A DNA stretch of 64,000 nt from a virus (taxonomy: Duplodnaviria; Caudoviricetes): IMG/VR virus record IMGVR_UViG_3300024259_000011; one strand, given 5' to 3'. A program made the position numbers and the translations under genes. The first letter of the stretch is position 1. Each line of letters begins with the position of its first letter. Below the pieces are notes generated by a model. The model did not search any database and had not been told where the DNA came from. It was given only the letters and a program-made list of their open reading frames with translations. Positions 1-64,000 of this stretch are shown here, in pieces.

Positions 1-3000
1 CCGATCCCAGTCAAAGGTTGGTTGACCGTTGATGTTGGGGCTATAAGAGTTAATCTGGCGTTTTCCATTTGGTGCCATCTTACCACCATCGGGACCGCCT
101 TCAACCGGATAAGAAATGCCATCTGGAAATGGTACGGAGAGGTGTGTGCCCGGGTCGGAGCGATCTGCTTTTGTCTCGTCATGACCAAAGATGTGAGTTC
201 GATCAACTGGGATCTGGTTTCTGTGACAAACGTTTGCGATTAAGAATGCTAAGTTTTCATATACTGCATCATTATAAATAGATCCCGGGCTGTTTGACTC
301 TTGTTCCGGAATGCCGCTGATCTCGACTTGAACTGCGCCGGTGTTGTTGCCGCCGGGAACGGATTTATCTTTGTCCATGGAGACACCCCAAGCATCTCTG
401 CGATATTCTCCGGCGCTCAAGCCTCCGGCGCCGTTTGCAACAGCACTCTCTTTTACGAATTGGAACACCCAACCGCCCTGATTAATGCCGTAGTGAGTGC
501 TGCCCAATCCGGAGCCGTCGTCAAAGTCAGAGCCGCCGGCGGTCTGGTTATTGCCGGCTGTTGTATGAACAATAAAATGAGTGATATCTGCTGGGGTTCT
601 GTTCCGTTCGCTCCACCTGTTGGCGTGTGCCGGATACCAGCCGCCTTGATCGTTTGGGTTGCGACCGCCATCAAAGTTAATGTAACTGAATGGCGGATAA
701 GCGTCTAGGGAAGCGGCGCCGCCTTGTGCTACTCCGCCGCCCTCGGCGGGTGTAGTGCCGTCAGCAGGCGGGGGATCTTCAGCGCTGGCTGCGCCAGAAG
801 TATCAGTCTCTTCCACTGGGTCAGAACCGAAGTAGGCATCTGGGTCTGGGATGTCGGCTGAGCCGTCTGAGTATTCGTCTGTTGCCGCGTCAACATCTGA
901 CGCTCCGCTGCCGCCGCTGTCGTATCCTAGTTCCGTAGCGGCTGCTTGAGCTACATGTGACGCGGCTTTGCCTGCATCTGCGATATCTCCCATTCCTGAA
1001 AAAGCGCTCACCATGCTAGGTGCGGTTTGAACAGCCATCATATATGCTTCCAAGGAGATTGTCTGCATAGCAGGGTTTCTCTCGGCAACACGGTTCCATG
1101 ATTCAATGCGTTCAATAGCTTCTTGAATCTGTTTACCGAATGTTTCATAGCTTAAGTTGTTCAAAGCGCCACCTTCAGCAGCTTGTTCATAAGCAAGAGG
1201 GCTGAATCGATTAAAGTTTTTAATGATATCCCAGCGGGTACTCTTCCAACAAGGAGTATGCTCTTCTGCGTTCAGCCAGTCCCACCATGTCATAGAATAT
1301 CGAACTTGAGACTTGATCGGCGGGACCATCGGTTCTTCTCTTGGGAACGCTCGGCTGGTTACATCTTTCACTTCGTCTATAACCTCGGCTGCAACACCGA
1401 AACCATCAGCTATATCTTCCATGAGTTCATCACCAGTAAGATCTGCTACAAGATCTGCAGCCTTACCTCCCAGATCGACAGCTTCTTCTAAGGAGAGTCC
1501 GTTACAAGGCGCATCAATCAAAGTTGGATCCCAGCCCTCACATTCGCAACGTGGATCTGGATCTCCCTCTTCGCAGAACCATTTTAGCCCAAAATAACCA
1601 GAACTCCAATCTTCAACACGCTCGGTGGTGGACTCGAACCCGGGCTCAGGCAGATAAGATGGCGAGTCAGCTTCTGTAGATAGCTCTCCGATATAAGGCG
1701 CTGTGCCCTTTGGAGCAAGGAACTCAAGCTCCTCCCTCACACGACCGGGCGGTTTCTCCGAAGACACTCTATAGTCTTCAAAGCCACTGCCCATCAATCC
1801 GAAAGCCGGAATAATATTCTTGAATCCCATTTTGACATAATCTTCTATTGCTGTAACAAAATCCGTAGCCTTCAATGCGTTCTGACCGCGCACAGACCGA
1901 AGGAACACCTCGCCTGTGGAATCATTAACATAGACATCAGACTTTCCATTGGTGGAAAGTATTTGGCATATTGACCAATCAACCTTAGAAAAGCATGCAT
2001 AAGGGAATGAATCTTTATATCGAATGGCGACTGGAGTTTCTTCGCCGTCTAGCTCTGCGATAGTGTATGTCGCGCTAGGAAGCCATGGGTTTGTGAACCC
2101 TACCTGTAGGTGGTATTCCCTACCCGCCTTCATCATCGCTGACGTAAGATATTCTGCTTGGCGCGAGTACTTGTCTTTGTCACCCGGAGAGAGGTATCCC
2201 CATGTCGGCTCCATGACGATGCCTTTTGCTCCAGAGAGCGTAGCATAATCTACTACGGTGTCAATAAACTTAGCTGCCTTGCCGGGATAAGGCTTGCCGG
2301 ATACATAAACTCGGACACCGCCCAGTTGAAACATGCGTGCATATGCCATAAATACATTCTTTTGGGCGTATCTGTCTCTCGCATCGCCCTCATATTGTTC
2401 AACACATTCCATCACAACGTACCCAAGGTTTGCCCAGAGCGCTCGCTTAAGCGCAGCCATAGGCTGGGGCATTTTGGGATCTAGAAGCGAAGCCCTGCTA
2501 ATAAATACTCCCTTGTGATTGTACGGCGAAGCAATTGTATTCAAACTGCCATCTGGGTTGCGACCCGGGGCGACTTGAGAAAGCGTAGTGATTGAGGTCA
2601 TGATCTCTAGCATGCAGTCCCAATCGCAATCCTCTGGGAACATGAACGGGTTAACGTCTTCGTTTGAGACCTCTTCACCACCAACAGCGTCACCCTCTCC
2701 ACCTTTCGCGTCGAGGGCTGCAGAGCCGCCGGCGTCTGAGGGTGGGCATGAGCCGCCCTTCTTAAGACCGCCATCAGCTTCGCGAGTCACAACGTTGGCA
2801 AGAATCTCTCCGGCGCTATGTGGGTCGCCGTTAGCAATGCTAACTATTACAGCATCACCACATTCGGGCTTCTCAATATTTTGTGAAGAAGCATAGTATG
2901 TTGGATGCATGTTGATCCAGAACTGGTGCTTGCCCTTAGCTCCGTCGCATCCATATTTTTCAGGTGCGGGGATCCCTGCGTGAAGAGTCGGGATACGCGC

Positions 3001-3288
3001 CTTGATTTTAATTGTTTCTGGTATATCGGTCTCTAAGATCTCTTTATACCAAGCTTTCATCCAACTAGTGCCCGGAACTTTATTAGATTCCGTGTCCACA
3101 CGAAGGACAATAGCCTTCTGTGGTCCAGAAGGCTTGTTCTTGGGGGTCGCAGTGTCAATTGCGTTCTGCCTAAGCTGAGACATCAGGCTGGTGCGCTGAT
3201 TGCTGCTTATTGCACGATTTGTTGTGTTCTTCTTACCCGAGTTTAGTTTGCCCCAAACTAGGTCTTTGAACGGTCCTTTCTTCCCCAT
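1..3288 (-). CDS. Large multi-domain virion-associated lysin (gp5/VgrG-like OB-fold N-terminus, possible TIM-barrel middle, acidic linker, Amidase_2 C-terminus); 3' end truncated by the window edge
   Basis: Absent from the ORF track because it has no stop in the window. Hand translation from ATG 3288 (MGKKGPFKDLVWGK) stays open to base 1. C-terminus has HFIVHTTAG, STHYGINQGGWVFQFV, AVQVEISG, IFGHDET, SDPG and FDW, typical of zinc N-acetylmuramoyl-L-alanine amidases. Confidence 0.8.
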   Translation of the reverse strand, partial: MGKKGPFKDLVWGKLNSGKKNTTNRAISSNQRTSLMSQLRQNAIDTATPKNKPSGPQKAIVLRVDTESNKVPGTSWMKAWYKEILETDIPETIKIKARIPTLHAGIPAPEKYGCDGAKGKHQFWINMHPTYYASSQNIEKPECGDAVIVSIANGDPHSAGEILANVVTREADGGLKKGGSCPPSDAGGSAALDAKGGEGDAVGGEEVSNEDVNPFMFPEDCDWDCMLEIMTSITTLSQVAPGRNPDGSLNTIASPYNHKGVFISRASLLDPKMPQPMAALKRALWANLGYVVMECVEQYEGDARDRYAQKNVFMAYARMFQLGGVRVYVSGKPYPGKAAKFIDTVVDYATLSGAKGIVMEPTWGYLSPGDKDKYSRQAEYLTSAMMKAGREYHLQVGFTNPWLPSATYTIAELDGEETPVAIRYKDSFPYACFSKVDWSICQILSTNGKSDVYVNDSTGEVFLRSVRGQNALKATDFVTAIEDYVKMGFKNIIPAFGLMGSGFEDYRVSSEKPPGRVREELEFLAPKGTAPYIGELSTEADSPSYLPEPGFESTTERVEDWSSGYFGLKWFCEEGDPDPRCECEGWDPTLIDAPCNGLSLEEAVDLGGKAADLVADLTGDELMEDIADGFGVAAEVIDEVKDVTSRAFPREEPMVPPIKSQVRYSMTWWDWLNAEEHTPCWKSTRWDIIKNFNRFSPLAYEQAAEGGALNNLSYETFGKQIQEAIERIESWNRVAERNPAMQTISLEAYMMAVQTAPSMVSAFSGMGDIADAGKAASHVAQAAATELGYDSGGSGASDVDAATDEYSDGSADIPDPDAYFGSDPVEETDTSGAASAEDPPPADGTTPAEGGGVAQGGAASLDAYPPFSYINFDGGRNPNDQGGWYPAHANRWSERNRTPADITHFIVHTTAGNNQTAGGSDFDDGSGLGSTHYGINQGGWVFQFVKESAVANGAGGLSAGEYRRDAWGVSMDKDKSVPGGNNTGAVQVEISGIPEQESNSPGSIYNDAVYENLAFLIANVCHRNQIPVDRTHIFGHDETKADRSDPGTHLSVPFPDGISYPVEGGPDGGKMAPNGKRQINSYSPNINGQPTFDWDR

Positions 3289-3292
3289 GCCA

Positions 3293-3589
3293 TTATGATT
3301 CCTTTATCAGATCGTATATCTTGTCTTTATCCATGTCGGTCAAGGAAGCGGTAGTGGAATCCCCTTGACGCTTAAGTAAAAGTCCCGATATTTTAACCAG
3401 TTGCTCATTAGAGCGTTGGAGGGTTTCGACATATTTTGCGGCTGTAAGCCCAACGTCGCGGTGAGTAGACTCACCCTTCGCAAGAAACTGAATAATATCG
3501 TCTAAAAGCTCTTTTGTAACATCACGATCTTCACGGATATTGTCAATAGCTTCTTCTAGATAATCATCGATGTTCTGCTTCTTGCTCAT
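3293..3589 (-). CDS. Hypothetical helical/coiled-coil protein
   Basis: 98-aa ORF overlapping the sigma gene stop (ATGA coupling). Confidence 0.7.
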   Translation of the reverse strand: MSKKQNIDDYLEEAIDNIREDRDVTKELLDDIIQFLAKGESTHRDVGLTAAKYVETLQRSNEQLVKISGLLLKRQGDSTTASLTDMDKDKIYDLIKES

Positions 3590-4272
3590 AATTTCCCCTC
3601 ATCCCAGTCTTTCTTAAAAGTTCTGTATTTCGCCCTCATTTTGTTGAGGTTGTTTACAATCTGTTTTGTGTTTAGACCGGTAATCTCTCTAATGTATAAA
3701 TAAATAGCTTTCTTATTGAAAATTTCAATCGAATCTGGGTTGTCTAAGAGGATCTTTATCGCTTCTAATACTTTTTTCTCATTTGGTTTGAGGTTTCCGG
3801 TGTCCCATGACTCCATTTCCTTCCATAAGTTTTCCCAAAACTCCCTTTCAGTACGCTTAGCATAATAGCCGTGAGTGACGACTAACTTCTCATCTAAGAT
3901 CGGTCTGACCATCACATCCGTAATCGAGATTTCAACTCGGCGTGCTTTTGAGTTCTTTTTAACCTTTGCGATAAACCAGTTCTTTGTGATCACCGAAAAA
4001 TACGAAAAAGCTTTAGAGCCCTTGGACGGGTCGAACTTCTGTAAGATCGTGGTAAGCCAAATCTTACATTCATCCCTTAGGGAATCAATATTCGGCAGTG
4101 TGGTAAATCTGTATGTGAAAACTATCTTGTCAACCATCTCGCTAAAGACTGGACCAATATAGTTGTTGTATAAATATTCTCTTTCATCCAAGTCTGTAGT
4201 ATTATTGAAATCAATAATTGCCTGTTCATGGACTTTAGTAAAATATGCTGTTTTTCTACGGCGCTTCGCCAT
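3586..4272 (-). CDS. Phage RNA polymerase sigma factor, T4 gp55-like (late transcription)
   Basis: Region-2-like segment LQKFDPSKGSKAFSYFSVITKNWF, N-terminal YFT motif and C-terminal HTH-like segment (YIREITGLNTKQIVNNLNKMR). Confidence 0.75.
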   Translation of the reverse strand: MAKRRRKTAYFTKVHEQAIIDFNNTTDLDEREYLYNNYIGPVFSEMVDKIVFTYRFTTLPNIDSLRDECKIWLTTILQKFDPSKGSKAFSYFSVITKNWFIAKVKKNSKARRVEISITDVMVRPILDEKLVVTHGYYAKRTEREFWENLWKEMESWDTGNLKPNEKKVLEAIKILLDNPDSIEIFNKKAIYLYIREITGLNTKQIVNNLNKMRAKYRTFKKDWDEGKL

Positions 4273-4600
4273 CTTCAACTTCTCCTTCTTCCTGTTCTGC
4301 AGCGCCTAGATTTTCATATCCATCCGCTATTGTGTAAATCTCATCAAATTCTTGAAGCATAGTCACAACTAGCGTAGAGTGCTCTAACAGGGCTTGGAGG
4401 GTTTGGTCACCATAGAATGTTTCCATACCATGTACTGCGTCTAAGTGTTCTGTAAACTTCCTCATAACTTCGTTCACCTCACCTAAGTTGCTTGAAACAA
4501 AAAGCAGCTTGGTTAATAAATTCCGAATGAACCAAAGCGCTACAACATTTAGTGTCGCAGAGACGACCAACAACGTTATTATTATTTGTAATGTGGTCAT
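4256..4600 (-). CDS. Hypothetical protein with N-terminal membrane anchor and acidic tail
   Basis: Hydrophobic first 25 aa; coupled to both neighbours. Confidence 0.7.
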   Translation of the reverse strand: MTTLQIIITLLVVSATLNVVALWFIRNLLTKLLFVSSNLGEVNEVMRKFTEHLDAVHGMETFYGDQTLQALLEHSTLVVTMLQEFDEIYTIADGYENLGAAEQEEGEVEDGEAP

Positions 4601-4872
4601 TTTTTCTCCTTATAATCTTTTCCACGCAAGTCGGCTTTTTCTTGTGCCAACTCTTCACGCGCATCTTGGATGTGTTGTTCAACTAGCTCTCCGACTTTCT
4701 GACCGGTCGGAGCAGACATAGCTGTGCCTGCCTTTATAAACGTAATGGCAGGAACACGGACCAATGTGGATTTTTCATCACACTGATCACAATCTGTTAG
4801 GCACTCTTTCATAGAGTGAACTGTTTCCAGTGTGAAATCGCATTTTTCACACCGGTATGTATACCTCGGCAT
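4597..4872 (-). CDS. FmdB-family zinc-ribbon protein
   Basis: MPRYTYRCEKC...CDQC motif. Confidence 0.8.
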   Translation of the reverse strand: MPRYTYRCEKCDFTLETVHSMKECLTDCDQCDEKSTLVRVPAITFIKAGTAMSAPTGQKVGELVEQHIQDAREELAQEKADLRGKDYKEKK

Positions 4873-4878
4873 ATGCGG

Positions 4879-5094
4879 CTAATCCTTGTCGGGACCGCTA
4901 TCCGTATCTGGTGCCCGGGTGGTGGGCGGGTTTGAGACAACGAGCCTTGAGTCGTCGTCAAAAACAAAATTAAACCCCCTAAGCACCGGAACGATATCGC
5001 TCTGGTCCAGTAGTGAGTTTTGGAGCGCTAGCATAACGGCTCCGAGTGCTTGGTCAGACAAATTAAGTGTCTTCATGGTTGTGGACATATTCAT
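4879..5094 (-). CDS. Hypothetical protein
   Basis: 71-aa ORF preceded by AAGGAG ribosome-binding site. Confidence 0.65.
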   Translation of the reverse strand: MNMSTTMKTLNLSDQALGAVMLALQNSLLDQSDIVPVLRGFNFVFDDDSRLVVSNPPTTRAPDTDSGPDKD

Positions 5095-5101
5095 ATTCTC
5101 C

Positions 5102-6073
5102 TTATAGTTCCTTTACCCATCGGTCGATCATGTCATCCAGAAGTGTTTCAAATGTATATTCTGGTTTCCAGCCCAAGACATCTACAGCCTTAGAAGGATC
5201 CCCCTTAAGATACTTAAGTTCTTCAGGACGCATATACTTTGGATTCTGAATGACATAATCTTCGTAGTTCATTTCCAACTTGGTGAAGACTCTTTCTACA
5301 AGATTTCTTACAGAATGTGTCTCCCCAGTTGCAACAATAAATTCGTCCGGCTCATGATGGTTCATAATCATGTGCATCGCACGAACATAATCTTTTGAGT
5401 GTCCCCAGTCTCGATAGGAGTCTAGGTTACCCAATTCAAGTTTATCTCTCAGCCCCTTTTTGATTTGCACAGCAGTCTTCACAACCTTGTTTGTCACAAA
5501 GTTTGAGCCGCGTCGAGGGGATTCGTGATTAAACAGAATACCATTACATGCGTGAAGTCCGTATGCATGGCGATAATGTCTAACCAAGTTGTACCCCATG
5601 ACCTTTGCGCAGCCATAAGGACTGACAGGGTTCATGGGGGTAGTGAGGCGCTGTACGCCATCGGCGTCAACAGAGTTGCCGAACATCTCTGAAGAGCTTG
5701 CCTGATAGAAGCCAGCATTAGGAACGAAAGAGCGATAGACTTCCAACATATTCAGCACACCCAAAGCATTTGTTTGGATAGTAAACGATGGCATGTCATA
5801 ACTGATTCGTACATGGCTCATAGCTCCAAGGTTATAAATCTCATCAGGGCGGGTTTCCGACACAATACGGACCAGAGAAGGGTAATCAGTTAGATCCCCG
5901 TAGTGCGTGTGAATCTGCCCCTGCAAGTGCTGAATGCGGCTGTCTTGATTCTCTGAAACAGATGACCTTCGGATGATTCCGTGGACCTCGTAGTTCTTTT
6001 CTAACAGCAGTTCAGATAGGTAGCTTCCATCCTGTCCTGCGATTCCTGTGATTAATGCTTTCTTTTTGCTCAT
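5102..6073 (-). CDS. gmd: GDP-mannose 4,6-dehydratase
   Basis: ALITGIAGQDGSYL, SPYGCAK, GILFNHESPRRG and RDWGH motifs. Confidence 0.95.
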   Translation of the reverse strand: MSKKKALITGIAGQDGSYLSELLLEKNYEVHGIIRRSSVSENQDSRIQHLQGQIHTHYGDLTDYPSLVRIVSETRPDEIYNLGAMSHVRISYDMPSFTIQTNALGVLNMLEVYRSFVPNAGFYQASSSEMFGNSVDADGVQRLTTPMNPVSPYGCAKVMGYNLVRHYRHAYGLHACNGILFNHESPRRGSNFVTNKVVKTAVQIKKGLRDKLELGNLDSYRDWGHSKDYVRAMHMIMNHHEPDEFIVATGETHSVRNLVERVFTKLEMNYEDYVIQNPKYMRPEELKYLKGDPSKAVDVLGWKPEYTFETLLDDMIDRWVKEL

Positions 6074-6717
6074 TTAAGTTCCTTGTAGTATCCACCAACA
6101 GTAAAAGAAGTGCCACGGGTAGCTGACTTCTTCGCCTTTGATGGGTCGTATTTGTTAAGTGGTAAAATTCTAAAATCAAATGATACGCGGGTCTGACCCG
6201 AATCATTAATCATGTTGCCGTGATTGAGCTTCCCCCCGTCCCAGACTGTAAACTCGCCCTGATTCATTTCTATTGGCGCAAAGTCACCAAGACCCGGCAC
6301 AGATTCACTCCATGTTGCGTTCGTACCAAACATATCGGTCACAGCAATCTGGATGTTGATCTCTCCCTCTGGGTGATTATATCCGGGTTGTGAATCACAA
6401 TGGAATTCGGGCACTGCCCAGTTGCCCACCAAATGTACACGGAACGTAGGGAGGGTTTGGTAAATAAAGTCTCTACTTCCGTAAATCGGTACAATGACTT
6501 CTTTGACAAAGAGATCATAAGTGTCATGGAAGTCTGACCAACCTGATCGGAGCTTGTCATAAAACCGGTCATGCAACACGGTATTGGAGTTGTTTTCCAT
6601 AGTAAATGGTTCGTAGGTATAATGTTTATGTAGGTTCTCCAAATCCTCATGCCCCAAAGCCTCGCAAACCAATGCGCGGAGAGGGTAATTCTCTACATCA
6701 TATGTCTTTTTTTTCAT
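6070..6717 (-). CDS. StrG-like putative 2OG-Fe(II) dioxygenase / double-stranded beta-helix protein
   Basis: PTFRVH, FHCD, HPEGEIN, LNHGN and RVSFDFRI pattern. Confidence 0.6.
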   Translation of the reverse strand: MKKKTYDVENYPLRALVCEALGHEDLENLHKHYTYEPFTMENNSNTVLHDRFYDKLRSGWSDFHDTYDLFVKEVIVPIYGSRDFIYQTLPTFRVHLVGNWAVPEFHCDSQPGYNHPEGEINIQIAVTDMFGTNATWSESVPGLGDFAPIEMNQGEFTVWDGGKLNHGNMINDSGQTRVSFDFRILPLNKYDPSKAKKSATRGTSFTVGGYYKELK

Positions 6718-7136
6718 TGTTTCTCCTCGATATAAGTCTTGTCTTTTTCGACGCCAAAATAGGGACCGGTCTTGAACTCATATAAAATAGTGCCCTCTTC
6801 TAAAACCTCAAAGCTGTGACCACCACGGAACACAATTGCGGCATCGCCTTCGCCCAACTCTGTCTCATAAATCAATTGATCGTCGATATCCCAGAACCTA
6901 GCAGCAACGCGACCCTTCAAAAACACCCAAGCCTCTTGGGTAATATCTGTCGTTCGGATTATCTCGTTGTGGCGGTGAGGTGCAAAGGTGGTTCCCTTGG
7001 AAAGCTTCTTGGTTGCACACTGTAAGTATTGATCGTCTGGACTAAGATCGGCGCGGTTGACACCGATTTCGTCGCCCCGGTTAATAACCAGCAGCAGCGT
7101 GCCGGGGTCTGCTGCAGAATGGACATGAATCATCAT
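6714..7136 (-). CDS. Cupin-family sugar isomerase-like protein
   Basis: PHRH...EAW and GGHSF cupin motifs. Confidence 0.65.
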   Translation of the reverse strand: MMIHVHSAADPGTLLLVINRGDEIGVNRADLSPDDQYLQCATKKLSKGTTFAPHRHNEIIRTTDITQEAWVFLKGRVAARFWDIDDQLIYETELGEGDAAIVFRGGHSFEVLEEGTILYEFKTGPYFGVEKDKTYIEEKQ

Positions 7137-8248
7137 TTTCTCCTGTAGAATTCTTTAATTACATCGCAGACATATAAAATCTGCTTCTCTGTTAGCGCGG
7201 CAAAAGAGGGCAGGCACACGCCATGGTTACGGGCGTGTTCGGCAACCTCAAAATGCTTGCGGTTGTGGCGCTCGTCATCAGCCCAGATGTCAAAACAGGG
7301 CTGTAGATGGAGCGGGTGAAAAAAGGTTCTTGGCTCAACGCCATTCATAGACATAAAGCCCATCAAATGTTCGCTCGGATGGCTTCGGGTGCGCAAGATA
7401 ACTCGGAACGGCACATACGGCTCTACCTTTTCAGCCGGAGACAAAAGCTCAACCTCTTCAACATCTGCTAGCGCTTCTTTATAAAGGCTGTAGTTTTTCT
7501 GCTTTTTCTCGATGATTTCGGGCAGCTTCTTTAGCTGAGCCAAACCGATTGCCGCTTGTACGTCATTCATCCGAAAGTTGTATCCGATTGCTGGGTGTTC
7601 AAAAGTGCCTCTATGGAGACGACCTTGGTTTCTCAGAAGAAGAAGTTTATTATAGATCTCTTCGTCGTCTGTCGTTACAAAGCCGCCCTCGCAGGTGGTT
7701 AAAGTCTTGTCTGCAAAGAAAGAAAAGGATCCGGTGTCTCCAAAGCTTCCGCAGCCTTGACCGTCCCACTTAATACTTAGTGCCTGAGCAGCGTCTTCGA
7801 TAACCATTAGGTTCCTTTCTTCTGCGTACTTCATGATCTCCGTCATGTTTGCTGCAAATCCATAGATATGAACCGGCATAATTGCCTTAGTTTTGTCGGT
7901 GCGTACACGCTCGCAATCGTCAATGCGAAGTTGCAAGTCGTGACATCCAACGTCAACAAATACGGGGCGGGCACCAACCATTTCGACGGCGTTTGCGGAG
8001 GCAATAAATGTGAAGTCTGGCACAATGACTTCATCGCCGGGACCGATACCCATCGCCCGTAAAGCGAGGTAAAGCGACAAAGTGCCATTTGGAGCGAAAA
8101 CACCGTATTTACTTCCAATTATTTCAAGCAATTTCTCGCTAAACTCTGCTGCCTTCGGACCTTCTGTAATCCAGTTGTCTTCAAAGCAGCTTTTAATAGC
8201 TTCATATTCTTCCATGCCAATGTAAGGCATAAACTGTGGAACTCTCAT
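7133..8248 (-). CDS. DegT/DnrJ/EryC1/StrS PLP aminotransferase (perosamine synthase-like)
   Basis: NGTLSLYLAL, VIEDAAQ, FSFFADKTLTTCEGG and GYNFRM motifs. Confidence 0.9.
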   Translation of the reverse strand: MRVPQFMPYIGMEEYEAIKSCFEDNWITEGPKAAEFSEKLLEIIGSKYGVFAPNGTLSLYLALRAMGIGPGDEVIVPDFTFIASANAVEMVGARPVFVDVGCHDLQLRIDDCERVRTDKTKAIMPVHIYGFAANMTEIMKYAEERNLMVIEDAAQALSIKWDGQGCGSFGDTGSFSFFADKTLTTCEGGFVTTDDEEIYNKLLLLRNQGRLHRGTFEHPAIGYNFRMNDVQAAIGLAQLKKLPEIIEKKQKNYSLYKEALADVEEVELLSPAEKVEPYVPFRVILRTRSHPSEHLMGFMSMNGVEPRTFFHPLHLQPCFDIWADDERHNRKHFEVAEHARNHGVCLPSFAALTEKQILYVCDVIKEFYRRK

Positions 8249-8709
8249 GTACCGTATTCCATCCTATAATTCGTGACATAATCACTGCATATTCCCAAAC
8301 ATCGGGATAAGTCTACTCTAGAGTATACCACGTTTTCTGGCATAACGCAAATGGTTTTCTCGTTTAATGTTTTTCCCGGGTATGCCCAAATCATGCCGGC
8401 AGAGGTTAATGTATAATCATCCTCTTGATGCCAGAACACGTTCCATCCTTTTTCGCGAGTAAAGTATGTGTATGTTTCTAAGTCTTTTGCGTGGATGAAC
8501 AGATGCCCTCGGCGTTCTTCAAACCATTCAATAGGCAACTTGTGTTCGCCGTAGTCATGACCCATGATAAACTGTCCGAGCATATTCCCCTTTCTAACGT
8601 CTATTTCGGCGTAGAAGCCTTCTGACAGGGCTTTGTCGATGTAGTCGGGGCTGTTCTCCAGTTCGGGCTTAGGACCGTCTGTGTTGCCTCTGTGGGCTAT
8701 ATACATCAT
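8245..8709 (-). CDS. Glycerophosphodiester phosphodiesterase-like (PLC-like) protein
   Basis: YIAHRGN...ENSP...EIDV and GICSDY motifs. Confidence 0.7.
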   Translation of the reverse strand: MMYIAHRGNTDGPKPELENSPDYIDKALSEGFYAEIDVRKGNMLGQFIMGHDYGEHKLPIEWFEERRGHLFIHAKDLETYTYFTREKGWNVFWHQEDDYTLTSAGMIWAYPGKTLNEKTICVMPENVVYSRVDLSRCLGICSDYVTNYRMEYGT

Positions 8710-9443
8710 TGTTCAAGACCTCCGTGGAGGCGCCGAACAAGCTGGAAGTCTTCAATCTCCCAGAAGTGAAACTTGAACTTATCTAACATGTTTTCTTTTT
8801 CTATGTGATATGGGATAACGTCGTGGTTTGACATGCGGCAGTTCCCCACATAAATATATTCTGGTACTTTCCGGACCAAATCTATCGTACGGTCCATGGC
8901 TTCGGAGCCGCCAAACAACCAATATTCCAGCACGCCTTCTACGGGCATGCCTTTGCTGTTAAAGGTGTCAAAGACTGTATCCTTCTCATGGCGACCGCAC
9001 CAGATAGAGTCACGGTCGAACTGGCTGAAATCCAAGGGCTTGAGCCACGCCACATCGAAACGAGATGTCATAACATAATCATATTTGAAGCCATGCTCTT
9101 TTTCGTAGTCGTCTTTAAGTCGTAGCACCTTTTCGTTAGAGTACCAACGACTCATGATTGAATGAAAGTGCCGTGGCACATCAGAGTGTACCTTCTTATC
9201 AAATCTATTCGCCAATGAATCAAAGTCAATCTGTTTTTGAAGCATATATTTTTTAGGGTCATAAAACTCTACCAGTTCTTCTTCAGCTTCAGTGCTCCAT
9301 GTGTGAAAGAACACATCGACTTCTTGACTTCCAAGGTTAATAATGTTGTCTTTGAAATATGGGACTGCCAGTTGCCAGTCAACGGGGAGCCCTTTGTCAT
9401 TCTTTCCGCCGGCAAGACCATTAAAACATAATGCAACTCTCAC
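8706..9443 (-). CDS. Putative glycosyltransferase-like protein
   Basis: RVALCFNG, DVFFHTW and YDYVMTSRFD pattern; glycan cluster context. Confidence 0.5.
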   Translation of the reverse strand: MRVALCFNGLAGGKNDKGLPVDWQLAVPYFKDNIINLGSQEVDVFFHTWSTEAEEELVEFYDPKKYMLQKQIDFDSLANRFDKKVHSDVPRHFHSIMSRWYSNEKVLRLKDDYEKEHGFKYDYVMTSRFDVAWLKPLDFSQFDRDSIWCGRHEKDTVFDTFNSKGMPVEGVLEYWLFGGSEAMDRTIDLVRKVPEYIYVGNCRMSNHDVIPYHIEKENMLDKFKFHFWEIEDFQLVRRLHGGLEQ

Positions 9444-10072
9444 TCTGCTCTCCTTGAAATATCAGCAACCAAGCCATAGTTAACATCGCGCCAGCTTTTG
9501 ACTTCATGTACAGAGGCACCAGTGGCGCGTGCAGCTTCAAGCCCTACTATAGAGTCCTCAAAGATAATACATTCGTCAAGGTCACACCCGATACGCGCTA
9601 GCATCATCAAAGCACGGATGTACGGCTCGGGATGTGGCTTCGGATTGATGACATCACTATTTGTAATAAGCACGTCGATGTATTTTGCAAAATCTAAGTG
9701 TTCCAATAACATACGGGTAGACTGACCATTAGCATTTGTTACAATGGCTATCTTCTTTTTCTGTTCTTTGAGGTACTTAAACATTTCTATCTTATCAAAG
9801 TAATGCTGAGGGTTTAGTTCTGCCATCAGTTCATTTGCAATCTGTTTCTTGTCTTCATAAATCGGATATACCTGATCCATGGTGATGTAACCCTTGTCAC
9901 AAAACTTGATAAGCTTAGCCTTAGTGGTGATTGTAGAGTTTACAATCTCCAAGTCACTAGGGTGCCTAACATTAAAGTCGCGGCGCCCAAGCGCTCGTAC
10001 AATCGAGCGAACCTGAATATCGGTAGTGTCAACGAGTACGCCATCAAAGTCAAAGATAAAAGCCTTATACAT
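9440..10072 (-). CDS. HAD-family phosphatase
   Basis: FDFDGVLVDT, VTN, KPHPEPY and FEDS motifs. Confidence 0.9.
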   Translation of the reverse strand: MYKAFIFDFDGVLVDTTDIQVRSIVRALGRRDFNVRHPSDLEIVNSTITTKAKLIKFCDKGYITMDQVYPIYEDKKQIANELMAELNPQHYFDKIEMFKYLKEQKKKIAIVTNANGQSTRMLLEHLDFAKYIDVLITNSDVINPKPHPEPYIRALMMLARIGCDLDECIIFEDSIVGLEAARATGASVHEVKSWRDVNYGLVADISRRAE

Positions 10073-10073
10073 G

Positions 10074-11462
10074 CTATTCCCTAGGGTGGTGCTGAAGATA
10101 GTGGTTTAGATCCTCGGGTGTTCCGAGACCCCACATTCTATCAATGTGGAAAACCTTAATCTTCTGGGCGTCCTCGCATGCCTGATTGTATACAGGGCAA
10201 ACATAAAACTCGTTATTAGTACGAATATCTCGCTCAATCATTTGCTCAGTATACTTTACATAATCAGAGCCCTTGCGGAAGTAATAAACTCCAGCCGTCG
10301 CAATATTGCTAATGGGATTCTTCTCTGCGACCTCTGTAACAAACCCATCGTCACCAAGCTTTGCGAAACTCCACTTGGGATGAGTCGCTTCAAAGGTAAG
10401 GATACCTCCGTCTACCTCATCTGCAACCATAGAATACATAAACTCGTTGCTGTCCCACTCAAAAACCTGATCGGAGTTTGAGATGACCAGAGGCTCATCG
10501 TTATTGATAAACTCCTTTGCCAACAATGTAGTACACGCTGCACCTTCAGTAATGCCGTCCACCTGTACAATCACACATTCCGGTGAGATGAGGTTTAATA
10601 ACTGTTGAAGATTATATTTCTCATAGTGCGACTTTTGCACGATGTAAATGTGACGAGCCTCGATGTTCAAGTTCTCCGTCACTAGTTGGATCATTGGTTT
10701 ACCGTTGACATCGATAAGCGGCTTCGGGAAAGTATACCCTGCCTTTTCAAATCGACTTCCGGCACCCGCCATTGGAATTAATACGTTCATTTTGCCTCCT
10801 TGCCATGGTGTAATAATTTTTTGAGATTTAAAGTTATGTTCGATAGCACCCTTGACCTTCTCATAGGTCACGTCGTCAGGGTTACGCACCGCGCATAAAG
10901 AAGCACCTGAACTGAGTGCTGCCTTACGACCGATGTGTGAGTCCTCTACAATAAGAGTATACTTGGGTCCGATGCCAGCTTTGATCATGCACTTCAGATA
11001 CATTTCTGGGCTGGGCTTTGGAGCCTTGACATCTTGGTTGGAATAAATAAACTCGACATACTCCAAGAGTCCCTTCTTGAGAAGCATCATCTTCACGGAT
11101 TCTCTGATAGAGTTCGATGCGCAGCAGATTCTATATCCGTCATCGCGGAGTTGCTTGAGCACCCCACGCATGCGTGTGTCATACTCCATCTCCTCGGAGA
11201 TGATCTTGTAAGTCATGTCCTGCTTGCGCTGCCACACAGTATTGTGTAGTTCCTTCGGCAAGCCCTTGTTCTTTGTGAGCATGTTCAGCTTCTTTGACGT
11301 GGGCAGCCCATCATATGTTGATAGGTGCTCAGCACGATTCACAATGTACTTTCCGTCCACTGATGCTAACGCTCTGTTTAAAGCCTCGTAGTGTAGCTCG
11401 CGAGCATCTACGAGGACGCCATCTAAATCGAAGATGACTAAGATTTCACTATTGTCTACCAT
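10074..11462 (-). CDS. HAD phosphatase fused to a nucleotidyltransferase (GT-A fold, dTDP-glucose pyrophosphorylase-like)
   Basis: N-terminal FDLDGVL/KPSP/EDS; C-terminal LIPMAGAGSRF...PKPL and GLGTPEDL. Confidence 0.9.
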   Translation of the reverse strand: MVDNSEILVIFDLDGVLVDARELHYEALNRALASVDGKYIVNRAEHLSTYDGLPTSKKLNMLTKNKGLPKELHNTVWQRKQDMTYKIISEEMEYDTRMRGVLKQLRDDGYRICCASNSIRESVKMMLLKKGLLEYVEFIYSNQDVKAPKPSPEMYLKCMIKAGIGPKYTLIVEDSHIGRKAALSSGASLCAVRNPDDVTYEKVKGAIEHNFKSQKIITPWQGGKMNVLIPMAGAGSRFEKAGYTFPKPLIDVNGKPMIQLVTENLNIEARHIYIVQKSHYEKYNLQQLLNLISPECVIVQVDGITEGAACTTLLAKEFINNDEPLVISNSDQVFEWDSNEFMYSMVADEVDGGILTFEATHPKWSFAKLGDDGFVTEVAEKNPISNIATAGVYYFRKGSDYVKYTEQMIERDIRTNNEFYVCPVYNQACEDAQKIKVFHIDRMWGLGTPEDLNHYLQHHPRE

Positions 11463-12175
11463 TATTGTCTTCCTAAAAATATTTTCTCAAATCTATGAGT
11501 TTCTTGATAACCGGGATCATAGCAGTATCCCTGAACAGAAAGCTCTGACAAGTCATAGCCCTCCATATTTAAAACCATTCCCCACACACGCTCCATCGCT
11601 TCAGACTGGCGCTTGGTTGTGGGTCGAATCTTGTCGAACCCTGCAGCCTTGAGCTTATCTAAGACAGTGCGCTTACACATGAGCATCGGTCCAAAGAGGG
11701 CGGCGAATCGATGACCCAACTCTGGCTTATAACTTGTCTTCGCCAGAAGCTGTGTGTTCGCCCAGTTGTATGTTTCATCATAAACAAATCCATTGTCTCC
11801 GGTTGGCACCTCTGCTGGTGTCCAGCCCACTCCATTCCACGAACGGAAGTAGCGCAAGGCGACAACATCTTCTTCTAGAAGATCCAAGAGCCCGTCCTTG
11901 ATTAGCATAGAATCATGAAGAAAATAATAATAATCGTAATCAGGATAGTTCTCATAGGTGTGCCAAATATTTCCAGTTGTAAGGCTTTGGTTCCCAATGT
12001 CTTCAACCTTTGCGCCAAACTGTTTAACTGCTCCATAATATGATTTGTCCTCTGAGTTACTGTCTACGATATGAATGGGAGAATCCGGATGGTGCTCGCG
12101 AATGCTTTGAACGCACGGAAGCACGACCGGGTTCGCCGGGTCAAATCGACAGGTGATTGAAAAAAGATGTTTCAT
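11462..12175 (-). CDS. Putative GT2-like glycosyltransferase
   Basis: IHIVDSNSED and YYFLHDS (DxD-like) pattern; cluster context. Confidence 0.55.
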   Translation of the reverse strand: MKHLFSITCRFDPANPVVLPCVQSIREHHPDSPIHIVDSNSEDKSYYGAVKQFGAKVEDIGNQSLTTGNIWHTYENYPDYDYYYFLHDSMLIKDGLLDLLEEDVVALRYFRSWNGVGWTPAEVPTGDNGFVYDETYNWANTQLLAKTSYKPELGHRFAALFGPMLMCKRTVLDKLKAAGFDKIRPTTKRQSEAMERVWGMVLNMEGYDLSELSVQGYCYDPGYQETHRFEKIFLGRQ

Positions 12176-13083
12176 TTGAATCGTGGTGGGGCTGTAGATT
12201 GAATCAGGCGCTCATAGAGAAGCGTTGCTTTGTCAACACCTACAGACATTATCCTTGTGAGCTTCGGGCGATATCGGGAGCCATAGAATCCATCGTTCCG
12301 CCACACTCGCATAAGAACACTACCATCGCGGTCGCGATAAATACGCATTTGGTCAGGCATGCCAAGACCCCAGCCGCGAGAGTCGCGACCTAGGTTGTTG
12401 TCGTTGTCCCATACGTCGTTGACCAACAGTTCATAGCCGGCTCTGTTTGCCGTCAAGCCCCACAAGGATTGCTCGTTGAGTCCTTGCTCCATCATGGGGT
12501 TCTGAATAATGTCAGCGTCAAGAGATACGCGATAGATGTCTTCGATAACTTTCTGGTAAGGTCCGGCGGATTGCCAGCCCAAGACTGCAGCAAACACTTG
12601 AAACTTGCTGGCTTCTTCTTCGGTCAAGCCGATACCCTTGTGGTAGTTCTCACTGGTTCGCCAATCGTTTCTCCAACGTTGATCGGAAGAAAAGAACAGC
12701 CCGTCGCGGGCAATGACTTCAAAGACTTTTTCAACGTTAGTAAACGGAGCGATACCAGAGTCAATCCAAAGAATGTTCTTTCCATACTCCTGTGCATGAT
12801 GGACGGCGCCGCACTTCCAAACGTGATTGCGGCTCTGACTCGTCTGCTCGTCAGTCATACAGTCGGTGTAGCCCTCGTAAGGGTCTTCGGGGAACTCAAC
12901 AACTTGAGTCTTTGGATATTCATTAAGGATTGCCTTCTCTTCATCCGTGAGTCCCAGATTAAAAACAATAATCTGATCCACAACATCACCTGAAAAACAT
13001 AAAATGTGCTCAATCATCGTACGACCCGAAGTGAAGTACTCGCCGGAGTTGTTGAACGCTGTGGCGATAATATTATTATACAT
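12172..13083 (-). CDS. Putative glycosyltransferase-like protein
   Basis: FNLGL, WK and ILWIDSG (DxG) pattern; cluster context. Confidence 0.5.
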   Translation of the reverse strand: MYNNIIATAFNNSGEYFTSGRTMIEHILCFSGDVVDQIIVFNLGLTDEEKAILNEYPKTQVVEFPEDPYEGYTDCMTDEQTSQSRNHVWKCGAVHHAQEYGKNILWIDSGIAPFTNVEKVFEVIARDGLFFSSDQRWRNDWRTSENYHKGIGLTEEEASKFQVFAAVLGWQSAGPYQKVIEDIYRVSLDADIIQNPMMEQGLNEQSLWGLTANRAGYELLVNDVWDNDNNLGRDSRGWGLGMPDQMRIYRDRDGSVLMRVWRNDGFYGSRYRPKLTRIMSVGVDKATLLYERLIQSTAPPRFK

Positions 13084-13085
13084 CT

Positions 13086-13421
13086 CTATCCCTTATACGC
13101 TCTGATTGCAACGATCTTGCTATCGGAATTGAACTCAATGATGTCCACAACTAGGAAAGGGTCCATTCCTGTTATCATAATCTCGATTTCAGCCGAAATT
13201 GTAAGGTCATCTGTGTCAAAATGTAGCGCAATTGGGCGCACCACGATGGCTTCCACGTTCTCAAAAAGTGCCGCATTTGCCTTCAATACCGGATATTTGC
13301 CTACATACGTCCCTTCCCAGTCTCGTAAATAAATGTTATCGGCATACAACTCCCCTAAACGCTCTGTGTCTTTAGCCGAAAATGCGTCAAAATACGCTAC
13401 TGCTGTTGAATATAAATCCAT
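13086..13421 (-). CDS. SnoaL/NTF2-like protein
   Basis: YFDAFSAKD...LYADNIYLRDW...VDIIEF. Start placed at MDLYST after AAGGAG rather than at the ORF-track start. Confidence 0.8.
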   Translation of the reverse strand: MDLYSTAVAYFDAFSAKDTERLGELYADNIYLRDWEGTYVGKYPVLKANAALFENVEAIVVRPIALHFDTDDLTISAEIEIMITGMDPFLVVDIIEFNSDSKIVAIRAYKG

Positions 13422-13431
13422 TTGTTTCTCC

Positions 13432-14322
13432 TTAATACCTTTGACCCGGGTGGACCTTGTATTCGTCCTCTCGGGGCTCTTCTCTGTTTGGTCCCACAAT
13501 CGAGTGGAAAATGTGTACAACGAATGGACCGCCGATGTCAATAAACGGCACGCCTTGCACTCGTTGGGCAGCTTGGATTCCCCAAAAACTCAGGTTCCAA
13601 GTGCGGTCTGGGTTAGAACCCTGAAAATCAATCTCTGAGAAGGTCGTCCCATCCATATAATGGCAGTTAAAGTCTGCTCTAACGGTGTGGGCTACAAACC
13701 TTACCCTAGGATCTGTAGGGTCTTCAAAGTCTCTACGCATGTCAGCAGCCAAGTCCTCTGGATCTTGATGCCAAATGTCTTTTAAAACCCGGAGGTCACC
13801 GTCGCCCAAAGAATCAGCGTAGTCGCTGCCAAAGTAATAAGTGATCTCATCTGATGGGACGAAGGCTCCTCGTTGGAGATATTGTAGAATTTCATCTTTT
13901 TGAATATATTCTTTTGCATTAGCGGTTGGTGGGGTAAAGATAAAGCGACTATCAGTACTTATTGACGTGTCAATATCTCCCAAGCCCTTCATAAAGTTGG
14001 CAGAAACCCCATAATCTGACTTTAACATTAGTACTTTAGCAGGATTTGCCTCTTGACAATGACTAGTTAAATAAAGCATGTCCTGCCCAAGAGTCTTTCC
14101 ATCGCTCTTGGGCAGGATCTCAATCTTATCAAAATGGTGTCGAAGCCTATATTTATCGATCAGACCGAGAAGCTTGTTGTTCGGCAACTCCTGAGGGTGG
14201 GTATTGTAGATGTACATTACATCAAACTTATAATCCACGCTCTGGTTTGCCAAAGAGTTAAAACAAATGTCAGCATGCTCTTCGCCTAATGTGGCATGCG
14301 TGTTAAAGTAGCAGATTCTCAA
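13432..14322 (-). CDS. Hypothetical, possible glycosyltransferase-like protein
   Basis: 296-aa ORF within the glycan cluster; LKSD and HIFH motifs. Confidence 0.45.
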   Translation of the reverse strand: MRICYFNTHATLGEEHADICFNSLANQSVDYKFDVMYIYNTHPQELPNNKLLGLIDKYRLRHHFDKIEILPKSDGKTLGQDMLYLTSHCQEANPAKVLMLKSDYGVSANFMKGLGDIDTSISTDSRFIFTPPTANAKEYIQKDEILQYLQRGAFVPSDEITYYFGSDYADSLGDGDLRVLKDIWHQDPEDLAADMRRDFEDPTDPRVRFVAHTVRADFNCHYMDGTTFSEIDFQGSNPDRTWNLSFWGIQAAQRVQGVPFIDIGGPFVVHIFHSIVGPNREEPREDEYKVHPGQRY

Positions 14323-15089
14323 AGTACTACCTCATAATATTGTCCCTTGGGTTTAATAATCTTACAGTCTTGCATTTCCTCGATTGTTGCCTCGTCAAGA
14401 GGAAGCTGAAATGAGCTTCTTTCGGGGTGCAAGCGCGCACGAAGGTCTAAGATGTTCGGGCGCTTGCCGCCAGTCATCGCAACTCCGTCCATAATATGCA
14501 TAACGTACTGCCGGTCAGTGGCAAGGATTTGATAGCCGTCATTTTTCGAGCGTTCGATTCCCTTCACTTCGTACTCCCAACAGTCTTCTCCACGAATCAA
14601 GTATTTCATTAGATAATCCTTGTTCCAGATGTTAAAGCGCAGAGCCAGACGATAGCTGGCGTCTTGTGTTAACTCAATTATATCATACTCTCCGCGATTT
14701 TCAACTAAATTGTTGCTGCGCTGAGAGGGACCGGGGGTTAAATCGACTCGTCCAATCTTTGGATTGAGGCGATCTACCAAATCATTATAGATTGACATGT
14801 CAAGCGGCTTAAGAAAAAACTCATTCTCAAGCATATGCACAAAGTATTCGTCTTCGATGCCTTTGAAATAATCAAGATGATCATCGGTCCAGTACTTCAG
14901 ACCGCGTTGTTCGCCCAAAGAGACGAACTCATAGTTAGATGGAAGGTCGAACTGCGGATGGTCAAACCCTACGATTACGACTTTCTGTTCTGGCGACCAA
15001 AACTTGTTTAATAGGAAGCTGAATGGTCGCAGGATATGCAGATAATCGTTAGATGTAAAGACGTATACATTTAAATCTTGTGTTGTCAT
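14319..15089 (-). CDS. Hypothetical, possible glycosyltransferase-like protein
   Basis: Start at MTTQDL after AGGGGG; W..E motif; cluster context. Confidence 0.45.
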   Translation of the reverse strand: MTTQDLNVYVFTSNDYLHILRPFSFLLNKFWSPEQKVVIVGFDHPQFDLPSNYEFVSLGEQRGLKYWTDDHLDYFKGIEDEYFVHMLENEFFLKPLDMSIYNDLVDRLNPKIGRVDLTPGPSQRSNNLVENRGEYDIIELTQDASYRLALRFNIWNKDYLMKYLIRGEDCWEYEVKGIERSKNDGYQILATDRQYVMHIMDGVAMTGGKRPNILDLRARLHPERSSFQLPLDEATIEEMQDCKIIKPKGQYYEVVL

Positions 15090-15090
15090 G

Positions 15091-15909
15091 TCAGCCCCCT
15101 TGAATAAAGTATGTGACGATAGAGTTTTCGATAGGCTTGCCATGCCAGAAGGCTTTTAAACCATGGTGTTCACCCAAGCTGGCTAACGTATCTTTGCTGA
15201 AATAATATAAATGCTCTGCCGGCTTGATGTGTTTCCACTCTACGCCTTCGTTTTTATAGTTCTCGCATTCAATATCATGAGTACCTACGACAAGCACACC
15301 CTTAGGGGATAGTCTCTTCACCATCTCAGCCATTAAAATGTCCGGGCGAGCAACGTGTTCAATAGTATTAAAGCACATGATGACATCAAACGTGCCATTG
15401 TCGTAATCCTCAATGTATCCCTGCTCTAGAGGGACAGCATACTTTTCGATGCCCTCATCAACATCTTGTTGGTTGGGGTCGATCCCATGCGCTGAGAATC
15501 CTGCCTCTTGTGCCGCATCGACTAGGAAACCCATTGAGCAGCCAACATCGAGAAACCTGCCAGTCGGATTAAACCGCAAAGGCGGAGGCAGCAGGCGATA
15601 AAAGCTTTGAAGAAAGCCAATGCGTTCAACAGAAATCATTTCAAACTCTTCACAGCGCTCATCAATCCTGCGCTCACCGATGCTGGTTTGATACTCTCGC
15701 CAGTAGTCGCCCTCGTACTTGTCACTCCAGTGATCGTTGGGTTGTGGCGGGTGGGATGCAATGAAACCACAGTTGGAGCATTGTTTAATATCAAGCTTTT
15801 GCTTGCCGCGCCGGGACGCAGGCAAGTCAGAAAACTTATGCACAATCTTACGACGTTTTCCGCCGCAAATCAAGCATCCGCTTTTTTCTGTTCTATCCTT
15901 CATTCGCAT
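15091..15909 (-). CDS. Class I SAM-dependent methyltransferase with N-terminal zinc ribbon
   Basis: CLICGG...CSNCG, FLDVGCSMG, NTIEHV and EHLYYF motifs. Confidence 0.85.
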   Translation of the reverse strand: MRMKDRTEKSGCLICGGKRRKIVHKFSDLPASRRGKQKLDIKQCSNCGFIASHPPQPNDHWSDKYEGDYWREYQTSIGERRIDERCEEFEMISVERIGFLQSFYRLLPPPLRFNPTGRFLDVGCSMGFLVDAAQEAGFSAHGIDPNQQDVDEGIEKYAVPLEQGYIEDYDNGTFDVIMCFNTIEHVARPDILMAEMVKRLSPKGVLVVGTHDIECENYKNEGVEWKHIKPAEHLYYFSKDTLASLGEHHGLKAFWHGKPIENSIVTYFIQGG

Positions 15910-16807
15910 ACCATGTGTTTTTGCCGATAGTGATGGCTTCATAAATTGTATTCCATAGATTATACTTGTTGAGGATTAGCTCTCTCGCCTCAGTCATCGC
16001 CGGAATATGATCTTCAAAGTTGTCCTCTTCGAGAAGCTTAATAATCCGTTCTATTTCATTATGATTTCGAGCATCGAACGGAATGTAAGAGCCCTCGGGA
16101 AAGAACTCATGAATGTTGGAGATTCCGGGTGCAACATTATAAATAGGCAAAGCCCAAGACAGTAATGTATCTGTGAATTGTGTTGCGAAATAATTTGGGT
16201 AAGTTCCATTGTCGAAAGCCAAGCAATAACGGTAGTCTTTAAGAGTATTATACTTGTCATCGTCTTTAATTTCAAGCACAAAATCAGTTAATTCTGGAAG
16301 TTTACTGATTCGTCCGTATAAATCAAACTTATCAGCGTGGCGCTTTTGTAGTTCTTTAACAAACTGTACGCGGGTATCCATGCCCGGTAGCCATGTCTTT
16401 TCAGAAACAGTGCAAGACATTCCTTTGTTCTTTTTCTGGGGCTGTAGCTTGAGCAGTTGATCATAAGTTTTTGTATACCCGGAGCGCTCGCAGTACCAGA
16501 AGCTAGAAAAGTAAGATTCACCGGTCAGGAAGGAGAACCGCCTGATACGTGGATCCATTGGTCCCATACCTCGACCGACACCCCGGGGCTCACGACTAAA
16601 ATAGAAAGTCTTGTTAGCATCCGGTGTCTGGTGATCTGTTGCTTCCAAGATAACGTAGTAGTCGGCATCGTTTATATCCGGCACTCCCTTCATATCTTTC
16701 CACACGCCAGAGTTCCCGGGCGTTTGCCGCTTGGCTCGCTCCAGCAGTTCATTCTGGCTCATGTTGTCCATGCCGCGTGAGGGCATAAAGTAAATCTTAA
16801 AACTCAT
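15893..16807 (-). CDS. GT10 (alpha-1,3/4-fucosyltransferase-like) glycosyltransferase
   Basis: KYNTLKDYRYCLAFDNG..PNYFATQF.D...ALPIY resembles the GT10 signature YKFxLxFEN...YxTEK, with degenerate positions. Confidence 0.65.
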   Translation of the reverse strand: MSFKIYFMPSRGMDNMSQNELLERAKRQTPGNSGVWKDMKGVPDINDADYYVILEATDHQTPDANKTFYFSREPRGVGRGMGPMDPRIRRFSFLTGESYFSSFWYCERSGYTKTYDQLLKLQPQKKNKGMSCTVSEKTWLPGMDTRVQFVKELQKRHADKFDLYGRISKLPELTDFVLEIKDDDKYNTLKDYRYCLAFDNGTYPNYFATQFTDTLLSWALPIYNVAPGISNIHEFFPEGSYIPFDARNHNEIERIIKLLEEDNFEDHIPAMTEARELILNKYNLWNTIYEAITIGKNTWYANEG

Positions 16808-16809
16808 TG

Positions 16810-17616
16810 TTAATCTCTGCAGTCTCTATAGTGGTAGTTAAATGTTGTTAACTGATCGCCCCAAGCCTGCTCCAGTAGATGTACTTGGCGGAGCGTGTAC
16901 TTGTCTTTATGCGTTTCTTCAACTGGGTTTATATTGCTTTCTTCTGCAGCAACGTTCCGATATGGAATCTCGTTCCTTTCGCACCAACTGGTAAAGTCTG
17001 TCTGTAGATATTCGGTTCTCAATATGTTTTCCATCTTAGGAATCAAAGTTCCGTCTTTCCTGTATAGCTGGGCAAATAAGTTCTGCTTAAGTGGCGGAAT
17101 GTGCCAGTCCTTTCCCTCATCCAAATAATGCTCTACAAAATCATGAAATGTGGTTGTTCCCATAATCGCATTGCAGCCAAACCAGCCGCCGTGGTTATCA
17201 GTTGTTGCAACCCAATCGTCCATGTACTTTGGACGATACCGCCAATATGAATAAAATAAATCAAATGGATTCCTGATAATCGTAACGTAGCCTATGTGGT
17301 CATTCTCTTCCGTATAGTCTGGGCTGAACTTAAGATGATATGGCATGTCCTCCAGAAACGGCATATGAAAATATTTTGTAGCTTTGGGCTTCCATCCGTT
17401 GACTGTAAACCTATACGGAAATGAATGTCCTAGATTCTCTACTTTAGCCCCTAGGGGTTCAACCGAATCCGCCTTTGACACTACATGCTTTCCTAGATTG
17501 TCCATCAGATAGAGATATTCCATCTTTTCTGGGGGAGGCTTAAAAGCATCAAGTGAGTTCTTAAGCCAAGTCCCTCCCGTTTTGGGAACATGAATAAATA
17601 GCCATTTAGAAATCAT
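16810..17616 (-). CDS. Sulfotransferase (Sulfotransfer_2-like)
   Basis: FIHVPKTGGT (5' PSB) and IRNPFDLFYSYW (3' PB). Start moved to MISKWL because the ORF-track N-terminus overlaps the upstream gene. Confidence 0.8.
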   Translation of the reverse strand: MISKWLFIHVPKTGGTWLKNSLDAFKPPPEKMEYLYLMDNLGKHVVSKADSVEPLGAKVENLGHSFPYRFTVNGWKPKATKYFHMPFLEDMPYHLKFSPDYTEENDHIGYVTIIRNPFDLFYSYWRYRPKYMDDWVATTDNHGGWFGCNAIMGTTTFHDFVEHYLDEGKDWHIPPLKQNLFAQLYRKDGTLIPKMENILRTEYLQTDFTSWCERNEIPYRNVAAEESNINPVEETHKDKYTLRQVHLLEQAWGDQLTTFNYHYRDCRD

Positions 17617-19054
17617 AGTCGAACATCTCAATGTCTTCTTGATATCTCTCCGCAACTTTGGCACGGAGGTTGTCAGTATAGTAATCTTTGTAGGCGCCGG
17701 AGTTCGAGGAAACGTTAATGTTCCCAAGCTCGTTGTCAATATTGACGTTGGCACACAAATACGCCCATTCTTCTTCGATGTTCTCCAGCTTTCCAACATG
17801 GTTAACGAATACTTCACCGCGATGTGTGATGAATGTATGTTGTGACCTGAAATGGTCTTCCGCCAACTCATCTGGAATTGCGCAGACCGCATCTGCGAAA
17901 TCAGAGAACGTCATGTCAGGCTGAAATAAGTCTCCGTAGTTTTTTACCAAAGCGCGGTGGACGCCATTCTCATAAAAATCGTTTGTATCTCCAGACGCAA
18001 GAATCTTATTCTTATAGCAAGAGACAAGTCGATCCCATGGATTGCGAACTATTGCGAACTTTAGATAATCCCACACACGGTCTGTAGCCATCAAATGCTT
18101 AGATGCGATTGGCCAATTGGCAGCGTGCATCGCCTCAAAAGAGTGTAAGTCGTTAAATACATCCTCTTTAGCTTCGGTGCTGATATTCACTTCTACGTCG
18201 AACTTGGTCGCCAGCGCCATTTTAAGACTGCTGCATGCGACCTTTGGAATGAAAGTATACACAAACCGATTTGCCTCTGAGACAATGCAGGTCGATGGGT
18301 ATTGCCCATGTTCCTGCGGGAGTGTTGCATAAGGACGCTTGGCACGAATCTCATTCTCCGTTCGGATCTGCAACTCGTTATCAATCTTATGATCGTTTAG
18401 CGGGTTTGACATATTGTAAACGTATAAAGGTTCAGTTACGTGAGTGCTCTTTGCTCCAGCCATCTCCAGCATTGGGAACATGAAAGCTAAGTCCCATGCC
18501 ATGCGGTAAAAGTTGCCATCAGTGTCCTTAAGATCTGCAGGGTCAATGCGCTTCCACAGGTCGTGCTTAAACGTACGCAAGTGAGAAGCCTGCCACGGGG
18601 ATCTTCTTAAGACACTATTAGCTACCCATTCGTTAGGGATTTGCTTCGCAAACTTACCCTTCATCCCAGATGGATATTCGGCGTAGCTACCGTAAGTCAT
18701 TCTGCAATCTGAGTTCTTATAGATTTGGTCTAAAGCATACAATACGTCTCTGCGAGACAGCCAGTCATCACCGTCAAGGGTTACAATAACGTCTTCCGGG
18801 GAGGGGTCTGCGATCTTAATGCCATCGTAAATATTCTTAAGAGCATATGCTTTTTCTTGCACCTCAATAAATATAAAGCGAGGGTCATCACCGATCTCTT
18901 CGCGTACAATCTTTGCTGTACCATCTGTTGACATGTCATCCAATAGGATACATTGGAAATCTTTATAGTCCTGCGCCTTGACCGAACGAATACAAACTTT
19001 AATCCACTTCTCTACGTTGTAAAACGGAACAATGATTTTAAAATGGTTACCCAT
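17606..19054 (-). CDS. GT2 glycosyltransferase fused to a sulfotransferase domain
   Basis: IIVPFYN, LLDDMSTDGT and LDGDDW in the N-half; FIPKVACSS and IVRNPWDRLVSCY in the C-half. Confidence 0.85.
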   Translation of the reverse strand: MGNHFKIIVPFYNVEKWIKVCIRSVKAQDYKDFQCILLDDMSTDGTAKIVREEIGDDPRFIFIEVQEKAYALKNIYDGIKIADPSPEDVIVTLDGDDWLSRRDVLYALDQIYKNSDCRMTYGSYAEYPSGMKGKFAKQIPNEWVANSVLRRSPWQASHLRTFKHDLWKRIDPADLKDTDGNFYRMAWDLAFMFPMLEMAGAKSTHVTEPLYVYNMSNPLNDHKIDNELQIRTENEIRAKRPYATLPQEHGQYPSTCIVSEANRFVYTFIPKVACSSLKMALATKFDVEVNISTEAKEDVFNDLHSFEAMHAANWPIASKHLMATDRVWDYLKFAIVRNPWDRLVSCYKNKILASGDTNDFYENGVHRALVKNYGDLFQPDMTFSDFADAVCAIPDELAEDHFRSQHTFITHRGEVFVNHVGKLENIEEEWAYLCANVNIDNELGNINVSSNSGAYKDYYTDNLRAKVAERYQEDIEMFDYDF

Positions 19055-19898
19055 TTAATATCCCCTTCACGATCTGCGGAATCTCTTCTCGTTTCTGATG
19101 CATTACCTCAATAAGTTCTGTGCCCTTGAGCCCAAACCACTTTTCTTTAGTGGCGCCAACATTCTGATTTGTAATAACTGTCATACCCATCATCCTAGCT
19201 TCAACTGCGATGCGGGAAAGTGTCTCTGGTGTCTGTGGGAAGAACACAATTCTTTTATAGCTTCCGAGCCTTTGCAGGAACTCATGATAATCACAAGGAG
19301 CGATCAGTTCATATTTTAGTTGCTTCATCCTGCAGTAGCGTACGGCTCCAACAGTATTCTTGTGCCAGTTGTCAGTCTGCATAATCGCACAGGTGTCCAC
19401 CTTCTCTTGACTTGACAAGTCTTTCATGAGGGACAGGCTTTCTGGCGACCAAAGGTTGCCGCCCAAACTCTTGATGGTTTCCAACCCTAAGTTCTTCCGT
19501 ACGATATCCGCGTGGAAATCTGATTGGCACAATACTGCTGCAGCATTCTTATAAAGCTCATAGTGAACAATATCCGACCGGGGTACCTGATAATCTGGGT
19601 ACTCTGCTGGGTTACGATTACGCACGTATTTATGATCGTGCTCGTAAATAATGTACTTCGCTTTTTCAACCAGCTTTTTATAACTTTGATATGGTAGTTG
19701 AAGAAAGTTAGAAACAATATAATAGTCTACCAGTCCATACTCGATGGCAACAGGGTCTAAGTTTCTACTCTTGACTTTCATGATATGAAAATCGGCAGAA
19801 AGAAGCTTAATAAGTTCATCGTTATTCACTTCTCCTCCGCCGCTGATCTCGTCAGCAAAGAAATCAGCTACAAATGCTATTGTTGGCTTTCTGCTCAT
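19047..19898 (-). CDS. Putative GT-B glycosyltransferase
   Basis: GGGE motif and ETLSRIAVEARMMG donor-binding motif. Confidence 0.6.
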   Translation of the reverse strand: MSRKPTIAFVADFFADEISGGGEVNNDELIKLLSADFHIMKVKSRNLDPVAIEYGLVDYYIVSNFLQLPYQSYKKLVEKAKYIIYEHDHKYVRNRNPAEYPDYQVPRSDIVHYELYKNAAAVLCQSDFHADIVRKNLGLETIKSLGGNLWSPESLSLMKDLSSQEKVDTCAIMQTDNWHKNTVGAVRYCRMKQLKYELIAPCDYHEFLQRLGSYKRIVFFPQTPETLSRIAVEARMMGMTVITNQNVGATKEKWFGLKGTELIEVMHQKREEIPQIVKGILNG

Positions 19899-20127
19899 TC
19901 ATTCTTTCCTTAAAATCTTCTTTGTCCTCTACATGCCCTTCTTCAAACCACATAACATCGCCATGCTTGTTTCGCAGGACGCCATAAGTTATATGGTCGG
20001 AATAAACGTGATGCTGACGAACTTCAGTTACAACGCCGAAGCCGGCATCGCGACCCATGATACCTTCTGCATATGCTTCGTACCATCGGACAAACTGTCC
20101 AACTTCGTATTTATTCGTGCTCTTCAA
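19864..20127 (-). CDS. Small KVGD-type beta-barrel protein
   Basis: YEVGQFVRW...GVV; TTG start 6 nt after GGAGG. Confidence 0.55.
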   Translation of the reverse strand: MKSTNKYEVGQFVRWYEAYAEGIMGRDAGFGVVTEVRQHHVYSDHITYGVLRNKHGDVMWFEEGHVEDKEDFKERMNEQKANNSICS

Positions 20128-21391
20128 CGCCAGCCTCCAACTCAGTAAGCCATGCATCGATGTCTAACTTCTGATCGCCGGCGAATGCCTCGCAAAACTC
20201 TGCATACTTTTGTTCAGCAGTAAAGTTGGCAAGTAGGTGCTTCTTGAGTCGAGTTGCCTGTCCCTTATAACGGGAGGAGTCTTTATACAGTGCCCGCATT
20301 TGCTTCTTCGCGCTGTCTTCCGTTGGCTCACACCACTGTGAACCTTTCACCAATACCCCTTCCCACACTACATCGTCGGGAATGTCAACCATGGTGTGTT
20401 CCACCTTAAGAAAGTGAGGTCGAAGCTTGTCGCTTTTCTTGCTGTTGCTGGGGGCAAACAAAAAGTCCATCTGCCCACTCCACGCAGGAGCGATAACTGG
20501 AAGACCTTCGTATGCTGCCTCAAATAGCGGAAGCCCGAAACCCTCTCCGTGTGTCAAAGTGACGAGGGCATTGATCTGAGGGTGTCGATATAGAGTATGC
20601 ATTTCTGCCTCAGACATGTGACCATGAACCAAGTGAATCTTGCACTTCCTATTCGGGAACTGACTCAGCGCTTCAGCCAATTGCTTCTTAACAAAGTCGC
20701 GGTCCATGTTGGAGGCATTCATATGGAAGACCTTAAGCACCAGCCCAGCATCCTCGTTGTCATTAAACTCTTCGATGAACCATTTCATCATATTAGGTAC
20801 ATTCTTGCGCGGACCCCACTGGGCTACGCACAGAAGGTTAAAATCTGTGCTGAACTCCAGTCCGAGATCAACTGATTCAAAACTCTTAACCGGATAGTTG
20901 ACAGCAGTGACTGGGACTTGAACGCTAGCGACACCAATCTTTTCATTGGTCTGGCGATCCATGATTGTGTATTCCGTACCTTCGTATACTTCCTTGGCAT
21001 GGTTTGAGACCACAATAATGCGGTCCATATCTCGGGACTTCTCGATCCATTGAGGGGCGACCCGGGTTGTTTCAATCCCAGCGGTGTACCCGACATTGAC
21101 CGGTGCGATCTTCTGCCACTCATTGGGAATGGTTACCTGCAAAGATATATCATACTCTCCGTTTTGTTGGTTGTGCTGTACCGTCTTATGCAGAATATTG
21201 TCCAGCCATTCTCGCTCTTCGTTGTCTTCATGAATCCAGCCGGTCTGACCCCAGCTAGTAGTATTCAAGTAGATATCGTATTGGTCTTCTTGTGATCGCA
21301 GAGAGCGTAAAGCAAATCGAGTTTGCTCTCCGTATCCGGACAATGTTAATGCCGGTCCAACGACTATCACCTTTGGTCTGTTATCACTCAT
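20111..21391 (-). CDS. GT4-family glycosyltransferase
   Basis: SGYG, PRKN and GEGFGLPLFEAAYEGLPVIA motifs; ATGA coupling. Confidence 0.85.
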   Translation of the reverse strand: MSDNRPKVIVVGPALTLSGYGEQTRFALRSLRSQEDQYDIYLNTTSWGQTGWIHEDNEEREWLDNILHKTVQHNQQNGEYDISLQVTIPNEWQKIAPVNVGYTAGIETTRVAPQWIEKSRDMDRIIVVSNHAKEVYEGTEYTIMDRQTNEKIGVASVQVPVTAVNYPVKSFESVDLGLEFSTDFNLLCVAQWGPRKNVPNMMKWFIEEFNDNEDAGLVLKVFHMNASNMDRDFVKKQLAEALSQFPNRKCKIHLVHGHMSEAEMHTLYRHPQINALVTLTHGEGFGLPLFEAAYEGLPVIAPAWSGQMDFLFAPSNSKKSDKLRPHFLKVEHTMVDIPDDVVWEGVLVKGSQWCEPTEDSAKKQMRALYKDSSRYKGQATRLKKHLLANFTAEQKYAEFCEAFAGDQKLDIDAWLTELEAGVEEHE

Positions 21392-22662
21392 AGCTCTGTA
21401 TGCTCCCATCCTTTATAGTTTTTGCGACCGTCTGGGTGGTTCCAAGAACCATAGTGTTCATATGCTTCTTCTAACAGGCTAACCCAGCGGTCAGTATATA
21501 CCTGAAAGTTATAGTTATTGAGCGTGTGCTCTCGACCGGCTAGCCCCAACTTGGAGCGGTCTGCCGAAGACATCTCATATACCTTCTTAAGAGCCGAAAC
21601 AAGCTGCTGAGAACCAATCCTGTCTTCGTAGATATAAGGTACGTCTTGGGAGCCAATAACTGCCTTTGAAGAGGGCTCAAGCCCGATGCCAAACCAGTTT
21701 GTCCCGTCTGTAACCTGCTCCTGCAAGCCGCCGGTCATGGTGACAATGATAGGAGTACCACAAGAAAGTGATTCCAGTGTTGCCAAGCCAAAGCCTTCTG
21801 CGTCACTAATGTTAACCGTGCAATCAGCAGCGTTATACATCATAGCTAAACGATCCGGTGAGATCTTCTGTGTGGAAAGCAGCACCTGTCCGTCAACCAT
21901 ACCAGTTTGGTTCATGATTGCTACCAAGTCTTGACCGTGTTGGTCGTGGGGGTCTGTGTGCATAACCAATCGAGCCTTATCGTGCCCAACATCATCTAGG
22001 AATTCCTTGAACCACCAGATAAGACTACCACTCTGCTTACGGCGGGCATTACGATTATTCCAGAAGAACGTAACCTTGTTGTCATCCTCGCCCTCAGGGA
22101 TGTTATAAAACCCATTCCGGAATTCCTTCAGGCTGTCTTGCGACATTGGAGCAAAGATTGACCCGTCAACAGCGTGAGGAAGATACTCGGTATCTACATC
22201 GGGCGACACATTGCGTACGATTTCATCTGTAACCTTAGAGATGGTTACAACCTTATCGTTTGAATCATAGAATCGCTTATTGAACATGGGGTACGGCTTG
22301 TTGTCCCAAACATGATAATAAATCATAGGGACCAGCGGTCGGACTTCCTGCTCAATAATCCAAAGCCACGGGAAGAAGCGTGGATCGGTCATAAACCAGA
22401 GTATATCTGGGCGCTCTGTCCGAAGAATAGAACGCACTGCGTCTGCAGTGCCGTAACCATCCACTGGATAGATCTTCCACAAGTCTCCATACTGTTCTGT
22501 CTTCTGCGGCTTGTGATCCGGATGCTTGATAGCGCCGCCCAAACTGACAACTTCAAATTTGCCAGACTGGAGCAGCGCTTCAATCATATATTTGGTCTGA
22601 GTCCCTACACCCGAAGGTGATAAAGGGTGATCAGAGATTGTTAATACTTTGATTTTTCTCAC
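21388..22662 (-). CDS. GT4-family glycosyltransferase
   Basis: SGVG, RNARRK and AEGFGLATLESLSCGTPII motifs. Confidence 0.88.
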   Translation of the reverse strand: MRKIKVLTISDHPLSPSGVGTQTKYMIEALLQSGKFEVVSLGGAIKHPDHKPQKTEQYGDLWKIYPVDGYGTADAVRSILRTERPDILWFMTDPRFFPWLWIIEQEVRPLVPMIYYHVWDNKPYPMFNKRFYDSNDKVVTISKVTDEIVRNVSPDVDTEYLPHAVDGSIFAPMSQDSLKEFRNGFYNIPEGEDDNKVTFFWNNRNARRKQSGSLIWWFKEFLDDVGHDKARLVMHTDPHDQHGQDLVAIMNQTGMVDGQVLLSTQKISPDRLAMMYNAADCTVNISDAEGFGLATLESLSCGTPIIVTMTGGLQEQVTDGTNWFGIGLEPSSKAVIGSQDVPYIYEDRIGSQQLVSALKKVYEMSSADRSKLGLAGREHTLNNYNFQVYTDRWVSLLEEAYEHYGSWNHPDGRKNYKGWEHTEL

Positions 22663-22677
22663 TTAGTTTTTTTCCTT

Positions 22678-23436
22678 TTACGGACAATCTGCAGTTTTAT
22701 AGAATGCACACCGTTGACACGACAAGCGATTCTTGATGTAGTTGCCCTTGATAATATTTTCTAATGCTCGGTGCAATAGCCCCAATGCATTTTCGGTCTT
22801 CTTAGGACCGCTCGTAACTCTAAAAATCTCAACCCTGTTCTTCTTAGCGGTTCGCTTAAGAAGCGCAAAGTGAGTCTCAATTAACTTTGGGTCAATCCCG
22901 TGCTTAATCGCATAGAAGTGCTTGTACAAAGTCAACTGATATGTGGTCATGGGCTCGCTTCGGCGTTGGGCATTCCAACCCCACGAACATGACTTCCAAT
23001 CCATGATGTGATACTTGCCATCGCTGGTCTTAAGTACCGCATCGATGAACCCCTTGAAGTTAAGGTCGTAGCCGTCGATAGGCTCCATTAGCTGCTCCTC
23101 GGTAGAAACAACCTCGTACTCTTCAAAGTAGTCTCCCAAGGCATCGTCGATCTCGGGAATGATTTGCTTCCCTTGACTTGCCATGTTAACAACAAGTTTC
23201 TTATCGACTTTAATATCATCGTCAAGACTTGCAATGTTCTTCTTGAGTTCTTCTATAAATAGTTCATCGCTTACAGCCTCCTGAAGCAGCTTCTTCTCAC
23301 AGATAGTGTGAATAGCAGTTCCAAATGCAGTAAACTCATTACCCTTAAAGCCCTTTAGCTTGTCGATATGGACAAGCTTGTGATAAAAGGCGCAGGTATT
23401 CCAATTTTTTAGTTCAGAGTACGAAATGTGACTCAT
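22678..23436 (-). CDS. PD-(D/E)XK nuclease (RecB-like/Cas4-like)
   Basis: ISYSEL, FGTAIH, GFIDAV...IMDWKS, YQLTLY and C-terminal C..C..Y..C. Start at MSHISY after GAGG. Confidence 0.85.
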   Translation of the reverse strand: MSHISYSELKNWNTCAFYHKLVHIDKLKGFKGNEFTAFGTAIHTICEKKLLQEAVSDELFIEELKKNIASLDDDIKVDKKLVVNMASQGKQIIPEIDDALGDYFEEYEVVSTEEQLMEPIDGYDLNFKGFIDAVLKTSDGKYHIMDWKSCSWGWNAQRRSEPMTTYQLTLYKHFYAIKHGIDPKLIETHFALLKRTAKKNRVEIFRVTSGPKKTENALGLLHRALENIIKGNYIKNRLSCQRCAFYKTADCP

Positions 23437-23443
23437 GATAACC

Positions 23444-23776
23444 TCAGCTATCAGTTGTTTTTGGGGTTGCTTTCTTAGTAGCAGTCTTCTTAGCAGTAGT
23501 CTTCTTAGCAGTGCTCTTGGCAGGTGCCTCAAAGAGCCATTCGCCAGTGCTGTTACCGCCCTTCCCTTCGCGGGAAACCCAGTTTGTCAGCCGGGTGCCA
23601 CCCTTAACCAGTTCATATGTACCAAAACCATTATCTCTAATGATGTTGATCGCTGCTTGGTCATCCATTTCTAAAATGGGGTCGCGAGCCTTTACTCGTT
23701 TGGGTAGTTCCACTGCAAGCGTAATGTGCTGCTTGTCTTTACTCACTTTAATATCATAGGCATAGTTAGTAGCCAT
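23444..23776 (-). CDS. Hypothetical protein with histone-H1-like AKKT-repeat tail
   Basis: Start at MATNYA; tail AKSTAKKTTAKKTATKKATPK. Confidence 0.65.
   Translation of the reverse strand: MATNYAYDIKVSKDKQHITLAVELPKRVKARDPILEMDDQAAINIIRDNGFGTYELVKGGTRLTNWVSREGKGGNSTGEWLFEAPAKSTAKKTTAKKTATKKATPKTTDS
23471..23515. repeat. Imperfect 15-bp tandem repeat encoding the TAKKT tail
   Basis: CTTCTTAG(T/C)AG(C/T)AGT units visible on the + strand. Confidence 0.7.
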
Positions 23777-24539
23777 CGTTAATCCATCCTTGTTCTTCTT
23801 CTTCCATTTCGTCCTCAGGTTGGAATTGACCTGCTTGTATGATCTCCATGATTTTACTATGGAGAGCGGGACATGTTTTTTTAATATATTTCGGATCTTC
23901 ACCCGAAAAAATCGCCTCAAACCCATTTGCCCAATATTCAGATAAAGAGGTTGCGGCATATGGCGACAGATACAAGCCCGTAACCAGATGTCTTAGTTTA
24001 TCATATCCTACAGTTTTATACAAGAACTTATCGAACTTTTTATCATAATCCGGGTTGATGTAGTCATACATAGATAGATTTTTAATGCCGTGTGCGTTCA
24101 GAGTGCTGTACAGTACGCGGCGCTTATTGATGAATTCTGTTTCTACCAGACCATCTCCAAAGATTTCCATTCCGAAGTTCTTCTCAACCGCATGAGCGAC
24201 CTCATGAACTACATCATCAAACATATCTTCTTCGCTTTTTTGGTCGTTTGTCAAGTAAATGGCACCGTCTTCATATACTGCGTCTAAATCTCTAGCTTTA
24301 AGCATTTGAAACTCGCCAATAATGACCGCATCAATATCCTGCATCAACGATGCTGGGAGGACTTGCTCAATCTTTGTCAATACGCCCTCAATATCAAAAC
24401 CCTTTGGTAGAGAGTCTTTAATGTATACGTCAATATGATTATGCAGTTTAGTCTGTGCAGCCTTGGTTTCGTTTAGAAACGAAGAAGAACTAGAAAGCTT
24501 TATATATTCACGCAGACCATCAGGGTACTTTGTCGTCAT
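23766..24539 (-). CDS. Zincin metallopeptidase (anthrax lethal factor-like)
   Basis: VVHEVAH plus downstream YAATSLSEYWANGFE third-ligand motif. Confidence 0.65.
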   Translation of the reverse strand: MTTKYPDGLREYIKLSSSSSFLNETKAAQTKLHNHIDVYIKDSLPKGFDIEGVLTKIEQVLPASLMQDIDAVIIGEFQMLKARDLDAVYEDGAIYLTNDQKSEEDMFDDVVHEVAHAVEKNFGMEIFGDGLVETEFINKRRVLYSTLNAHGIKNLSMYDYINPDYDKKFDKFLYKTVGYDKLRHLVTGLYLSPYAATSLSEYWANGFEAIFSGEDPKYIKKTCPALHSKIMEIIQAGQFQPEDEMEEEEQGWINDGY

Positions 24540-24897
24540 TTTCTGTTGTGGTTGCCCCGGGAGAGATTTCAATCTCACCCGAGTTTATCAAGTCCAATCC
24601 TTTCTCTGCATCATGAAGTGCTTGAGCATATCCGCGCATCCAGTTCTCTTCTGCTAACGCCAAAAGAAACTCTGGAAACTCAATACTCATTGCATGAATA
24701 ATCATTTCTGTTGTAACGTTGCCGTCTGTGGGGTTAAGAATGTCACCGACATAACCCACAAGCCACTCCTTCATCGGATTAACCTTTTCAACCGTCGCTG
24801 TCATTTCCGGACTCGGCGCGAGTGCATCCGGTGGAAGTTCTGCTTGCGCATCCCCCGTATCTACCATTCCATTTGTTAGCCATTTGATTTCAGCCAT
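24520..24897 (-). CDS. Hypothetical protein
   Basis: 125-aa ORF with AGGAG RBS directly downstream of a consensus sigma70 promoter. Confidence 0.7.
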   Translation of the reverse strand: MAEIKWLTNGMVDTGDAQAELPPDALAPSPEMTATVEKVNPMKEWLVGYVGDILNPTDGNVTTEMIIHAMSIEFPEFLLALAEENWMRGYAQALHDAEKGLDLINSGEIEISPGATTTENDDKVP

Positions 24898-24921
24898 TTT
24901 GCTTTTCTCCTAAACATCTAT

Positions 24922-24950
24922 ATTATAACCACATTTGTGTGGTTTGTCAA
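24922..24950 (-). promoter_or_regulatory. Sigma70-type promoter
   Basis: TTGACA-N17-TATAAT, perfect consensus. Confidence 0.85.
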
Positions 24951-24958
24951 CTGTTTTT

Positions 24959-26317
24959 TTATAAAATCTTTGCAGCGAGTGTCGCTACTCTTGATCGTTC
25001 GCCCTTTGTGAGCGTAATATGCCCTGCAATCGCATGGGACTTAAACTTTTCTACTGCATATGCCAAGCCATTCGTTGTCTCGTCAATATGCATATTATCG
25101 ATTTGCTCGATATCGCCAGTTAGGACAATCTTAGTGTTGTCACCGACGCGGGTAATGATTGTCTTGAGTTCGTGAACCGACAAGTTCTGCGCCTCATCAA
25201 TAATAATGAATGCGTTTGCAATCGAGCGTCCACGGATATAGGTTAATGCTTCAATCTCAATCTTGCCACTTTCAATGTATGTCTCAAGAGTAAGTTTGTC
25301 ATTGCCCATCAGAAACTGTAAGTTGTCCTGAATGGGAGCAAGCCATGGAGTCATCTTCTCTTCCAAAGAACCCGGGAGGAATCCAATGTCTTTCCCGAGA
25401 GGCTGTACGGGGCGAGAGACAATCAGCTTCTTATATGGGTTTTCCCGGCGTCCAGCGCCTGCTCCGTCCATTCCGATTGTCTGTTCGATACCTGCGGCGA
25501 TAGCACACAGAGTCTTCCCTGAACCAGCCTTACCGACCAATGTAATGATAGGGATATCCGGATTCATCAACATGTCAAGAGCGAATGCCTGTTCTTTGTT
25601 TCGGGCGTTGACCCCCCAGACTCCGTTTTTGTAACGTACGACTGGCTTAATCGGTGTCAGTTCGTTTACATACTTGCACAAAGCAGTCTTCTTTTCATTC
25701 GCGCTGGATACCAACATAACATATTGGTTTGCCATAAACTTGAGCTTCTTTTCTTCTTGATCCAATATGATCTCATCGCCATCATAAAAACGATCAATCA
25801 TTTCTTCATCGACCAAGTGTTCTGCAAATCCAGAATAAAGTTTGTCGCGATCTTCGACAACGTTATTAACAGATTTGTAGCCTGCGCAGCGCAAACCAAC
25901 AGAATCGCTAATGACTCTCATGTTAATATCGTTTGAGACCAGCACAACCTGTCGCTTGGGATTTTTTTGTTGCTCAGCCATGGCACATGCAATAATGATA
26001 TGGTCTGGTACAGTGGGGTCTAGGTCTTGCGGTAGAATGCCTATGTTCGTTGATGAATATCCACGAACATGTAACAAGCCTTTGCCCCGTCCGAGGCGTA
26101 CGCCCTCCAGCAAGCTCTTCTTTTCTCGTAGCCCATCCAACATTCGGATGACGCGACGAGCGTTAGCGCCTACTGTGTCTTGACGTTTCTTATGCTTGTC
26201 AATCTCTTCCAATACCTTCAGGGGCAAAACGATATCGTTATTACCATAAGAGAGAAGAGCGTTAGCGTCTGTTAGAAGTACGCTGGTATCTAGTACTTGA
26301 ATCTTTTTAGCGGTCAT
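24959..26317 (-). CDS. phoH: PIN domain-PhoH ATPase fusion
   Basis: VLDTSVLL PIN motif; GKAGSGKT, GFLPG, YIRGRS, IIDEAQN and GDIEQID motifs. Confidence 0.92.
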   Translation of the reverse strand: MTAKKIQVLDTSVLLTDANALLSYGNNDIVLPLKVLEEIDKHKKRQDTVGANARRVIRMLDGLREKKSLLEGVRLGRGKGLLHVRGYSSTNIGILPQDLDPTVPDHIIIACAMAEQQKNPKRQVVLVSNDINMRVISDSVGLRCAGYKSVNNVVEDRDKLYSGFAEHLVDEEMIDRFYDGDEIILDQEEKKLKFMANQYVMLVSSANEKKTALCKYVNELTPIKPVVRYKNGVWGVNARNKEQAFALDMLMNPDIPIITLVGKAGSGKTLCAIAAGIEQTIGMDGAGAGRRENPYKKLIVSRPVQPLGKDIGFLPGSLEEKMTPWLAPIQDNLQFLMGNDKLTLETYIESGKIEIEALTYIRGRSIANAFIIIDEAQNLSVHELKTIITRVGDNTKIVLTGDIEQIDNMHIDETTNGLAYAVEKFKSHAIAGHITLTKGERSRVATLAAKIL

Positions 26318-26350
26318 ACTGCCTTTCTGTTGTTGTCTCATACATAATTA

Positions 26351-26620
26351 TCACCTTCTTCGTTTTTTTGGTATTTTACCATAGCTTGTACCAAAAATAG
26401 CTGCAAATGCTGCATATATCCTCATAAATAATGAAGGCTTTATATACATTACGCCTTTCCCTGCTCGTTTCTGTGCTTTCTTATACTCTATCGGTGTTAA
26501 TGCCAAGTTTTCCACAGTGCCATCATCAGTAACGACTGTTACTCTATAGTATGATAACTTCTGCGGACGTTGTTTTAAAATTTTTGGAGTCAAATATTCT
26601 ACTTTTCCTATAAATCTCAT
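26351..26620 (-). CDS. Hypothetical basic protein
   Basis: 89-aa ORF with GGAGG RBS and upstream CTATTTA motif. Confidence 0.6.
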   Translation of the reverse strand: MRFIGKVEYLTPKILKQRPQKLSYYRVTVVTDDGTVENLALTPIEYKKAQKRAGKGVMYIKPSLFMRIYAAFAAIFGTSYGKIPKKRRR

Positions 26621-26663
26621 TCATAACAACCTCCCATGGGTCACAAATGTGCGTTATAAATAG

Positions 26664-26855
26664 TCAGCTAACCGGACTTATTACCCTCAATTGTGTTGAT
26701 CTCCACCAGCCAATCGGATTTGTTTCTGTTGACCATAGTACCTTCACATCGACATGGGGCGGAGTTGCCTGTTCTAATGTTTCAAGAACGACACCGATAG
26801 CTGTTATGTCACGTTCCTCATCGTATAGATGAACAACCAGATCACCGACTTTCAT
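26664..26855 (-). CDS. Small KVGD-type beta-barrel protein
   Basis: MKVGDLVVH...GVV...VKVLW...QLRVIS. Confidence 0.7.
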   Translation of the reverse strand: MKVGDLVVHLYDEERDITAIGVVLETLEQATPPHVDVKVLWSTETNPIGWWRSTQLRVISPVS

Positions 26856-27339
26856 TTTCCAGCATCTCCTCGATCAGACTAATATAAATAGCTTCCTCGC
26901 CGGCGATATAGCCAGTATGAATGTGAACAATGCGTCCTTGCCGATCAATGATAACAGTGTATGGGATGGCTTTCGATGGATTATACTGTGCAACCACACT
27001 GGTGTCCTTATCCAATAAGGTCGTGAACTCATATTTGCGCGCCTTTACATAAGCCTTCGCTTTAGAACTTGCTCTTGCCGCGTCAATACTTATAGCAACT
27101 ACTTCCACGCCCCTATCGGCGTATGTTTTATCAATAGCATTAAGGTGTGGAAGTTCAGTGGCACATGGTCCGCACCACGTAGCCCAAAAGTTTAGTACTA
27201 TGATCTCGCCACGGTGCTCTGACAACCTATATAGGGTGCCATTGATATCTCTCAAAGAGAAGTCGGTAGCAAGAGGGTTGGTGCCGTGAGCCGCTAATGG
27301 CATTGCAAACAACAAAAATGATAATAGAAACTTCTTCAT
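26842..27339 (-). CDS. Exported TlpA/ResA-like thioredoxin
   Basis: Signal peptide, LNFWATWCGPC and IPYTVIIDRQG. Confidence 0.9.
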   Translation of the reverse strand: MKKFLLSFLLFAMPLAAHGTNPLATDFSLRDINGTLYRLSEHRGEIIVLNFWATWCGPCATELPHLNAIDKTYADRGVEVVAISIDAARASSKAKAYVKARKYEFTTLLDKDTSVVAQYNPSKAIPYTVIIDRQGRIVHIHTGYIAGEEAIYISLIEEMLENESR

Positions 27340-27346
27340 AATTCTC

Positions 27347-27445
27347 CTACTTCTTCTTGCCGCGTGCCTTGCGACGGTTGGAACGCTTCTTAGAGCCGAC
27401 CTTACGCCGGCGCCTTGACTTTTTATGTTTTGCTTTGTAGCTCAT
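27347..27445 (-). CDS. 32-aa Arg/Lys-rich peptide MSYKAKHKKSRRRRKVGSKKRSNRRKARGKKK
   Basis: Below the ORF-track cutoff; has a GAGG RBS and sits directly downstream of a perfect sigma70 promoter. Confidence 0.7.
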   Translation of the reverse strand: MSYKAKHKKSRRRRKVGSKKRSNRRKARGKKK

Positions 27446-27701
27446 TATTCTCTACCTCTATTATACAACCATCGTGAACAAATGTCAAGTCCCCAACCCT
27501 AAGCGGAATCGACCATTCTTTGCGGAGGACAACTAACTCTTCTTCGTACAATGTCTCAGCCATCCACCCACCATAGCCGCCCCAGCTACCGTCGCGGGGT
27601 ACATATTCATATGTCTTAAGCTTTACATGGATATATGGGATTGAATCCCCTGCGATAGACTTGACTAATACAATATCGTTCTCTTTGTGCTTTGGTTTCA
27701 T
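27423..27701 (-). CDS. Small beta-barrel-like hypothetical protein
   Basis: KENDIVLVKS start resembles the KVGD family. Confidence 0.55.
   Translation of the reverse strand: MKPKHKENDIVLVKSIAGDSIPYIHVKLKTYEYVPRDGSWGGYGGWMAETLYEEELVVLRKEWSIPLRVGDLTFVHDGCIIEVENNELQSKT
27460..27488 (-). promoter_or_regulatory. Sigma70-type promoter
   Basis: TTGACA-N17-TATAAT. Confidence 0.8.
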
Positions 27702-27710
27702 TATAACATA

Positions 27711-28481
27711 TCAGATTGGCGCCATGAATGACCCTATGCGGATCCACCCGAGGCTGGCTCCAATGCACTGAAGTACTACCGCGTCGAGGTTTGCTAAAGT
27801 CAAGTCACCGGCAACATTATCTATGTTTTTACCGTTACGTGAAATCGTCAGCATGTTATTGGCGCCGTTGCTGCCTGAATCCATTCTCTTAATCGTATAT
27901 ATTCTACCAGCCATGGCGTCTGTCGCAGATGGCAATGTAAGAGTAAATGCTGATGAGTTGCAATCTGCGACAATACAAAAGTCAGTTGCGGTTATTGTGT
28001 AAGCGCTTGTCCGTAAAGTTCCAGTTGGAAATGATACTGACGATGCTACATGTAAACCAGAGCCCGGGGTACTTGTTCCAATCCCGACTGCTCCATTCAC
28101 TCCATCAACATGAATATATGCATTATAATTTGCTCTGACAGTGAGAGATTCAGTTCCTGCAGATGCGTTTCCCTTGATCGATACAGAGCTGTCTCCCCAA
28201 AGTACACCACGATCATTGTCACAATAAAAACTGTTAGCCTCAACTCTGACGCCACCTCCCTTAAAATTAAAGAAGTTCCAAGAGGCGGGGGAGCCGGCTG
28301 TGGAGGCGTTTCCAAACGCAATACCACCGTCAGCATTTATTACAAGCCGCTGGGTGCCGGCTGTGTCAAAGCGAATCTTGTCTTCATCACTGGATTCTTC
28401 TACTTGAACTTTGGTGTCGCCATCGGCATCTTCCAAGGTGTCTTCTTTCCCTTGACTTGGGTTTATCTTGGTAGTCGCCAT
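27711..28481 (-). CDS. Putative virion structural / tail-fibre-like protein
   Basis: DADGDTKVQVEESSDEDKIRFDTAG and GIGTSTP motifs, plus C-terminal AYTIT..D...TLTLP...GRIYTIK, all recurrent in phage fibre proteins. Confidence 0.55.
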   Translation of the reverse strand: MATTKINPSQGKEDTLEDADGDTKVQVEESSDEDKIRFDTAGTQRLVINADGGIAFGNASTAGSPASWNFFNFKGGGVRVEANSFYCDNDRGVLWGDSSVSIKGNASAGTESLTVRANYNAYIHVDGVNGAVGIGTSTPGSGLHVASSVSFPTGTLRTSAYTITATDFCIVADCNSSAFTLTLPSATDAMAGRIYTIKRMDSGSNGANNMLTISRNGKNIDNVAGDLTLANLDAVVLQCIGASLGWIRIGSFMAPI

Positions 28482-28663
28482 TACTTGCTTACCTTAAAGC
28501 TGCTTGACGGTTCTGCATGCAGCAGGATTTCTCGATTAGGAGTCCAACTTGAGACCTCCAGATACTTCGCCTTTGCCTCTTCTTTATTAGATGCCATAAT
28601 CGCGCCTAAGTCGCGATACTTTTTGGTCTTTCTGTTGTATTCTTGAATAATATAATTTTCCAT
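28481..28663 (-). CDS. Hypothetical protein (60 aa)
   Basis: Start at MENYII after GAAGGAG; the longer ORF-track version runs through tRNA-Asn. Confidence 0.65.
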   Translation of the reverse strand: MENYIIQEYNRKTKKYRDLGAIMASNKEEAKAKYLEVSSWTPNREILLHAEPSSSFKVSK

Positions 28664-28677
28664 GATATCTCCTTCAA

Positions 28678-28754
28678 TGGCTGGGGCGGCAGGACTCGAA
28701 CCTGCAACCTCCCGGGTAACAACCGGGTGTCCGTGCCTGTCGGACCTCACCCCA
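28678..28754 (-). tRNA. trnN: tRNA-Asn(GTT), atypical D-arm
   Basis: Cloverleaf TGGGGTG/CGCCCCA, CCCGG-TTGTTAC-CCGGG, TTCGAGT T-loop, G73, encoded CCA. Confidence 0.85.
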
Positions 28755-28799
28755 CTATTTAGTTCTATAGTAAATAGTTTGCTTTTCTGTGTTCTCCTG

Positions 28800-28875
28800 T
28801 GGTGGGTCAACTGGGGCTTGAACCCAGAACCTACGGGTTAAAAGCCCGGTGCTCTACCAATTGAGCTATTGACCC
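28800..28875 (-). tRNA. trnK: tRNA-Lys(TTT)
   Basis: GGGTCAA/TTGACCC acceptor, CTTTTAA loop, TTCAAGC T-loop, CCA. Confidence 0.93.
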
Positions 28876-28884
28876 ATAAAAAAT

Positions 28885-29013
28885 GCTCCCCAGCATCGAC
28901 TCGACCAAACACGTTTCATCGGGCTTGTCACCCTCCACGCCATCTGCATTGCAATTTAGTCCTCATGGCGATCTGCACGTAGGCGCTTTTCCGGGGCGCC
29001 GCTGAACGGGAGC
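28885..29013 (-). ncRNA. Candidate structured ncRNA between tRNA-Gly and tRNA-Lys
   Basis: Closing helix GCTCCC..CAGC/GCTG-GGGAGC with inner hairpins GGCGC/GCGCC, CGCCAT/ATGGCG and GGG/CCC; no credible ORF. Confidence 0.5.
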
Positions 29014-29022
29014 GGAAAGGAA

Positions 29023-29097
29023 TGGAGCGGGAAACGAGATTTGAACTCGCGACCCTCACGTTGGCAACGTGATGCTCTACCACTGAGCTATTCCCGC
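29023..29097 (-). tRNA. trnG: tRNA-Gly(GCC)
   Basis: Canonical GCGGGAA...TTGCCAA...TTCCCGCTCCA. Confidence 0.96.
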
Positions 29098-29103
29098 ATT
29101 CAA

Positions 29104-29613
29104 CTATTTATCGCTTTGCTTTGCGCGACCATAGCCCTTTTTCCATTCCTGTTTTTCTGTACTCTTTTCAATCCCGGGATGAGGGGCTTTTTTCCGGCGC
29201 TTATTAACCAAATCGCTGCTGCTTTCGATTTTATCGCCGCCGACATTCCAAATCATTTCGATGTCCAACTCTTCGCAAACTTGTACTTCTGGAACGTTAT
29301 CGGACTTTCGATCTCCACCATTAGCAAAGTACGTTGGCTTTAAACGCCGTAGAGCCTCGCACACGGTCTCATCGTGGTCGTCTACCCATTCTACCCTTAT
29401 TACGCCCTTCAGCGCCTCTAAAATCTCTTTTCGCTGATTCCATGGCATAAACACAAATCCTTTTTTGCGAAATAGCCATGAGTCACTGTTAGCAACAACA
29501 ATAACATCGCCGTACTCGGCGGCTGCTAAAATCATCCTAACGTGTCCGATATGTACGGGGTCGAACCCCCCTGAAACTACTACCGTGTCATACGGTGTTC
29601 TTGCTTTTGTCAT
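29104..29613 (-). CDS. Cytidylyltransferase-like protein (HIGH family; TagD/RfaE-like)
   Basis: SGGFDPVHIGH, VVANSD and ANGGDR motifs. Confidence 0.88.
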   Translation of the reverse strand: MTKARTPYDTVVVSGGFDPVHIGHVRMILAAAEYGDVIVVANSDSWLFRKKGFVFMPWNQRKEILEALKGVIRVEWVDDHDETVCEALRRLKPTYFANGGDRKSDNVPEVQVCEELDIEMIWNVGGDKIESSSDLVNKRRKKAPHPGIEKSTEKQEWKKGYGRAKQSDK

Positions 29614-29779
29614 TGATTATTCCCTCCTCAATCATGTGTTTAGCGTTTCGTCCGAACCAGCCCTGTAAAGACCATGCCAGCCCAGTATCAACCAAGTGTT
29701 GCCAAGCCGCAATGACTTGTTCCTTGCTTTCTGGTTCTAAGAACCCTTCAGCGATACCGATTGCTTCAAAATTTGTCAT
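29588..29779 (-). CDS. Conserved phage hypothetical protein
   Basis: WQHLVDTGLAWSLQGWFGR motif recurrent in phage small proteins. Confidence 0.7.
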   Translation of the reverse strand: MTNFEAIGIAEGFLEPESKEQVIAAWQHLVDTGLAWSLQGWFGRNAKHMIEEGIINDKSKNTV

Positions 29780-29784
29780 ATATG

Positions 29785-29861
29785 TGGTACTCCGAGTAGG
29801 ACTTGAACCTACGACCCACAGCTTAGAAGGCTGTTGCTCTATCCAACTGAGCTACCGGAGC
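29785..29861 (-). tRNA. trnR: tRNA-Arg(TCT)
   Basis: GCTCCGG/TCGGAGT acceptor, CTTCTAA loop, CCA. Confidence 0.95.
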
Positions 29862-29865
29862 TTGT

Positions 29866-30108
29866 TTACTTGTAGTAGCTACTAACAAGCGCGTAATAAG
29901 CTACGGCTAGAGCATGGTTGTATTTCGGATCAATGCTGTCCATTATTTTAACGATTTGTAAAATGAAAATCTTTGTTTTTTCATATTCAGCTTCATCATG
30001 GATGACGCTTTCAACGATATGAAACATCTCTTTTGCTGCAGCCTCAACATCGTCTAATGCCAATAAACGTGCAGCGTATGATTTAGCGAGATTTTCGGTG
30101 TCGTCCAT
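29866..30108 (-). CDS. Hypothetical protein
   Basis: 80-aa ORF directly after a sigma70 promoter and a CTATTTA motif. Confidence 0.6.
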   Translation of the reverse strand: MDDTENLAKSYAARLLALDDVEAAAKEMFHIVESVIHDEAEYEKTKIFILQIVKIMDSIDPKYNHALAVAYYALVSSYYK

Positions 30109-30122
30109 ATCATACTAAATAG

Positions 30123-30151
30123 AATATAACATCAAATGTGGTCTTTGTCAA
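30123..30151 (-). promoter_or_regulatory. Sigma70-type promoter
   Basis: TTGACA-N17-TATATT. Confidence 0.7.
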
Positions 30152-30821
30152 GCTCTTTTTTAAAGTTCTTTAATCTAACGATTCCATCTACCACCGTAAC
30201 GTAGGTCATATGCTCTACCCAATCACCAGTATTGACATATGTTTTGATTTCTTCATTGTGATTGACCCAGATCACAGTCTCCGGTCGGTGAGAGTGTCCC
30301 ATTATTGACACGTCAACATCATTATTGAAGTCGATTATATCCCAAAGCCTTATGAGCTTACGTTTAGCTAATGCTTTGTTTGACCACCATGTTGCCAAGT
30401 CAACACTAAATCTTCTTTCCAGCCAGTCTTGGCAGACCGAGACCAACTTTAATAATATACCCTCCGCAAATCTGGACCAAAATCCTTTATCGTAACGGTC
30501 GCCGTGTTCAACTCTGAATGTTCTGCCAGAATCGGTAAAGGTATACTCTTCCATAAAGCGAATCTGGTTGAGTTCTTTGCCGGCGAATTCGTCAAAGCTG
30601 AAATCGTGATTTCCGATAATATAAACAACGCTATGAAACGATGCTATCCGATGCAGAATATCCAACGAGTGTTCTGAGAAGATGGGCACCTTCACGAAGT
30701 CCACAATATCTCCAGCCAAGATTAGTTCGTCGCATTCCACTCCATTGAGGAACTGAAGTAATTCCTCTTCCTTGCAATACGCACTCCCAATATGTAAGTC
30801 AGAGATTATTACCCGTTTCAC
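30132..30821 (-). CDS. Calcineurin-like metallophosphoesterase, LpxH-like
   Basis: SDLHIG, GDIVD, GNHD, HGDRYD, GHSH and NTGDW motifs. Confidence 0.85.
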   Translation of the reverse strand: MKRVIISDLHIGSAYCKEEELLQFLNGVECDELILAGDIVDFVKVPIFSEHSLDILHRIASFHSVVYIIGNHDFSFDEFAGKELNQIRFMEEYTFTDSGRTFRVEHGDRYDKGFWSRFAEGILLKLVSVCQDWLERRFSVDLATWWSNKALAKRKLIRLWDIIDFNNDVDVSIMGHSHRPETVIWVNHNEEIKTYVNTGDWVEHMTYVTVVDGIVRLKNFKKELDKDHI

Positions 30822-31245
30822 TATCGTCGTCAGTTTTAAATGCTGCTTTTGCAGCTTTTATAAATTTAGCTCCTATAGTATAACTATCAAGTTCCTCAAT
30901 AGTTACCCATTTATACTCAGTGTGTTCTTCACTTAGTTTTATTGTACCATTGTACTGACGTGTTTTATAAAACTTTATTCTGCCATGCTGGTGTACTTGT
31001 ACGGGGCTTGCAATGTCAAGAGTAGTTTCTTCTTTTACTTCTCTTTTGAGTCCAGCTATCTCGTCTTCATCTTCATGGATATGACCGCCCGGGAAATCCC
31101 ATTCGTTAGGGTATTTTTGTGCATCAGAACTGCGCTTTACAATCATAAACCGATCATCGGTATTGATGAGAATTATTTTGCGTATTTGATCAGAGTCCAT
31201 ATCCTCTAATATATAGTGCCGCCAATTTTCAAAAAGTTGCTTCAC
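30799..31245 (-). CDS. NUDIX hydrolase with N-terminal ENW tag
   Basis: WDFPGGHIHEDEDEIAGLKREVKEET Nudix box; begins MKQLFENWRHYILE. Confidence 0.9.
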   Translation of the reverse strand: MKQLFENWRHYILEDMDSDQIRKIILINTDDRFMIVKRSSDAQKYPNEWDFPGGHIHEDEDEIAGLKREVKEETTLDIASPVQVHQHGRIKFYKTRQYNGTIKLSEEHTEYKWVTIEELDSYTIGAKFIKAAKAAFKTDDDSETGNNL

Positions 31246-32489
31246 TGCCTAAACAGACCCACATCTACCATAACTAGTTGCCCACTATCTGGGCGCATCA
31301 TGACATTGCCTGTGTGCATGTCTCTGGGACTAAATGATTTGCCGTGCAGATATTCCATTGCGTTCAACAAACCCTCGGCTTCTGAGAATGTCTCTTGCGT
31401 GTGTTTGCCGCCGCCGCCTAATCTGGCACCTTCTGGGGCGCCGTACGTCATTGGAACGACTTGCATCTTCAGATGGTAATACATCCTATCATCAAGCTCG
31501 TATGACACACTGTCCATCACTGATTCTCTACGAGTTGAAAAGTAATCGTGGAGTTCAGGGTTGGCGTCTGGATCCAACTCATGTTTCTTGACAAAATCAG
31601 GAAGCATGTTATCGATCTTATTAAAAAAGATGTTTAATAATCGTGGTCCATGTGGCTCAAATGACGAAGCATGATAGCGTGACAAGCGACCATAGTTAAC
31701 ATACATGTTTTCTCTTGGGCTTTCGCCTGTAAGGAAAGCGTTGGTGACTTGCTTAATCAACGTGTCAAGATGCCATTTAGACCAGCGGTCCACAGCAGCA
31801 GTCATATGAGGCGAGATGGACTTAGCCATGTTTGTGATCAACTCAGTTACCGCACCTTCACTGCCGAATGTACGTTTGATTTTGCTTGTAGGAATCTCTT
31901 CGTCGGGGTCATCCATTAATAAAGTGGCCAGTACTTCCTTTGGTGCAGTAGTCAACAACTCCATAATAATCACTAACGCACCTTCTGCCATTTGATACGG
32001 CTGCTCGCGGTGGTTTACGATGTCTTTGCCGGGAATTCTGTCAACAGAGTACACATTAACAAGGTGCCGTTTTACCTCTTCGGGTAGGTTTGTTCTATTC
32101 TCCAGAATCCATCTATAATTTTGCTCTTCTTTATCAATCTGTTGACCTGCCAAGAGTGCTGATACTACTTTAACTGCAAGTCTGCGCCCTGAACGTCCTT
32201 CAATCTCCCAAATCTTTCCGTATTGCCCTTCATCAACAAAACGATTGACCCAGAAGCCTCGGTCTTCCAATATCTTCTCCAGCATACGCGGCATGACGCG
32301 CACAGGCTTCACAGGCTTGGGCGCAGTTGCTGTTGCGTCAACACTGTCGCCGCGGACACCTAAAGCCTTAAGCGCATTCTTAAGCGCGCCGCCGCGCTTC
32401 TCGTTCTCCATGTCTTTCTGGAGTTTTTTCACCAAGTCGGAAGTTTCACCCTCGGTAAACCGCCGGAAGTTTTCAAGTAGGAGTTTCAT
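31242..32489 (-). CDS. Protein kinase-like protein with N-terminal ENF tag
   Basis: EGQYGKIW, AVKVV, IIMELL and RDMHTGNVMM...MVDVGL motifs. Confidence 0.75.
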   Translation of the reverse strand: MKLLLENFRRFTEGETSDLVKKLQKDMENEKRGGALKNALKALGVRGDSVDATATAPKPVKPVRVMPRMLEKILEDRGFWVNRFVDEGQYGKIWEIEGRSGRRLAVKVVSALLAGQQIDKEEQNYRWILENRTNLPEEVKRHLVNVYSVDRIPGKDIVNHREQPYQMAEGALVIIMELLTTAPKEVLATLLMDDPDEEIPTSKIKRTFGSEGAVTELITNMAKSISPHMTAAVDRWSKWHLDTLIKQVTNAFLTGESPRENMYVNYGRLSRYHASSFEPHGPRLLNIFFNKIDNMLPDFVKKHELDPDANPELHDYFSTRRESVMDSVSYELDDRMYYHLKMQVVPMTYGAPEGARLGGGGKHTQETFSEAEGLLNAMEYLHGKSFSPRDMHTGNVMMRPDSGQLVMVDVGLFRQ

Positions 32490-32862
32490 CTATCGTCGCT
32501 CCTTGTAGTAAAACGCCAGAGGGTAAAAGAACCGAACCAAAAATCTCCAAACTATCTAAGGCGGTTTTAGCACTGCTGTTCCAATATTCTAAATCATCAG
32601 GATCACCCATCTCTTCATACTGCTGTACTATCGTCATGTTTGGTTCTATTTCGCCTCTTATTTTTTCCAACGGCACTTTTACTATTGTCGGACTCTCATA
32701 ACTATTGGCATAGTCTTTTGCGGTTTGGAAATCTCCCCAATATGTTTCAACTGCTGTGAAGTTATCAATCATTTCGTGGGCGAAATCCTTTGAGGTTCCG
32801 TGATATAAGTAACCTTGTTCTTCTTTCAAATACTCTCGCCAATTTTCAAGTAGGTCTTTCAT
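32473..32862 (-). CDS. Putative ADP-ribosyltransferase-fold protein with N-terminal ENW tag
   Basis: LYHGTS...Y...AKDYA pattern; start at MKDLLENW. Confidence 0.5.
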   Translation of the reverse strand: MKDLLENWREYLKEEQGYLYHGTSKDFAHEMIDNFTAVETYWGDFQTAKDYANSYESPTIVKVPLEKIRGEIEPNMTIVQQYEEMGDPDDLEYWNSSAKTALDSLEIFGSVLLPSGVLLQGATIDETPT

Positions 32863-33425
32863 TTTTTTAAGCCTTCGGTTCCGTACCCTCCGAGAGACCA
32901 TGAGCCGTTCATTATATGACCAACATGGTGAACATCATCAAACCCCATGGCATGACCAAGTTCGTGTTCTAAGATTCTTTCCGAATCACCCCATGCTGAC
33001 ATTATCTCAATCTTTGCTTTAAAGATTCGACCGGTATCATTATTGCGCCAAGTTTTAGTTGTGCCCAAGTGAGTTCCCATCTTAAAGCCTTGGCTCGGGA
33101 TATCGATCATTATTGTATTATATGGCACCTTTCCGCGTGCGCAGCCATAATCGTCGGAGGAGGCTTGCTTAATGTTGCCAAACTCATAACCTAATCGTTT
33201 CCAATAGCCGACAGCCCTTTCTATTCTATTCATGCTCACCGGACCTCGATGACATAATATGATGTCTGGAGGGTAACGCCATGAACCGCTGCGAGTCGGA
33301 ACATTTGATGCGAAAGTTTTTGCAGGACACACCCACGTTTCGGGAGGGGGTGATAGCTGGTCTACCGTGTGTGCCGTACGGGGAAACGGGTATGCTATAG
33401 CCGTCCAGAGAAGCAATGCTTTCAT
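32859..33425 (-). CDS. Matrixin-like (M10) metalloprotease, probably exported
   Basis: HELGHAMGFDDVH (HExxHxxGxxxxH) followed by a Met-turn; hydrophobic N-terminus. Confidence 0.75.
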   Translation of the reverse strand: MKALLLWTAIAYPFPRTAHTVDQLSPPPETWVCPAKTFASNVPTRSGSWRYPPDIILCHRGPVSMNRIERAVGYWKRLGYEFGNIKQASSDDYGCARGKVPYNTIMIDIPSQGFKMGTHLGTTKTWRNNDTGRIFKAKIEIMSAWGDSERILEHELGHAMGFDDVHHVGHIMNGSWSLGGYGTEGLKK

Positions 33426-33439
33426 TCATGTGACCTCCA

Positions 33440-33775
33440 CTATTCGTAAACAATTGCGTGTCCTTCATTTATTAATATTTGATTGACACTTTCTTGACTA
33501 CCAATAAATAGTTCGCCTAAACATCTTCCGTACTTTCCAACACCATGAGAAACCAAAACAAATCTGTCATCAGCAGCCGTCAATATTTCTAAAAGACGTG
33601 CCTTCGCTGACAGTCCTCTTTCTTTCTCAACAAGATCGCGGGTACGAGATTCTGGTGCATTAATCCCATAAAGACGAATGCGCTTCTTAACCCAAACCTC
33701 AAAGCCCAAGTCAATCAGCGCATCTATCGTATCGCCGTCAACAACACGAATCAACTTCGCATTGTATTTATACAT
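33440..33775 (-). CDS. Thermonuclease (SNase-like)
   Basis: VVDGDTID, RIRLYGINAPE and GKYGRCLG motifs. Confidence 0.9.
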   Translation of the reverse strand: MYKYNAKLIRVVDGDTIDALIDLGFEVWVKKRIRLYGINAPESRTRDLVEKERGLSAKARLLEILTAADDRFVLVSHGVGKYGRCLGELFIGSQESVNQILINEGHAIVYE

Positions 33776-34384
33776 TTATAGCAGCCCCTCGACCCAGCCT
33801 TGAATGGTTCCTTCGTTCCAGCCATTAAGCCCATGTTGTAAAACCATGTTGCGGTCAATAATAACTAGCGTTGGCCAACTTGTCACAGGATATCCATCTT
33901 CCAACGGCTCAGTCAAATCAATCATTGCGCGTGAGCCGGCGAGAACAGGAAGCGTAATGCCATGGGTCGCTGCCCAATCCTCTAAGTCATTTAGTTCAAC
34001 TGTGTCTCGCGATGCGTCTTCAATAAGGATTGTAATCCAAACAAAGTTTTCATCTCCGTACGCCTGAACCCAGTGGTCGCCTACTGGCGCAATCATGTTG
34101 CAGGGTCCACACCACATTGCTGATAAATCTACAACAATAACTTTTCCGTAATGCTGATATAGGTCCGACTGTTCGCCATACTGATCCATCAACTCAAAGT
34201 TGCAAGGGTTGTTTCCAATGTCATGAGCACAACTCTCCCATGTTGCCCATGGGTACGGCTCAAGTGGCACCGGGACTGTTGGCTGTCCAATGCCTACGAT
34301 GGCACTGTCATCTGTTATTGTGACCTCAGCAGGTCCACATGCGCCACAGCCTATGGCAAACATTAATAGCAATAATCTAATCAT
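33776..34384 (-). CDS. TlpA-like thioredoxin-fold lipoprotein
   Basis: Lipobox-like IGCGAC, DLSAMWCGPC and WPTLVIIDR. Confidence 0.8.
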   Translation of the reverse strand: MIRLLLLMFAIGCGACGPAEVTITDDSAIVGIGQPTVPVPLEPYPWATWESCAHDIGNNPCNFELMDQYGEQSDLYQHYGKVIVVDLSAMWCGPCNMIAPVGDHWVQAYGDENFVWITILIEDASRDTVELNDLEDWAATHGITLPVLAGSRAMIDLTEPLEDGYPVTSWPTLVIIDRNMVLQHGLNGWNEGTIQGWVEGLL

Positions 34385-34395
34385 CTTTTCTTCTC

Positions 34396-35025
34396 CTATG
34401 GGTTGGGGGTTCCCAACATAATCTTTAATTCATTTTCATGTCCTTGAATAGTTCTAGTGTACCAGCCGTCGATGCCCGGGTATTTACCATCCGGGTGAGG
34501 TCCGAGCCATGTAATCGGTTTTGAGGCGCCCAGTGTTTTCTGTACAACTTCCGGGTCGTCCACATAAGGGGTGTCATGATATTTCAACATAACATGTGCG
34601 ATGCCTTTAGACATCTCTGCATATGTGCCGGGTGAACGCAGCATATCTGCTGTCTTTGCTTTGTAAGCGTCGATAGACGTGCGTTTACCATCGTGTCCAG
34701 ATGCGGACAGTTTTAGTCCGGCAGGTTTGCTTTTAGCAACGCGAAGAGCATCAGGTTCCGGGTCATCGTCAATATCAATAGCTGACCAATGGTCTGCATC
34801 GCCGGGGATGTCTGAGGGGCTTTTATAATCGAAGTTGCCGCCGATGTCCTTATATGCGTTAGCAATCAGCGCGTGTAACTCATCGGTAATATCGACGTTC
34901 TCGGGATCACTTGACATGTCACTAGTAGGAATCTCTTCCCAGTTACCCTTGTCGTGTCCATAGTCAGCCCAAGTTTCTTCATTAACAAACTTGCGCCAAT
35001 TTTCCATGATGAGTTGGTGTTTCAT
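34396..35025 (-). CDS. Hypothetical protein with N-terminal ENW tag
   Basis: Begins MKHQLIMENWRKFVNEE; remainder unassigned. Confidence 0.7.
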   Translation of the reverse strand: MKHQLIMENWRKFVNEETWADYGHDKGNWEEIPTSDMSSDPENVDITDELHALIANAYKDIGGNFDYKSPSDIPGDADHWSAIDIDDDPEPDALRVAKSKPAGLKLSASGHDGKRTSIDAYKAKTADMLRSPGTYAEMSKGIAHVMLKYHDTPYVDDPEVVQKTLGASKPITWLGPHPDGKYPGIDGWYTRTIQGHENELKIMLGTPNP

Positions 35026-35279
35026 TTTACTTCGTCTACAGACTTATCCATTTCATCGTCAAAGTCAGGTCTGATCCAAACCATTGAATTGAACTGTGCC
35101 CTTTTTCTGTCAAGTAATAGAGCACCTTGTGGTTTCACAAGTTCTCCCTGAATCTCAACACCTTCAAAGTCAATCTCTGTTTTCTGTTTATAAACAACCT
35201 TGGGCTCATTTTCGTCAGCGTGTACCGGGGAAGATGATACAAGGAGTGCAAAGGTTAATAATATTTTACCACTCGCCAT
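35022..35279 (-). CDS. cglF: CglF/GltF-like adventurous gliding motility protein
   Basis: Signal peptide plus KTEIDFEGVEIQGELVKPQG...RKRAQFNSMVWIRPDFDDEMDKSVDEV, matching from recall the myxobacterial CglF pattern KTxIDF.dv.IeGEL.KP.G...F..li..R..F..El.KS.d.L. Confidence 0.7.
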   Translation of the reverse strand: MASGKILLTFALLVSSSPVHADENEPKVVYKQKTEIDFEGVEIQGELVKPQGALLLDRKRAQFNSMVWIRPDFDDEMDKSVDEVK

Positions 35280-35502
35280 CGAAGCCTGCTCCTGCGGCTA
35301 GCGCTGCCGCTAGTCTATCGACATCATCATCGCTCATATGAGCGGTAGCGTCGATAGGTTCTTCCAAAGACATGATTTGGTCATTAGTAAGTTCAGGCTC
35401 AGTGTCGTCCTCTGGTGGTGGGACATCGCCCGGGTCGTCATCGCGCTTGTATTTTCCTTCCATAAACCGTCTCCAGTTCTCCATTATTAGTTTTTGATCC
35501 AT
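35266..35502 (-). CDS. Small acidic protein with N-terminal ENW tag
   Basis: MDQKLIMENWRRFMEG after GGAGG RBS. Confidence 0.7.
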   Translation of the reverse strand: MDQKLIMENWRRFMEGKYKRDDDPGDVPPPEDDTEPELTNDQIMSLEEPIDATAHMSDDDVDRLAAALAAGAGFDGEW

Positions 35503-35589
35503 TTTAGTCTCCTCCGTACGTGACCCAAAGCTCGATGGCTTCTTTATATTCATAGATTTCTTCAAGCGGCATGCTGGCTAGTGCTCGAT

Positions 35590-35949
35590 CTAAATGCCTC
35601 TCATCTTCCACCAGCAGTACCTCTTTCTATTAAGTAAATAGTATGGATGATCCTCATTTGCATATGCTTCTCTCTCAAAAGGATTTTCGCGATATGCTTT
35701 GGCTCCGTCTCTGTACCGAACTAAGCCGATTAGGTGGAACAGTCCATAAAGAATCCACTGTCCCACAAACAAAAGTTCTAATTGCTGTTGGTAATGAATG
35801 GTCTCATGTCGTTTTGTGGTATCTGATAGCTCTCCGCGACACCAGACCCAAAACCCAAAACTAATTGCCCATATATTAATAGGCGCTAGCTTAGAAAGCC
35901 AAGCTGGTATCTTGCTGTTTTCAATAAATATCGGTTTCCATAATCTCAT
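35590..35949 (-). CDS. Small zincin-like protein
   Basis: RHETIHYQQ and NPFEREAY motifs. Confidence 0.65.
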   Translation of the reverse strand: MRLWKPIFIENSKIPAWLSKLAPINIWAISFGFWVWCRGELSDTTKRHETIHYQQQLELLFVGQWILYGLFHLIGLVRYRDGAKAYRENPFEREAYANEDHPYYLLNRKRYCWWKMRGI

Positions 35950-36118
35950 AGTTTTTCGTCTACCATCCTTATTGCCTCTTCTACATCCATGCCTTGCTTG
36001 GCTAACTCGACAACCTGCCGAACTGCTTTCTCAAGTCACGACCCAGCGAGGTCTTCACTGAAGAACTCATATGCGCGTGTATGCGCTGTAGAATGTCTCC
36101 ATGCATCAAATATCTCTT

Positions 36119-36556
36119 TCACTTCTTTTCTCCATTAGTAAGTATGTTCGTGTATCTGTTTTTTACTTTTTCACTTATCGGAATTGGTTCGCCATCACCG
36201 TCAATCCGAACATATGTGATTTCTGTAGTACACACTGTTCTTTGTGTGCCATTATATGGGCTGTGTCTTCTGGCGCCTAAACGAATTGTAATCGAGCATT
36301 CTCCTATCCTTTTGACAGAGCCATAGATCTTAATAATATGACCCGGGCGTACGGGCTTCTTAAATATTACTTCAGATAGTCTTACAGTAACAAGTCTTGG
36401 CGAGTCAATACATTGAGCCGCGTACGCTGCACCGGATTCATCTAGCCAAGCGAGCAGATCGCCGCCAAACAGGTTTCCATGAACGCCCACATCTTTCGTC
36501 TTGCAAACGTGAGTTGATATTAACTCAATCAGTGATTCTTTGTTAGGTTCTGTCAC
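36119..36556 (-). CDS. HotDog-fold acyl-CoA thioesterase
   Basis: GNLFGGDLLAWLDE and FKKPVRPG motifs. Confidence 0.88.
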   Translation of the reverse strand: MTEPNKESLIELISTHVCKTKDVGVHGNLFGGDLLAWLDESGAAYAAQCIDSPRLVTVRLSEVIFKKPVRPGHIIKIYGSVKRIGECSITIRLGARRHSPYNGTQRTVCTTEITYVRIDGDGEPIPISEKVKNRYTNILTNGEKK

Positions 36557-36560
36557 CGCT

Positions 36561-36734
36561 TTAGTCTTCTTTGTTCTCTATAGTTTTTTCAAGTTTGATT
36601 CCGAGTATGCACAGTACCCCAGAGCCTAAGGCTAACCACATTGTCTCTGGCGCACTCGTCATAAACCCAAAAGTAAAGAGTGCAATGTTAATGCCCAGTG
36701 CGGCAACACATACATCTCGCATTATTTGTTTCAT
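36561..36734 (-). CDS. 57-aa membrane protein with two hydrophobic segments
   Basis: Hand-translated MKQIMRDVCVAALGINIALFTFGF...; preceded by CTATTTA motif and a sigma70 promoter. Confidence 0.6.
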   Translation of the reverse strand: MKQIMRDVCVAALGINIALFTFGFMTSAPETMWLALGSGVLCILGIKLEKTIENKED

Positions 36735-36738
36735 ACCG

Positions 36739-36745
36739 TAAATAG
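36739..36745 (-). promoter_or_regulatory. CTATTTA motif (putative late promoter)
   Basis: 4 nt upstream of ATG 36734; recurrent motif. Confidence 0.5.
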
Positions 36746-36758
36746 TTTACGATTTCCA

Positions 36759-36787
36759 ATTATAGTTCACACGACCGTCAAAATCAA
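36759..36787 (-). promoter_or_regulatory. Sigma70-type promoter
   Basis: TTGATT-N17-TATAAT. Confidence 0.6.
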
Positions 36788-36898
36788 GTTTTTTTCTATG
36801 GACTATTTATTAGCGTACGAAGCTTATGTTGCTATTAACCTTGCCGACCGTCCGGGTAGCGTAGGGATAGTGGTGCGAGCGTACTTAGGAGGAACAAT

Positions 36899-37078
36899 GT
36901 GGAAACGAAAGACCGGAGAATACTGGCATACTTGAAGAATGCAATCAGTGAAACACTAGTAAAAATAGAAGAGCCTAAGAATCGGGAAGACCTAATTGAT
37001 GAGGTCATGAAACTTAGGAACCTAAAGCGTTCAGAGTTAACACTCAAACATATTATCGAACAAGACGATAAGAAGTAA
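36899..37078 (+). CDS. 59-aa helical protein, the only credible plus-strand gene
   Basis: GTG start 6 nt after GGAGG; ends 2 nt before a bidirectional terminator. Confidence 0.5.
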   Translation: METKDRRILAYLKNAISETLVKIEEPKNREDLIDEVMKLRNLKRSELTLKHIIEQDDKK

Positions 37079-37080
37079 TA

Positions 37081-37106
37081 AAAAAACCCGCCGAAGCGGG
37101 TTTTTT
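37081..37106. terminator. Bidirectional intrinsic terminator
   Basis: AAAAAACCCGC-CGAA-GCGGGTTTTTT; C(UUCG)G tetraloop on the minus strand. Confidence 0.9.
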
Positions 37107-37124
37107 ATTTATTAGAGGTTTTCT

Positions 37125-37727
37125 CTACGCTAGCAGTTCGATAAGCTGTGACTTCTTAAGCTTAGAATAGCCTTTGGCGCCACTGTCCTTTGCCATCGCC
37201 TTGAGTTGATCAACCGTCATATTCGACAGGTCAAAGGTACCTTTGATACCCTCCGCGTCGTCATCATCCGGATTGATATCAACCACTTCAATCTCAAAAC
37301 TGAGATCCTTGCCGGCTAGCGGATGGTTGAGATCCAACGTCACATCAGTGTCCGTGAAAGACGCAACCTTAGCGAACAGAGGACGACCATCTGCGGTGGT
37401 TCCCTGAACAGGTGCGCCTTCAAAGAACTGATAATCAGAAGGAAACTGGTCCCGCTGAACAGTGCTGAATGCCTCTGGGTTTGTCGGACCATACGCATCG
37501 TCAGATGCGATGCTAATCGTCTTTGTTTGACCTTCAGTCATTCCAATCAATGCGGATTCAAATCCTTTGATTAGTTGACCAGAGCCAACGACAACGGGTA
37601 GCGGCTGTCCGCGCTCGTATGAGCTATCGAACACATTACCGTCCGTAAAGCTACCCTTATAATGAAGTAGAACACCGTCGCCGGTGACTACCTTCTGCTT
37701 CTTTGTGTTTGCCATTTTTTTCTCCAT
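37125..37727 (-). CDS. slyD: SlyD-like FKBP peptidyl-prolyl isomerase with C-terminal Rho N-terminal-like domain
   Basis: LHYKG...FDSS, GQLIKGFE.AL and DLNHPLAGKDLSFEIEV; tail MTVDQLKAMAKDSGAKGYSKLKKSQLIELL. Confidence 0.85.
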   Translation of the reverse strand: MEKKMANTKKQKVVTGDGVLLHYKGSFTDGNVFDSSYERGQPLPVVVGSGQLIKGFESALIGMTEGQTKTISIASDDAYGPTNPEAFSTVQRDQFPSDYQFFEGAPVQGTTADGRPLFAKVASFTDTDVTLDLNHPLAGKDLSFEIEVVDINPDDDDAEGIKGTFDLSNMTVDQLKAMAKDSGAKGYSKLKKSQLIELLA

Positions 37728-37764
37728 GGTTTTTATTTTGCGCTTTTAACGCTCTTGTACAAGA

Positions 37765-38136
37765 TGGTGGAGGCGGCGGGAATCGAACCCGCGTCCAGAA
37801 TAAGTCTAATTGTAGTCGTTCACAAGTTTATTCAGTTTTGGTGCAACGAAACTGAAAAAGTTGACTATCTTGATCTGATCCCACCGTTGCCGGCGATAGC
37901 CTTTGAATCAGATATGGTTTGGTGGTTTTAAGATACCGCTTACCACCCTGTTGCAGCATCTACTCAAATTGGATAGAAGGTTTTGAGTGACCTCCCGATT
38001 AAGCCGCTAGGCGTACAGAATCGAAGTGGTTATTGTTATTAGCAATTATGTTTTGTATCTGCGTTTAAAGTCTGCTGGTACGTTTGACTACTTGCACTTT
38101 TCCTCTTTCCTACCCTGTCGAAACCGGGGCGCCCCC
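37765..38136 (-). ncRNA. ssrA: tmRNA, tag ANNNNHFDSVRLAA
   Basis: 5' GGGGGCG..TTCGAC; 3' GGTTCGATTCCCGCCGCCTCCACCA; G3-U70 pair; ATAATT before the GCT resume codon; tag ORF at 37999-38043. Confidence 0.93.
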
Positions 38137-38376
38137 GTTAGGTTTTTTCTTCTTACTTCGCTTTGTTATTTTCTTGGTGATCACGCCAAGTGGCTTTCCG
38201 CCTTCACCGTCAAGCCAAATGACGATCTCATCTTTTCTATCTATCTCCGACCGCACCGCTGTGAGATATTTAATCTCTTTCTTCGCTTTTTTTAGGGCTG
38301 CAGCTTCCGTGGTGTGGCTACTAATTAGCTCACCTTGAATATAATGCCCATCCCATTTCCAGACTTTCCAGCTCAT
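38110..38376 (-). CDS. Hypothetical basic protein
   Basis: 88-aa ORF whose last codons overlap the tmRNA 5' end. Confidence 0.6.
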   Translation of the reverse strand: MSWKVWKWDGHYIQGELISSHTTEAAALKKAKKEIKYLTAVRSEIDRKDEIVIWLDGEGGKPLGVITKKITKRSKKKKPNGGAPVSTG

Positions 38377-38407
38377 ATGTTCTTTAAAATATCTTAGTCT
38401 TATATAG

Positions 38408-38617
38408 ACTCAAGAGAAGATTGTTGGCGCTCCTCGCGACCAACTTACCAGCCTAACTTCTACTGCTGTTCCTTCAAAATGGATATCCCATGTCATAGGG
38501 AGTACGTCTGGAACTACTTTGAAACAGCAAGGTTCGTTTTAGACATTGAACCGACAACCTTTATATTGTTAAACCCTCTAGAGAGCCGGTCGCAATTACG
38601 ACCAGTATATATTGAGT
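38408..38617 (-). ncRNA. Candidate rod-shaped ncRNA of about 210 nt (6S-like proportions)
   Basis: Nested long-range helices found by eye; no long minus-strand ORF; extended -10 upstream. Confidence 0.5.
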
Positions 38618-38654
38618 TTTCGCATAGCCACTCCTGTCTTTATTTTGTTTCTCT

Positions 38655-38663
38655 ATTATAACA
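38655..38663 (-). promoter_or_regulatory. Extended -10 promoter (TGnTATAAT)
   Basis: TGTTATAAT with no recognisable -35. Confidence 0.5.
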
Positions 38664-38665
38664 CA

Positions 38666-38998
38666 CTATTCTGAAAAAAACGAGTCCGTTTTATATATTT
38701 TTAGATTTTTATTTAGTTCTGCCACTGTGATACCCAAAAATCTTGCTGCCTCTTTCTTTGACCGAGTGGCTGAGAGAGCATATTTAAGTACTGCATCTCT
38801 AGTAAGTTCTGGTAGAGATTTCCAGATAGGGAAACCATAGAATTTCCCTCTGAGAGATCTAGTAGAGAGTTCAAGCTTGAGAGCAATCACTTCTTCTAGT
38901 GTTAATGAATTGATCATTATTTCAAATTCATCACTTATCTTCTTGTCTTTCTGAAGTTTCTTTGATATACTGTATGTATGATTTTTACCTACTTTCAT
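38666..38998 (-). CDS. Fis-like helix-turn-helix protein
   Basis: AVLKYALSATRSKKEAARFLGI resembles the HTH_8 pattern. Confidence 0.65.
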   Translation of the reverse strand: MKVGKNHTYSISKKLQKDKKISDEFEIMINSLTLEEVIALKLELSTRSLRGKFYGFPIWKSLPELTRDAVLKYALSATRSKKEAARFLGITVAELNKNLKIYKTDSFFSE

Positions 38999-39046
38999 AT
39001 TTCCTTCTTAAGTTAGAATATCAAGTAAGAGTAATTTAGTAATTAT

Positions 39047-39075
39047 AATATACCACCAAACGGAGGTCTTGTCAA
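39047..39075 (-). promoter_or_regulatory. Sigma70-type promoter
   Basis: TTGACA-N17-TATATT. Confidence 0.75.
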
Positions 39076-39123
39076 GGGGGAAATGAAAGAAAGATCGATC
39101 TTTTCACAAAACTTTTACAAGTA

Positions 39124-39387
39124 CTACCAATTTTCTTGTGGATTGGTCCCGGGCTTTTGCGCCCAGACCGCTTTATTGACGGTGAGTTGATACCATCCTT
39201 CCAACATTCTAACGTTAACTTCCCAGTCGTTTCCCAAGGTCTGACGAAGCTCTTCGGCTTCTGATTCTTTTTGAGCGCGCAGGTTTTTCTGTCGTGCCAG
39301 TTTGTCATCATGCGCTCTCTGCTTACCAGAGATTTCGTTAAGCTCTTCTTTAATAATCTGTTTAAGTTGTGATTGTGAAATTTTCAT
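39124..39387 (-). CDS. Small protein with LKQIIKEE helix
   Basis: Starts MKISQSQLKQIIKEELNE; ATGA coupling. Confidence 0.7.
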   Translation of the reverse strand: MKISQSQLKQIIKEELNEISGKQRAHDDKLARQKNLRAQKESEAEELRQTLGNDWEVNVRMLEGWYQLTVNKAVWAQKPGTNPQENW

Positions 39388-39521
39388 AAGTATACTCCTA
39401 CAATGTATCCGAGAATCATGCCTTTGATTGCAGAGATCCACAGAAGCTGGTAGTTCGATAGATTACAGTAGTCTGCTACACATTGAATCCTGTCTTTGTG
39501 CCATTGTACAAAATGATCCAT
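39384..39521 (-). CDS. 45-aa membrane peptide
   Basis: Hand-translated MDHFVQWHKDRIQ...LSNYQLLWISAIKGMILGYIVGVYL; coupled on both sides. Confidence 0.6.
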   Translation of the reverse strand: MDHFVQWHKDRIQCVADYCNLSNYQLLWISAIKGMILGYIVGVYL

Positions 39522-40393
39522 TATAAACCTCCGAAGTCCATCTCTTCTTCTCCGCCCAATCCCATTTCTTCTTCGCCGCCCAGTTCAGCCTCAGCGCCTT
39601 TCTCCTGTTCGTACTCGGGAGTCGTAGGTTCTTCGGGAGTTCCTTCAAGTTCTGATTCCCATGTGTCAAAATACAGTTTGAGGTTAGTAATCAAATAATC
39701 GTAATATTGTTTTCTGTCTTCTTCAGAGCCAAGCTTTGCGTATGGCTCGATGACATTCTTAGAAACTTTGTTCCATGCGTCAAGAGCATAGTTGCGACCG
39801 GTCTTGTCCATCTCGCCAACGCCTGCACCGAACTCTTCTCTTTCAGACTCTAGTGGGTCCGCCTCTTCTGGTTCTTCGCCCAGCTTTAATGCGTCAAGTC
39901 CATTAGCTTCATCTTCAACCTCTTCTTCAGAATCATCACCCATTGCAAGCTCTGTTTCTATAAGGCTGTTTAACGCTTCTGCTAGCTCTTCTAAGCCGCT
40001 TTCGGCGCCCATGGCGATACCAGTGTCCTCGCCACCTTCAGTGGCGTTAGGAAGCCCTGCAGCGCGCTCCACGCCAAGAGCTTTAATAGCTGCGTTGATG
40101 ATATGGGAACGAAAGGATTTCCTCTGTTCTGCAGAAGTCGTGAGAGTCTTAAACTCTGTTTCAAGTTCTGATAAAGTGTTTGTATTAAGAAGCATGTTGT
40201 CAAGGGCATTACCACCCGTGTTCAAAGATGGACCTTCTGTATTAGAATCTTTTTCATTGAGGATAGTGCGAATAATATTACGCAGCTTAGTTTCCTCTGT
40301 CAAGTTTTTTTGACGTTTGCTTTGAACAAGGCGGATAGCTTTGCGAACGTTCTCGCGCAGGATTATCTCATTATAAAAATCAATGCGGTTCAT
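39521..40393 (-). CDS. Acidic putative prohead core/scaffold protein
   Basis: LRENVRKAI and LRNIIRTILNE helices; Glu-rich spacers. Confidence 0.5.
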   Translation of the reverse strand: MNRIDFYNEIILRENVRKAIRLVQSKRQKNLTEETKLRNIIRTILNEKDSNTEGPSLNTGGNALDNMLLNTNTLSELETEFKTLTTSAEQRKSFRSHIINAAIKALGVERAAGLPNATEGGEDTGIAMGAESGLEELAEALNSLIETELAMGDDSEEEVEDEANGLDALKLGEEPEEADPLESEREEFGAGVGEMDKTGRNYALDAWNKVSKNVIEPYAKLGSEEDRKQYYDYLITNLKLYFDTWESELEGTPEEPTTPEYEQEKGAEAELGGEEEMGLGGEEEMDFGGL

Positions 40394-40752
40394 TATATTT
40401 CTCCACGCTCAATTTTCGCCCATAGATTTTGCATCTGAGCACTTGTTACAGATCCCGACTTATCTGCCCCAGCCGGACGAGGTTCTTCTGGTCCCGTGCG
40501 CGAAAGCCCGCCATCCACATCACCACCGCCTTGCTCAAACTTGGCAATCCAGCGAAGTGCATACTGCAGCTTCTCTGAAGGCTTGCTGCCGGGGAGATTG
40601 GAATCTGCAAGGAACTCAAACAAAGCGTAGTATGCTTCTGCGCCGGCTGTTTGCTCTTCGTCAGACAAAGGTTCAATATCAATTGACCCGCCTGTAAACC
40701 GACCTTCTGTGAAACGGTTAAAATTCTCTAATAATGTTTTCATGTCACTCAT
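40393..40752 (-). CDS. Small protein with N-terminal ENF tag
   Basis: MSDMKTLLENFNRFTEG. Confidence 0.7.
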   Translation of the reverse strand: MSDMKTLLENFNRFTEGRFTGGSIDIEPLSDEEQTAGAEAYYALFEFLADSNLPGSKPSEKLQYALRWIAKFEQGGGDVDGGLSRTGPEEPRPAGADKSGSVTSAQMQNLWAKIERGEI

Positions 40753-40755
40753 ATC

Positions 40756-40765
40756 TATAAATAGT
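40756..40765 (-). promoter_or_regulatory. ACTATTTATA motif (putative late promoter)
   Basis: 3 nt upstream of ATG 40752. Confidence 0.55.
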
Positions 40766-40768
40766 CCT

Positions 40769-43045
40769 TTATTCCCCTAAAGCGACGTTTGCGCCGCTTC
40801 GTTTTTTTGCCATGGTTTCGATCTCATCGCCTTCTTCATAGTACGGCGCTCGCTCTACAGGATCTAACGACAGTGCCGCTGGACCCCATGCAAGATCTGC
40901 CATATTCTCTTCAATCTCTTCATCATCTTCACGGATCAATGTATCTGCTTCTTTCTTTTTCTTTTTGCTAGCTGGTCCTTCAACCGCACCACCTGCCATT
41001 GCCGAGATCTCATCCATGGTCTCTTCGATTAATCTCATAAGAGTTTCAGCAATCTGTGCTTGCTCGGGATCGCTCATAGCAACTTGGGCGCCCATCATAT
41101 TAATAACTTCTTTGGCTTGACCTCTAATGGCTTGTGGTAAGAACTCGGCAACAGTCTGAACATCGCCTTCTTCAACAGCATTGCGGAAATCAGTTGCGCT
41201 AAGATCAACGGTCGTTACTTTCTCTTCGCCAGTTTCGGGATCGACTTCTACTACTTGACGTGTAAAGTCTTTTCCATCAACATTGACTGCATATTGTTCA
41301 CCAGCTAAGACACGCACACCGTCTCTGGCGTACTGTTGTACGCTGCCAGCAAAACGTGAATGATCACCCCCTTTTGTGCTGACTCCAAGTATTACATGGT
41401 CGCCCGGTTGTGCTTTTTGTGGGTCGTTGTCTTCGTTGCCCACAAAATCGTAGGTCATCCTAACTGGTGAATTCACTGAAGAGATACTAACCTTTACAGT
41501 ATCCGTTAAGCCGTAAGCTTCAACATACTTGTTCCAAAGGTTCATAGAGTGTTCAGACGTAAAGTCAATTGGTTCTGCAAACTCCCCGTCGCTTTTGCGA
41601 CTGAGGGGCGAAACATAAACTTTTACTTCATCTGCCATTACAGCATATTGCCGTACCATAGCGAAGTGTCCTCTGTGTGGTAGCTTAAACGCGCCGGGAA
41701 CAATCGCGACGATTCTTCGTCTTGCTGTTGCCTCGTCAAGTCTATCGATGGCTTCCACATCTCCTCTTCCGTATCTAAATAATCCTAAAATCTGATTGAT
41801 AGGTGCAAAGTTACCAGTGAACTTATACATCTGTCCGTTCCAAGTAAACACAAAGCCTTCGACTGCAGTATTAACGTTGTCGTGGCTCTTGAGCTTCTTG
41901 AGTTGTCTTATTAAAATCTCATGGGCTTCATCTTTGCCCGGTCCATCATAAGTTTGAATCTTATCAATAGCTGTGGCGACCTCATCACGTAGTCTGCCCA
42001 ACTCATTTCCATTGTCAAGAATATATGCACTTTCCAAACCCTTCAGCATTTCTACAGCGAAGTCATGGATGGCATCTTCAATTGGTTCGATGATTTCACC
42101 AAGAAGTCTCTTCTTATTATTCTTTTCGAGTAACTGGGACAGTGCTGCAACTTCTTGCTCATCTCTGAGCATCTTGCGCACTTTGCGAATATTCACTCGA
42201 CCCTTTACAGCTTTGAAGTGATCAATAATATGTCCAATCACTTCTTTGTTTGCACTCGGTACTGCTCTCTTGATAATAGGAGTCAGTTTCATATCTGTGT
42301 ATTGACCAATGGTCATGTTACCGCTGAACCCTGCGTGGTTCATGCGACGTAGAGTGTCCTCAAGGATGCTACGGTCTGAAAGCGCCTGTAACTGCAATGT
42401 AGCCGTCTTACGCACAGAGAAGGGTTCGTCTGCAGTCGCTTCTTCAAAGCGGTCCAGAACGTCATCCAGCGCCTGTGAGACACGCTCTACATCTGAGTCC
42501 TTAACATTGACAACAGTATCGCTTTCTTCGATATACTGTTTGTGACCAGAGGAATGAATTGATAAAACATTCGCATCATAGTTAACAACGTTAGAAGCGC
42601 CCGGTCCTTGAATCTCTGTGTTCAAGAATATGGGAGCCTCTGAGCCAAAGAGCATTTGTTGCTCTTCCGGCGTTAAGGATCTTACAGCCTTTTCAAAGGC
42701 GCGGAAGGATGCAGTGTAAACTCTCTTGACACCCTCGCCGCCCTTGAATACACGCGCAGCAAGGTCAGCAGTATTACTGCCTCCCTTACGCATGTCGCCT
42801 TTATTACGAGCGTAACGAGCTTCGCCATCAACATAACTGAGATAGATGTTATAGCCATCTGTTTTTTCGGTCCCTATCAATTCACCACGCGCAGCGGTGC
42901 TAAGGATCTCCTCCATGTCTGAATAGGAGAGATCGGGATTGTCATACAGGTGAGCCAAGTGCCCAGCAACACCACCTTCTAACAGGAGGTGCTTGCCACG
43001 CTTTTGTGCTTCTCTCAGTAATTTGTTGTAAAGCTTATCATTCAT
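40769..43045 (-). CDS. Ligase-like nucleotidyltransferase domain fused to a HIGH-family nucleotidyltransferase
   Basis: EGGVAGHLAH, TEKTDG, EGFVF...YKFTG in the N-half; PGAFKLPHRGH and LSATDFR in the C-half. Resembles the cytidyltransferase gene of T4-like marine phages. Confidence 0.75.
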   Translation of the reverse strand: MNDKLYNKLLREAQKRGKHLLLEGGVAGHLAHLYDNPDLSYSDMEEILSTAARGELIGTEKTDGYNIYLSYVDGEARYARNKGDMRKGGSNTADLAARVFKGGEGVKRVYTASFRAFEKAVRSLTPEEQQMLFGSEAPIFLNTEIQGPGASNVVNYDANVLSIHSSGHKQYIEESDTVVNVKDSDVERVSQALDDVLDRFEEATADEPFSVRKTATLQLQALSDRSILEDTLRRMNHAGFSGNMTIGQYTDMKLTPIIKRAVPSANKEVIGHIIDHFKAVKGRVNIRKVRKMLRDEQEVAALSQLLEKNNKKRLLGEIIEPIEDAIHDFAVEMLKGLESAYILDNGNELGRLRDEVATAIDKIQTYDGPGKDEAHEILIRQLKKLKSHDNVNTAVEGFVFTWNGQMYKFTGNFAPINQILGLFRYGRGDVEAIDRLDEATARRRIVAIVPGAFKLPHRGHFAMVRQYAVMADEVKVYVSPLSRKSDGEFAEPIDFTSEHSMNLWNKYVEAYGLTDTVKVSISSVNSPVRMTYDFVGNEDNDPQKAQPGDHVILGVSTKGGDHSRFAGSVQQYARDGVRVLAGEQYAVNVDGKDFTRQVVEVDPETGEEKVTTVDLSATDFRNAVEEGDVQTVAEFLPQAIRGQAKEVINMMGAQVAMSDPEQAQIAETLMRLIEETMDEISAMAGGAVEGPASKKKKKEADTLIREDDEEIEENMADLAWGPAALSLDPVERAPYYEEGDEIETMAKKRSGANVALGE

Positions 43046-43292
43046 TACTACCCTTTCCTTCTTCTAAAACTTGTAGTTTTTCTTGAAGAAGGGTAACTTC
43101 GTTTTGTAACCTACGAACCGAACGGCGAATCTCTCTGAGATGCGACTTGGCAATCTCTACTCGGCGTTCATCAGTTCTGGTGTTTGGGCGAAGCTTCCCG
43201 ATAACCTCTTCAAGAGATTGAATAAAACTAGCGACAGACGGACCTTGACCTTCAGTCAAAAACCGTCTTGTCATCTTGTCAAAATCAATCAT
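43038..43292 (-). CDS. Small coiled-coil protein
   Basis: Start at MIDFDKMTRRFLTEG, a variant of the N-terminal tag. Confidence 0.6.
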   Translation of the reverse strand: MIDFDKMTRRFLTEGQGPSVASFIQSLEEVIGKLRPNTRTDERRVEIAKSHLREIRRSVRRLQNEVTLLQEKLQVLEEGKGSNE

Positions 43293-43293
43293 T

Positions 43294-43515
43294 TTACGAT
43301 GCATCGGTAATGACCTTCTTAGCCTTTGTCTTCTTTGTAGTCGTAGTCTTCTTAGTTGTAATCGTCTTGCCAGTTCCAATGCCATCAGTTGTACCCGTGG
43401 TAGTAGTGGTGGTAGTGGTTGTGGTATCTGAAATATTTTCAATAATCGTATCCACTTTGGCAGCCGCTGCATCAATCTGTGCCATCAGCCTACGTCGTTT
43501 CCATGTCTTACCCAT
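43294..43515 (-). CDS. Thr/Lys-rich low-complexity protein
   Basis: MGKTWKRRRL..., poly-Thr, TKKT tail; TAATG coupling. Confidence 0.55.
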   Translation of the reverse strand: MGKTWKRRRLMAQIDAAAAKVDTIIENISDTTTTTTTTTTGTTDGIGTGKTITTKKTTTTKKTKAKKVITDAS

Positions 43516-44612
43516 TATTTCGCCCACCTTTTAATAAGCCTTTCGTACAACTTCTCTTGCCGGCGCTGGAAAGTCTCTTGAAGATCGTCGGTGTCTTCCT
43601 CATCATCTTCTGCTTCCTCAATAGTCCCGGCTGAACGATGCTTACTAACATCGGGGGATGAACTTTCGTCCAACTCGACGCACTTGCCGGCAACCATCTT
43701 CTTGCCTTGCTTTTCGCACTGCTGTTTTGCACGGTCACCACCTAGACGACTGCCCTTAGCAGCTTCATCAACGGTTTCCTCGTCTTCGTCTTGGCTTTCC
43801 TTTACGGCTTCTTTAGACCCGCACTTGACTTGGGCGCCGGCTTTATCATAGCACTTCTGGCTGGTCTTGGGATCGCGGTGAGGTGGTGCCTTTCCGCCGG
43901 CGTATGCCTCATCAACGGTCTCCTCATCTTCACCTTCTTCTAGGTTCTGACCGGGACTGCCATCGGAAGCGTTGCCCTGACGGTGACCCTGTTGGTTGTT
44001 GTCACGGGAATCCTTGCGGTCGCCCTGACCTTCTTCTTGGACATCCTCTTCTTCCTCTTCTTCGTTAACGGCACCACCGGTTGTGATGGTAGCGTTCTTC
44101 ATGATCTCAGCAACAATGCTTTTGACCAGTTTTTCATGTTCAGACATGGTAATATACTCCTTGTTAATATAATTAGTTTCATGCAAATTGTTACGCCTTT
44201 TTGATTTGTACTGGTCTTCCCAGTCTCTCATAACCATGGATGCGTAAGCTTCCTGTTCCATTTTTCTTAAGTGTCCGTCCGTCTGCGCGTAGCCATCTCC
44301 CGTCTCTCCCATCTTTTCTGGAGAGAGGTCGCCTCGGCAGTTCTGCGTGTGATGAACCAACTCATGCGCCAATGAGCGCAATAAATCTTTTGGGTGTCGC
44401 CCATCTACATAGAGGGTGACTGTATAATTATCAGGTTGATAGTGAGCGGTCTTACCCAGCGGATCATCAGCGTTGCTATCATCAGATGCATATACAATTT
44501 GAGCCGGCTTATCAAATCCTAAATACTCTTGGGCATAGGGATAGAAACGCTTCACCATATTGGTTAAAGCGGACATATCTTGCCCGGAGTCATTTTGGAT
44601 ATCGCAACTCAT
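43515..44612 (-). CDS. Zincin-like domain plus long acidic tail
   Basis: LLRSLAHELVHHTQ and EQEAY; tail punctuated by VNE, VQE, LEE, VDE and LQE. Confidence 0.7.
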   Translation of the reverse strand: MSCDIQNDSGQDMSALTNMVKRFYPYAQEYLGFDKPAQIVYASDDSNADDPLGKTAHYQPDNYTVTLYVDGRHPKDLLRSLAHELVHHTQNCRGDLSPEKMGETGDGYAQTDGHLRKMEQEAYASMVMRDWEDQYKSKRRNNLHETNYINKEYITMSEHEKLVKSIVAEIMKNATITTGGAVNEEEEEEDVQEEGQGDRKDSRDNNQQGHRQGNASDGSPGQNLEEGEDEETVDEAYAGGKAPPHRDPKTSQKCYDKAGAQVKCGSKEAVKESQDEDEETVDEAAKGSRLGGDRAKQQCEKQGKKMVAGKCVELDESSSPDVSKHRSAGTIEEAEDDEEDTDDLQETFQRRQEKLYERLIKRWAK

Positions 44613-45946
44613 GATTTAAGTTTATTAATAACCTCTTGTAATCTACGCGCTTGGTACATAGCAGTGATCTCAGAAAGAATAGTATCAAAGCCTTCTGCCG
44701 TAACACTCTCTACCTTAATCTGATTTGCTTGTGCCCACTCTTCAACTTGTTTAATAATAACAGAGACATCTTGCTGCTGGATTCCAAGCTTATCTCTTGC
44801 TCTGGCAAGAGCGCTCTGTAGCCCTTCTCCGCCTTTGCCTCTAAAGACCTTGACGACGGGAGATCCTTCAGGTGCAGTATTCTGTACTGTAGGCTTGATC
44901 TGTTCAATACCACCTGCAGGCTCTTCTGCTCCTGCTTTTGCTGGGTCTTCTCTGGCTGGCTCTTCGCCGGCAAGCTTTGCTCGACGGGCATCAGCCGCTT
45001 TCCTGAAAGTCTTACCTTTCTTTTGTGCTGCTCGATTCGGACCATCGAACTCCCTTAAGAGATCATCAATCGTAACATCGGAGTTATAATGTTCTTGCAA
45101 CATGTTCTCAACAAGACCATACCAAACCCATCCTTGAACTTCGTCAAGGATTCCTTCGCTAACAGTTACACCTTGAGCCTTGAGTTGCTTCTCAATGTGC
45201 TTGAGTGTCGCGCCCATTACTGGACCTGACACACCGCCCTTGGCTAAGAAGCTCTGTAGCCCTTTGCCGCCCTTGCCACGATACACGAAGGCTGTACCGC
45301 CTCCTGCGTCTTCCCCGCCTCCTACGTCGTCTGGAGCCTGCTGCATGGCTTGTTCTAAGTCGTCTACCTGATCATCAACCTCGTCTTCTAGCCCGGGCTT
45401 AATCGCATCAAGGTCAACCTTGTTATCCGCCGCCTGTAGAAGATCAAGAATCTGGCGAAGGAGAGCCATGATATCGTCAGGGTTCGATTTGACTTGCGCC
45501 GTAAGCTCTTTCGCATCTGGGATTTTATCATCAATTTGATCAACCGTTTTAGCTGTCTTTTGTGCATCCGGATCGGTGAAGTTCGCTGCTTGCTTTGTAA
45601 TGTTGCTAAGCGTCTTGTGAACATTTACGATTGGCGCCGCTGCAGCTTTAAAGAAATCGCCAACACCTTTAAAGAACCCTTCTTGGAGAAGAGCAGTCGC
45701 TTCTTTTATATCTGATTCTGGCAATCCAAAAGATGCTGCGTGTTCTGCAATCCATTCGGCTGAAGGCTTTGATTGAGTGTCGCCCTCTTGCAAATTGTTC
45801 TGCCATTCTAGTGTCAGAATCTCTGCTAATAGATAAGCTGCGTAGCTTGGCCACTTTTGCTCATTGACAGTTCTGGTGAGACTGTTCTTGATATACTCTT
45901 CGTTAACGATTTGTCGAATCTTTGATTCACTGATTTTGATTTTCAT
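44609..45946 (-). CDS. Putative internal head/core protein with a duplicated RGKGG module
   Basis: MKIKISESKIRQIVNEE; two RGKGG[KE]GLQS repeats. Confidence 0.6.
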   Translation of the reverse strand: MKIKISESKIRQIVNEEYIKNSLTRTVNEQKWPSYAAYLLAEILTLEWQNNLQEGDTQSKPSAEWIAEHAASFGLPESDIKEATALLQEGFFKGVGDFFKAAAAPIVNVHKTLSNITKQAANFTDPDAQKTAKTVDQIDDKIPDAKELTAQVKSNPDDIMALLRQILDLLQAADNKVDLDAIKPGLEDEVDDQVDDLEQAMQQAPDDVGGGEDAGGGTAFVYRGKGGKGLQSFLAKGGVSGPVMGATLKHIEKQLKAQGVTVSEGILDEVQGWVWYGLVENMLQEHYNSDVTIDDLLREFDGPNRAAQKKGKTFRKAADARRAKLAGEEPAREDPAKAGAEEPAGGIEQIKPTVQNTAPEGSPVVKVFRGKGGEGLQSALARARDKLGIQQQDVSVIIKQVEEWAQANQIKVESVTAEGFDTILSEITAMYQARRLQEVINKLKS

Positions 45947-45958
45947 GGTGTTCCCCTG

Positions 45959-46324
45959 TTATGATAAAAACTTTTCTTTGCATTCTTCGTTGCTATAGCA
46001 AATATATTCTATATGGTTGCCATATGGGTCTGTAACATAAACTCCGTGCGTCCCGTCGCGATGTTCAACATATTGACCTTTCTCTTTTGGTAAATCCTCA
46101 AGACAGTCAACCAACACTGCGATGTGTGGACGGTTTGGACCGTGAGAAGACAATATCAAAGCTATACAAGTGTTTTCAAGTTGCAAACGATAATATGTGT
46201 CTTCTTTGTGTGTTACTTTTCCTCCACATGCTTCCATGTACCACTCAGCAGCTTCTTCAAGGTCATCGACAACTATTGCTATGTGGTCTATTACGGCTGT
46301 CATGTTATTTTCCTTGAACACCAA
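45959..46324 (-). CDS. VOC/glyoxalase-family protein
   Basis: IDHIAIVVDDL, HIAVLV and DPYGNHIE motifs. Confidence 0.85.
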   Translation of the reverse strand: MVFKENNMTAVIDHIAIVVDDLEEAAEWYMEACGGKVTHKEDTYYRLQLENTCIALILSSHGPNRPHIAVLVDCLEDLPKEKGQYVEHRDGTHGVYVTDPYGNHIEYICYSNEECKEKFLS

Positions 46325-46331
46325 TAAATAG
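46325..46331 (-). promoter_or_regulatory. CTATTTA motif (putative late promoter)
   Basis: Immediately upstream of the VOC gene. Confidence 0.5.
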
Positions 46332-46363
46332 TTATTAAAACGCTAAAACAACATGTTGTTTTC

Positions 46364-46675
46364 CTAAGTATTTGACCTGTCAACGGCTGAGACGATCTTA
46401 AGGCATTGTGAACTCTCCCGAGTCACTGTTTGTGTCCTAGTCCAAAAGACACTGCAATCGTTCCCGATTATAGCGCGATCATAGTTTGACAAAGCCTTGA
46501 CAACGATACCAACGCCTCCGGGCGCCCCAGAGTTCATATTGCGTTTATAGTCGTGATCGTGAGAGTATTCGCCGGGTACCCATGGGAATGTATCGCGAAA
46601 ACTGAAATAGAGTTGTCTTACAACAACTAGGTCACCTTTAATCACTAATAAGCCTGTTTTTGCCTTTTGAGACAA
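46364..46675 (-). CDS. Small KVGD-type beta-barrel protein
   Basis: KGDLVVVR...GIVVKA...SVFW...LKIVS. Confidence 0.55.
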   Translation of the reverse strand: MSQKAKTGLLVIKGDLVVVRQLYFSFRDTFPWVPGEYSHDHDYKRNMNSGAPGGVGIVVKALSNYDRAIIGNDCSVFWTRTQTVTRESSQCLKIVSAVDRSNT

Positions 46676-46964
46676 GTTTTAAAGAAGTGGCTATCATATC
46701 CTTTTCATAGACGCGATTTTCCGTTTTTGTGTTCATTGGGACGACTTTTGCCATGGCAACCTTCCGAACTTCGCGATCTTCGATAAATAACTCGCTAATA
46801 ATGCCAAAACACTTTTTTTGGCGCGTTGCGACCGGCTCAACGTCGGTTTCAAGCCAAATATCGACTTGTTCCCAAACCCACTCGGTCCATGACACCAAAT
46901 CGCCAATATTTAGCTTTTTTGCTTGTCGAGAACCAAAAACGGTCTCTTCTTTGTTAAAAGTCAT
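46638..46964 (-). CDS. Small KVGD-type beta-barrel protein
   Basis: LNIGDLVSW...GIISE...LKLVS; start at MTFNKE after ACTACTTAAT. Confidence 0.6.
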   Translation of the reverse strand: MTFNKEETVFGSRQAKKLNIGDLVSWTEWVWEQVDIWLETDVEPVATRQKKCFGIISELFIEDREVRKVAMAKVVPMNTKTENRVYEKDMIATSLKLVSKGKNRLISD

Positions 46965-46971
46965 GCTATTA

Positions 46972-47424
46972 TTAAGTAGTATAGCGATCAATAACTTTTA
47001 GAAGCGTTTCTAGCGCTTTTTCATCACTCATGCGATGATTCTTACCAACTTCGATGAGTTCGGCGCCTGTGGAGGTCGCCAGAAGCTCAGAATCGGCATA
47101 TTTTACAATTCTATCGGCTTTGGAGTGTAAAATAGTGGAATTCCCGCGACAGGAGCCCCATGGACAGTATTTTCCCCATGCAGGGGCAATAAGAACGCAC
47201 GGAACTGTCGTATTGGTCGCCATTGCGACCGCACCACCTCTTGACGAGGCAACAATGAGGTCTGGCTTCACTTTTTCGAGTATTTCGTGCGCTGCAGTGA
47301 CTGATTGACCCCAATCATGCGAAATTAGCATGGGGGCAAAGACATCATGCCCATTATTACGCAAAAACTTGCATTTTTCGGCATTTGGGCTTGACATACG
47401 ACCATGTAGGTAAACAATACGCAC
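46972..47424 (-). CDS. Alpha/beta hydrolase (YqiA-like)
   Basis: YLHG, ASSRGG nucleophile elbow, D and H of the triad (ADRIV, NHRM). Confidence 0.8.
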   Translation of the reverse strand: MRIVYLHGRMSSPNAEKCKFLRNNGHDVFAPMLISHDWGQSVTAAHEILEKVKPDLIVASSRGGAVAMATNTTVPCVLIAPAWGKYCPWGSCRGNSTILHSKADRIVKYADSELLATSTGAELIEVGKNHRMSDEKALETLLKVIDRYTT

Positions 47425-47445
47425 TACGACTCCTATTGTAAGTCT

Positions 47446-47474
47446 ATAATAGCATATATTGGTCTAAGTGTCAA
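47446..47474 (-). promoter_or_regulatory. Sigma70-type promoter
   Basis: TTGACA-N17-TATTAT with TG extension. Confidence 0.8.
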
Positions 47475-47487
47475 TAAATAAAGGGAA

Positions 47488-49626
47488 TTAGTTGTGGTGA
47501 CCCGGAACTTCAGCCATTTGTTTGTCTAAAGCATACTCTTCTTCTGATTTTGCACCCATTTTGACCAATATCGCTTTTAGATCGGCGATCTCGTCATCGA
47601 CGGAGCCCTTGACGTTGGCATCCGGTAACTCGCCACACTCTGATAGCCATCTTAGGAAGTTTTCGTGTAGATCTGCATGCTTATCCATTCCAAGCTTGCG
47701 CATTTCGCGAACAGCCTTACGCCCGGGCTCTAAAACATTCTCTTGTACACCCTCATTGAGCCATTGCCCTGCAGCAGTCTGTGAATGCTTCGATAGTGCT
47801 CCCTTTTCGGGTGTTGTATGGTACTCAATTGACTTTAATGAAGCAAGCATGTCCTTCAACAGCTTAATCATCTCCACATCTCGCTCTTCTTCGCCTGCCA
47901 TCATAGTCTTCAGGACCATTCCACGCAAATCATCAGCAGTCAGCCCGTTATCTTTGGATATCGGGGTTTCCTTCGGCGATGGCTTCCCTTTATCGCCCCA
48001 TTTGCGTTCTGTAAGTGCTTGATACTCTTTACGAATCATAGATTTAAGGATATGCATAGTAGATTCAGCTATAGCCTCTTCATCTTCCTCTTCTTCCGGC
48101 TCTTCTTCGTCCTCAGATTCTTTTTCGGCTTCAGCTTCGGCTGCAGCTTCTTTATCTGCAGCCTCGCGCTCCGCGTTAGCTACTTCTGCCTCTGCTTCGT
48201 CTTCTGCCTTCGCATCTTCCGCTTCAGTGTCGCGATCTTCTCGCTCTTCCTCTCTTTCTTCTTCTTCTTCCGATCTGGCTTCTTCATCGGAGGCTAAAGT
48301 ATCACCAAACTCTGGTGCAGTTTCTCCGAACTCTGTTTCAGCATCTCCGAACTCCGATGTTGCATCGGACATATCCTTTTGTCCGTCTGCCATACCATCC
48401 AGCGCAGCCTGTTCAGCTTCTGCCGCAGACTCCACTGCTGCTGCTGCCTTTTGTTCTTGCTCATGTGCCTTTCTTGCAACGTCAAGAGCTTTCTGCTTCT
48501 CTGCAGCGGCTGCTTCTGCCGCCTTTGATGCGTCTTGCGCAGCAGACGCAGCTTTCTCGGCAGCATCGGTTGCCTTGCCTTCTTTGTCGGCATGTTTCTC
48601 GGCAGCGTCAACAGCAGCAATCTTTAATTTGCCGGCATCTCGCCAGACCTGAGAAGCTTCCTTTCTTTCACCGGCTGCTTTGGCTGCCTCTTCCTGTGCG
48701 CCTGATAACTCTTCTCCTGCATCTCCTTGAGCGAGAGCAGCATCACCCATTTCCTTAGCAGCGTCACCCATTTCCTTAGCGGCATCGGGTGCTTCAAGGT
48801 CAGCTTCTTGTACGACCTCTCTCTTCTTGTAGATTTCTTCTTCAGGAGGTTCGCCCTCACCGAAGCCCCGCTTCTTCTTGTTCTTTGTTTCAGCAACGAG
48901 GGATTTAAACTTGGGCTTAAGTGTTGACATAAACTTTCTCTTAAGCGTTTCTTTGGCAGTGCCTGATTTCATAAAAGCAATGGTTGCAACATCTACTGCA
49001 GGCTTGAGTTCGGCTGCAGCCTTGGCGACCAGTTCATCAAAGGAGGTTTTTGCAACGATCTCTTTATTAACCAACATAGATTGTAGTTTATTCAGAACTC
49101 GTTGATCGATCTCTTCCAGAGAAGCAAACCAGTTTCCACCTGCGGAAGAATCAGATCCGGCTGATGCGTCTGTGGCTGTAGGATTTGACAATCCTTTTAC
49201 GTTCCAGCTTGGAGGACATTCTGCTTTGGCAGCACCTCCCCACATTCCACCTTGTGCGACTAGTCCGCAGACCCATGCTGCAGCCTTCACAGGATCAAAC
49301 TTAATATCACCGCGCCATGGCTTCTCTCGTATTGGCCAATCGCCAACATCGGCGCCCACTTGGCTAGCGCCGTGTTCTACCATCTTCTCGAAGGAAGGTA
49401 CGCTGGTCATCTTAGGAACCGCTTTGACAATCCACAACAAGGTCTGTCGTTCCTTGCTGCTTAGTCTCTCCCACTCACTAGTGTTGCGCTCGCGTTCCAT
49501 TTCTCTGTCCGCTTTGCGCTCCATGTCATCTAAGAAGTCAGAGCCATGACCAGATGCAAAATCTGCCATGTCAATACGCTCGGTTAATAGTTCGGCAACG
49601 GCTTGTTTGAGATCTTCAATCTTCAC
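47488..49626 (-). CDS. Large acidic Ala/Glu-rich coiled-coil protein, putative prohead core/scaffold
   Basis: MKIEDLKQAVAELLTE; heptad repeats DAAKEMG; long Glu-rich tract. Confidence 0.55.
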   Translation of the reverse strand: MKIEDLKQAVAELLTERIDMADFASGHGSDFLDDMERKADREMERERNTSEWERLSSKERQTLLWIVKAVPKMTSVPSFEKMVEHGASQVGADVGDWPIREKPWRGDIKFDPVKAAAWVCGLVAQGGMWGGAAKAECPPSWNVKGLSNPTATDASAGSDSSAGGNWFASLEEIDQRVLNKLQSMLVNKEIVAKTSFDELVAKAAAELKPAVDVATIAFMKSGTAKETLKRKFMSTLKPKFKSLVAETKNKKKRGFGEGEPPEEEIYKKREVVQEADLEAPDAAKEMGDAAKEMGDAALAQGDAGEELSGAQEEAAKAAGERKEASQVWRDAGKLKIAAVDAAEKHADKEGKATDAAEKAASAAQDASKAAEAAAAEKQKALDVARKAHEQEQKAAAAVESAAEAEQAALDGMADGQKDMSDATSEFGDAETEFGETAPEFGDTLASDEEARSEEEEEREEEREDRDTEAEDAKAEDEAEAEVANAEREAADKEAAAEAEAEKESEDEEEPEEEEDEEAIAESTMHILKSMIRKEYQALTERKWGDKGKPSPKETPISKDNGLTADDLRGMVLKTMMAGEEERDVEMIKLLKDMLASLKSIEYHTTPEKGALSKHSQTAAGQWLNEGVQENVLEPGRKAVREMRKLGMDKHADLHENFLRWLSECGELPDANVKGSVDDEIADLKAILVKMGAKSEEEYALDKQMAEVPGHHN
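48743..48780. repeat. 21-bp-period tandem repeat (DAAKEMG x2)
   Basis: TCACCCATTTCCTTAGC at 48743 and 48764. Confidence 0.8.
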
Positions 49627-50384
49627 AGTAGGTTCCCCACACTAACTCCTAGAACCTTATTAATCGCATTTCTAAGTTCTGCAAGTTCTTGTGGAGTTAT
49701 TATACCATATTCTTGTTCCATGATTAAGAGATTGTAAAGCTTATTTGCAGTGTTGCTGCGCATCCTGCTTTCGTTTATGCGTCGGCGCATGCCGGCACGC
49801 TTGGGAAACTCTTCACCGTCTTCTGGGGTTCTCATGTCTTCTTCTTCTGCTGCAGCTAACTCATCGTCAACCATCTGTTGAGCCATCGCCGAGTTCTCTC
49901 TTCCCAAATCATCTAAGTCTTGCTCAACTCGTTCTTGGTTCCACCAGTCTTCATGCTCGCGAGAAGTTTGGTCATGCAATTGCTCAAGCTCCTCCAACGA
50001 CATTTCGCTGAACCTAATCCAGCGTGGTCGTATCCCATTGATATCCTTATACATATCGGAAATGTCTTGTGATAAAGCATCAATCAACTCTTGACCTTGC
50101 AATGGTTGTCCATGCGTTTCGGCTTCAGGTTGCTCGGCGCTCAGATTTTCTGATCCTGCCATTACTTCGCGAATCATTTGTTTAAGTAAGTCTTTCATTT
50201 CATTAGTCTCTTTTTTATCAGGTAACCCTTTGTGTTTGGTGCTAGCAAAGTCTTTAGCGTCTTTGGCTTTCATTCCCCTTGCTGTGTCTTCTACCTCTTT
50301 GGAGGCACAATCTTTATAATCACTTTTCTTACAGGCATGCACCATGCCCATATAGCGTTGTTGCGATTTACTTTTTGAAGGCAT
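49623..50384 (-). CDS. DUF3008-like protein
   Basis: MPSKSKSQQRYMGMVHA...AKDFASTKHKGLP, known from T4-like marine phages. Confidence 0.75.
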   Translation of the reverse strand: MPSKSKSQQRYMGMVHACKKSDYKDCASKEVEDTARGMKAKDAKDFASTKHKGLPDKKETNEMKDLLKQMIREVMAGSENLSAEQPEAETHGQPLQGQELIDALSQDISDMYKDINGIRPRWIRFSEMSLEELEQLHDQTSREHEDWWNQERVEQDLDDLGRENSAMAQQMVDDELAAAEEEDMRTPEDGEEFPKRAGMRRRINESRMRSNTANKLYNLLIMEQEYGIITPQELAELRNAINKVLGVSVGNLL

Positions 50385-51273
50385 TCTTAACGGCGTCCTC
50401 AATACGACGTTTATAGCTTTCTTGGATCAACTTGATGCGTAGCGCCTCTCTAACAAACCCGATTGGTTGTGACTCTTCTTGTGGCGGAGCAAGACCTAAA
50501 GTCTCAGCCGCCAGCGTCAACACATCTACGGCGTCGTTATGATCAACACCTTCGAGTATCTGAACAATGTCCATAGCAAGGGACTCTACATCCTGCATGC
50601 CGACTTCCGATTCACCGGGAAGGGGCTGACCCCAGTTACCACCCGGCTCCATTTGTACGTCATCCTCGTTGAGTTTAGATTCTTGCATTTGCTTTGCCAT
50701 TCCCGGCAACTGCTTATACAACTTAACAAGTACTGCCTTCGCACCCGGAATGTTTGCTCCGTGCTGCACGATAGACATAAGCATCTGTGCGTATTCGCCT
50801 CTGTTATTAATCTTTTGAATATATTGAAGTGCCTTGGCGACATCGGACTTTTCTTTTCCGCCGCCCGCAGAATCAAGAGCGTCGGCGCCCGGACCTGCTG
50901 GGGCTTCTGCTTCTTCACCGGGCTGCTCTTCGCCGCCCATGACTTCTTTGATAACCATTCTAAGTTGGTTGATATTAATGTTTTTCATTTTCTTCTCCTG
51001 AAGATATGCATCGGCAAGATATTCTGCGCCGATAGAATATGGGTCGGAGCCTTTGAGCCATTCGTCATAGTAGTTCCAGTCGTCTGACAAATTCTTTTCG
51101 CTCCACTGTTGGTCTGTCTTCTCTTCAAGGTATGCAAGAATGGCTTCTACGAAATCTTCAAAAGATAGACCATCATCTCTCATGTTCTTGGCATGGTCGA
51201 TTGCTTGCTCGGAACGTGCCTGCTCCAGCGACTCTTTGATGAGAGCACGAAGGCTCTTCTTATTTAATGACAT
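50368..51273 (-). CDS. Acidic multi-segment protein with repeated LRxxIKE helices
   Basis: SLRALIKESLE and NQLRMVIKEV. Confidence 0.6.
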   Translation of the reverse strand: MSLNKKSLRALIKESLEQARSEQAIDHAKNMRDDGLSFEDFVEAILAYLEEKTDQQWSEKNLSDDWNYYDEWLKGSDPYSIGAEYLADAYLQEKKMKNININQLRMVIKEVMGGEEQPGEEAEAPAGPGADALDSAGGGKEKSDVAKALQYIQKINNRGEYAQMLMSIVQHGANIPGAKAVLVKLYKQLPGMAKQMQESKLNEDDVQMEPGGNWGQPLPGESEVGMQDVESLAMDIVQILEGVDHNDAVDVLTLAAETLGLAPPQEESQPIGFVREALRIKLIQESYKRRIEDAVKNAFKK

Positions 51274-51290
51274 GGTTGTGCTTCCTTACA

Positions 51291-51299
51291 TATAAATAG
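51291..51299 (-). promoter_or_regulatory. CTATTTATA motif (putative late promoter)
   Basis: Upstream of the AAGGAAG RBS and ATG 51273. Confidence 0.55.
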
Positions 51300-51385
51300 C
51301 TATGAGTTTGGATAAAAGAATAGTCATATTATAAAAATACAAACTCTGTATCAAATGTCAAAAGAATGTGACAAAGTTTAGCTAA

Positions 51386-51673
51386 TCAATGAAATCCGAG
51401 AGTATCAACGCGGTCAGCGGCGATACGAATAATATCACCATTCGCTGTTTGCGCGACCACTCGACCCTCACTATCTGCAGGGTATTCAGACACTTCATGA
51501 ATCTTTGTGCCAATCGGAACTCTAACCATACTCTTTTTTACTATATCATAAAACCATTCGGTACCACCGGGAGAAACAACCACATATGGATCCGGTGCCT
51601 TGTTCTTGATTGCGCTTAGCAGATCGTCCATCGCCCCGGATAGGCTGCTAGAAAGTTCAGATTGAATGGTCAT
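51386..51673 (-). CDS. Hypothetical protein
   Basis: 95-aa ORF with AGGGG RBS. Confidence 0.6.
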   Translation of the reverse strand: MTIQSELSSSLSGAMDDLLSAIKNKAPDPYVVVSPGGTEWFYDIVKKSMVRVPIGTKIHEVSEYPADSEGRVVAQTANGDIIRIAADRVDTLGFH

Positions 51674-51704
51674 AGTTATTTTCCCCTATAACAAATAGTC
51701 GCGA

Positions 51705-52016
51705 CTACCCAAAACTGCCCGTAGCCTTAAGGCTTATTTCGGGAGAGTTAATAAGATCTAACTCACTTTCTGCATAAATCCAATCATTCTTTCCGATGCG
51801 GACAACATACGCTGCTTCAAGCAGAAACCCGTCATCAACAGATTCTCTATAGAGCCAGTTTTCAATTATAGACTGAGACAGAGATTCCAAACGAAAAGGA
51901 TCGGCGCCACTTATAATAAGCCCGATCTTTCCATGGTTCTCGTCAGAAGGGAATGTATTGACTTGCACTAAAGAGCCAATAATGAATTCACCAGATTCAC
52001 TATCATAATAGCGCAT
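51705..52016 (-). CDS. Small KVGD-type beta-barrel protein
   Basis: FIIGSLVQV...GLII...VVRIG...ESELDLI. Confidence 0.55.
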   Translation of the reverse strand: MRYYDSESGEFIIGSLVQVNTFPSDENHGKIGLIISGADPFRLESLSQSIIENWLYRESVDDGFLLEAAYVVRIGKNDWIYAESELDLINSPEISLKATGSFG

Positions 52017-52021
52017 TCACC

Positions 52022-53077
52022 TCAGGATCCGGTATCACCAGTATCCATGGCGCCAGTACCGTACGGGTCGTCAGGATCATAGTGATAAGCAATATCCACA
52101 TGTTCGTGTGCAGAGGGGATAACAGTAAAGTACACAGTGTTGTCAGAGGACTGATAATACCAATCCCAGTTCAAAGCCCCGTCAATGAATACACGCATTG
52201 TGTCTTCGTGCGAGGGAACATATGTTAATTCAATCGATTCAAACGGCTCCACATTTGAGGTGGCATCCGTCACTCCGGGTGACCAGTCCTCAGCACAGAT
52301 ATCTACGATGACCCCACCGAAGAAGTTTGTTGCTTCCATATATCGGTCGCCAACGTCAATAGGGCTTGGCATAGATGCGCACACACTATGTGCTTGATCT
52401 ACATTATTAATACTGGATTGAAAAACACTTCCGCCGCGCTGTGAGCTAAACCAGCTTGTCCAATCTATTACGTCAATCATCTGGGTTCTGCTCTGTTCTT
52501 CTTCATCAGAGACAAAGACAACTAAAAGAGCAGCATCTGGACGCATCCATGTGCTGGCGTACGGGTTGCTAACAATGTAGTCATAGGCAGCGTCAAAGCC
52601 CTGCTCCATGCCACCACGCGCCATGGCATTATACATATCCATGGCATCATCAATATCGTCACCGGGTACCAGTGGGAATTGCGCTTCCGCTACTGCGAGC
52701 CTAGGGTCGCTGCTCATCATCGCTAATCTCCACCCGGATTCTGGTAACGCATTCATCATTGCTTCAATGCCAGCCATCAGTTCAGGATCATATCGATACA
52801 TGGATCCAGAAGTATCAATGACCCAAAGGATATCAACTCCGTCCATTGCAGCAGACTGCGTATCGGAGTCTACCCAAATCTCTCCGTACTCTGTCTCACC
52901 CGGTACTTCGACTTCAATATAAACAGGGACTTCAACAAACACAGTATCACCGGGCACCTCCTCGTAAACAATGATGGGTTCCCCATCACCTTCGGCATGG
53001 ACGACATAATCGATCCCACCGGTGCATCCAGTCACCGCAGTCGCAACTGCGAGAACTAAAAGAAACAATTTTTTCAT
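52022..53077 (-). CDS. VWA-domain lipoprotein of myxobacterial type
   Basis: Lipobox VTGC, MIDAS DILWVIDTSGSM, VVFVSDEEEQS, acidic DTGDTG tail. Confidence 0.75.
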   Translation of the reverse strand: MKKLFLLVLAVATAVTGCTGGIDYVVHAEGDGEPIIVYEEVPGDTVFVEVPVYIEVEVPGETEYGEIWVDSDTQSAAMDGVDILWVIDTSGSMYRYDPELMAGIEAMMNALPESGWRLAMMSSDPRLAVAEAQFPLVPGDDIDDAMDMYNAMARGGMEQGFDAAYDYIVSNPYASTWMRPDAALLVVFVSDEEEQSRTQMIDVIDWTSWFSSQRGGSVFQSSINNVDQAHSVCASMPSPIDVGDRYMEATNFFGGVIVDICAEDWSPGVTDATSNVEPFESIELTYVPSHEDTMRVFIDGALNWDWYYQSSDNTVYFTVIPSAHEHVDIAYHYDPDDPYGTGAMDTGDTGS

Positions 53078-53108
53078 AATACTAACCTCCCGTGCGTTTA
53101 AAAGTCTC

Positions 53109-53885
53109 TTATTTGGTACCTCTCCGCTTTAATTGATCTTTAATCTCTTCTTTGGTGATGCCCCATGATGGAGCAATCCAAACCATATCTTCCACTAGTT
53201 GCGGCGGAACCTGATAGCTCCATACACCTATGTCAACGGCTTTGACGACTCCGACAAACCGACCCTTGAAGTCAAACACTCCAGAGCCAGATGAGCCTGG
53301 CCAAGCGTAAGAGTGCATTACTAAGTTGCCATTCTCTTCGCTAGCGATTACGCCATCGATTGTAAGTAAATCATGATGAGAAGGAAAACCAGTATAGGTT
53401 ACTTCTTCTCCGACATATTCATCAATGTCTTTTTTCTTCGCCGGATTATATTTCATCGGCGTCCGTGAATTCATTTGTGGTACTAAGATAACAGCCATAT
53501 CAACTTTGTTGGCTGTGAGGATAGGCGTACCAAATACCATCTCTCCATTGCGACCGACAACTGAAACAACGGGTGAATCGTTAATGACGTGTGCAGCCGT
53601 AAAGACAAGGTAGTATCCATCAATCTCGAATAGGGTACCTGACCCCCTACCCATCGGCGTAACGACCTCTACGGCGGCGTGACGGACGTTTCTCCGGACC
53701 TTTGCTTGCCCCGTCAGAGCTACAGTGCTTGATCCCTCGAAAGCGTTTGCGTTAAAGGTGATCGGAGCCAGCATCTTTTCATAATTAACTCTCGACCATT
53801 CAACTTCCGCAAATCGGTGGACGCAAAGCCCAATCGCAACCAATAATAAAGTGCTAGATAACACCCATTTTAAAATCTTCCCCAT
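53109..53885 (-). CDS. Trypsin-like serine protease with N-terminal membrane anchor
   Basis: TAAHV, DMAVI and PGSSGSG catalytic triad. Confidence 0.88.
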   Translation of the reverse strand: MGKILKWVLSSTLLLVAIGLCVHRFAEVEWSRVNYEKMLAPITFNANAFEGSSTVALTGQAKVRRNVRHAAVEVVTPMGRGSGTLFEIDGYYLVFTAAHVINDSPVVSVVGRNGEMVFGTPILTANKVDMAVILVPQMNSRTPMKYNPAKKKDIDEYVGEEVTYTGFPSHHDLLTIDGVIASEENGNLVMHSYAWPGSSGSGVFDFKGRFVGVVKAVDIGVWSYQVPPQLVEDMVWIAPSWGITKEEIKDQLKRRGTK

Positions 53886-54041
53886 GCATAGTAACCTCCC
53901 AGTAAAACTTAAGCCCTGTTGTAACTATGAAGGAGGAAGGTCTTTCCCGGGTCGAACGTCGAAATTTTTTTATTTTCTCGCGAAAACTTTTCCCTAAAAT
54001 TTTCCTGTCTAGGGGACAGCAGAGAGTTACCGTGCAAAGGC

Positions 54042-54329
54042 TTACACCTTAGGGCACTCTTTAGGGCGCTCATAATAGGAGAAGTCGCCCTCTTCAATCG
54101 CTATCATTAAAGTGTGCTCAGGGTATTCCTTAGGGTGCCAGATACTAGAAAGCGACTTGGGTGATTCCGCAGGGAACCACATGATACGCCAAATGTATAA
54201 GGGAGAAGGGTGATACATGTCGGAAAGCATGCGATGTCTAGAAAGTAATATTCCGCGTTCGCCGGTGACCGAATCAATCACCATGTCACCAGCGCTAAAG
54301 GAGTACTTATCTACGAGTTTATCCACCAT
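54042..54329 (-). CDS. Small KVGD-type beta-barrel protein
   Basis: FSAGDMVID...GILL...WRIMW; CTATTTA motif upstream. Confidence 0.6.
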   Translation of the reverse strand: MVDKLVDKYSFSAGDMVIDSVTGERGILLSRHRMLSDMYHPSPLYIWRIMWFPAESPKSLSSIWHPKEYPEHTLMIAIEEGDFSYYERPKECPKV

Positions 54330-54359
54330 CGCTCATAAATAGTGGAGAACTATAAGAAT

Positions 54360-54653
54360 TTAACTTTTGCTAAGTAGCACCAAGTCCTCATGTTGCTCGC
54401 GTCTCATGCCGACCCCTCCAGTCCACCAGACCTTATATATAAAGTTGTATGGCATCCAGAGTTCAGGATCAATCAATTGTTCGTGTTGAAACACACGGGT
54501 AATGATACCCACCATATAGGGCTTCATTCCTATGGCATAATACGCAGAACCCTTACCAGCCTTAGGGATAGGTGTGCTTATCTCGTAACTGAAGAATAAA
54601 CTTTCGTGTAGTCGCACAAGGTCGCCAACACTGTATAGGTTCTCTGGAAGCAC
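54360..54653 (-). CDS. Small KVGD-type beta-barrel protein
   Basis: YSVGDLVRL...GIIT...YKVWW...EDLVLLS. Confidence 0.65.
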   Translation of the reverse strand: MLPENLYSVGDLVRLHESLFFSYEISTPIPKAGKGSAYYAIGMKPYMVGIITRVFQHEQLIDPELWMPYNFIYKVWWTGGVGMRREQHEDLVLLSKS

Positions 54654-54660
54654 ATATTAA

Positions 54661-55011
54661 CTAGTCGGCTTCAGGAACAGTGCCAGCAATATGCATACTC
54701 TTATACGCACGCGAGTCGTCAGCGGCATACATCCCTTCGGCACTACCGGTCATTCTAAGCTGCAAGTAACGGTATAGCCGGCGGACAAATGGCCATGAGT
54801 CAGCTTCATCCTCGAACTCCCATATTAACGCAACGCTCGCCTCGGTCTTACTCTCATTAAGGTAGTTCATCTCTGTGCCCACCTTCTTTATCTTATACCT
54901 GTTATGGATTTTCTTCCGCTCGACAAACTTATCCGCTAGTTCTCTAATCTTTTCTACGTCCTCGGTATTGCCGGCATACTGTAGCGTATGTCTGGTAGCA
55001 TTATTCTCCAC
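54661..55011 (-). CDS. Hypothetical protein
   Basis: 116-aa ORF with AAGGAG RBS. Confidence 0.6.
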   Translation of the reverse strand: MENNATRHTLQYAGNTEDVEKIRELADKFVERKKIHNRYKIKKVGTEMNYLNESKTEASVALIWEFEDEADSWPFVRRLYRYLQLRMTGSAEGMYAADDSRAYKSMHIAGTVPEAD

Positions 55012-55141
55012 GGTCCACTCCTTCTATGATTACATTATACTCCACTAGGTCTCCGGTTTTAACTTTAAATATCATGTTTTGTATTTTGGGATTTTTTCTT
55101 AGCGATCACACGAACGTACTTAGTTTTCGATAGCAGCCTAG

Positions 55142-55227
55142 CCCATATGGTACATAGATCCCGGCATATGGGGGGGTAGGGGGGAGGGGGTACGTGCTGT
55201 CACATATATCATGTTACAAATGTTACA
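55142..55227. repeat. Inverted repeat, G-runs and TGT(C/T)ACA repeats
   Basis: CCCATATG (55142) / CATATGGG (55165); G7-TA-G6-A-G5 at 55170-55190; TGTCACA/TGTTACA at 55198, 55212 and 55221. Confidence 0.75.
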
Positions 55228-55288
55228 CTTTAATAATACACACGGGTGCAGTGACTGTCTACCCCTTCTCTATTAAGTAGTTACAACC

Positions 55289-55477
55289 TTACTTATCCCT
55301 AGGTCTACTACCCGCTCTACTGTTATACATTAATACATTGATGTACACTGCACCTAGTAGCAATAGGTAGGTAGCGCATAAGGGAGGTACAAGCAGGACT
55401 TTCGCTGGGTGCTTCCTTATGTATCTTACTCTCTCCTTTATACTCTCTAACAATATATTTTCTTTATCCTCCGACAT
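55289..55477 (-). CDS. Small membrane protein (62 aa)
   Basis: MSEDKEN... after GAGGGG; one hydrophobic segment. Confidence 0.45.
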   Translation of the reverse strand: MSEDKENILLESIKERVRYIRKHPAKVLLVPPLCATYLLLLGAVYINVLMYNSRAGSRPRDK

Positions 55478-55877
55478 ATTTGTATCACCCCTCGATAACG
55501 CAGGTTGTAGCTGGCATATGCTGTCACACTTGTCACACTTAAATGTTTCATACCCTCGGCACAAATGTATACACTCGCCGTATCAAAAGATATACGGACA
55601 TAAACTGACTTGACAGCAGTACCGGACATATTCTGACCTTGACAAGATTATCACTTGACAAGCAGAACGTGTACCCCCTACATACTCACGCTAAATAACC
55701 TAGGTTCTTCCTCCTTTAATAGAGACGTATCAAAATGTATACGCACTTAGCTATCTGATCCACTGTGAACCACTACAACCCATTATGCACCATAACGTAT
55801 GAACATCATACAATCAACGTTGCTAGCAATACGATAGCTGATATAGCTACCAACTGGTATACAGTTATCATTATCTA

Positions 55878-56219
55878 TTACCTCCCAATATACTCTAGTC
55901 GTACGTTAGGTATCTCTATACGTTTGAACCTTCTAAGCATATTCATAGCATGTGGTTCACACGCTGGAAGTGTTAGGTGCTTCTCTTCAAAGTTTATTGT
56001 TTTATCACCCTCGTCATACTTTGCATGCACACGCACAACAGAATGAGTAGGCTTGCGCTGACACTGACCAGCGGTACACTTACGATAGCTCCGTGGCTTC
56101 CTAGGTTTACGGGCTTTCTTTTTCTTCTTAGCCTCGCGTGCTAGTTGCTTAGCGAACGCTTCTGCTTCCTTAGCACACAAGGTATCGTCAATCTCTTTTA
56201 TTTCTTCATCTTCAAACAT
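55878..56219 (-). CDS. Hypothetical basic protein with possible zinc site
   Basis: C..GQC and C..H motifs; Lys/Arg-rich linker. Confidence 0.55.
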   Translation of the reverse strand: MFEDEEIKEIDDTLCAKEAEAFAKQLAREAKKKKKARKPRKPRSYRKCTAGQCQRKPTHSVVRVHAKYDEGDKTINFEEKHLTLPACEPHAMNMLRRFKRIEIPNVRLEYIGR

Positions 56220-56472
56220 TTTTATCTCCATAGCCAAACAATAGATCTGCCCGACTCTCAGACAGCGCAACCTTAATAATATTAGGACACGTTACCTCAT
56301 GGCTACCGGGAACGATAGCAACGAGAAACCAGTTAGACGGTAGCTTACGCGCAATCTGCGTAAACGCCGGTCCTGTATCATGCGGTGCTGATACAACCTT
56401 ACTAACTACATTCATACCTTCGCTGCCATGCTCAAACGCAACAGCGGTCCATGCTTTCTCACTCATTACCAT
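56212..56472 (-). CDS. Hypothetical protein
   Basis: 86-aa ORF with GGAG RBS. Confidence 0.6.
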   Translation of the reverse strand: MVMSEKAWTAVAFEHGSEGMNVVSKVVSAPHDTGPAFTQIARKLPSNWFLVAIVPGSHEVTCPNIIKVALSESRADLLFGYGDKNV

Positions 56473-56586
56473 TTACTCCATACAAATAGTATACTTACGG
56501 AGAGGACTAAACCAGCCGTCCCCATCCACTGATATGATAGGAAGATGCTAGAACACGCGATAATACTTGTCGCGAGCCTCTTTTTG

Positions 56587-56874
56587 TCACTCTGTATCAT
56601 CTTCTTCCTTCTCCCTTCTCATATCAAAATCAAACAATCGTACATTATCTTTCGGTCCCTCGCCATTATAGTACCAATCGTATACCTCATGGAGAAACCC
56701 TATCGACTTGAAGAAAACGTACCTTGAAAGCCCACTATTTTCCTTTACAGTCAACATCATTTCCACGATCTCCTCCCACATGCCCTCATGGTAGTACTCG
56801 CGGATCGCTTCCACGATCATATCGCCTAGCTGGTTATCAGTCGGCTCGGGCATATCGCTCCAAGGCTCTGACAC
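56587..56874 (-). CDS. Hypothetical acidic protein
   Basis: 95-aa ORF coupled to the upstream gene. Confidence 0.6.
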   Translation of the reverse strand: MSEPWSDMPEPTDNQLGDMIVEAIREYYHEGMWEEIVEMMLTVKENSGLSRYVFFKSIGFLHEVYDWYYNGEGPKDNVRLFDFDMRREKEEDDTE

Positions 56875-57674
56875 TAGCTCACACCTCGGTGCTTTTTGAT
56901 GTGGCGCTCCTCGACCAGTACCGGACGCATAGCGCCGATGGGCAGAACCTTATACTTTCGGTTGCCGCGACACGCACTAGAGATCACCTCATCCGTTGTG
57001 ATGACCAAGCCGCCACGCTTTAGTTGCCCCTTTGTGCGACCATCGCAACCAGCAGCGGGCAGCACCGTTGTACCAATCGGATACTTGGCATCTGCTGCGT
57101 AGCCAGCCAGTACTTTGCTAGCATACTTGTTAGCCGTGATACTTTTGTATTGCTTTGCAGTCGGCACGAAACTCTGATCATTAATAATGCGATCTGCGAG
57201 ATCACGATAATAACCGGTTGTCCAATAGTAGCGAGCGCAGCGCACAGCGATCAGGCGCTTGGCTTCATCATACTCGCCAGCCCATGCGCGAGCCAACTTT
57301 ACAGACTCCTCGCTGTATCGTTCGCTGATCTTATTAAGTATATCGTTCTGCTTTGCTGAAAGCACGCGACCAGAATCGTTCTGCTCTGAAACACTATTGA
57401 TGAACGTACGATCCCATGAGCCCTCAGGCGCTCTGCTAGCTAACTGCGCTAGCTGTACGCTTAGCCCCTTGTCTGATAGCTCGTCACCGCGAGCCTCTAG
57501 TTGCGCTACTCGCTCTTTGACAATGAAAAAGTGGTGCTTACGTCCACTAGTCATCGCCTTGCCACTGCTCCAATGCCGATACAAAGACTCGATGAACGTG
57601 CGATCACGTCCAATCAGTCGCTTGCTGGCGACAAGGTTGCTAAATTCGATCTTCCAATTGGTTCGCTTGCTCAT
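56874..57674 (-). CDS. Hypothetical protein with C-terminal beta-barrel-like segment
   Basis: 266-aa ORF with GGGAG RBS; first gene after promoter-like element 57718-57747. Confidence 0.75.
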   Translation of the reverse strand: MSKRTNWKIEFSNLVASKRLIGRDRTFIESLYRHWSSGKAMTSGRKHHFFIVKERVAQLEARGDELSDKGLSVQLAQLASRAPEGSWDRTFINSVSEQNDSGRVLSAKQNDILNKISERYSEESVKLARAWAGEYDEAKRLIAVRCARYYWTTGYYRDLADRIINDQSFVPTAKQYKSITANKYASKVLAGYAADAKYPIGTTVLPAAGCDGRTKGQLKRGGLVITTDEVISSACRGNRKYKVLPIGAMRPVLVEERHIKKHRGVS

Positions 57675-57717
57675 GTAAGGTTCTCCCGGCGGGCTATCCG
57701 CTCTAACTCTCTATGAG

Positions 57718-57747
57718 TTAGACGTTGGGACAGCCAATTTTATTCAA
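57718..57747 (-). promoter_or_regulatory. TTGAAT-N17-CGTCTAA promoter-like element, copy 1
   Basis: Conserved boxes at fixed spacing. Confidence 0.7.
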
Positions 57748-57766
57748 TGAAAAGTGGAAATATCTG

Positions 57767-57842
57767 AAAAAAAGTGCGGGTCCAAGGGCGGCGCTGCGTT
57801 GGATTTAGAGAGAGAGCGCAGCATATGCGACCCTCGACCCGC
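57767..57842 (-). terminator. Long hairpin with U7 tail; probable intrinsic terminator and possible sRNA
   Basis: GCGGGTC/GACCCGC, AGGG/CCCT and GCTGCG/CGCAGC stems followed by ACTTTTTTT on the minus strand. Confidence 0.65.
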
Positions 57843-57861
57843 GTGAAGTGGTTGGGCTCCC

Positions 57862-58128
57862 TTAGGAGCCCTTGACGGACCACAGATCGTGCTTCTGTGA
57901 GTCTGTCTGTGGTGTGCGCTCGGCAGTACCGAAACGCGGTCCAGCTTTCTTGCTCAGTGCCTCGACCAACGGATCGAGCGAGCCAAGTGCTGACAGTCGC
58001 GCATGCACGTCCATCACAAAAGGTACATCATCGTTCCGCGTCACTGTGTCCCACAGCGCGATGGCTGCATCTGGGTCACTGGCTAGCAGGTCAGCGATGA
58101 CCTTTGAATAGTTTTCTGCTACTGACAT
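57862..58128 (-). CDS. Hypothetical protein
   Basis: 88-aa ORF with AAGGAG RBS. Confidence 0.7.
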   Translation of the reverse strand: MSVAENYSKVIADLLASDPDAAIALWDTVTRNDDVPFVMDVHARLSALGSLDPLVEALSKKAGPRFGTAERTPQTDSQKHDLWSVKGS

Positions 58129-58187
58129 TTTATATGTCTCCTTTGAAAGTTTAATGATTCTAGGGGGTTACCGCTAGGGCAGAGCAT

Positions 58188-59285
58188 TTAGCTCTGCGAC
58201 CCAGCAAGAACCTCCACGATGAATGAGGTAACAAGGGTTCCATCACTGGCAGTTGACTGGTGCAACTTGACACAGTTCTGAACCTCGTTGCCCTCAGCAC
58301 CGGCGACGGTCCACAGCTTCATAGCAACCTCGGAAGGAAGGCTAATAAAGTAATCAGCAAGGTTCTGGATCTGCTCGGCAGTCAGTTCTTCCTTGAAGAT
58401 CTCAAGTGCTTCCATCTTTTCGACAAGCGCACTGTGATCGTTGATGCCAAAGTCCTTGGTACGGTCAATCTGACCGTCATCAATGATGTTCTCAACAGTC
58501 ACTTGAGCCTCATAAGTCTTGATAAAGTCTTGAAGCGCAACAGCAGCCTCAAACCCAACGAACGCGGTCGCAAGGTTAAAGATTGTGCCAGCATCCTGCT
58601 TGATGGACTCCTCGGCAAGCAGACCCGCACTAGACAGGCACTCGCTGAGACGATCCCATGAGCGACGAGAAGGGTAAACCTTGTTTGGCTCAAACTCGCC
58701 TTGATGCTCAAGGTGGTTACGGTTGGTGTTAATAAAGTCCCAAACCAGACCATCAACATTGTCCTTGCCCCAAGCAAGCCAATCTTCAGTAGTAGGCTCG
58801 ACATCGAACACGGTCCAGCGGTCAAGCTCAGCCGGGTCCATTTCGCCAACTTGGTATTGAGCGCCATGCTCTCCACCGTTGACAGCAGCGAAGATCAGAG
58901 TCTCCGGGTGCAAGGTCCAGCCCGCAATCTTGCGGCTATCGGTAAGCTCAAAGATCCCTTGACGGACCTCCATCGTCGCACGATCAACCTCGTCCAAGAA
59001 CAGGACAACAGGCTCGGTGCATGCTTGAATCAGCCAGCTAAACGGGCGAAACTGCGAACAGCCAACACCGTTGACCTCCGCGAGTTCTGCGGAAGGCATA
59101 CCGAGAAGGTCACCTTCTGTCATCTGAGAAGCACGACGCTCCACAACAGGCAGACCGGCAGCACCGGCAAATTGGTAAACCACTTGTGACTTGCCGACAC
59201 CGTGACGACCGCGCAGAAGCACAGGCTTACGGACGCGGGTGACGTGGGGAACGACGCTTTGGAAGGTCTTAAAATCTACAGGCAT
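58188..59285 (-). CDS. MoxR-like AAA+ ATPase
   Basis: GRHGVGKS Walker A, LFLDEVDRA Walker B, AAVN, MDPAELDRW and PSRRSW. Confidence 0.9.
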   Translation of the reverse strand: MPVDFKTFQSVVPHVTRVRKPVLLRGRHGVGKSQVVYQFAGAAGLPVVERRASQMTEGDLLGMPSAELAEVNGVGCSQFRPFSWLIQACTEPVVLFLDEVDRATMEVRQGIFELTDSRKIAGWTLHPETLIFAAVNGGEHGAQYQVGEMDPAELDRWTVFDVEPTTEDWLAWGKDNVDGLVWDFINTNRNHLEHQGEFEPNKVYPSRRSWDRLSECLSSAGLLAEESIKQDAGTIFNLATAFVGFEAAVALQDFIKTYEAQVTVENIIDDGQIDRTKDFGINDHSALVEKMEALEIFKEELTAEQIQNLADYFISLPSEVAMKLWTVAGAEGNEVQNCVKLHQSTASDGTLVTSFIVEVLAGSQS

Positions 59286-59349
59286 TTTTCTCTCTCTCTT
59301 TTTGGGTGGGCATCCCTGCCCGGTTGTTCTCTCTAACTAACTACATTAG

Positions 59350-59379
59350 TTAGACGTATTCGGAACCAGTTTTATTCAA
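59350..59379 (-). promoter_or_regulatory. TTGAAT-N17-CGTCTAA element, copy 2
   Basis: Conserved boxes. Confidence 0.7.
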
Positions 59380-59443
59380 TCTTTTTTGATCTTTTCTGAA
59401 ATAAAGTCGGTTTTCATGCCGTTCTCTCTCTTTGGTACATCTA

Positions 59444-59473
59444 TTAGACGTATGGGGCGCTGGTTTTATTCAA
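59444..59473 (-). promoter_or_regulatory. TTGAAT-N17-CGTCTAA element, copy 3 (tandem with copy 2)
   Basis: Conserved boxes; followed by an AAAGAGAGAG leader and a 13-codon ORF (59376-59417). Confidence 0.7.
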
Positions 59474-59508
59474 TCTTTCTTAAAGAAAGTTGATCTTTTT
59501 TCTCATGC

Positions 59509-59781
59509 TCAGCCCGGTCGATCCAGCAGATGACCGCGCTCACGGAGTTCTAGAAGGTTAATAATCGACAGTGCAGCCTCGGTCAATCGCCATTCATCGA
59601 GCCAGCCTCCGGGTCCGAAAGCATCCGGCTCACCTGCACAGTGACGCTCGACTAGCCCTGATAGCACAAGGTAGTCCACAGCTTCACGGGTATGCTCGGT
59701 GAGATCCGGCAAACAAGTCCATTCGGGTCGGATGGTGTCTAGCACAATTCGCTCATGGGTAGTTAGGTCAAAGTTATTCAT
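59509..59781 (-). CDS. Hypothetical protein, possible winged-helix
   Basis: EAVDYLVLSGLVE...WRLT pattern. Confidence 0.55.
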   Translation of the reverse strand: MNNFDLTTHERIVLDTIRPEWTCLPDLTEHTREAVDYLVLSGLVERHCAGEPDAFGPGGWLDEWRLTEAALSIINLLELRERGHLLDRPG

Positions 59782-59785
59782 TGTC

Positions 59786-59986
59786 TTACCAGTTTACCGG
59801 GTCGTTGCCGCACTCGGTTTCAATCGTTGGGCTAGCTGTACCCTTCATCATTCGCTCAGCCTTGGCTTCGGATGCTTCCAGTCGGTCTAGCGCATTGTTC
59901 AGTTTGTTAAGGATCTCGCGATCTCGCTGTGGGTGGAGTAGGCTCAAGACCTTGGAGATCTCAATCTTTGAAAGGTTAATATTCAT
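59786..59986 (-). CDS. Hypothetical protein
   Basis: Start at MNINLS after AAGGGAAG. Confidence 0.55.
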   Translation of the reverse strand: MNINLSKIEISKVLSLLHPQRDREILNKLNNALDRLEASEAKAERMMKGTASPTIETECGNDPVNW

Positions 59987-59993
59987 GCTTCCC

Positions 59994-61217
59994 TTAGTCA
60001 TCAATGGCGATGATACGTTCGTTGGTTTGAAAATATGGACGCTTCGCGTAATAAGCAGTGGTCATCCACATGCGCTGCGCGTTGCAGTTCTTAGGCTTCG
60101 GAGCCATCAGGTCCGTGAGGACGATCATGCCATCATAGCCATTCTTGTTGCAGTGGTCGGTTGGCGGGTTGAAATCTGTACCTCCGCACATCACACGCTC
60201 CCACTTACGACGCTCGCCCTTCTTCCAGACGAAAACCTTATCCTCGGCAACGTCGGTATCGAATGGAACCACGGTAAACTCGGCAAGCTGCGCTAGCTTC
60301 TCCAACTCGGTGAAGAACGCAGCAAGCATGCCATCATCCACAGAACCGGACTGATCAATATAGATGCCGATGCGGGCAATACGGTTGACCTTCTTGCCGG
60401 GGTGAATGTAGCGGTAACGCTTGTTCAGACGCTTGACGGTCGATGACCGGTTAGCGCGCTGAGTAGTCTTGACAAAGTAACGGAGTACTTTCTTCCAATC
60501 GACCTTTGGAGTGATACGCTCCATGATCTCTTGGCGAGTTTGGCGAGACACCGAACCCCAAGAGTTTGCGCGGCTGGCTTCCTCGGCAGCGTTCTTCACG
60601 GCGTTCTTCAGTCGCTCTTTGGCGATCTCGTTCAGGGTGTTGTCACTCTGACCCTCGCCCCAACCGGAGTGATCATCAAAGCTGTCCATGTTTCCACGTC
60701 CACCGTTGCCTTGACCATCGCCAGAGCCGTCGCCGTCACCCTCGCCGCCTTCGCCACCGTCGCCTTCCTCAGATTCCTGCTCCTCTTTGTTTTCTTCCTT
60801 CTTCAAGGTGTTGTAGTACCACTCGGCAGACTTGCCAAGGGGCAGATCAGCGAACGGACCTTGACCGGGCATACAGCACATATCGGGCAACTCGCCAATA
60901 AGGTGCGAGTTGATGGCAAGGTCGGTGGCGATGTTCCACAGCTTAGACATGCCACCTTCGGGAAGGCGACCGGTCACATGCTCAAAAACAAGGTGGTAAA
61001 ACTCATGCTTGAGGACACCCAGCTTTTCCTTGTCAGTCAGAGTCTCAAAAAACTCAGGGTTGTAGAGCATGACAAAGTGACCAGTATCCTTGTCAACCTT
61101 GACGCCAGCAGTAGGGAGTGCAGTGGACGAACGCTTGTCAATCCGGCGCGAAAGCGCGGCAAAGAAGGGCTCATCCATCAGAAGGCGGGCAGTGTGCTTG
61201 TTTAGGTCAAAGTTCAT
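59994..61217 (-). CDS. Metallopeptidase-like (HExxH) plus VWA domain protein (DUF2201-like), MoxR partner
   Basis: LKHEFYHL, WNIATDLAIN, acidic Gly linker, IDQSGSV MIDAS, GGTDF and VLTD. Confidence 0.88.
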   Translation of the reverse strand: MNFDLNKHTARLLMDEPFFAALSRRIDKRSSTALPTAGVKVDKDTGHFVMLYNPEFFETLTDKEKLGVLKHEFYHLVFEHVTGRLPEGGMSKLWNIATDLAINSHLIGELPDMCCMPGQGPFADLPLGKSAEWYYNTLKKEENKEEQESEEGDGGEGGEGDGDGSGDGQGNGGRGNMDSFDDHSGWGEGQSDNTLNEIAKERLKNAVKNAAEEASRANSWGSVSRQTRQEIMERITPKVDWKKVLRYFVKTTQRANRSSTVKRLNKRYRYIHPGKKVNRIARIGIYIDQSGSVDDGMLAAFFTELEKLAQLAEFTVVPFDTDVAEDKVFVWKKGERRKWERVMCGGTDFNPPTDHCNKNGYDGMIVLTDLMAPKPKNCNAQRMWMTTAYYAKRPYFQTNERIIAIDD

Positions 61218-61243
61218 AGTTCTCTCTCTCTTTGGTACATATA

Positions 61244-61272
61244 TTAGACGGCTGGGCTTCGGTTTTATTCAA
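61244..61272 (-). promoter_or_regulatory. TTGAAT-N16-CGTCTAA element, copy 4
   Basis: Conserved boxes with a spacer one base shorter. Confidence 0.7.
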
Positions 61273-61344
61273 TGAAAAGTGATCTTTTTTTCACTTTTCT
61301 TCAAATATCCTTAATAACTAGGTTCAAAGCCGGGAATGGGGCGA

Positions 61345-62061
61345 TTACTCGCCCGATGCAGCGTCAATATCTCTCCAGTAGTAGTAGTCTCTCGACTCGC
61401 CCTTCTTAAAGGGGCTGTGGCTCAATTCGGAAGCCTTCAGGTCAAGACTCTGTTCCTCCCAATCACCGGGCAGACTTTGATTGATCTGGTCAACAGTCAC
61501 CGGAGCCACAACCGAATAGCCATTATATGTAGACTCATCCTGCTCATCGATCTGCATGCTAGTCGGACGCTGCGCCGGGTTCAATGGTCGCAGTCTCGCC
61601 TTCACGCACTTATCTTTCGGGTGAACGAATCGGCACTCGATAGATTCAACCAGATACATAGACTTATCGCCGTATGATGTTCTTTCAACCATCGCGCCGA
61701 TGCCGATGCCTTGCTCAATCATCATAGACCGTGCAGCAGCGCGAGTCTCAGCGGTTAGCACCGCGTAAGTTGTAATATCGCTAGCAAGTGTAGTACACTT
61801 GCGGCGGTTGTGACCGGATTCCTTGCAGTAGGAACACTTGCGACCCCACGATTCATTCCGGCGTGTACGTTTCGCGCCAGTCTCAGGGTTCACACCCGTC
61901 ATCCTAGCAACCTGCCTTGCATAGTATTCGACATGCGCGCCTTCTTGCTTAGCGCTTTCAAGGCGCTTCTGCGCACGCTCCAGCTTGACCGGGCATGTGC
62001 GCGAGTTGTGTCCTTCGTTGTAGCAGTAGCCGCATCTGATTGTTCCGTTGTAATTTCCCAT
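61345..62061 (-). CDS. Protein with two CCHC zinc knuckles
   Basis: CGYCYNEGHNSRTC and CSYCKESGHNRRKC. Confidence 0.8.
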   Translation of the reverse strand: MGNYNGTIRCGYCYNEGHNSRTCPVKLERAQKRLESAKQEGAHVEYYARQVARMTGVNPETGAKRTRRNESWGRKCSYCKESGHNRRKCTTLASDITTYAVLTAETRAAARSMMIEQGIGIGAMVERTSYGDKSMYLVESIECRFVHPKDKCVKARLRPLNPAQRPTSMQIDEQDESTYNGYSVVAPVTVDQINQSLPGDWEEQSLDLKASELSHSPFKKGESRDYYYWRDIDAASGE

Positions 62062-62094
62062 TTAGTTTACCTCTCTCTTTGCTTGGTACATCTA

Positions 62095-62124
62095 TTAGAC
62101 GTGTCGGGGGCTGGTTTTATTCAA
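62095..62124 (-). promoter_or_regulatory. TTGAAT-N17-CGTCTAA element, copy 5
   Basis: Conserved boxes. Confidence 0.7.
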
Positions 62125-62211
62125 TCTTTTTGAAAGAAAAGTGATCTTTTTTTCGATCTCTCTCAACCCGATCCCCTACTGACTCTTCGATTATACCACA
62201 GGTTAATAATA

Positions 62212-62490
62212 TTACCGGACAGAAAATGTCCGACCTGCAAGCTCCCCTGAAAAGGCAGGTTCAACCTCGATTTCTTCAAGGGGCAACCAGCCTTGCCAGC
62301 TTTCACGCCCACCTTTGCCGTTGCTAGCGCGGCGCGTTTGCGCTTCCAGCCTCAACGCAGGGCGATGACCCATGCAAAGCACGGAGTTGCGAGCATCACA
62401 GACGCGGAACAGCGGTCCATGCTCGCGGATACGGTTCTTCGTGCGGCTGCACGCTTTGTCGTTCCACTTTAGTTTAATAAAATCAGCCAC
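62212..62490 (-). CDS. Hypothetical protein
   Basis: 92-aa ORF coupled to the upstream gene. Confidence 0.65.
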   Translation of the reverse strand: MADFIKLKWNDKACSRTKNRIREHGPLFRVCDARNSVLCMGHRPALRLEAQTRRASNGKGGRESWQGWLPLEEIEVEPAFSGELAGRTFSVR

Positions 62491-62707
62491 TTACGACCTC
62501 CAAATCATGCGCCAGCATCCTGCGGGTTGCTCTACCAGATGTGCGACCGATGAATTTAACGGTGTGAATGGAGAACTGCCCGTTGGCGGGGCAATCCTCG
62601 TCGATCAGGTCTGGCGAGGTTTCTTCAACCTTAATGATCAGAGCCATCGAGCCCTTGGGAACGCCAATCATGGCGCGACTTGTGCAGATTAAATCACCTA
62701 CTTTCAT
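62483..62707 (-). CDS. Small KVGD-type beta-barrel protein
   Basis: MKVGDLIC...ALII...VKF...DLEVVS. Confidence 0.7.
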   Translation of the reverse strand: MKVGDLICTSRAMIGVPKGSMALIIKVEETSPDLIDEDCPANGQFSIHTVKFIGRTSGRATRRMLAHDLEVVSG

Positions 62708-62861
62708 TTACCAACTCCATAAAGCCGCTACACTCCACAATGGGCTTGCTCCTGTTGTTCCACAGCACCCACACATCACCAGATTTAGCCCATCGCTTTA
62801 TGCAAGGCGCAGTAACAATGCCCAATATACCTTTGTGTCTTACTAAATCACCGACCTTCAT
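62694..62861 (-). CDS. Small KVGD-type beta-barrel protein (55 aa)
   Basis: Hand-translated MKVGDLVRHKGILGIVT...VWVLW...MELVNESR. Confidence 0.7.
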   Translation of the reverse strand: MKVGDLVRHKGILGIVTAPCIKRWAKSGDVWVLWNNRSKPIVECSGFMELVNESR

Positions 62862-62932
62862 GCTGATAGCTCCGCGACAAGACCAAGTAGACCGATGGTC
62901 GTTGAAATAATCATAAAAGTAGCAATAGTCAT
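62858..62932 (-). CDS. 24-aa hydrophobic peptide MTIATFMIISTTIGLLGLVAELSA
   Basis: First ORF after element copy 6; ATGA overlap with the next gene. Confidence 0.55.
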   Translation of the reverse strand: MTIATFMIISTTIGLLGLVAELSA

Positions 62933-62959
62933 AGTTTCCCTCTCTTTGTTGCTTACTTA

Positions 62960-64000: not shown

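What the first reader, a model, noticed from the sequence alone, without database searches (positions are those of the whole stretch)
57767..57871. Terminator-ending hairpin whose loop (UCUCUCUCU) is antisense to the AGAGAGAG leaders of the early genes
Seen: the 3' UTR of the MoxR operon forms GGGCTCC/GGAGCCC and then a 67-nt three-segment stem ending in U7, with loop TCTCTCTCTAAATCCA (57800-57815). The early leaders carry AAAGAGAGAG(AG) at the ribosome-binding position: 59289, 59423, 61221, 62071, 63991 and a shorter copy at 62940. Known: 3'UTR-derived sRNAs repress translation by loop seed pairing at the RBS. Inference: a negative-feedback sRNA that switches off the whole early regulon, including its own operon.
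Basis: partly seen in the sequence, partly recalled or inferred. Interest (0 to 1): 0.75.

Follow-up and report, generated by a model that had tools for sequence, protein, structure and literature searches.

The report
Phage terminator loop pairs with leaders
In a widespread uncultured marine phage, the hairpin that ends an early operon has a CU-repeat at its tip that is complementary to the GA-repeat ribosome-binding leaders of that operon. Related phages keep this 5'-3' complementarity using different sequences, which suggests an RNA-RNA switch that limits early protein synthesis; no RNA data test this yet.

Summary
On the minus strand, the AAA(MoxR-like) ATPase / 88-aa operon ends in a small hairpin (57871-57854) and a long intrinsic terminator (57843-57776, then U7). 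Its 18-nt apical loop (57816-57799) starts with (CU)5. Six leaders carry (GA)3.5-5 three to nine nt before a start codon.

In this window alone the CU run is about what chance gives. The comparative evidence makes it real:
- Ten relatives (ATPase 88-96% identical) keep CUCUCUC in the loop while the stems diverge with compensatory changes.
- A second, non-sister clade has the same GA-leader / CU-loop pair.
- Other lineages have different complementary pairs between the ATPase leader or ribosome site and its 3' end.
- Across 167 loci, 12% of cognate pairs share 10 nt or more of perfect complementarity, against 1.4% of non-cognate pairs. At cluster level that is 6 observed against 0.61 expected.
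- The match is 10-fold enriched over other intergenic DNA and is almost always inverted, not direct.

No RNA species, repression or cis/trans mode has been shown. In one clade, composition alone explains the match. It is a new variant of a known kind.

The parts
57799..57816 (-). 18-nt apical loop CUCUCUCUCUAAAUCCAA; (CU)5 is the proposed anti-leader/anti-SD seed
   Evidence: Unpaired in the MFE and centroid folds. CUCUCUC is invariant in 11 related hairpins. Best duplexes are with the ATPase and vWA leaders.
57776..57843 (-). Long three-segment stem of the terminator hairpin
   Evidence: Folds. The consensus structure has 17 pairs, 6 of them with compensatory double changes, in the WIN subtype. 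A second subtype has 18 pairs, 3 compensatory.
57767..57773 (-). U7 tract that completes the intrinsic terminator
   Evidence: Sequence. T-rich tails follow the hairpin in all relatives.
57854..57871 (-). Small upstream hairpin GGGCUCC-UAAG-GGAGCCC with the stop codon of the 88-aa ORF in its loop
   Evidence: A hairpin at the same place, with changed sequence, is seen in L184 and L161-L163.
57862..58128 (-). 88-aa ORF of unknown function, last gene before the terminator; canonical AAGGAG ribosome site
   Evidence: No Pfam or PHROG match. A 79-88-aa ORF lies at this place in the WIN clade only.
58188..59285 (-). AAA+ (MoxR-like, AAA_5) ATPase gene whose leader is the best target
   Evidence: Pfam AAA_5 and PHROG 1297 ATPase. 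Used to fetch more than 300 related loci.
59286..59303 (-). ATPase leader, AAAAAGAGAGAGAGAAAA, directly before the AUG; (GA)5 is complementary to the loop over 10 nt
   Evidence: Duplex -19.0 kcal/mol, the best of 95 start regions and of the whole window. Loop shuffles give p = 0.022; none of 1000 leader shuffles reaches it.
61218..61233 (-). Leader of the vWA/DUF2201 metallopeptidase gene (61217-59994), with (GA)5
   Evidence: 10-nt perfect complement. -17.6 kcal/mol, second best in the window.
62062..62080 (-). Leader of the 238-aa gene, with AAAGAGAGAG
   Evidence: 8-nt complement. -13.8 kcal/mol.
59418..59433 (-). Leader AAAGAGAGAG before a 13-codon micro-ORF that overlaps the next promoter
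   Evidence: -14.9 kcal/mol.
62933..62947 (-). Shorter leader copy, AAAGAGAGGG, before a 24-codon ORF
   Evidence: -14.0 kcal/mol.
63985..64000 (-). Leader AAAGAGAGAG at the window edge, before a 23-24-codon ORF
   Evidence: -13.8 kcal/mol.
57718..57748 (-). Next copy of the repeated promoter (ATTGAATAAAA-N-ACGTCTAA), about 20 nt after the U tract; terminator plus promoter form a composite unit
   Evidence: The same layout occurs in all relatives.

Best explanation
The hairpin is the intrinsic terminator shared by the transcripts of the promoter-rich early-type cluster. Promoters lie at about 62990, 62125, 61273, 59474 and 59380, and I found no other strong terminator between them and 57767.

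Its apical loop shows a single-stranded (CU)5 seed. This seed pairs, RNA to RNA, with the (GA)n tracts that occupy the ribosome-binding position of the leaders. The best partners are the ATPase leader and the leader of its vWA partner gene.

Because the seed sits at the 3' end of the same transcripts, I propose that it acts mainly on them. Once the terminator is made, the 3' loop can fold back on a leader and block further ribosome loading. Each mRNA would then be translated mostly while it is still being transcribed. This is a 5'-3' UTR closure of the kind shown for icaR.

Shown here: the structure, the conserved loop, the complementarity, its co-variation across the phage family, and its strand specificity.

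Inferred: that pairing happens in the cell, that it represses rather than stabilises, and that it works in cis.
For: 1. Stable terminator with an unpaired loop. CUCUCUC is the only invariant block in 11 related hairpins whose stems diverge with compensatory changes.
2. In the WIN clade, sense-strand CTCTCTC occurs in effect only in that loop. GA tracts recur 3-9 nt before the same early start codons and are longest at the vWA and ATPase genes.
3. The GA-leader / CU-loop pair occurs in two well-supported clades that are not sisters. In the complete 204-kb genome of L049, CTCTCTCTC and GAGAGAGAG each occur twice on the sense strand, and one of each flanks the ATPase gene. The sister of the WIN clade, L165, has a GGAG leader and no CU loop.
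4. Other lineages keep leader/3'-end complementarity with different four-letter sequences. Examples are UCCUAUCUCC with GGAGAUAGGA, UUCACUCCGGU with ACCGGAGUGAA, and UCCUUGGGGAAGG with CCUUCCCCAAGGA. L187 and L217 differ by one compensatory change.
5. Statistics: 10 nt or more of perfect complement in 20 of 167 cognate pairs against 1.4% of non-cognate pairs. In 69 clusters, 6 observed against 0.61 expected, p about 5e-5. Enrichment is 17-fold over the rest of the sense strand and 10.5-fold over other intergenic DNA of the same loci.
6. Orientation: 19 inverted against 2 direct matches of 10 nt or more, and the 2 direct ones are promoter -10 elements.
7. The anti-sequence occurs once in each of the 16 loci tested; the target is always at the ATPase's own leader and sometimes also at one or two others.
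Against: - No RNA evidence exists. The only RNA data are low-depth contigs that show neither ends nor strand.
- The seed is low-complexity. In the L081/L083/L234 clade the duplex energy is no better than for dinucleotide shuffles of the loop (p = 0.28-0.57), so pyrimidine-rich against purine-rich composition explains those matches.
- For WIN itself the loop-shuffle p is only 0.022.
- Only about 12% of the 167 loci show a match of 10 nt or more, so the feature is not universal in the family.
- In several phages the loop segments are not colinear with the leader segments. Both helices could then form only in a pseudoknot-like complex, or alternately.
- Positions flanking the matches show no excess of G:U over A:C.
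- A 10-bp helix inside an 18-nt loop is sterically demanding.
- The host, and so its anti-SD sequence and RNA chaperones, is unknown.
Confidence: 0.45

Rival explanations
1. First reader's model. The terminator hairpin, with or without the upstream small hairpin, accumulates as a stable 3'UTR-derived small RNA. It acts in trans on all GA leaders and switches off the whole early regulon, its own operon included.
For: - The same complementarity evidence as above applies.
- In WIN six leaders share the GA motif and rank at the top of predicted targets.
- In L082, L083, L177 and L187 the loop matches two or three leaders equally well.
- A long stable hairpin plus a U7 tail is the usual 3' module of such sRNAs (established knowledge; OppZ/CarZ, PMC7398697).
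Against: - No stable RNA has been observed.
- In L049 only the ATPase leader carries the target. Across the family the only constant partner is the gene's own leader.
- In some lineages the anti-sequence lies right after the stop codon or in the 5' arm of the terminator, not in an exposed loop. That suits a cis element better than a processed sRNA.
Confidence: 0.2
2. The pyrimidine loop is conserved for a reason other than pairing. Examples are a binding site for a protein (a CU-tract binding or RNA-decay factor, a chaperone or a phage regulator) or a loop kept unstructured for termination. Its complementarity to purine-rich ribosome-binding leaders would then be a by-product of composition.
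For: - Shuffled pyrimidine loops pair about as well with the leaders in the L081/L083/L234 clade.
- Ribosome-binding regions are purine-rich everywhere.
- Flanks show no G:U excess.
Against: - It does not explain the four-letter matches of 10-13 nt in other lineages.
- It does not explain the L187/L217 compensatory change.
- It does not explain the co-occurrence of (GA)5 and (CU)5 around a single gene in a 204-kb genome.
- It does not explain the cognate-specific enrichment.
Confidence: 0.15
3. DNA-level element. The same double-stranded site, an operator for a phage or host DNA-binding protein, lies at the leaders and, flipped, in front of the next promoter.
For: - A reverse-complement pair is the same dsDNA site in opposite orientation.
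- The site in the hairpin lies about 50-70 bp upstream of the next promoter.
- In the L084/L321-325 lineage the site is partly palindromic, CCTT-N4-AAGG.
Against: - Orientation is almost always inverted: 19 against 2, and the 2 direct matches are -10 boxes. An orientation-free dsDNA site would not give this.
- The site sits in the single-stranded tip of a strong RNA hairpin or directly after the stop codon.
- The target overlaps the ribosome-binding position.
Confidence: 0.05
4. Long-range attenuation. A leader that is not covered by ribosomes pairs with the loop or 5' arm of the terminator, weakens termination and allows read-through into the next gene. In most relatives that gene is the ATPase's vWA partner.
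For: - In L320 and L183 the anti-sequence overlaps the 5' arm of the terminator.
- The downstream gene is vWA in most lineages.
Against: - The downstream gene has its own promoter directly after the terminator in every lineage.
- In WIN the vWA gene is upstream.
- Pairing with a loop does not prevent stem formation.
Confidence: 0.05
5. Chance. A low-complexity CU run happens to lie in a terminator loop.
For: One CU run per strand in 64 kb is about the expected number.
Against: - Conservation of the run in 10 relatives with diverged stems.
- A second clade with the same pair.
- Family-level statistics.
Confidence: 0.05

Closest known systems
icaR mRNA of Staphylococcus aureus: 3'UTR UCCCCUG motif pairing with the Shine-Dalgarno region of the same mRNA (Ruiz de los Mozos et al. 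2013, PMC3868564; abstract read)
   Same: A pyrimidine anti-SD motif in the 3'UTR is complementary to the ribosome-binding region of its own transcript. The expected outcome is a block of initiation.
   Different: - The motif here lies in the apical loop of the intrinsic terminator, not in a long 3'UTR.
- It is in a lytic-type phage.
- The target is a GA repeat rather than a canonical SD.
- It is kept by co-variation across many phage lineages.
- No experimental proof and no RNase III evidence exist.
Autoregulatory 3'UTR-derived sRNAs OppZ and CarZ of Vibrio cholerae (Hoyos et al. 2020, PMC7398697; found)
   Same: A regulator made from the 3' end of an operon, sharing its terminator, feeds back on the same operon by base pairing.
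   Different: - OppZ is a proven RNase E product that needs Hfq and acts through Rho-dependent termination inside the operon.
- Here no processed RNA is shown, and the target is the ribosome-binding leader.
C-rich hairpin loops 7, 13 and 14 of S. aureus RNAIII that bind G-rich SD regions (Chevalier et al. 2010, PMC2837412; read)
   Same: Pyrimidine-rich apical loops of stable hairpins serve as seeds against ribosome-binding sites of several functionally related mRNAs.
   Different: - RNAIII is an independent 514-nt regulator (length from own knowledge).
- Its loops carry UCCC, not a CU repeat.
- Here there is one loop at an mRNA 3' end.
PeSL composite terminator/early-promoter motifs of T4-type phages (Arbiol 2010, PMC2839356; Comeau 2014, PMC4122927; the latter read)
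   Same: A stem-loop terminator directly followed by an early-type promoter, in a gene cluster that is rearranged among relatives.
   Different: - PeSLs are many near-identical short stem-loops linked to recombinational shuffling; no loop-leader pairing is described for them.
- Here only one of six promoter copies has the hairpin.
- The hairpin is long, and the conserved part is its loop.
T4 RegA (translational repressor) and RegB (endoribonuclease cutting GGAG in early ribosome sites); own knowledge, with review PMC3014915 listed but not read
   Same: Post-transcriptional shut-off of early genes at their ribosome-binding sites.
   Different: - These are proteins, not RNA.
- No RegA (PF01818) or RegB (PF10715) match was found in five complete related genomes. 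The control genomes were silent too, so absence is not proven.
c4 antisense RNA of phages P1/P7 (own knowledge; Rfam C4)
   Same: A phage RNA, made from the same transcript as its target, uses loop segments to mask a ribosome-binding site.
   Different: - c4 lies upstream of its target, is processed by RNase P and belongs to an immunity system.
- No Rfam family matches this region even at E = 1 or less.

Membership tests
Intrinsic (Rho-independent) terminator | Stable G+C-rich hairpin directly followed by a U tract at the end of a transcription unit | tested here: met
   The hairpin alone (57842-57776) folds at -34.1 kcal/mol; 'AC' and U7 follow. It lies after the last ORF of the operon and before the next promoter. 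The simple scanner missed it because its loop exceeds 8 nt.
Intrinsic (Rho-independent) terminator | Transcripts end there | not testable with these tools
   Only assembled RNA contigs were available, and they cannot show ends.
5'-3' UTR anti-SD interaction (icaR type) | 3'UTR motif complementary to the ribosome-binding region of the same mRNA | tested here: met
   A 10-nt perfect complement between the loop and the ATPase leader 5 nt before the AUG, -19.0 kcal/mol.
5'-3' UTR anti-SD interaction (icaR type) | Complementarity maintained in evolution (co-variation) | tested here: met
   Exception: in the L081/L083/L234 clade it is explained by composition.
5'-3' UTR anti-SD interaction (icaR type) | Pairing blocks 30S binding and/or creates an RNase III substrate | not testable with these tools
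   Needs toeprinting, reporters or cleavage assays.
3'UTR-derived sRNA (OppZ/CarZ, CpxQ type) | Located at an mRNA 3' end and sharing its terminator | tested here: met
3'UTR-derived sRNA (OppZ/CarZ, CpxQ type) | Conserved single-stranded seed complementary to targets | tested here: met
3'UTR-derived sRNA (OppZ/CarZ, CpxQ type) | A discrete stable RNA species released by processing or made from an internal promoter | not testable with these tools
   No raw-read RNA run holds the phage. The contigs bridge terminator and promoter and are uninformative.
PeSL (promoter-early stem-loop) of T4-type phages | Stem-loop terminator directly joined to an early promoter | tested here: met
   About 20 nt separate the U tract (57767) from the promoter cassette (57748-57718).
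PeSL (promoter-early stem-loop) of T4-type phages | The composite motif is repeated many times with a conserved short stem-loop | tested here: not met
   Six promoter copies lie in the window, and only this one follows a hairpin.
Any described RNA family (Rfam 15, including C4 antisense RNA) | Covariance-model match | tested here: not met
   No match at gathering score in the window, other than the tmRNA and tRNAs. None at E = 1 or less in 57600-58000.

The most novel reading that the evidence does not exclude
A whole family of abundant marine phages keeps a co-evolving 5'-3' closed loop in the mRNA of its MoxR-type ATPase and, in some members, of all early genes. An anti-ribosome-site sequence is built into the terminator, so each transcript is translatable only until its own 3' end has been made. 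This would be a transcription-coupled timer for early gene expression. It would be the first conserved 5'UTR-3'UTR interaction described for a virus of bacteria, to my knowledge and as far as the paper searches here show.
Probability: 0.3. Interest if true: 0.78.

Novelty: new variant of a known kind. Interest (0 to 1): 0.6.

Why it matters
Regulation from bacterial 3'UTRs, by cis 5'-3' pairing or by 3'-derived sRNAs, rests on a handful of experimentally studied cases, and evolutionary support for them is thin. How large lytic phages outside T4 shut off early translation is largely unknown.

Here the sequence data alone give a testable element with a clear compensatory-mutation design. The same principle recurs with different sequences in many lineages of an abundant ocean phage group: its DNA was held by runs from at least 15 studies. 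That amounts to a natural co-variation experiment.

If confirmed, it would add an RNA-only counterpart to RegA/RegB-type early shut-off. It would also show that terminator loops can carry regulatory seeds in phages.

Tried and rejected
- **DNA similarity to isolated phages:** none, near or distant. The best protein matches are only 27% identical. The whole genome is not held.
- **First duplex-energy matrix** (leader against the 110 nt after the stop): uninformative. The wrong region was used for the WIN clade, and RNAduplex allowed very long interior loops.
- **Plain MAFFT/RNAalifold on all 11 hairpins**: failed to recover the stems because two stem subtypes are unalignable. Folding the subtypes separately worked.
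- **My simple terminator finder** and the tool's scanner: both missed the hairpin because of its long loop and bulges.
- **RNA runs:** two RNA rows with small shares in the first search, three in the second. Only Logan contigs at depth 3-7 were laid. Two contigs (57590-57875 and 57683-57911) bridge terminator and promoter. They give no ends, no strand and no proof of transcription.
- **More relatives from IMG/VR for two clades:** none beyond those already held.
- **G:U against A:C asymmetry in positions flanking the matches:** no signal (29 against 54), so no extra support for RNA-level pairing.
- **Antisense reading** (a plus-strand micro-ORF with ATG at 57825 behind GAGAGAGAG): rejected. It has no promoter, and the ATG is absent in L161.
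- **Leader hairpin-loop to terminator-loop kissing through GGAU/AUCC:** present in WIN and L161-L163 but not in L001, L159 or L160, so not pursued.
- **Downstream-gene SD as the main target:** supported only in L081 (9 nt), not in other lineages.
- **RegA/RegB searches:** no matches, but the controls were silent, so absence is not shown.

Full report
**What is there**

All genes of the window lie on the minus strand. Read on that strand, the right-hand 6 kb holds six copies of one promoter-leader cassette. Each cassette has an A/T-rich box, ATTGAATAAAA, about 13 nt of spacer, ACGTCTAA, and then a purine leader. The copies start at 62990, 62125, 61273, 59474, 59380 and 57748.

The cassettes drive these genes:
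- small ORFs;
- a 238-aa protein;
- a vWA/DUF2201 metallopeptidase (61217-59994);
- an AAA_5 (MoxR-like) ATPase (59285-58188);
- an 88-aa ORF (58128-57862).

After the 88-aa ORF come three elements:
- a small hairpin (57871-57854) with the stop codon in its loop;
- a long three-segment hairpin (57843-57776) with an 18-nt apical loop, CUCUCUCUCUAAAUCCAA (57816-57799);
- 'AC' and then U7 (57773-57767).

The region folds at -55.7 kcal/mol, z = -5.7, with the loop unpaired. About 20 nt further on the next promoter copy begins. I found no other convincing intrinsic terminator between the upstream promoters and this point. Transcripts from all five upstream promoters probably share this 3' end; that is an inference.

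Sense-strand GA tracts lie 3-9 nt before start codons at 59290-59303 (ATPase), 59424-59433, 61222-61233 (vWA), 62071-62080, 62938-62947 (one mismatch) and 63991-64000. Other genes of the window use ordinary GGAG-type ribosome sites, so the GA leaders are special to this cluster.

The loop's best predicted partners among 95 start regions are:
- the ATPase leader, -19.0 kcal/mol;
- the vWA leader, -17.6 kcal/mol;
- three small early ORFs and the 238-aa gene, -13.8 to -14.9 kcal/mol.

One non-early start region (9443) scores -16.3, through a duplex interrupted by internal loops. The median is -7. The ATPase and vWA leaders are also the two best sites on the whole 64-kb sense strand.

Taken alone, one CU run in 64 kb is no more than chance. 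The case rests on comparison with relatives.

**What the genome is**

There is no DNA match to isolated phages. The window carries four tRNAs and a tmRNA, PhoH and sugar-modifying enzymes. Relatives are 190-205-kb viral contigs from marine samples. Near-identical DNA is held by runs from at least 15 marine studies. Earlier notes of this scan call it a T4-like phage; I did not test that.

**Close relatives**

The ATPase protein retrieved IMG/VR and metagenome loci. Ten loci with 88-96% identical ATPase share the promoter type, the small ORF and the terminator (L157-L164, L184, L001). In all of them the apical loop (10-22 nt) contains CUCUCUC. The stems fall into two subtypes that cannot be aligned with each other:
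- In the first subtype, 6 of 17 pairs show compensatory double changes.
- In the second subtype, 3 of 18 pairs do.

The loop motif is therefore conserved while the stems only keep their pairing.

In these loci sense-strand CTCTCTC occurs in effect only in that loop. GA tracts precede the same set of early genes and are longest at the vWA and ATPase genes.

**A second, independent clade**

L049, L201, L217 and L187 have sigma-70-type promoters, and their terminator directly follows the ATPase. They also combine a (GA)4-5 ATPase leader with a (CU)4-6 terminator loop.

In an ATPase tree this clade and the WIN clade are each strongly supported and are not sisters. The tree needs two changes of the label, and the starred branches force them. 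The WIN clade's sister, L165, has a GGAG leader and no CU loop.

In L049's complete 203,859-bp genome, CTCTCTCTC and GAGAGAGAG each occur only twice on the sense strand. One of each flanks the ATPase gene.

L187 and L217 differ by one compensatory change: GAGAGAGAAU with AUUCUCUCUC, against GAGAGAGAAA with UUUCUCUCUC.

**Other lineages, other sequences**

Elsewhere in the family the 3' end of the ATPase unit is complementary to the gene's own leader through unrelated sequences:
- L177: loop UCCUAUCUCC with GGAGAUAGGA, directly before the AUG.
- L320: UUCACUCCGGU with ACCGGAGUGAA.
- L084 and L321-L325: UCCUUGGGGAAGG, right after the stop codon, with CCUUCCCCAAGGA (10-13 nt).
- L086 and L145: 11-nt matches.
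- L081, L083, L234 and L082: pyrimidine loops matching AAAGGAAA-type leaders.

In each of the 16 loci tested the anti-sequence occurs once. The target is always at the ATPase leader and sometimes also at one or two other leaders.

**Statistics**

Among 167 distinct loci, the longest perfect complement between the leader (-60 to +3) and the gene's own 3' region reaches 10 nt or more in 20 loci (12%). Only 1.4% of 27,722 non-cognate pairs reach that length.

With one arbitrarily chosen representative per 85%-identity cluster (69 clusters), 6 reach 10 nt against 0.61 expected. In 20,000 derangements the maximum was 6, so p is about 5e-5. Four of the six matches use three or four different letters.

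Within the same loci, 10-mers complementary to the leader occur at these densities (not corrected for relatedness):
- 0.91 per kb in the ATPase 3' region;
- 0.052 per kb elsewhere on the sense strand;
- 0.086 per kb in other intergenic DNA.

Orientation is telling. In the 75 nt after the stop (or in the hairpin region for the WIN clade), 19 loci have an inverted match of 10 nt or more and 2 have a direct one. Both direct matches are -10 boxes of the next promoter. An orientation-free DNA site would not behave so.

**Caveats**

- Dinucleotide-preserving shuffles of the loop give p = 0.022 (WIN), 0.011 (L049) and 0.046 (L217).
- The same shuffles give 0.16-0.17 for L001 and L187, and 0.28-0.57 for L081, L234 and L083. 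In those phages any pyrimidine-rich loop would pair about as well with the purine-rich leader, so their apparently specific matches carry little weight.
- In several phages the two matching loop segments are not colinear with the leader segments.
- Flanks of the matches show no G:U excess.
- Most loci (about 88%) show no match of 10 nt or more.
- There is no usable RNA evidence.
- No Rfam family matches.

**How it most likely works**

The element is an intrinsic terminator whose loop, or in some lineages its 5' flank, carries an anti-leader/anti-SD sequence.

Two facts favour a fold-back of the 3' end onto the leader of the same transcript. The constant partner across the family is the gene's own ribosome-binding leader. 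And in some lineages the anti-sequence lies directly after the stop codon rather than in an exposed loop.

The fold-back would block new ribosome loading once the transcript is complete. This works like the icaR 5'-3' UTR interaction (PMC3868564).

It resembles OppZ/CarZ (PMC7398697) and the C-rich loops of RNAIII (PMC2837412). It fits best in the WIN clade, where six leaders share the motif.

Both models predict the same sequences, and only experiments can separate them. Repression rather than stabilisation is inferred from the overlap with the ribosome-binding position.

The terminator-plus-promoter layout resembles PeSL motifs of T4-type phages (PMC4122927). It fails their defining repetition, however, because only one of six promoters has the hairpin.

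No RegA or RegB homologue was detected in five complete relatives. The control genomes were silent as well, so this shows little.

**Verdict**

The new result is comparative: leader/3'-end complementarity of the ATPase transcription unit recurs and co-varies across a large family of marine phages. I file it as a new variant of a known kind (3'UTR-borne anti-SD regulation), with moderate to high interest. The main uncertainties are the absence of RNA data and the low complexity of the seed in this particular window. An independent first-reader note on another genome (e1-5406043) describes the same arrangement after an AAA+ gene; I did not check it.

Noticed in passing
window 57718-62990 (minus strand); loci L074, L165: The repeated promoter of this clade reads TGAATA-N16-CGTCTAA. 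Most relatives have plain sigma-70-type TTGACx-N17-TATAxT promoters at the equivalent places, so the promoter type was switched within the family. Another note of this scan calls it ECF-like.
   Followed up: partly
window 59330-59345, 57700-57716; leaders in L011, L013, L014, L049 and others: Right after the -10 box, nearly all early leaders of the family share a box of the form (A)TGTA(A/G)GTT(A)GAGA(G/A)A(A)C. It is probably the 5' end of the transcripts. Its function is unknown, and in some phages the terminator loop is complementary to it.
   Followed up: partly
L018, L038, L040, L043, L064, L072, L076 leaders: Relatives with GGAG ribosome sites carry a pyrimidine tract (CCCUCCC or CUCUCUC) directly upstream of the GGAG. 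This could be a local SD-masking hairpin that does in cis what the terminator loop may do elsewhere.
   Followed up: no
window 59379-59417 (minus strand): A 13-codon micro-ORF behind a full promoter-leader cassette ends inside the next promoter (tandem promoters 59474 and 59380). 23-24-codon ORFs follow the leaders at 62947 and 64000.
   Followed up: no
window 57862-58128: The 88-aa ORF between the ATPase and the terminator occurs only in the WIN clade, with conserved LWD and HDLW motifs. It has no family match, and its stop codon sits in a conserved small hairpin loop.
   Followed up: partly
window 59994-61217 versus L007, L032, L049, L317-L326: Gene order differs. The vWA/DUF2201 partner lies upstream of the ATPase in the WIN clade but directly downstream, behind its own promoter, in most relatives.
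   Followed up: partly
window 37765-38136; 28678-29861: A phage-borne tmRNA (121.6 bits, tag ANNNNHFDSVRLAA) and four tRNAs (Asn, Lys, Gly, Arg).
   Followed up: no
G001-G005 (complete relatives of 190-205 kb): No match to the T4 RegA (PF01818) or RegB (PF10715) families. The control genomes did not ring either, so absence is not established.
   Followed up: partly
window 57683-57911 (RNA contig of run X25): A related strain differs at 57726, 57729, 57736, 57737 and 57860 and has an insertion at 57712. It has no difference inside the terminator hairpin.
   Followed up: no
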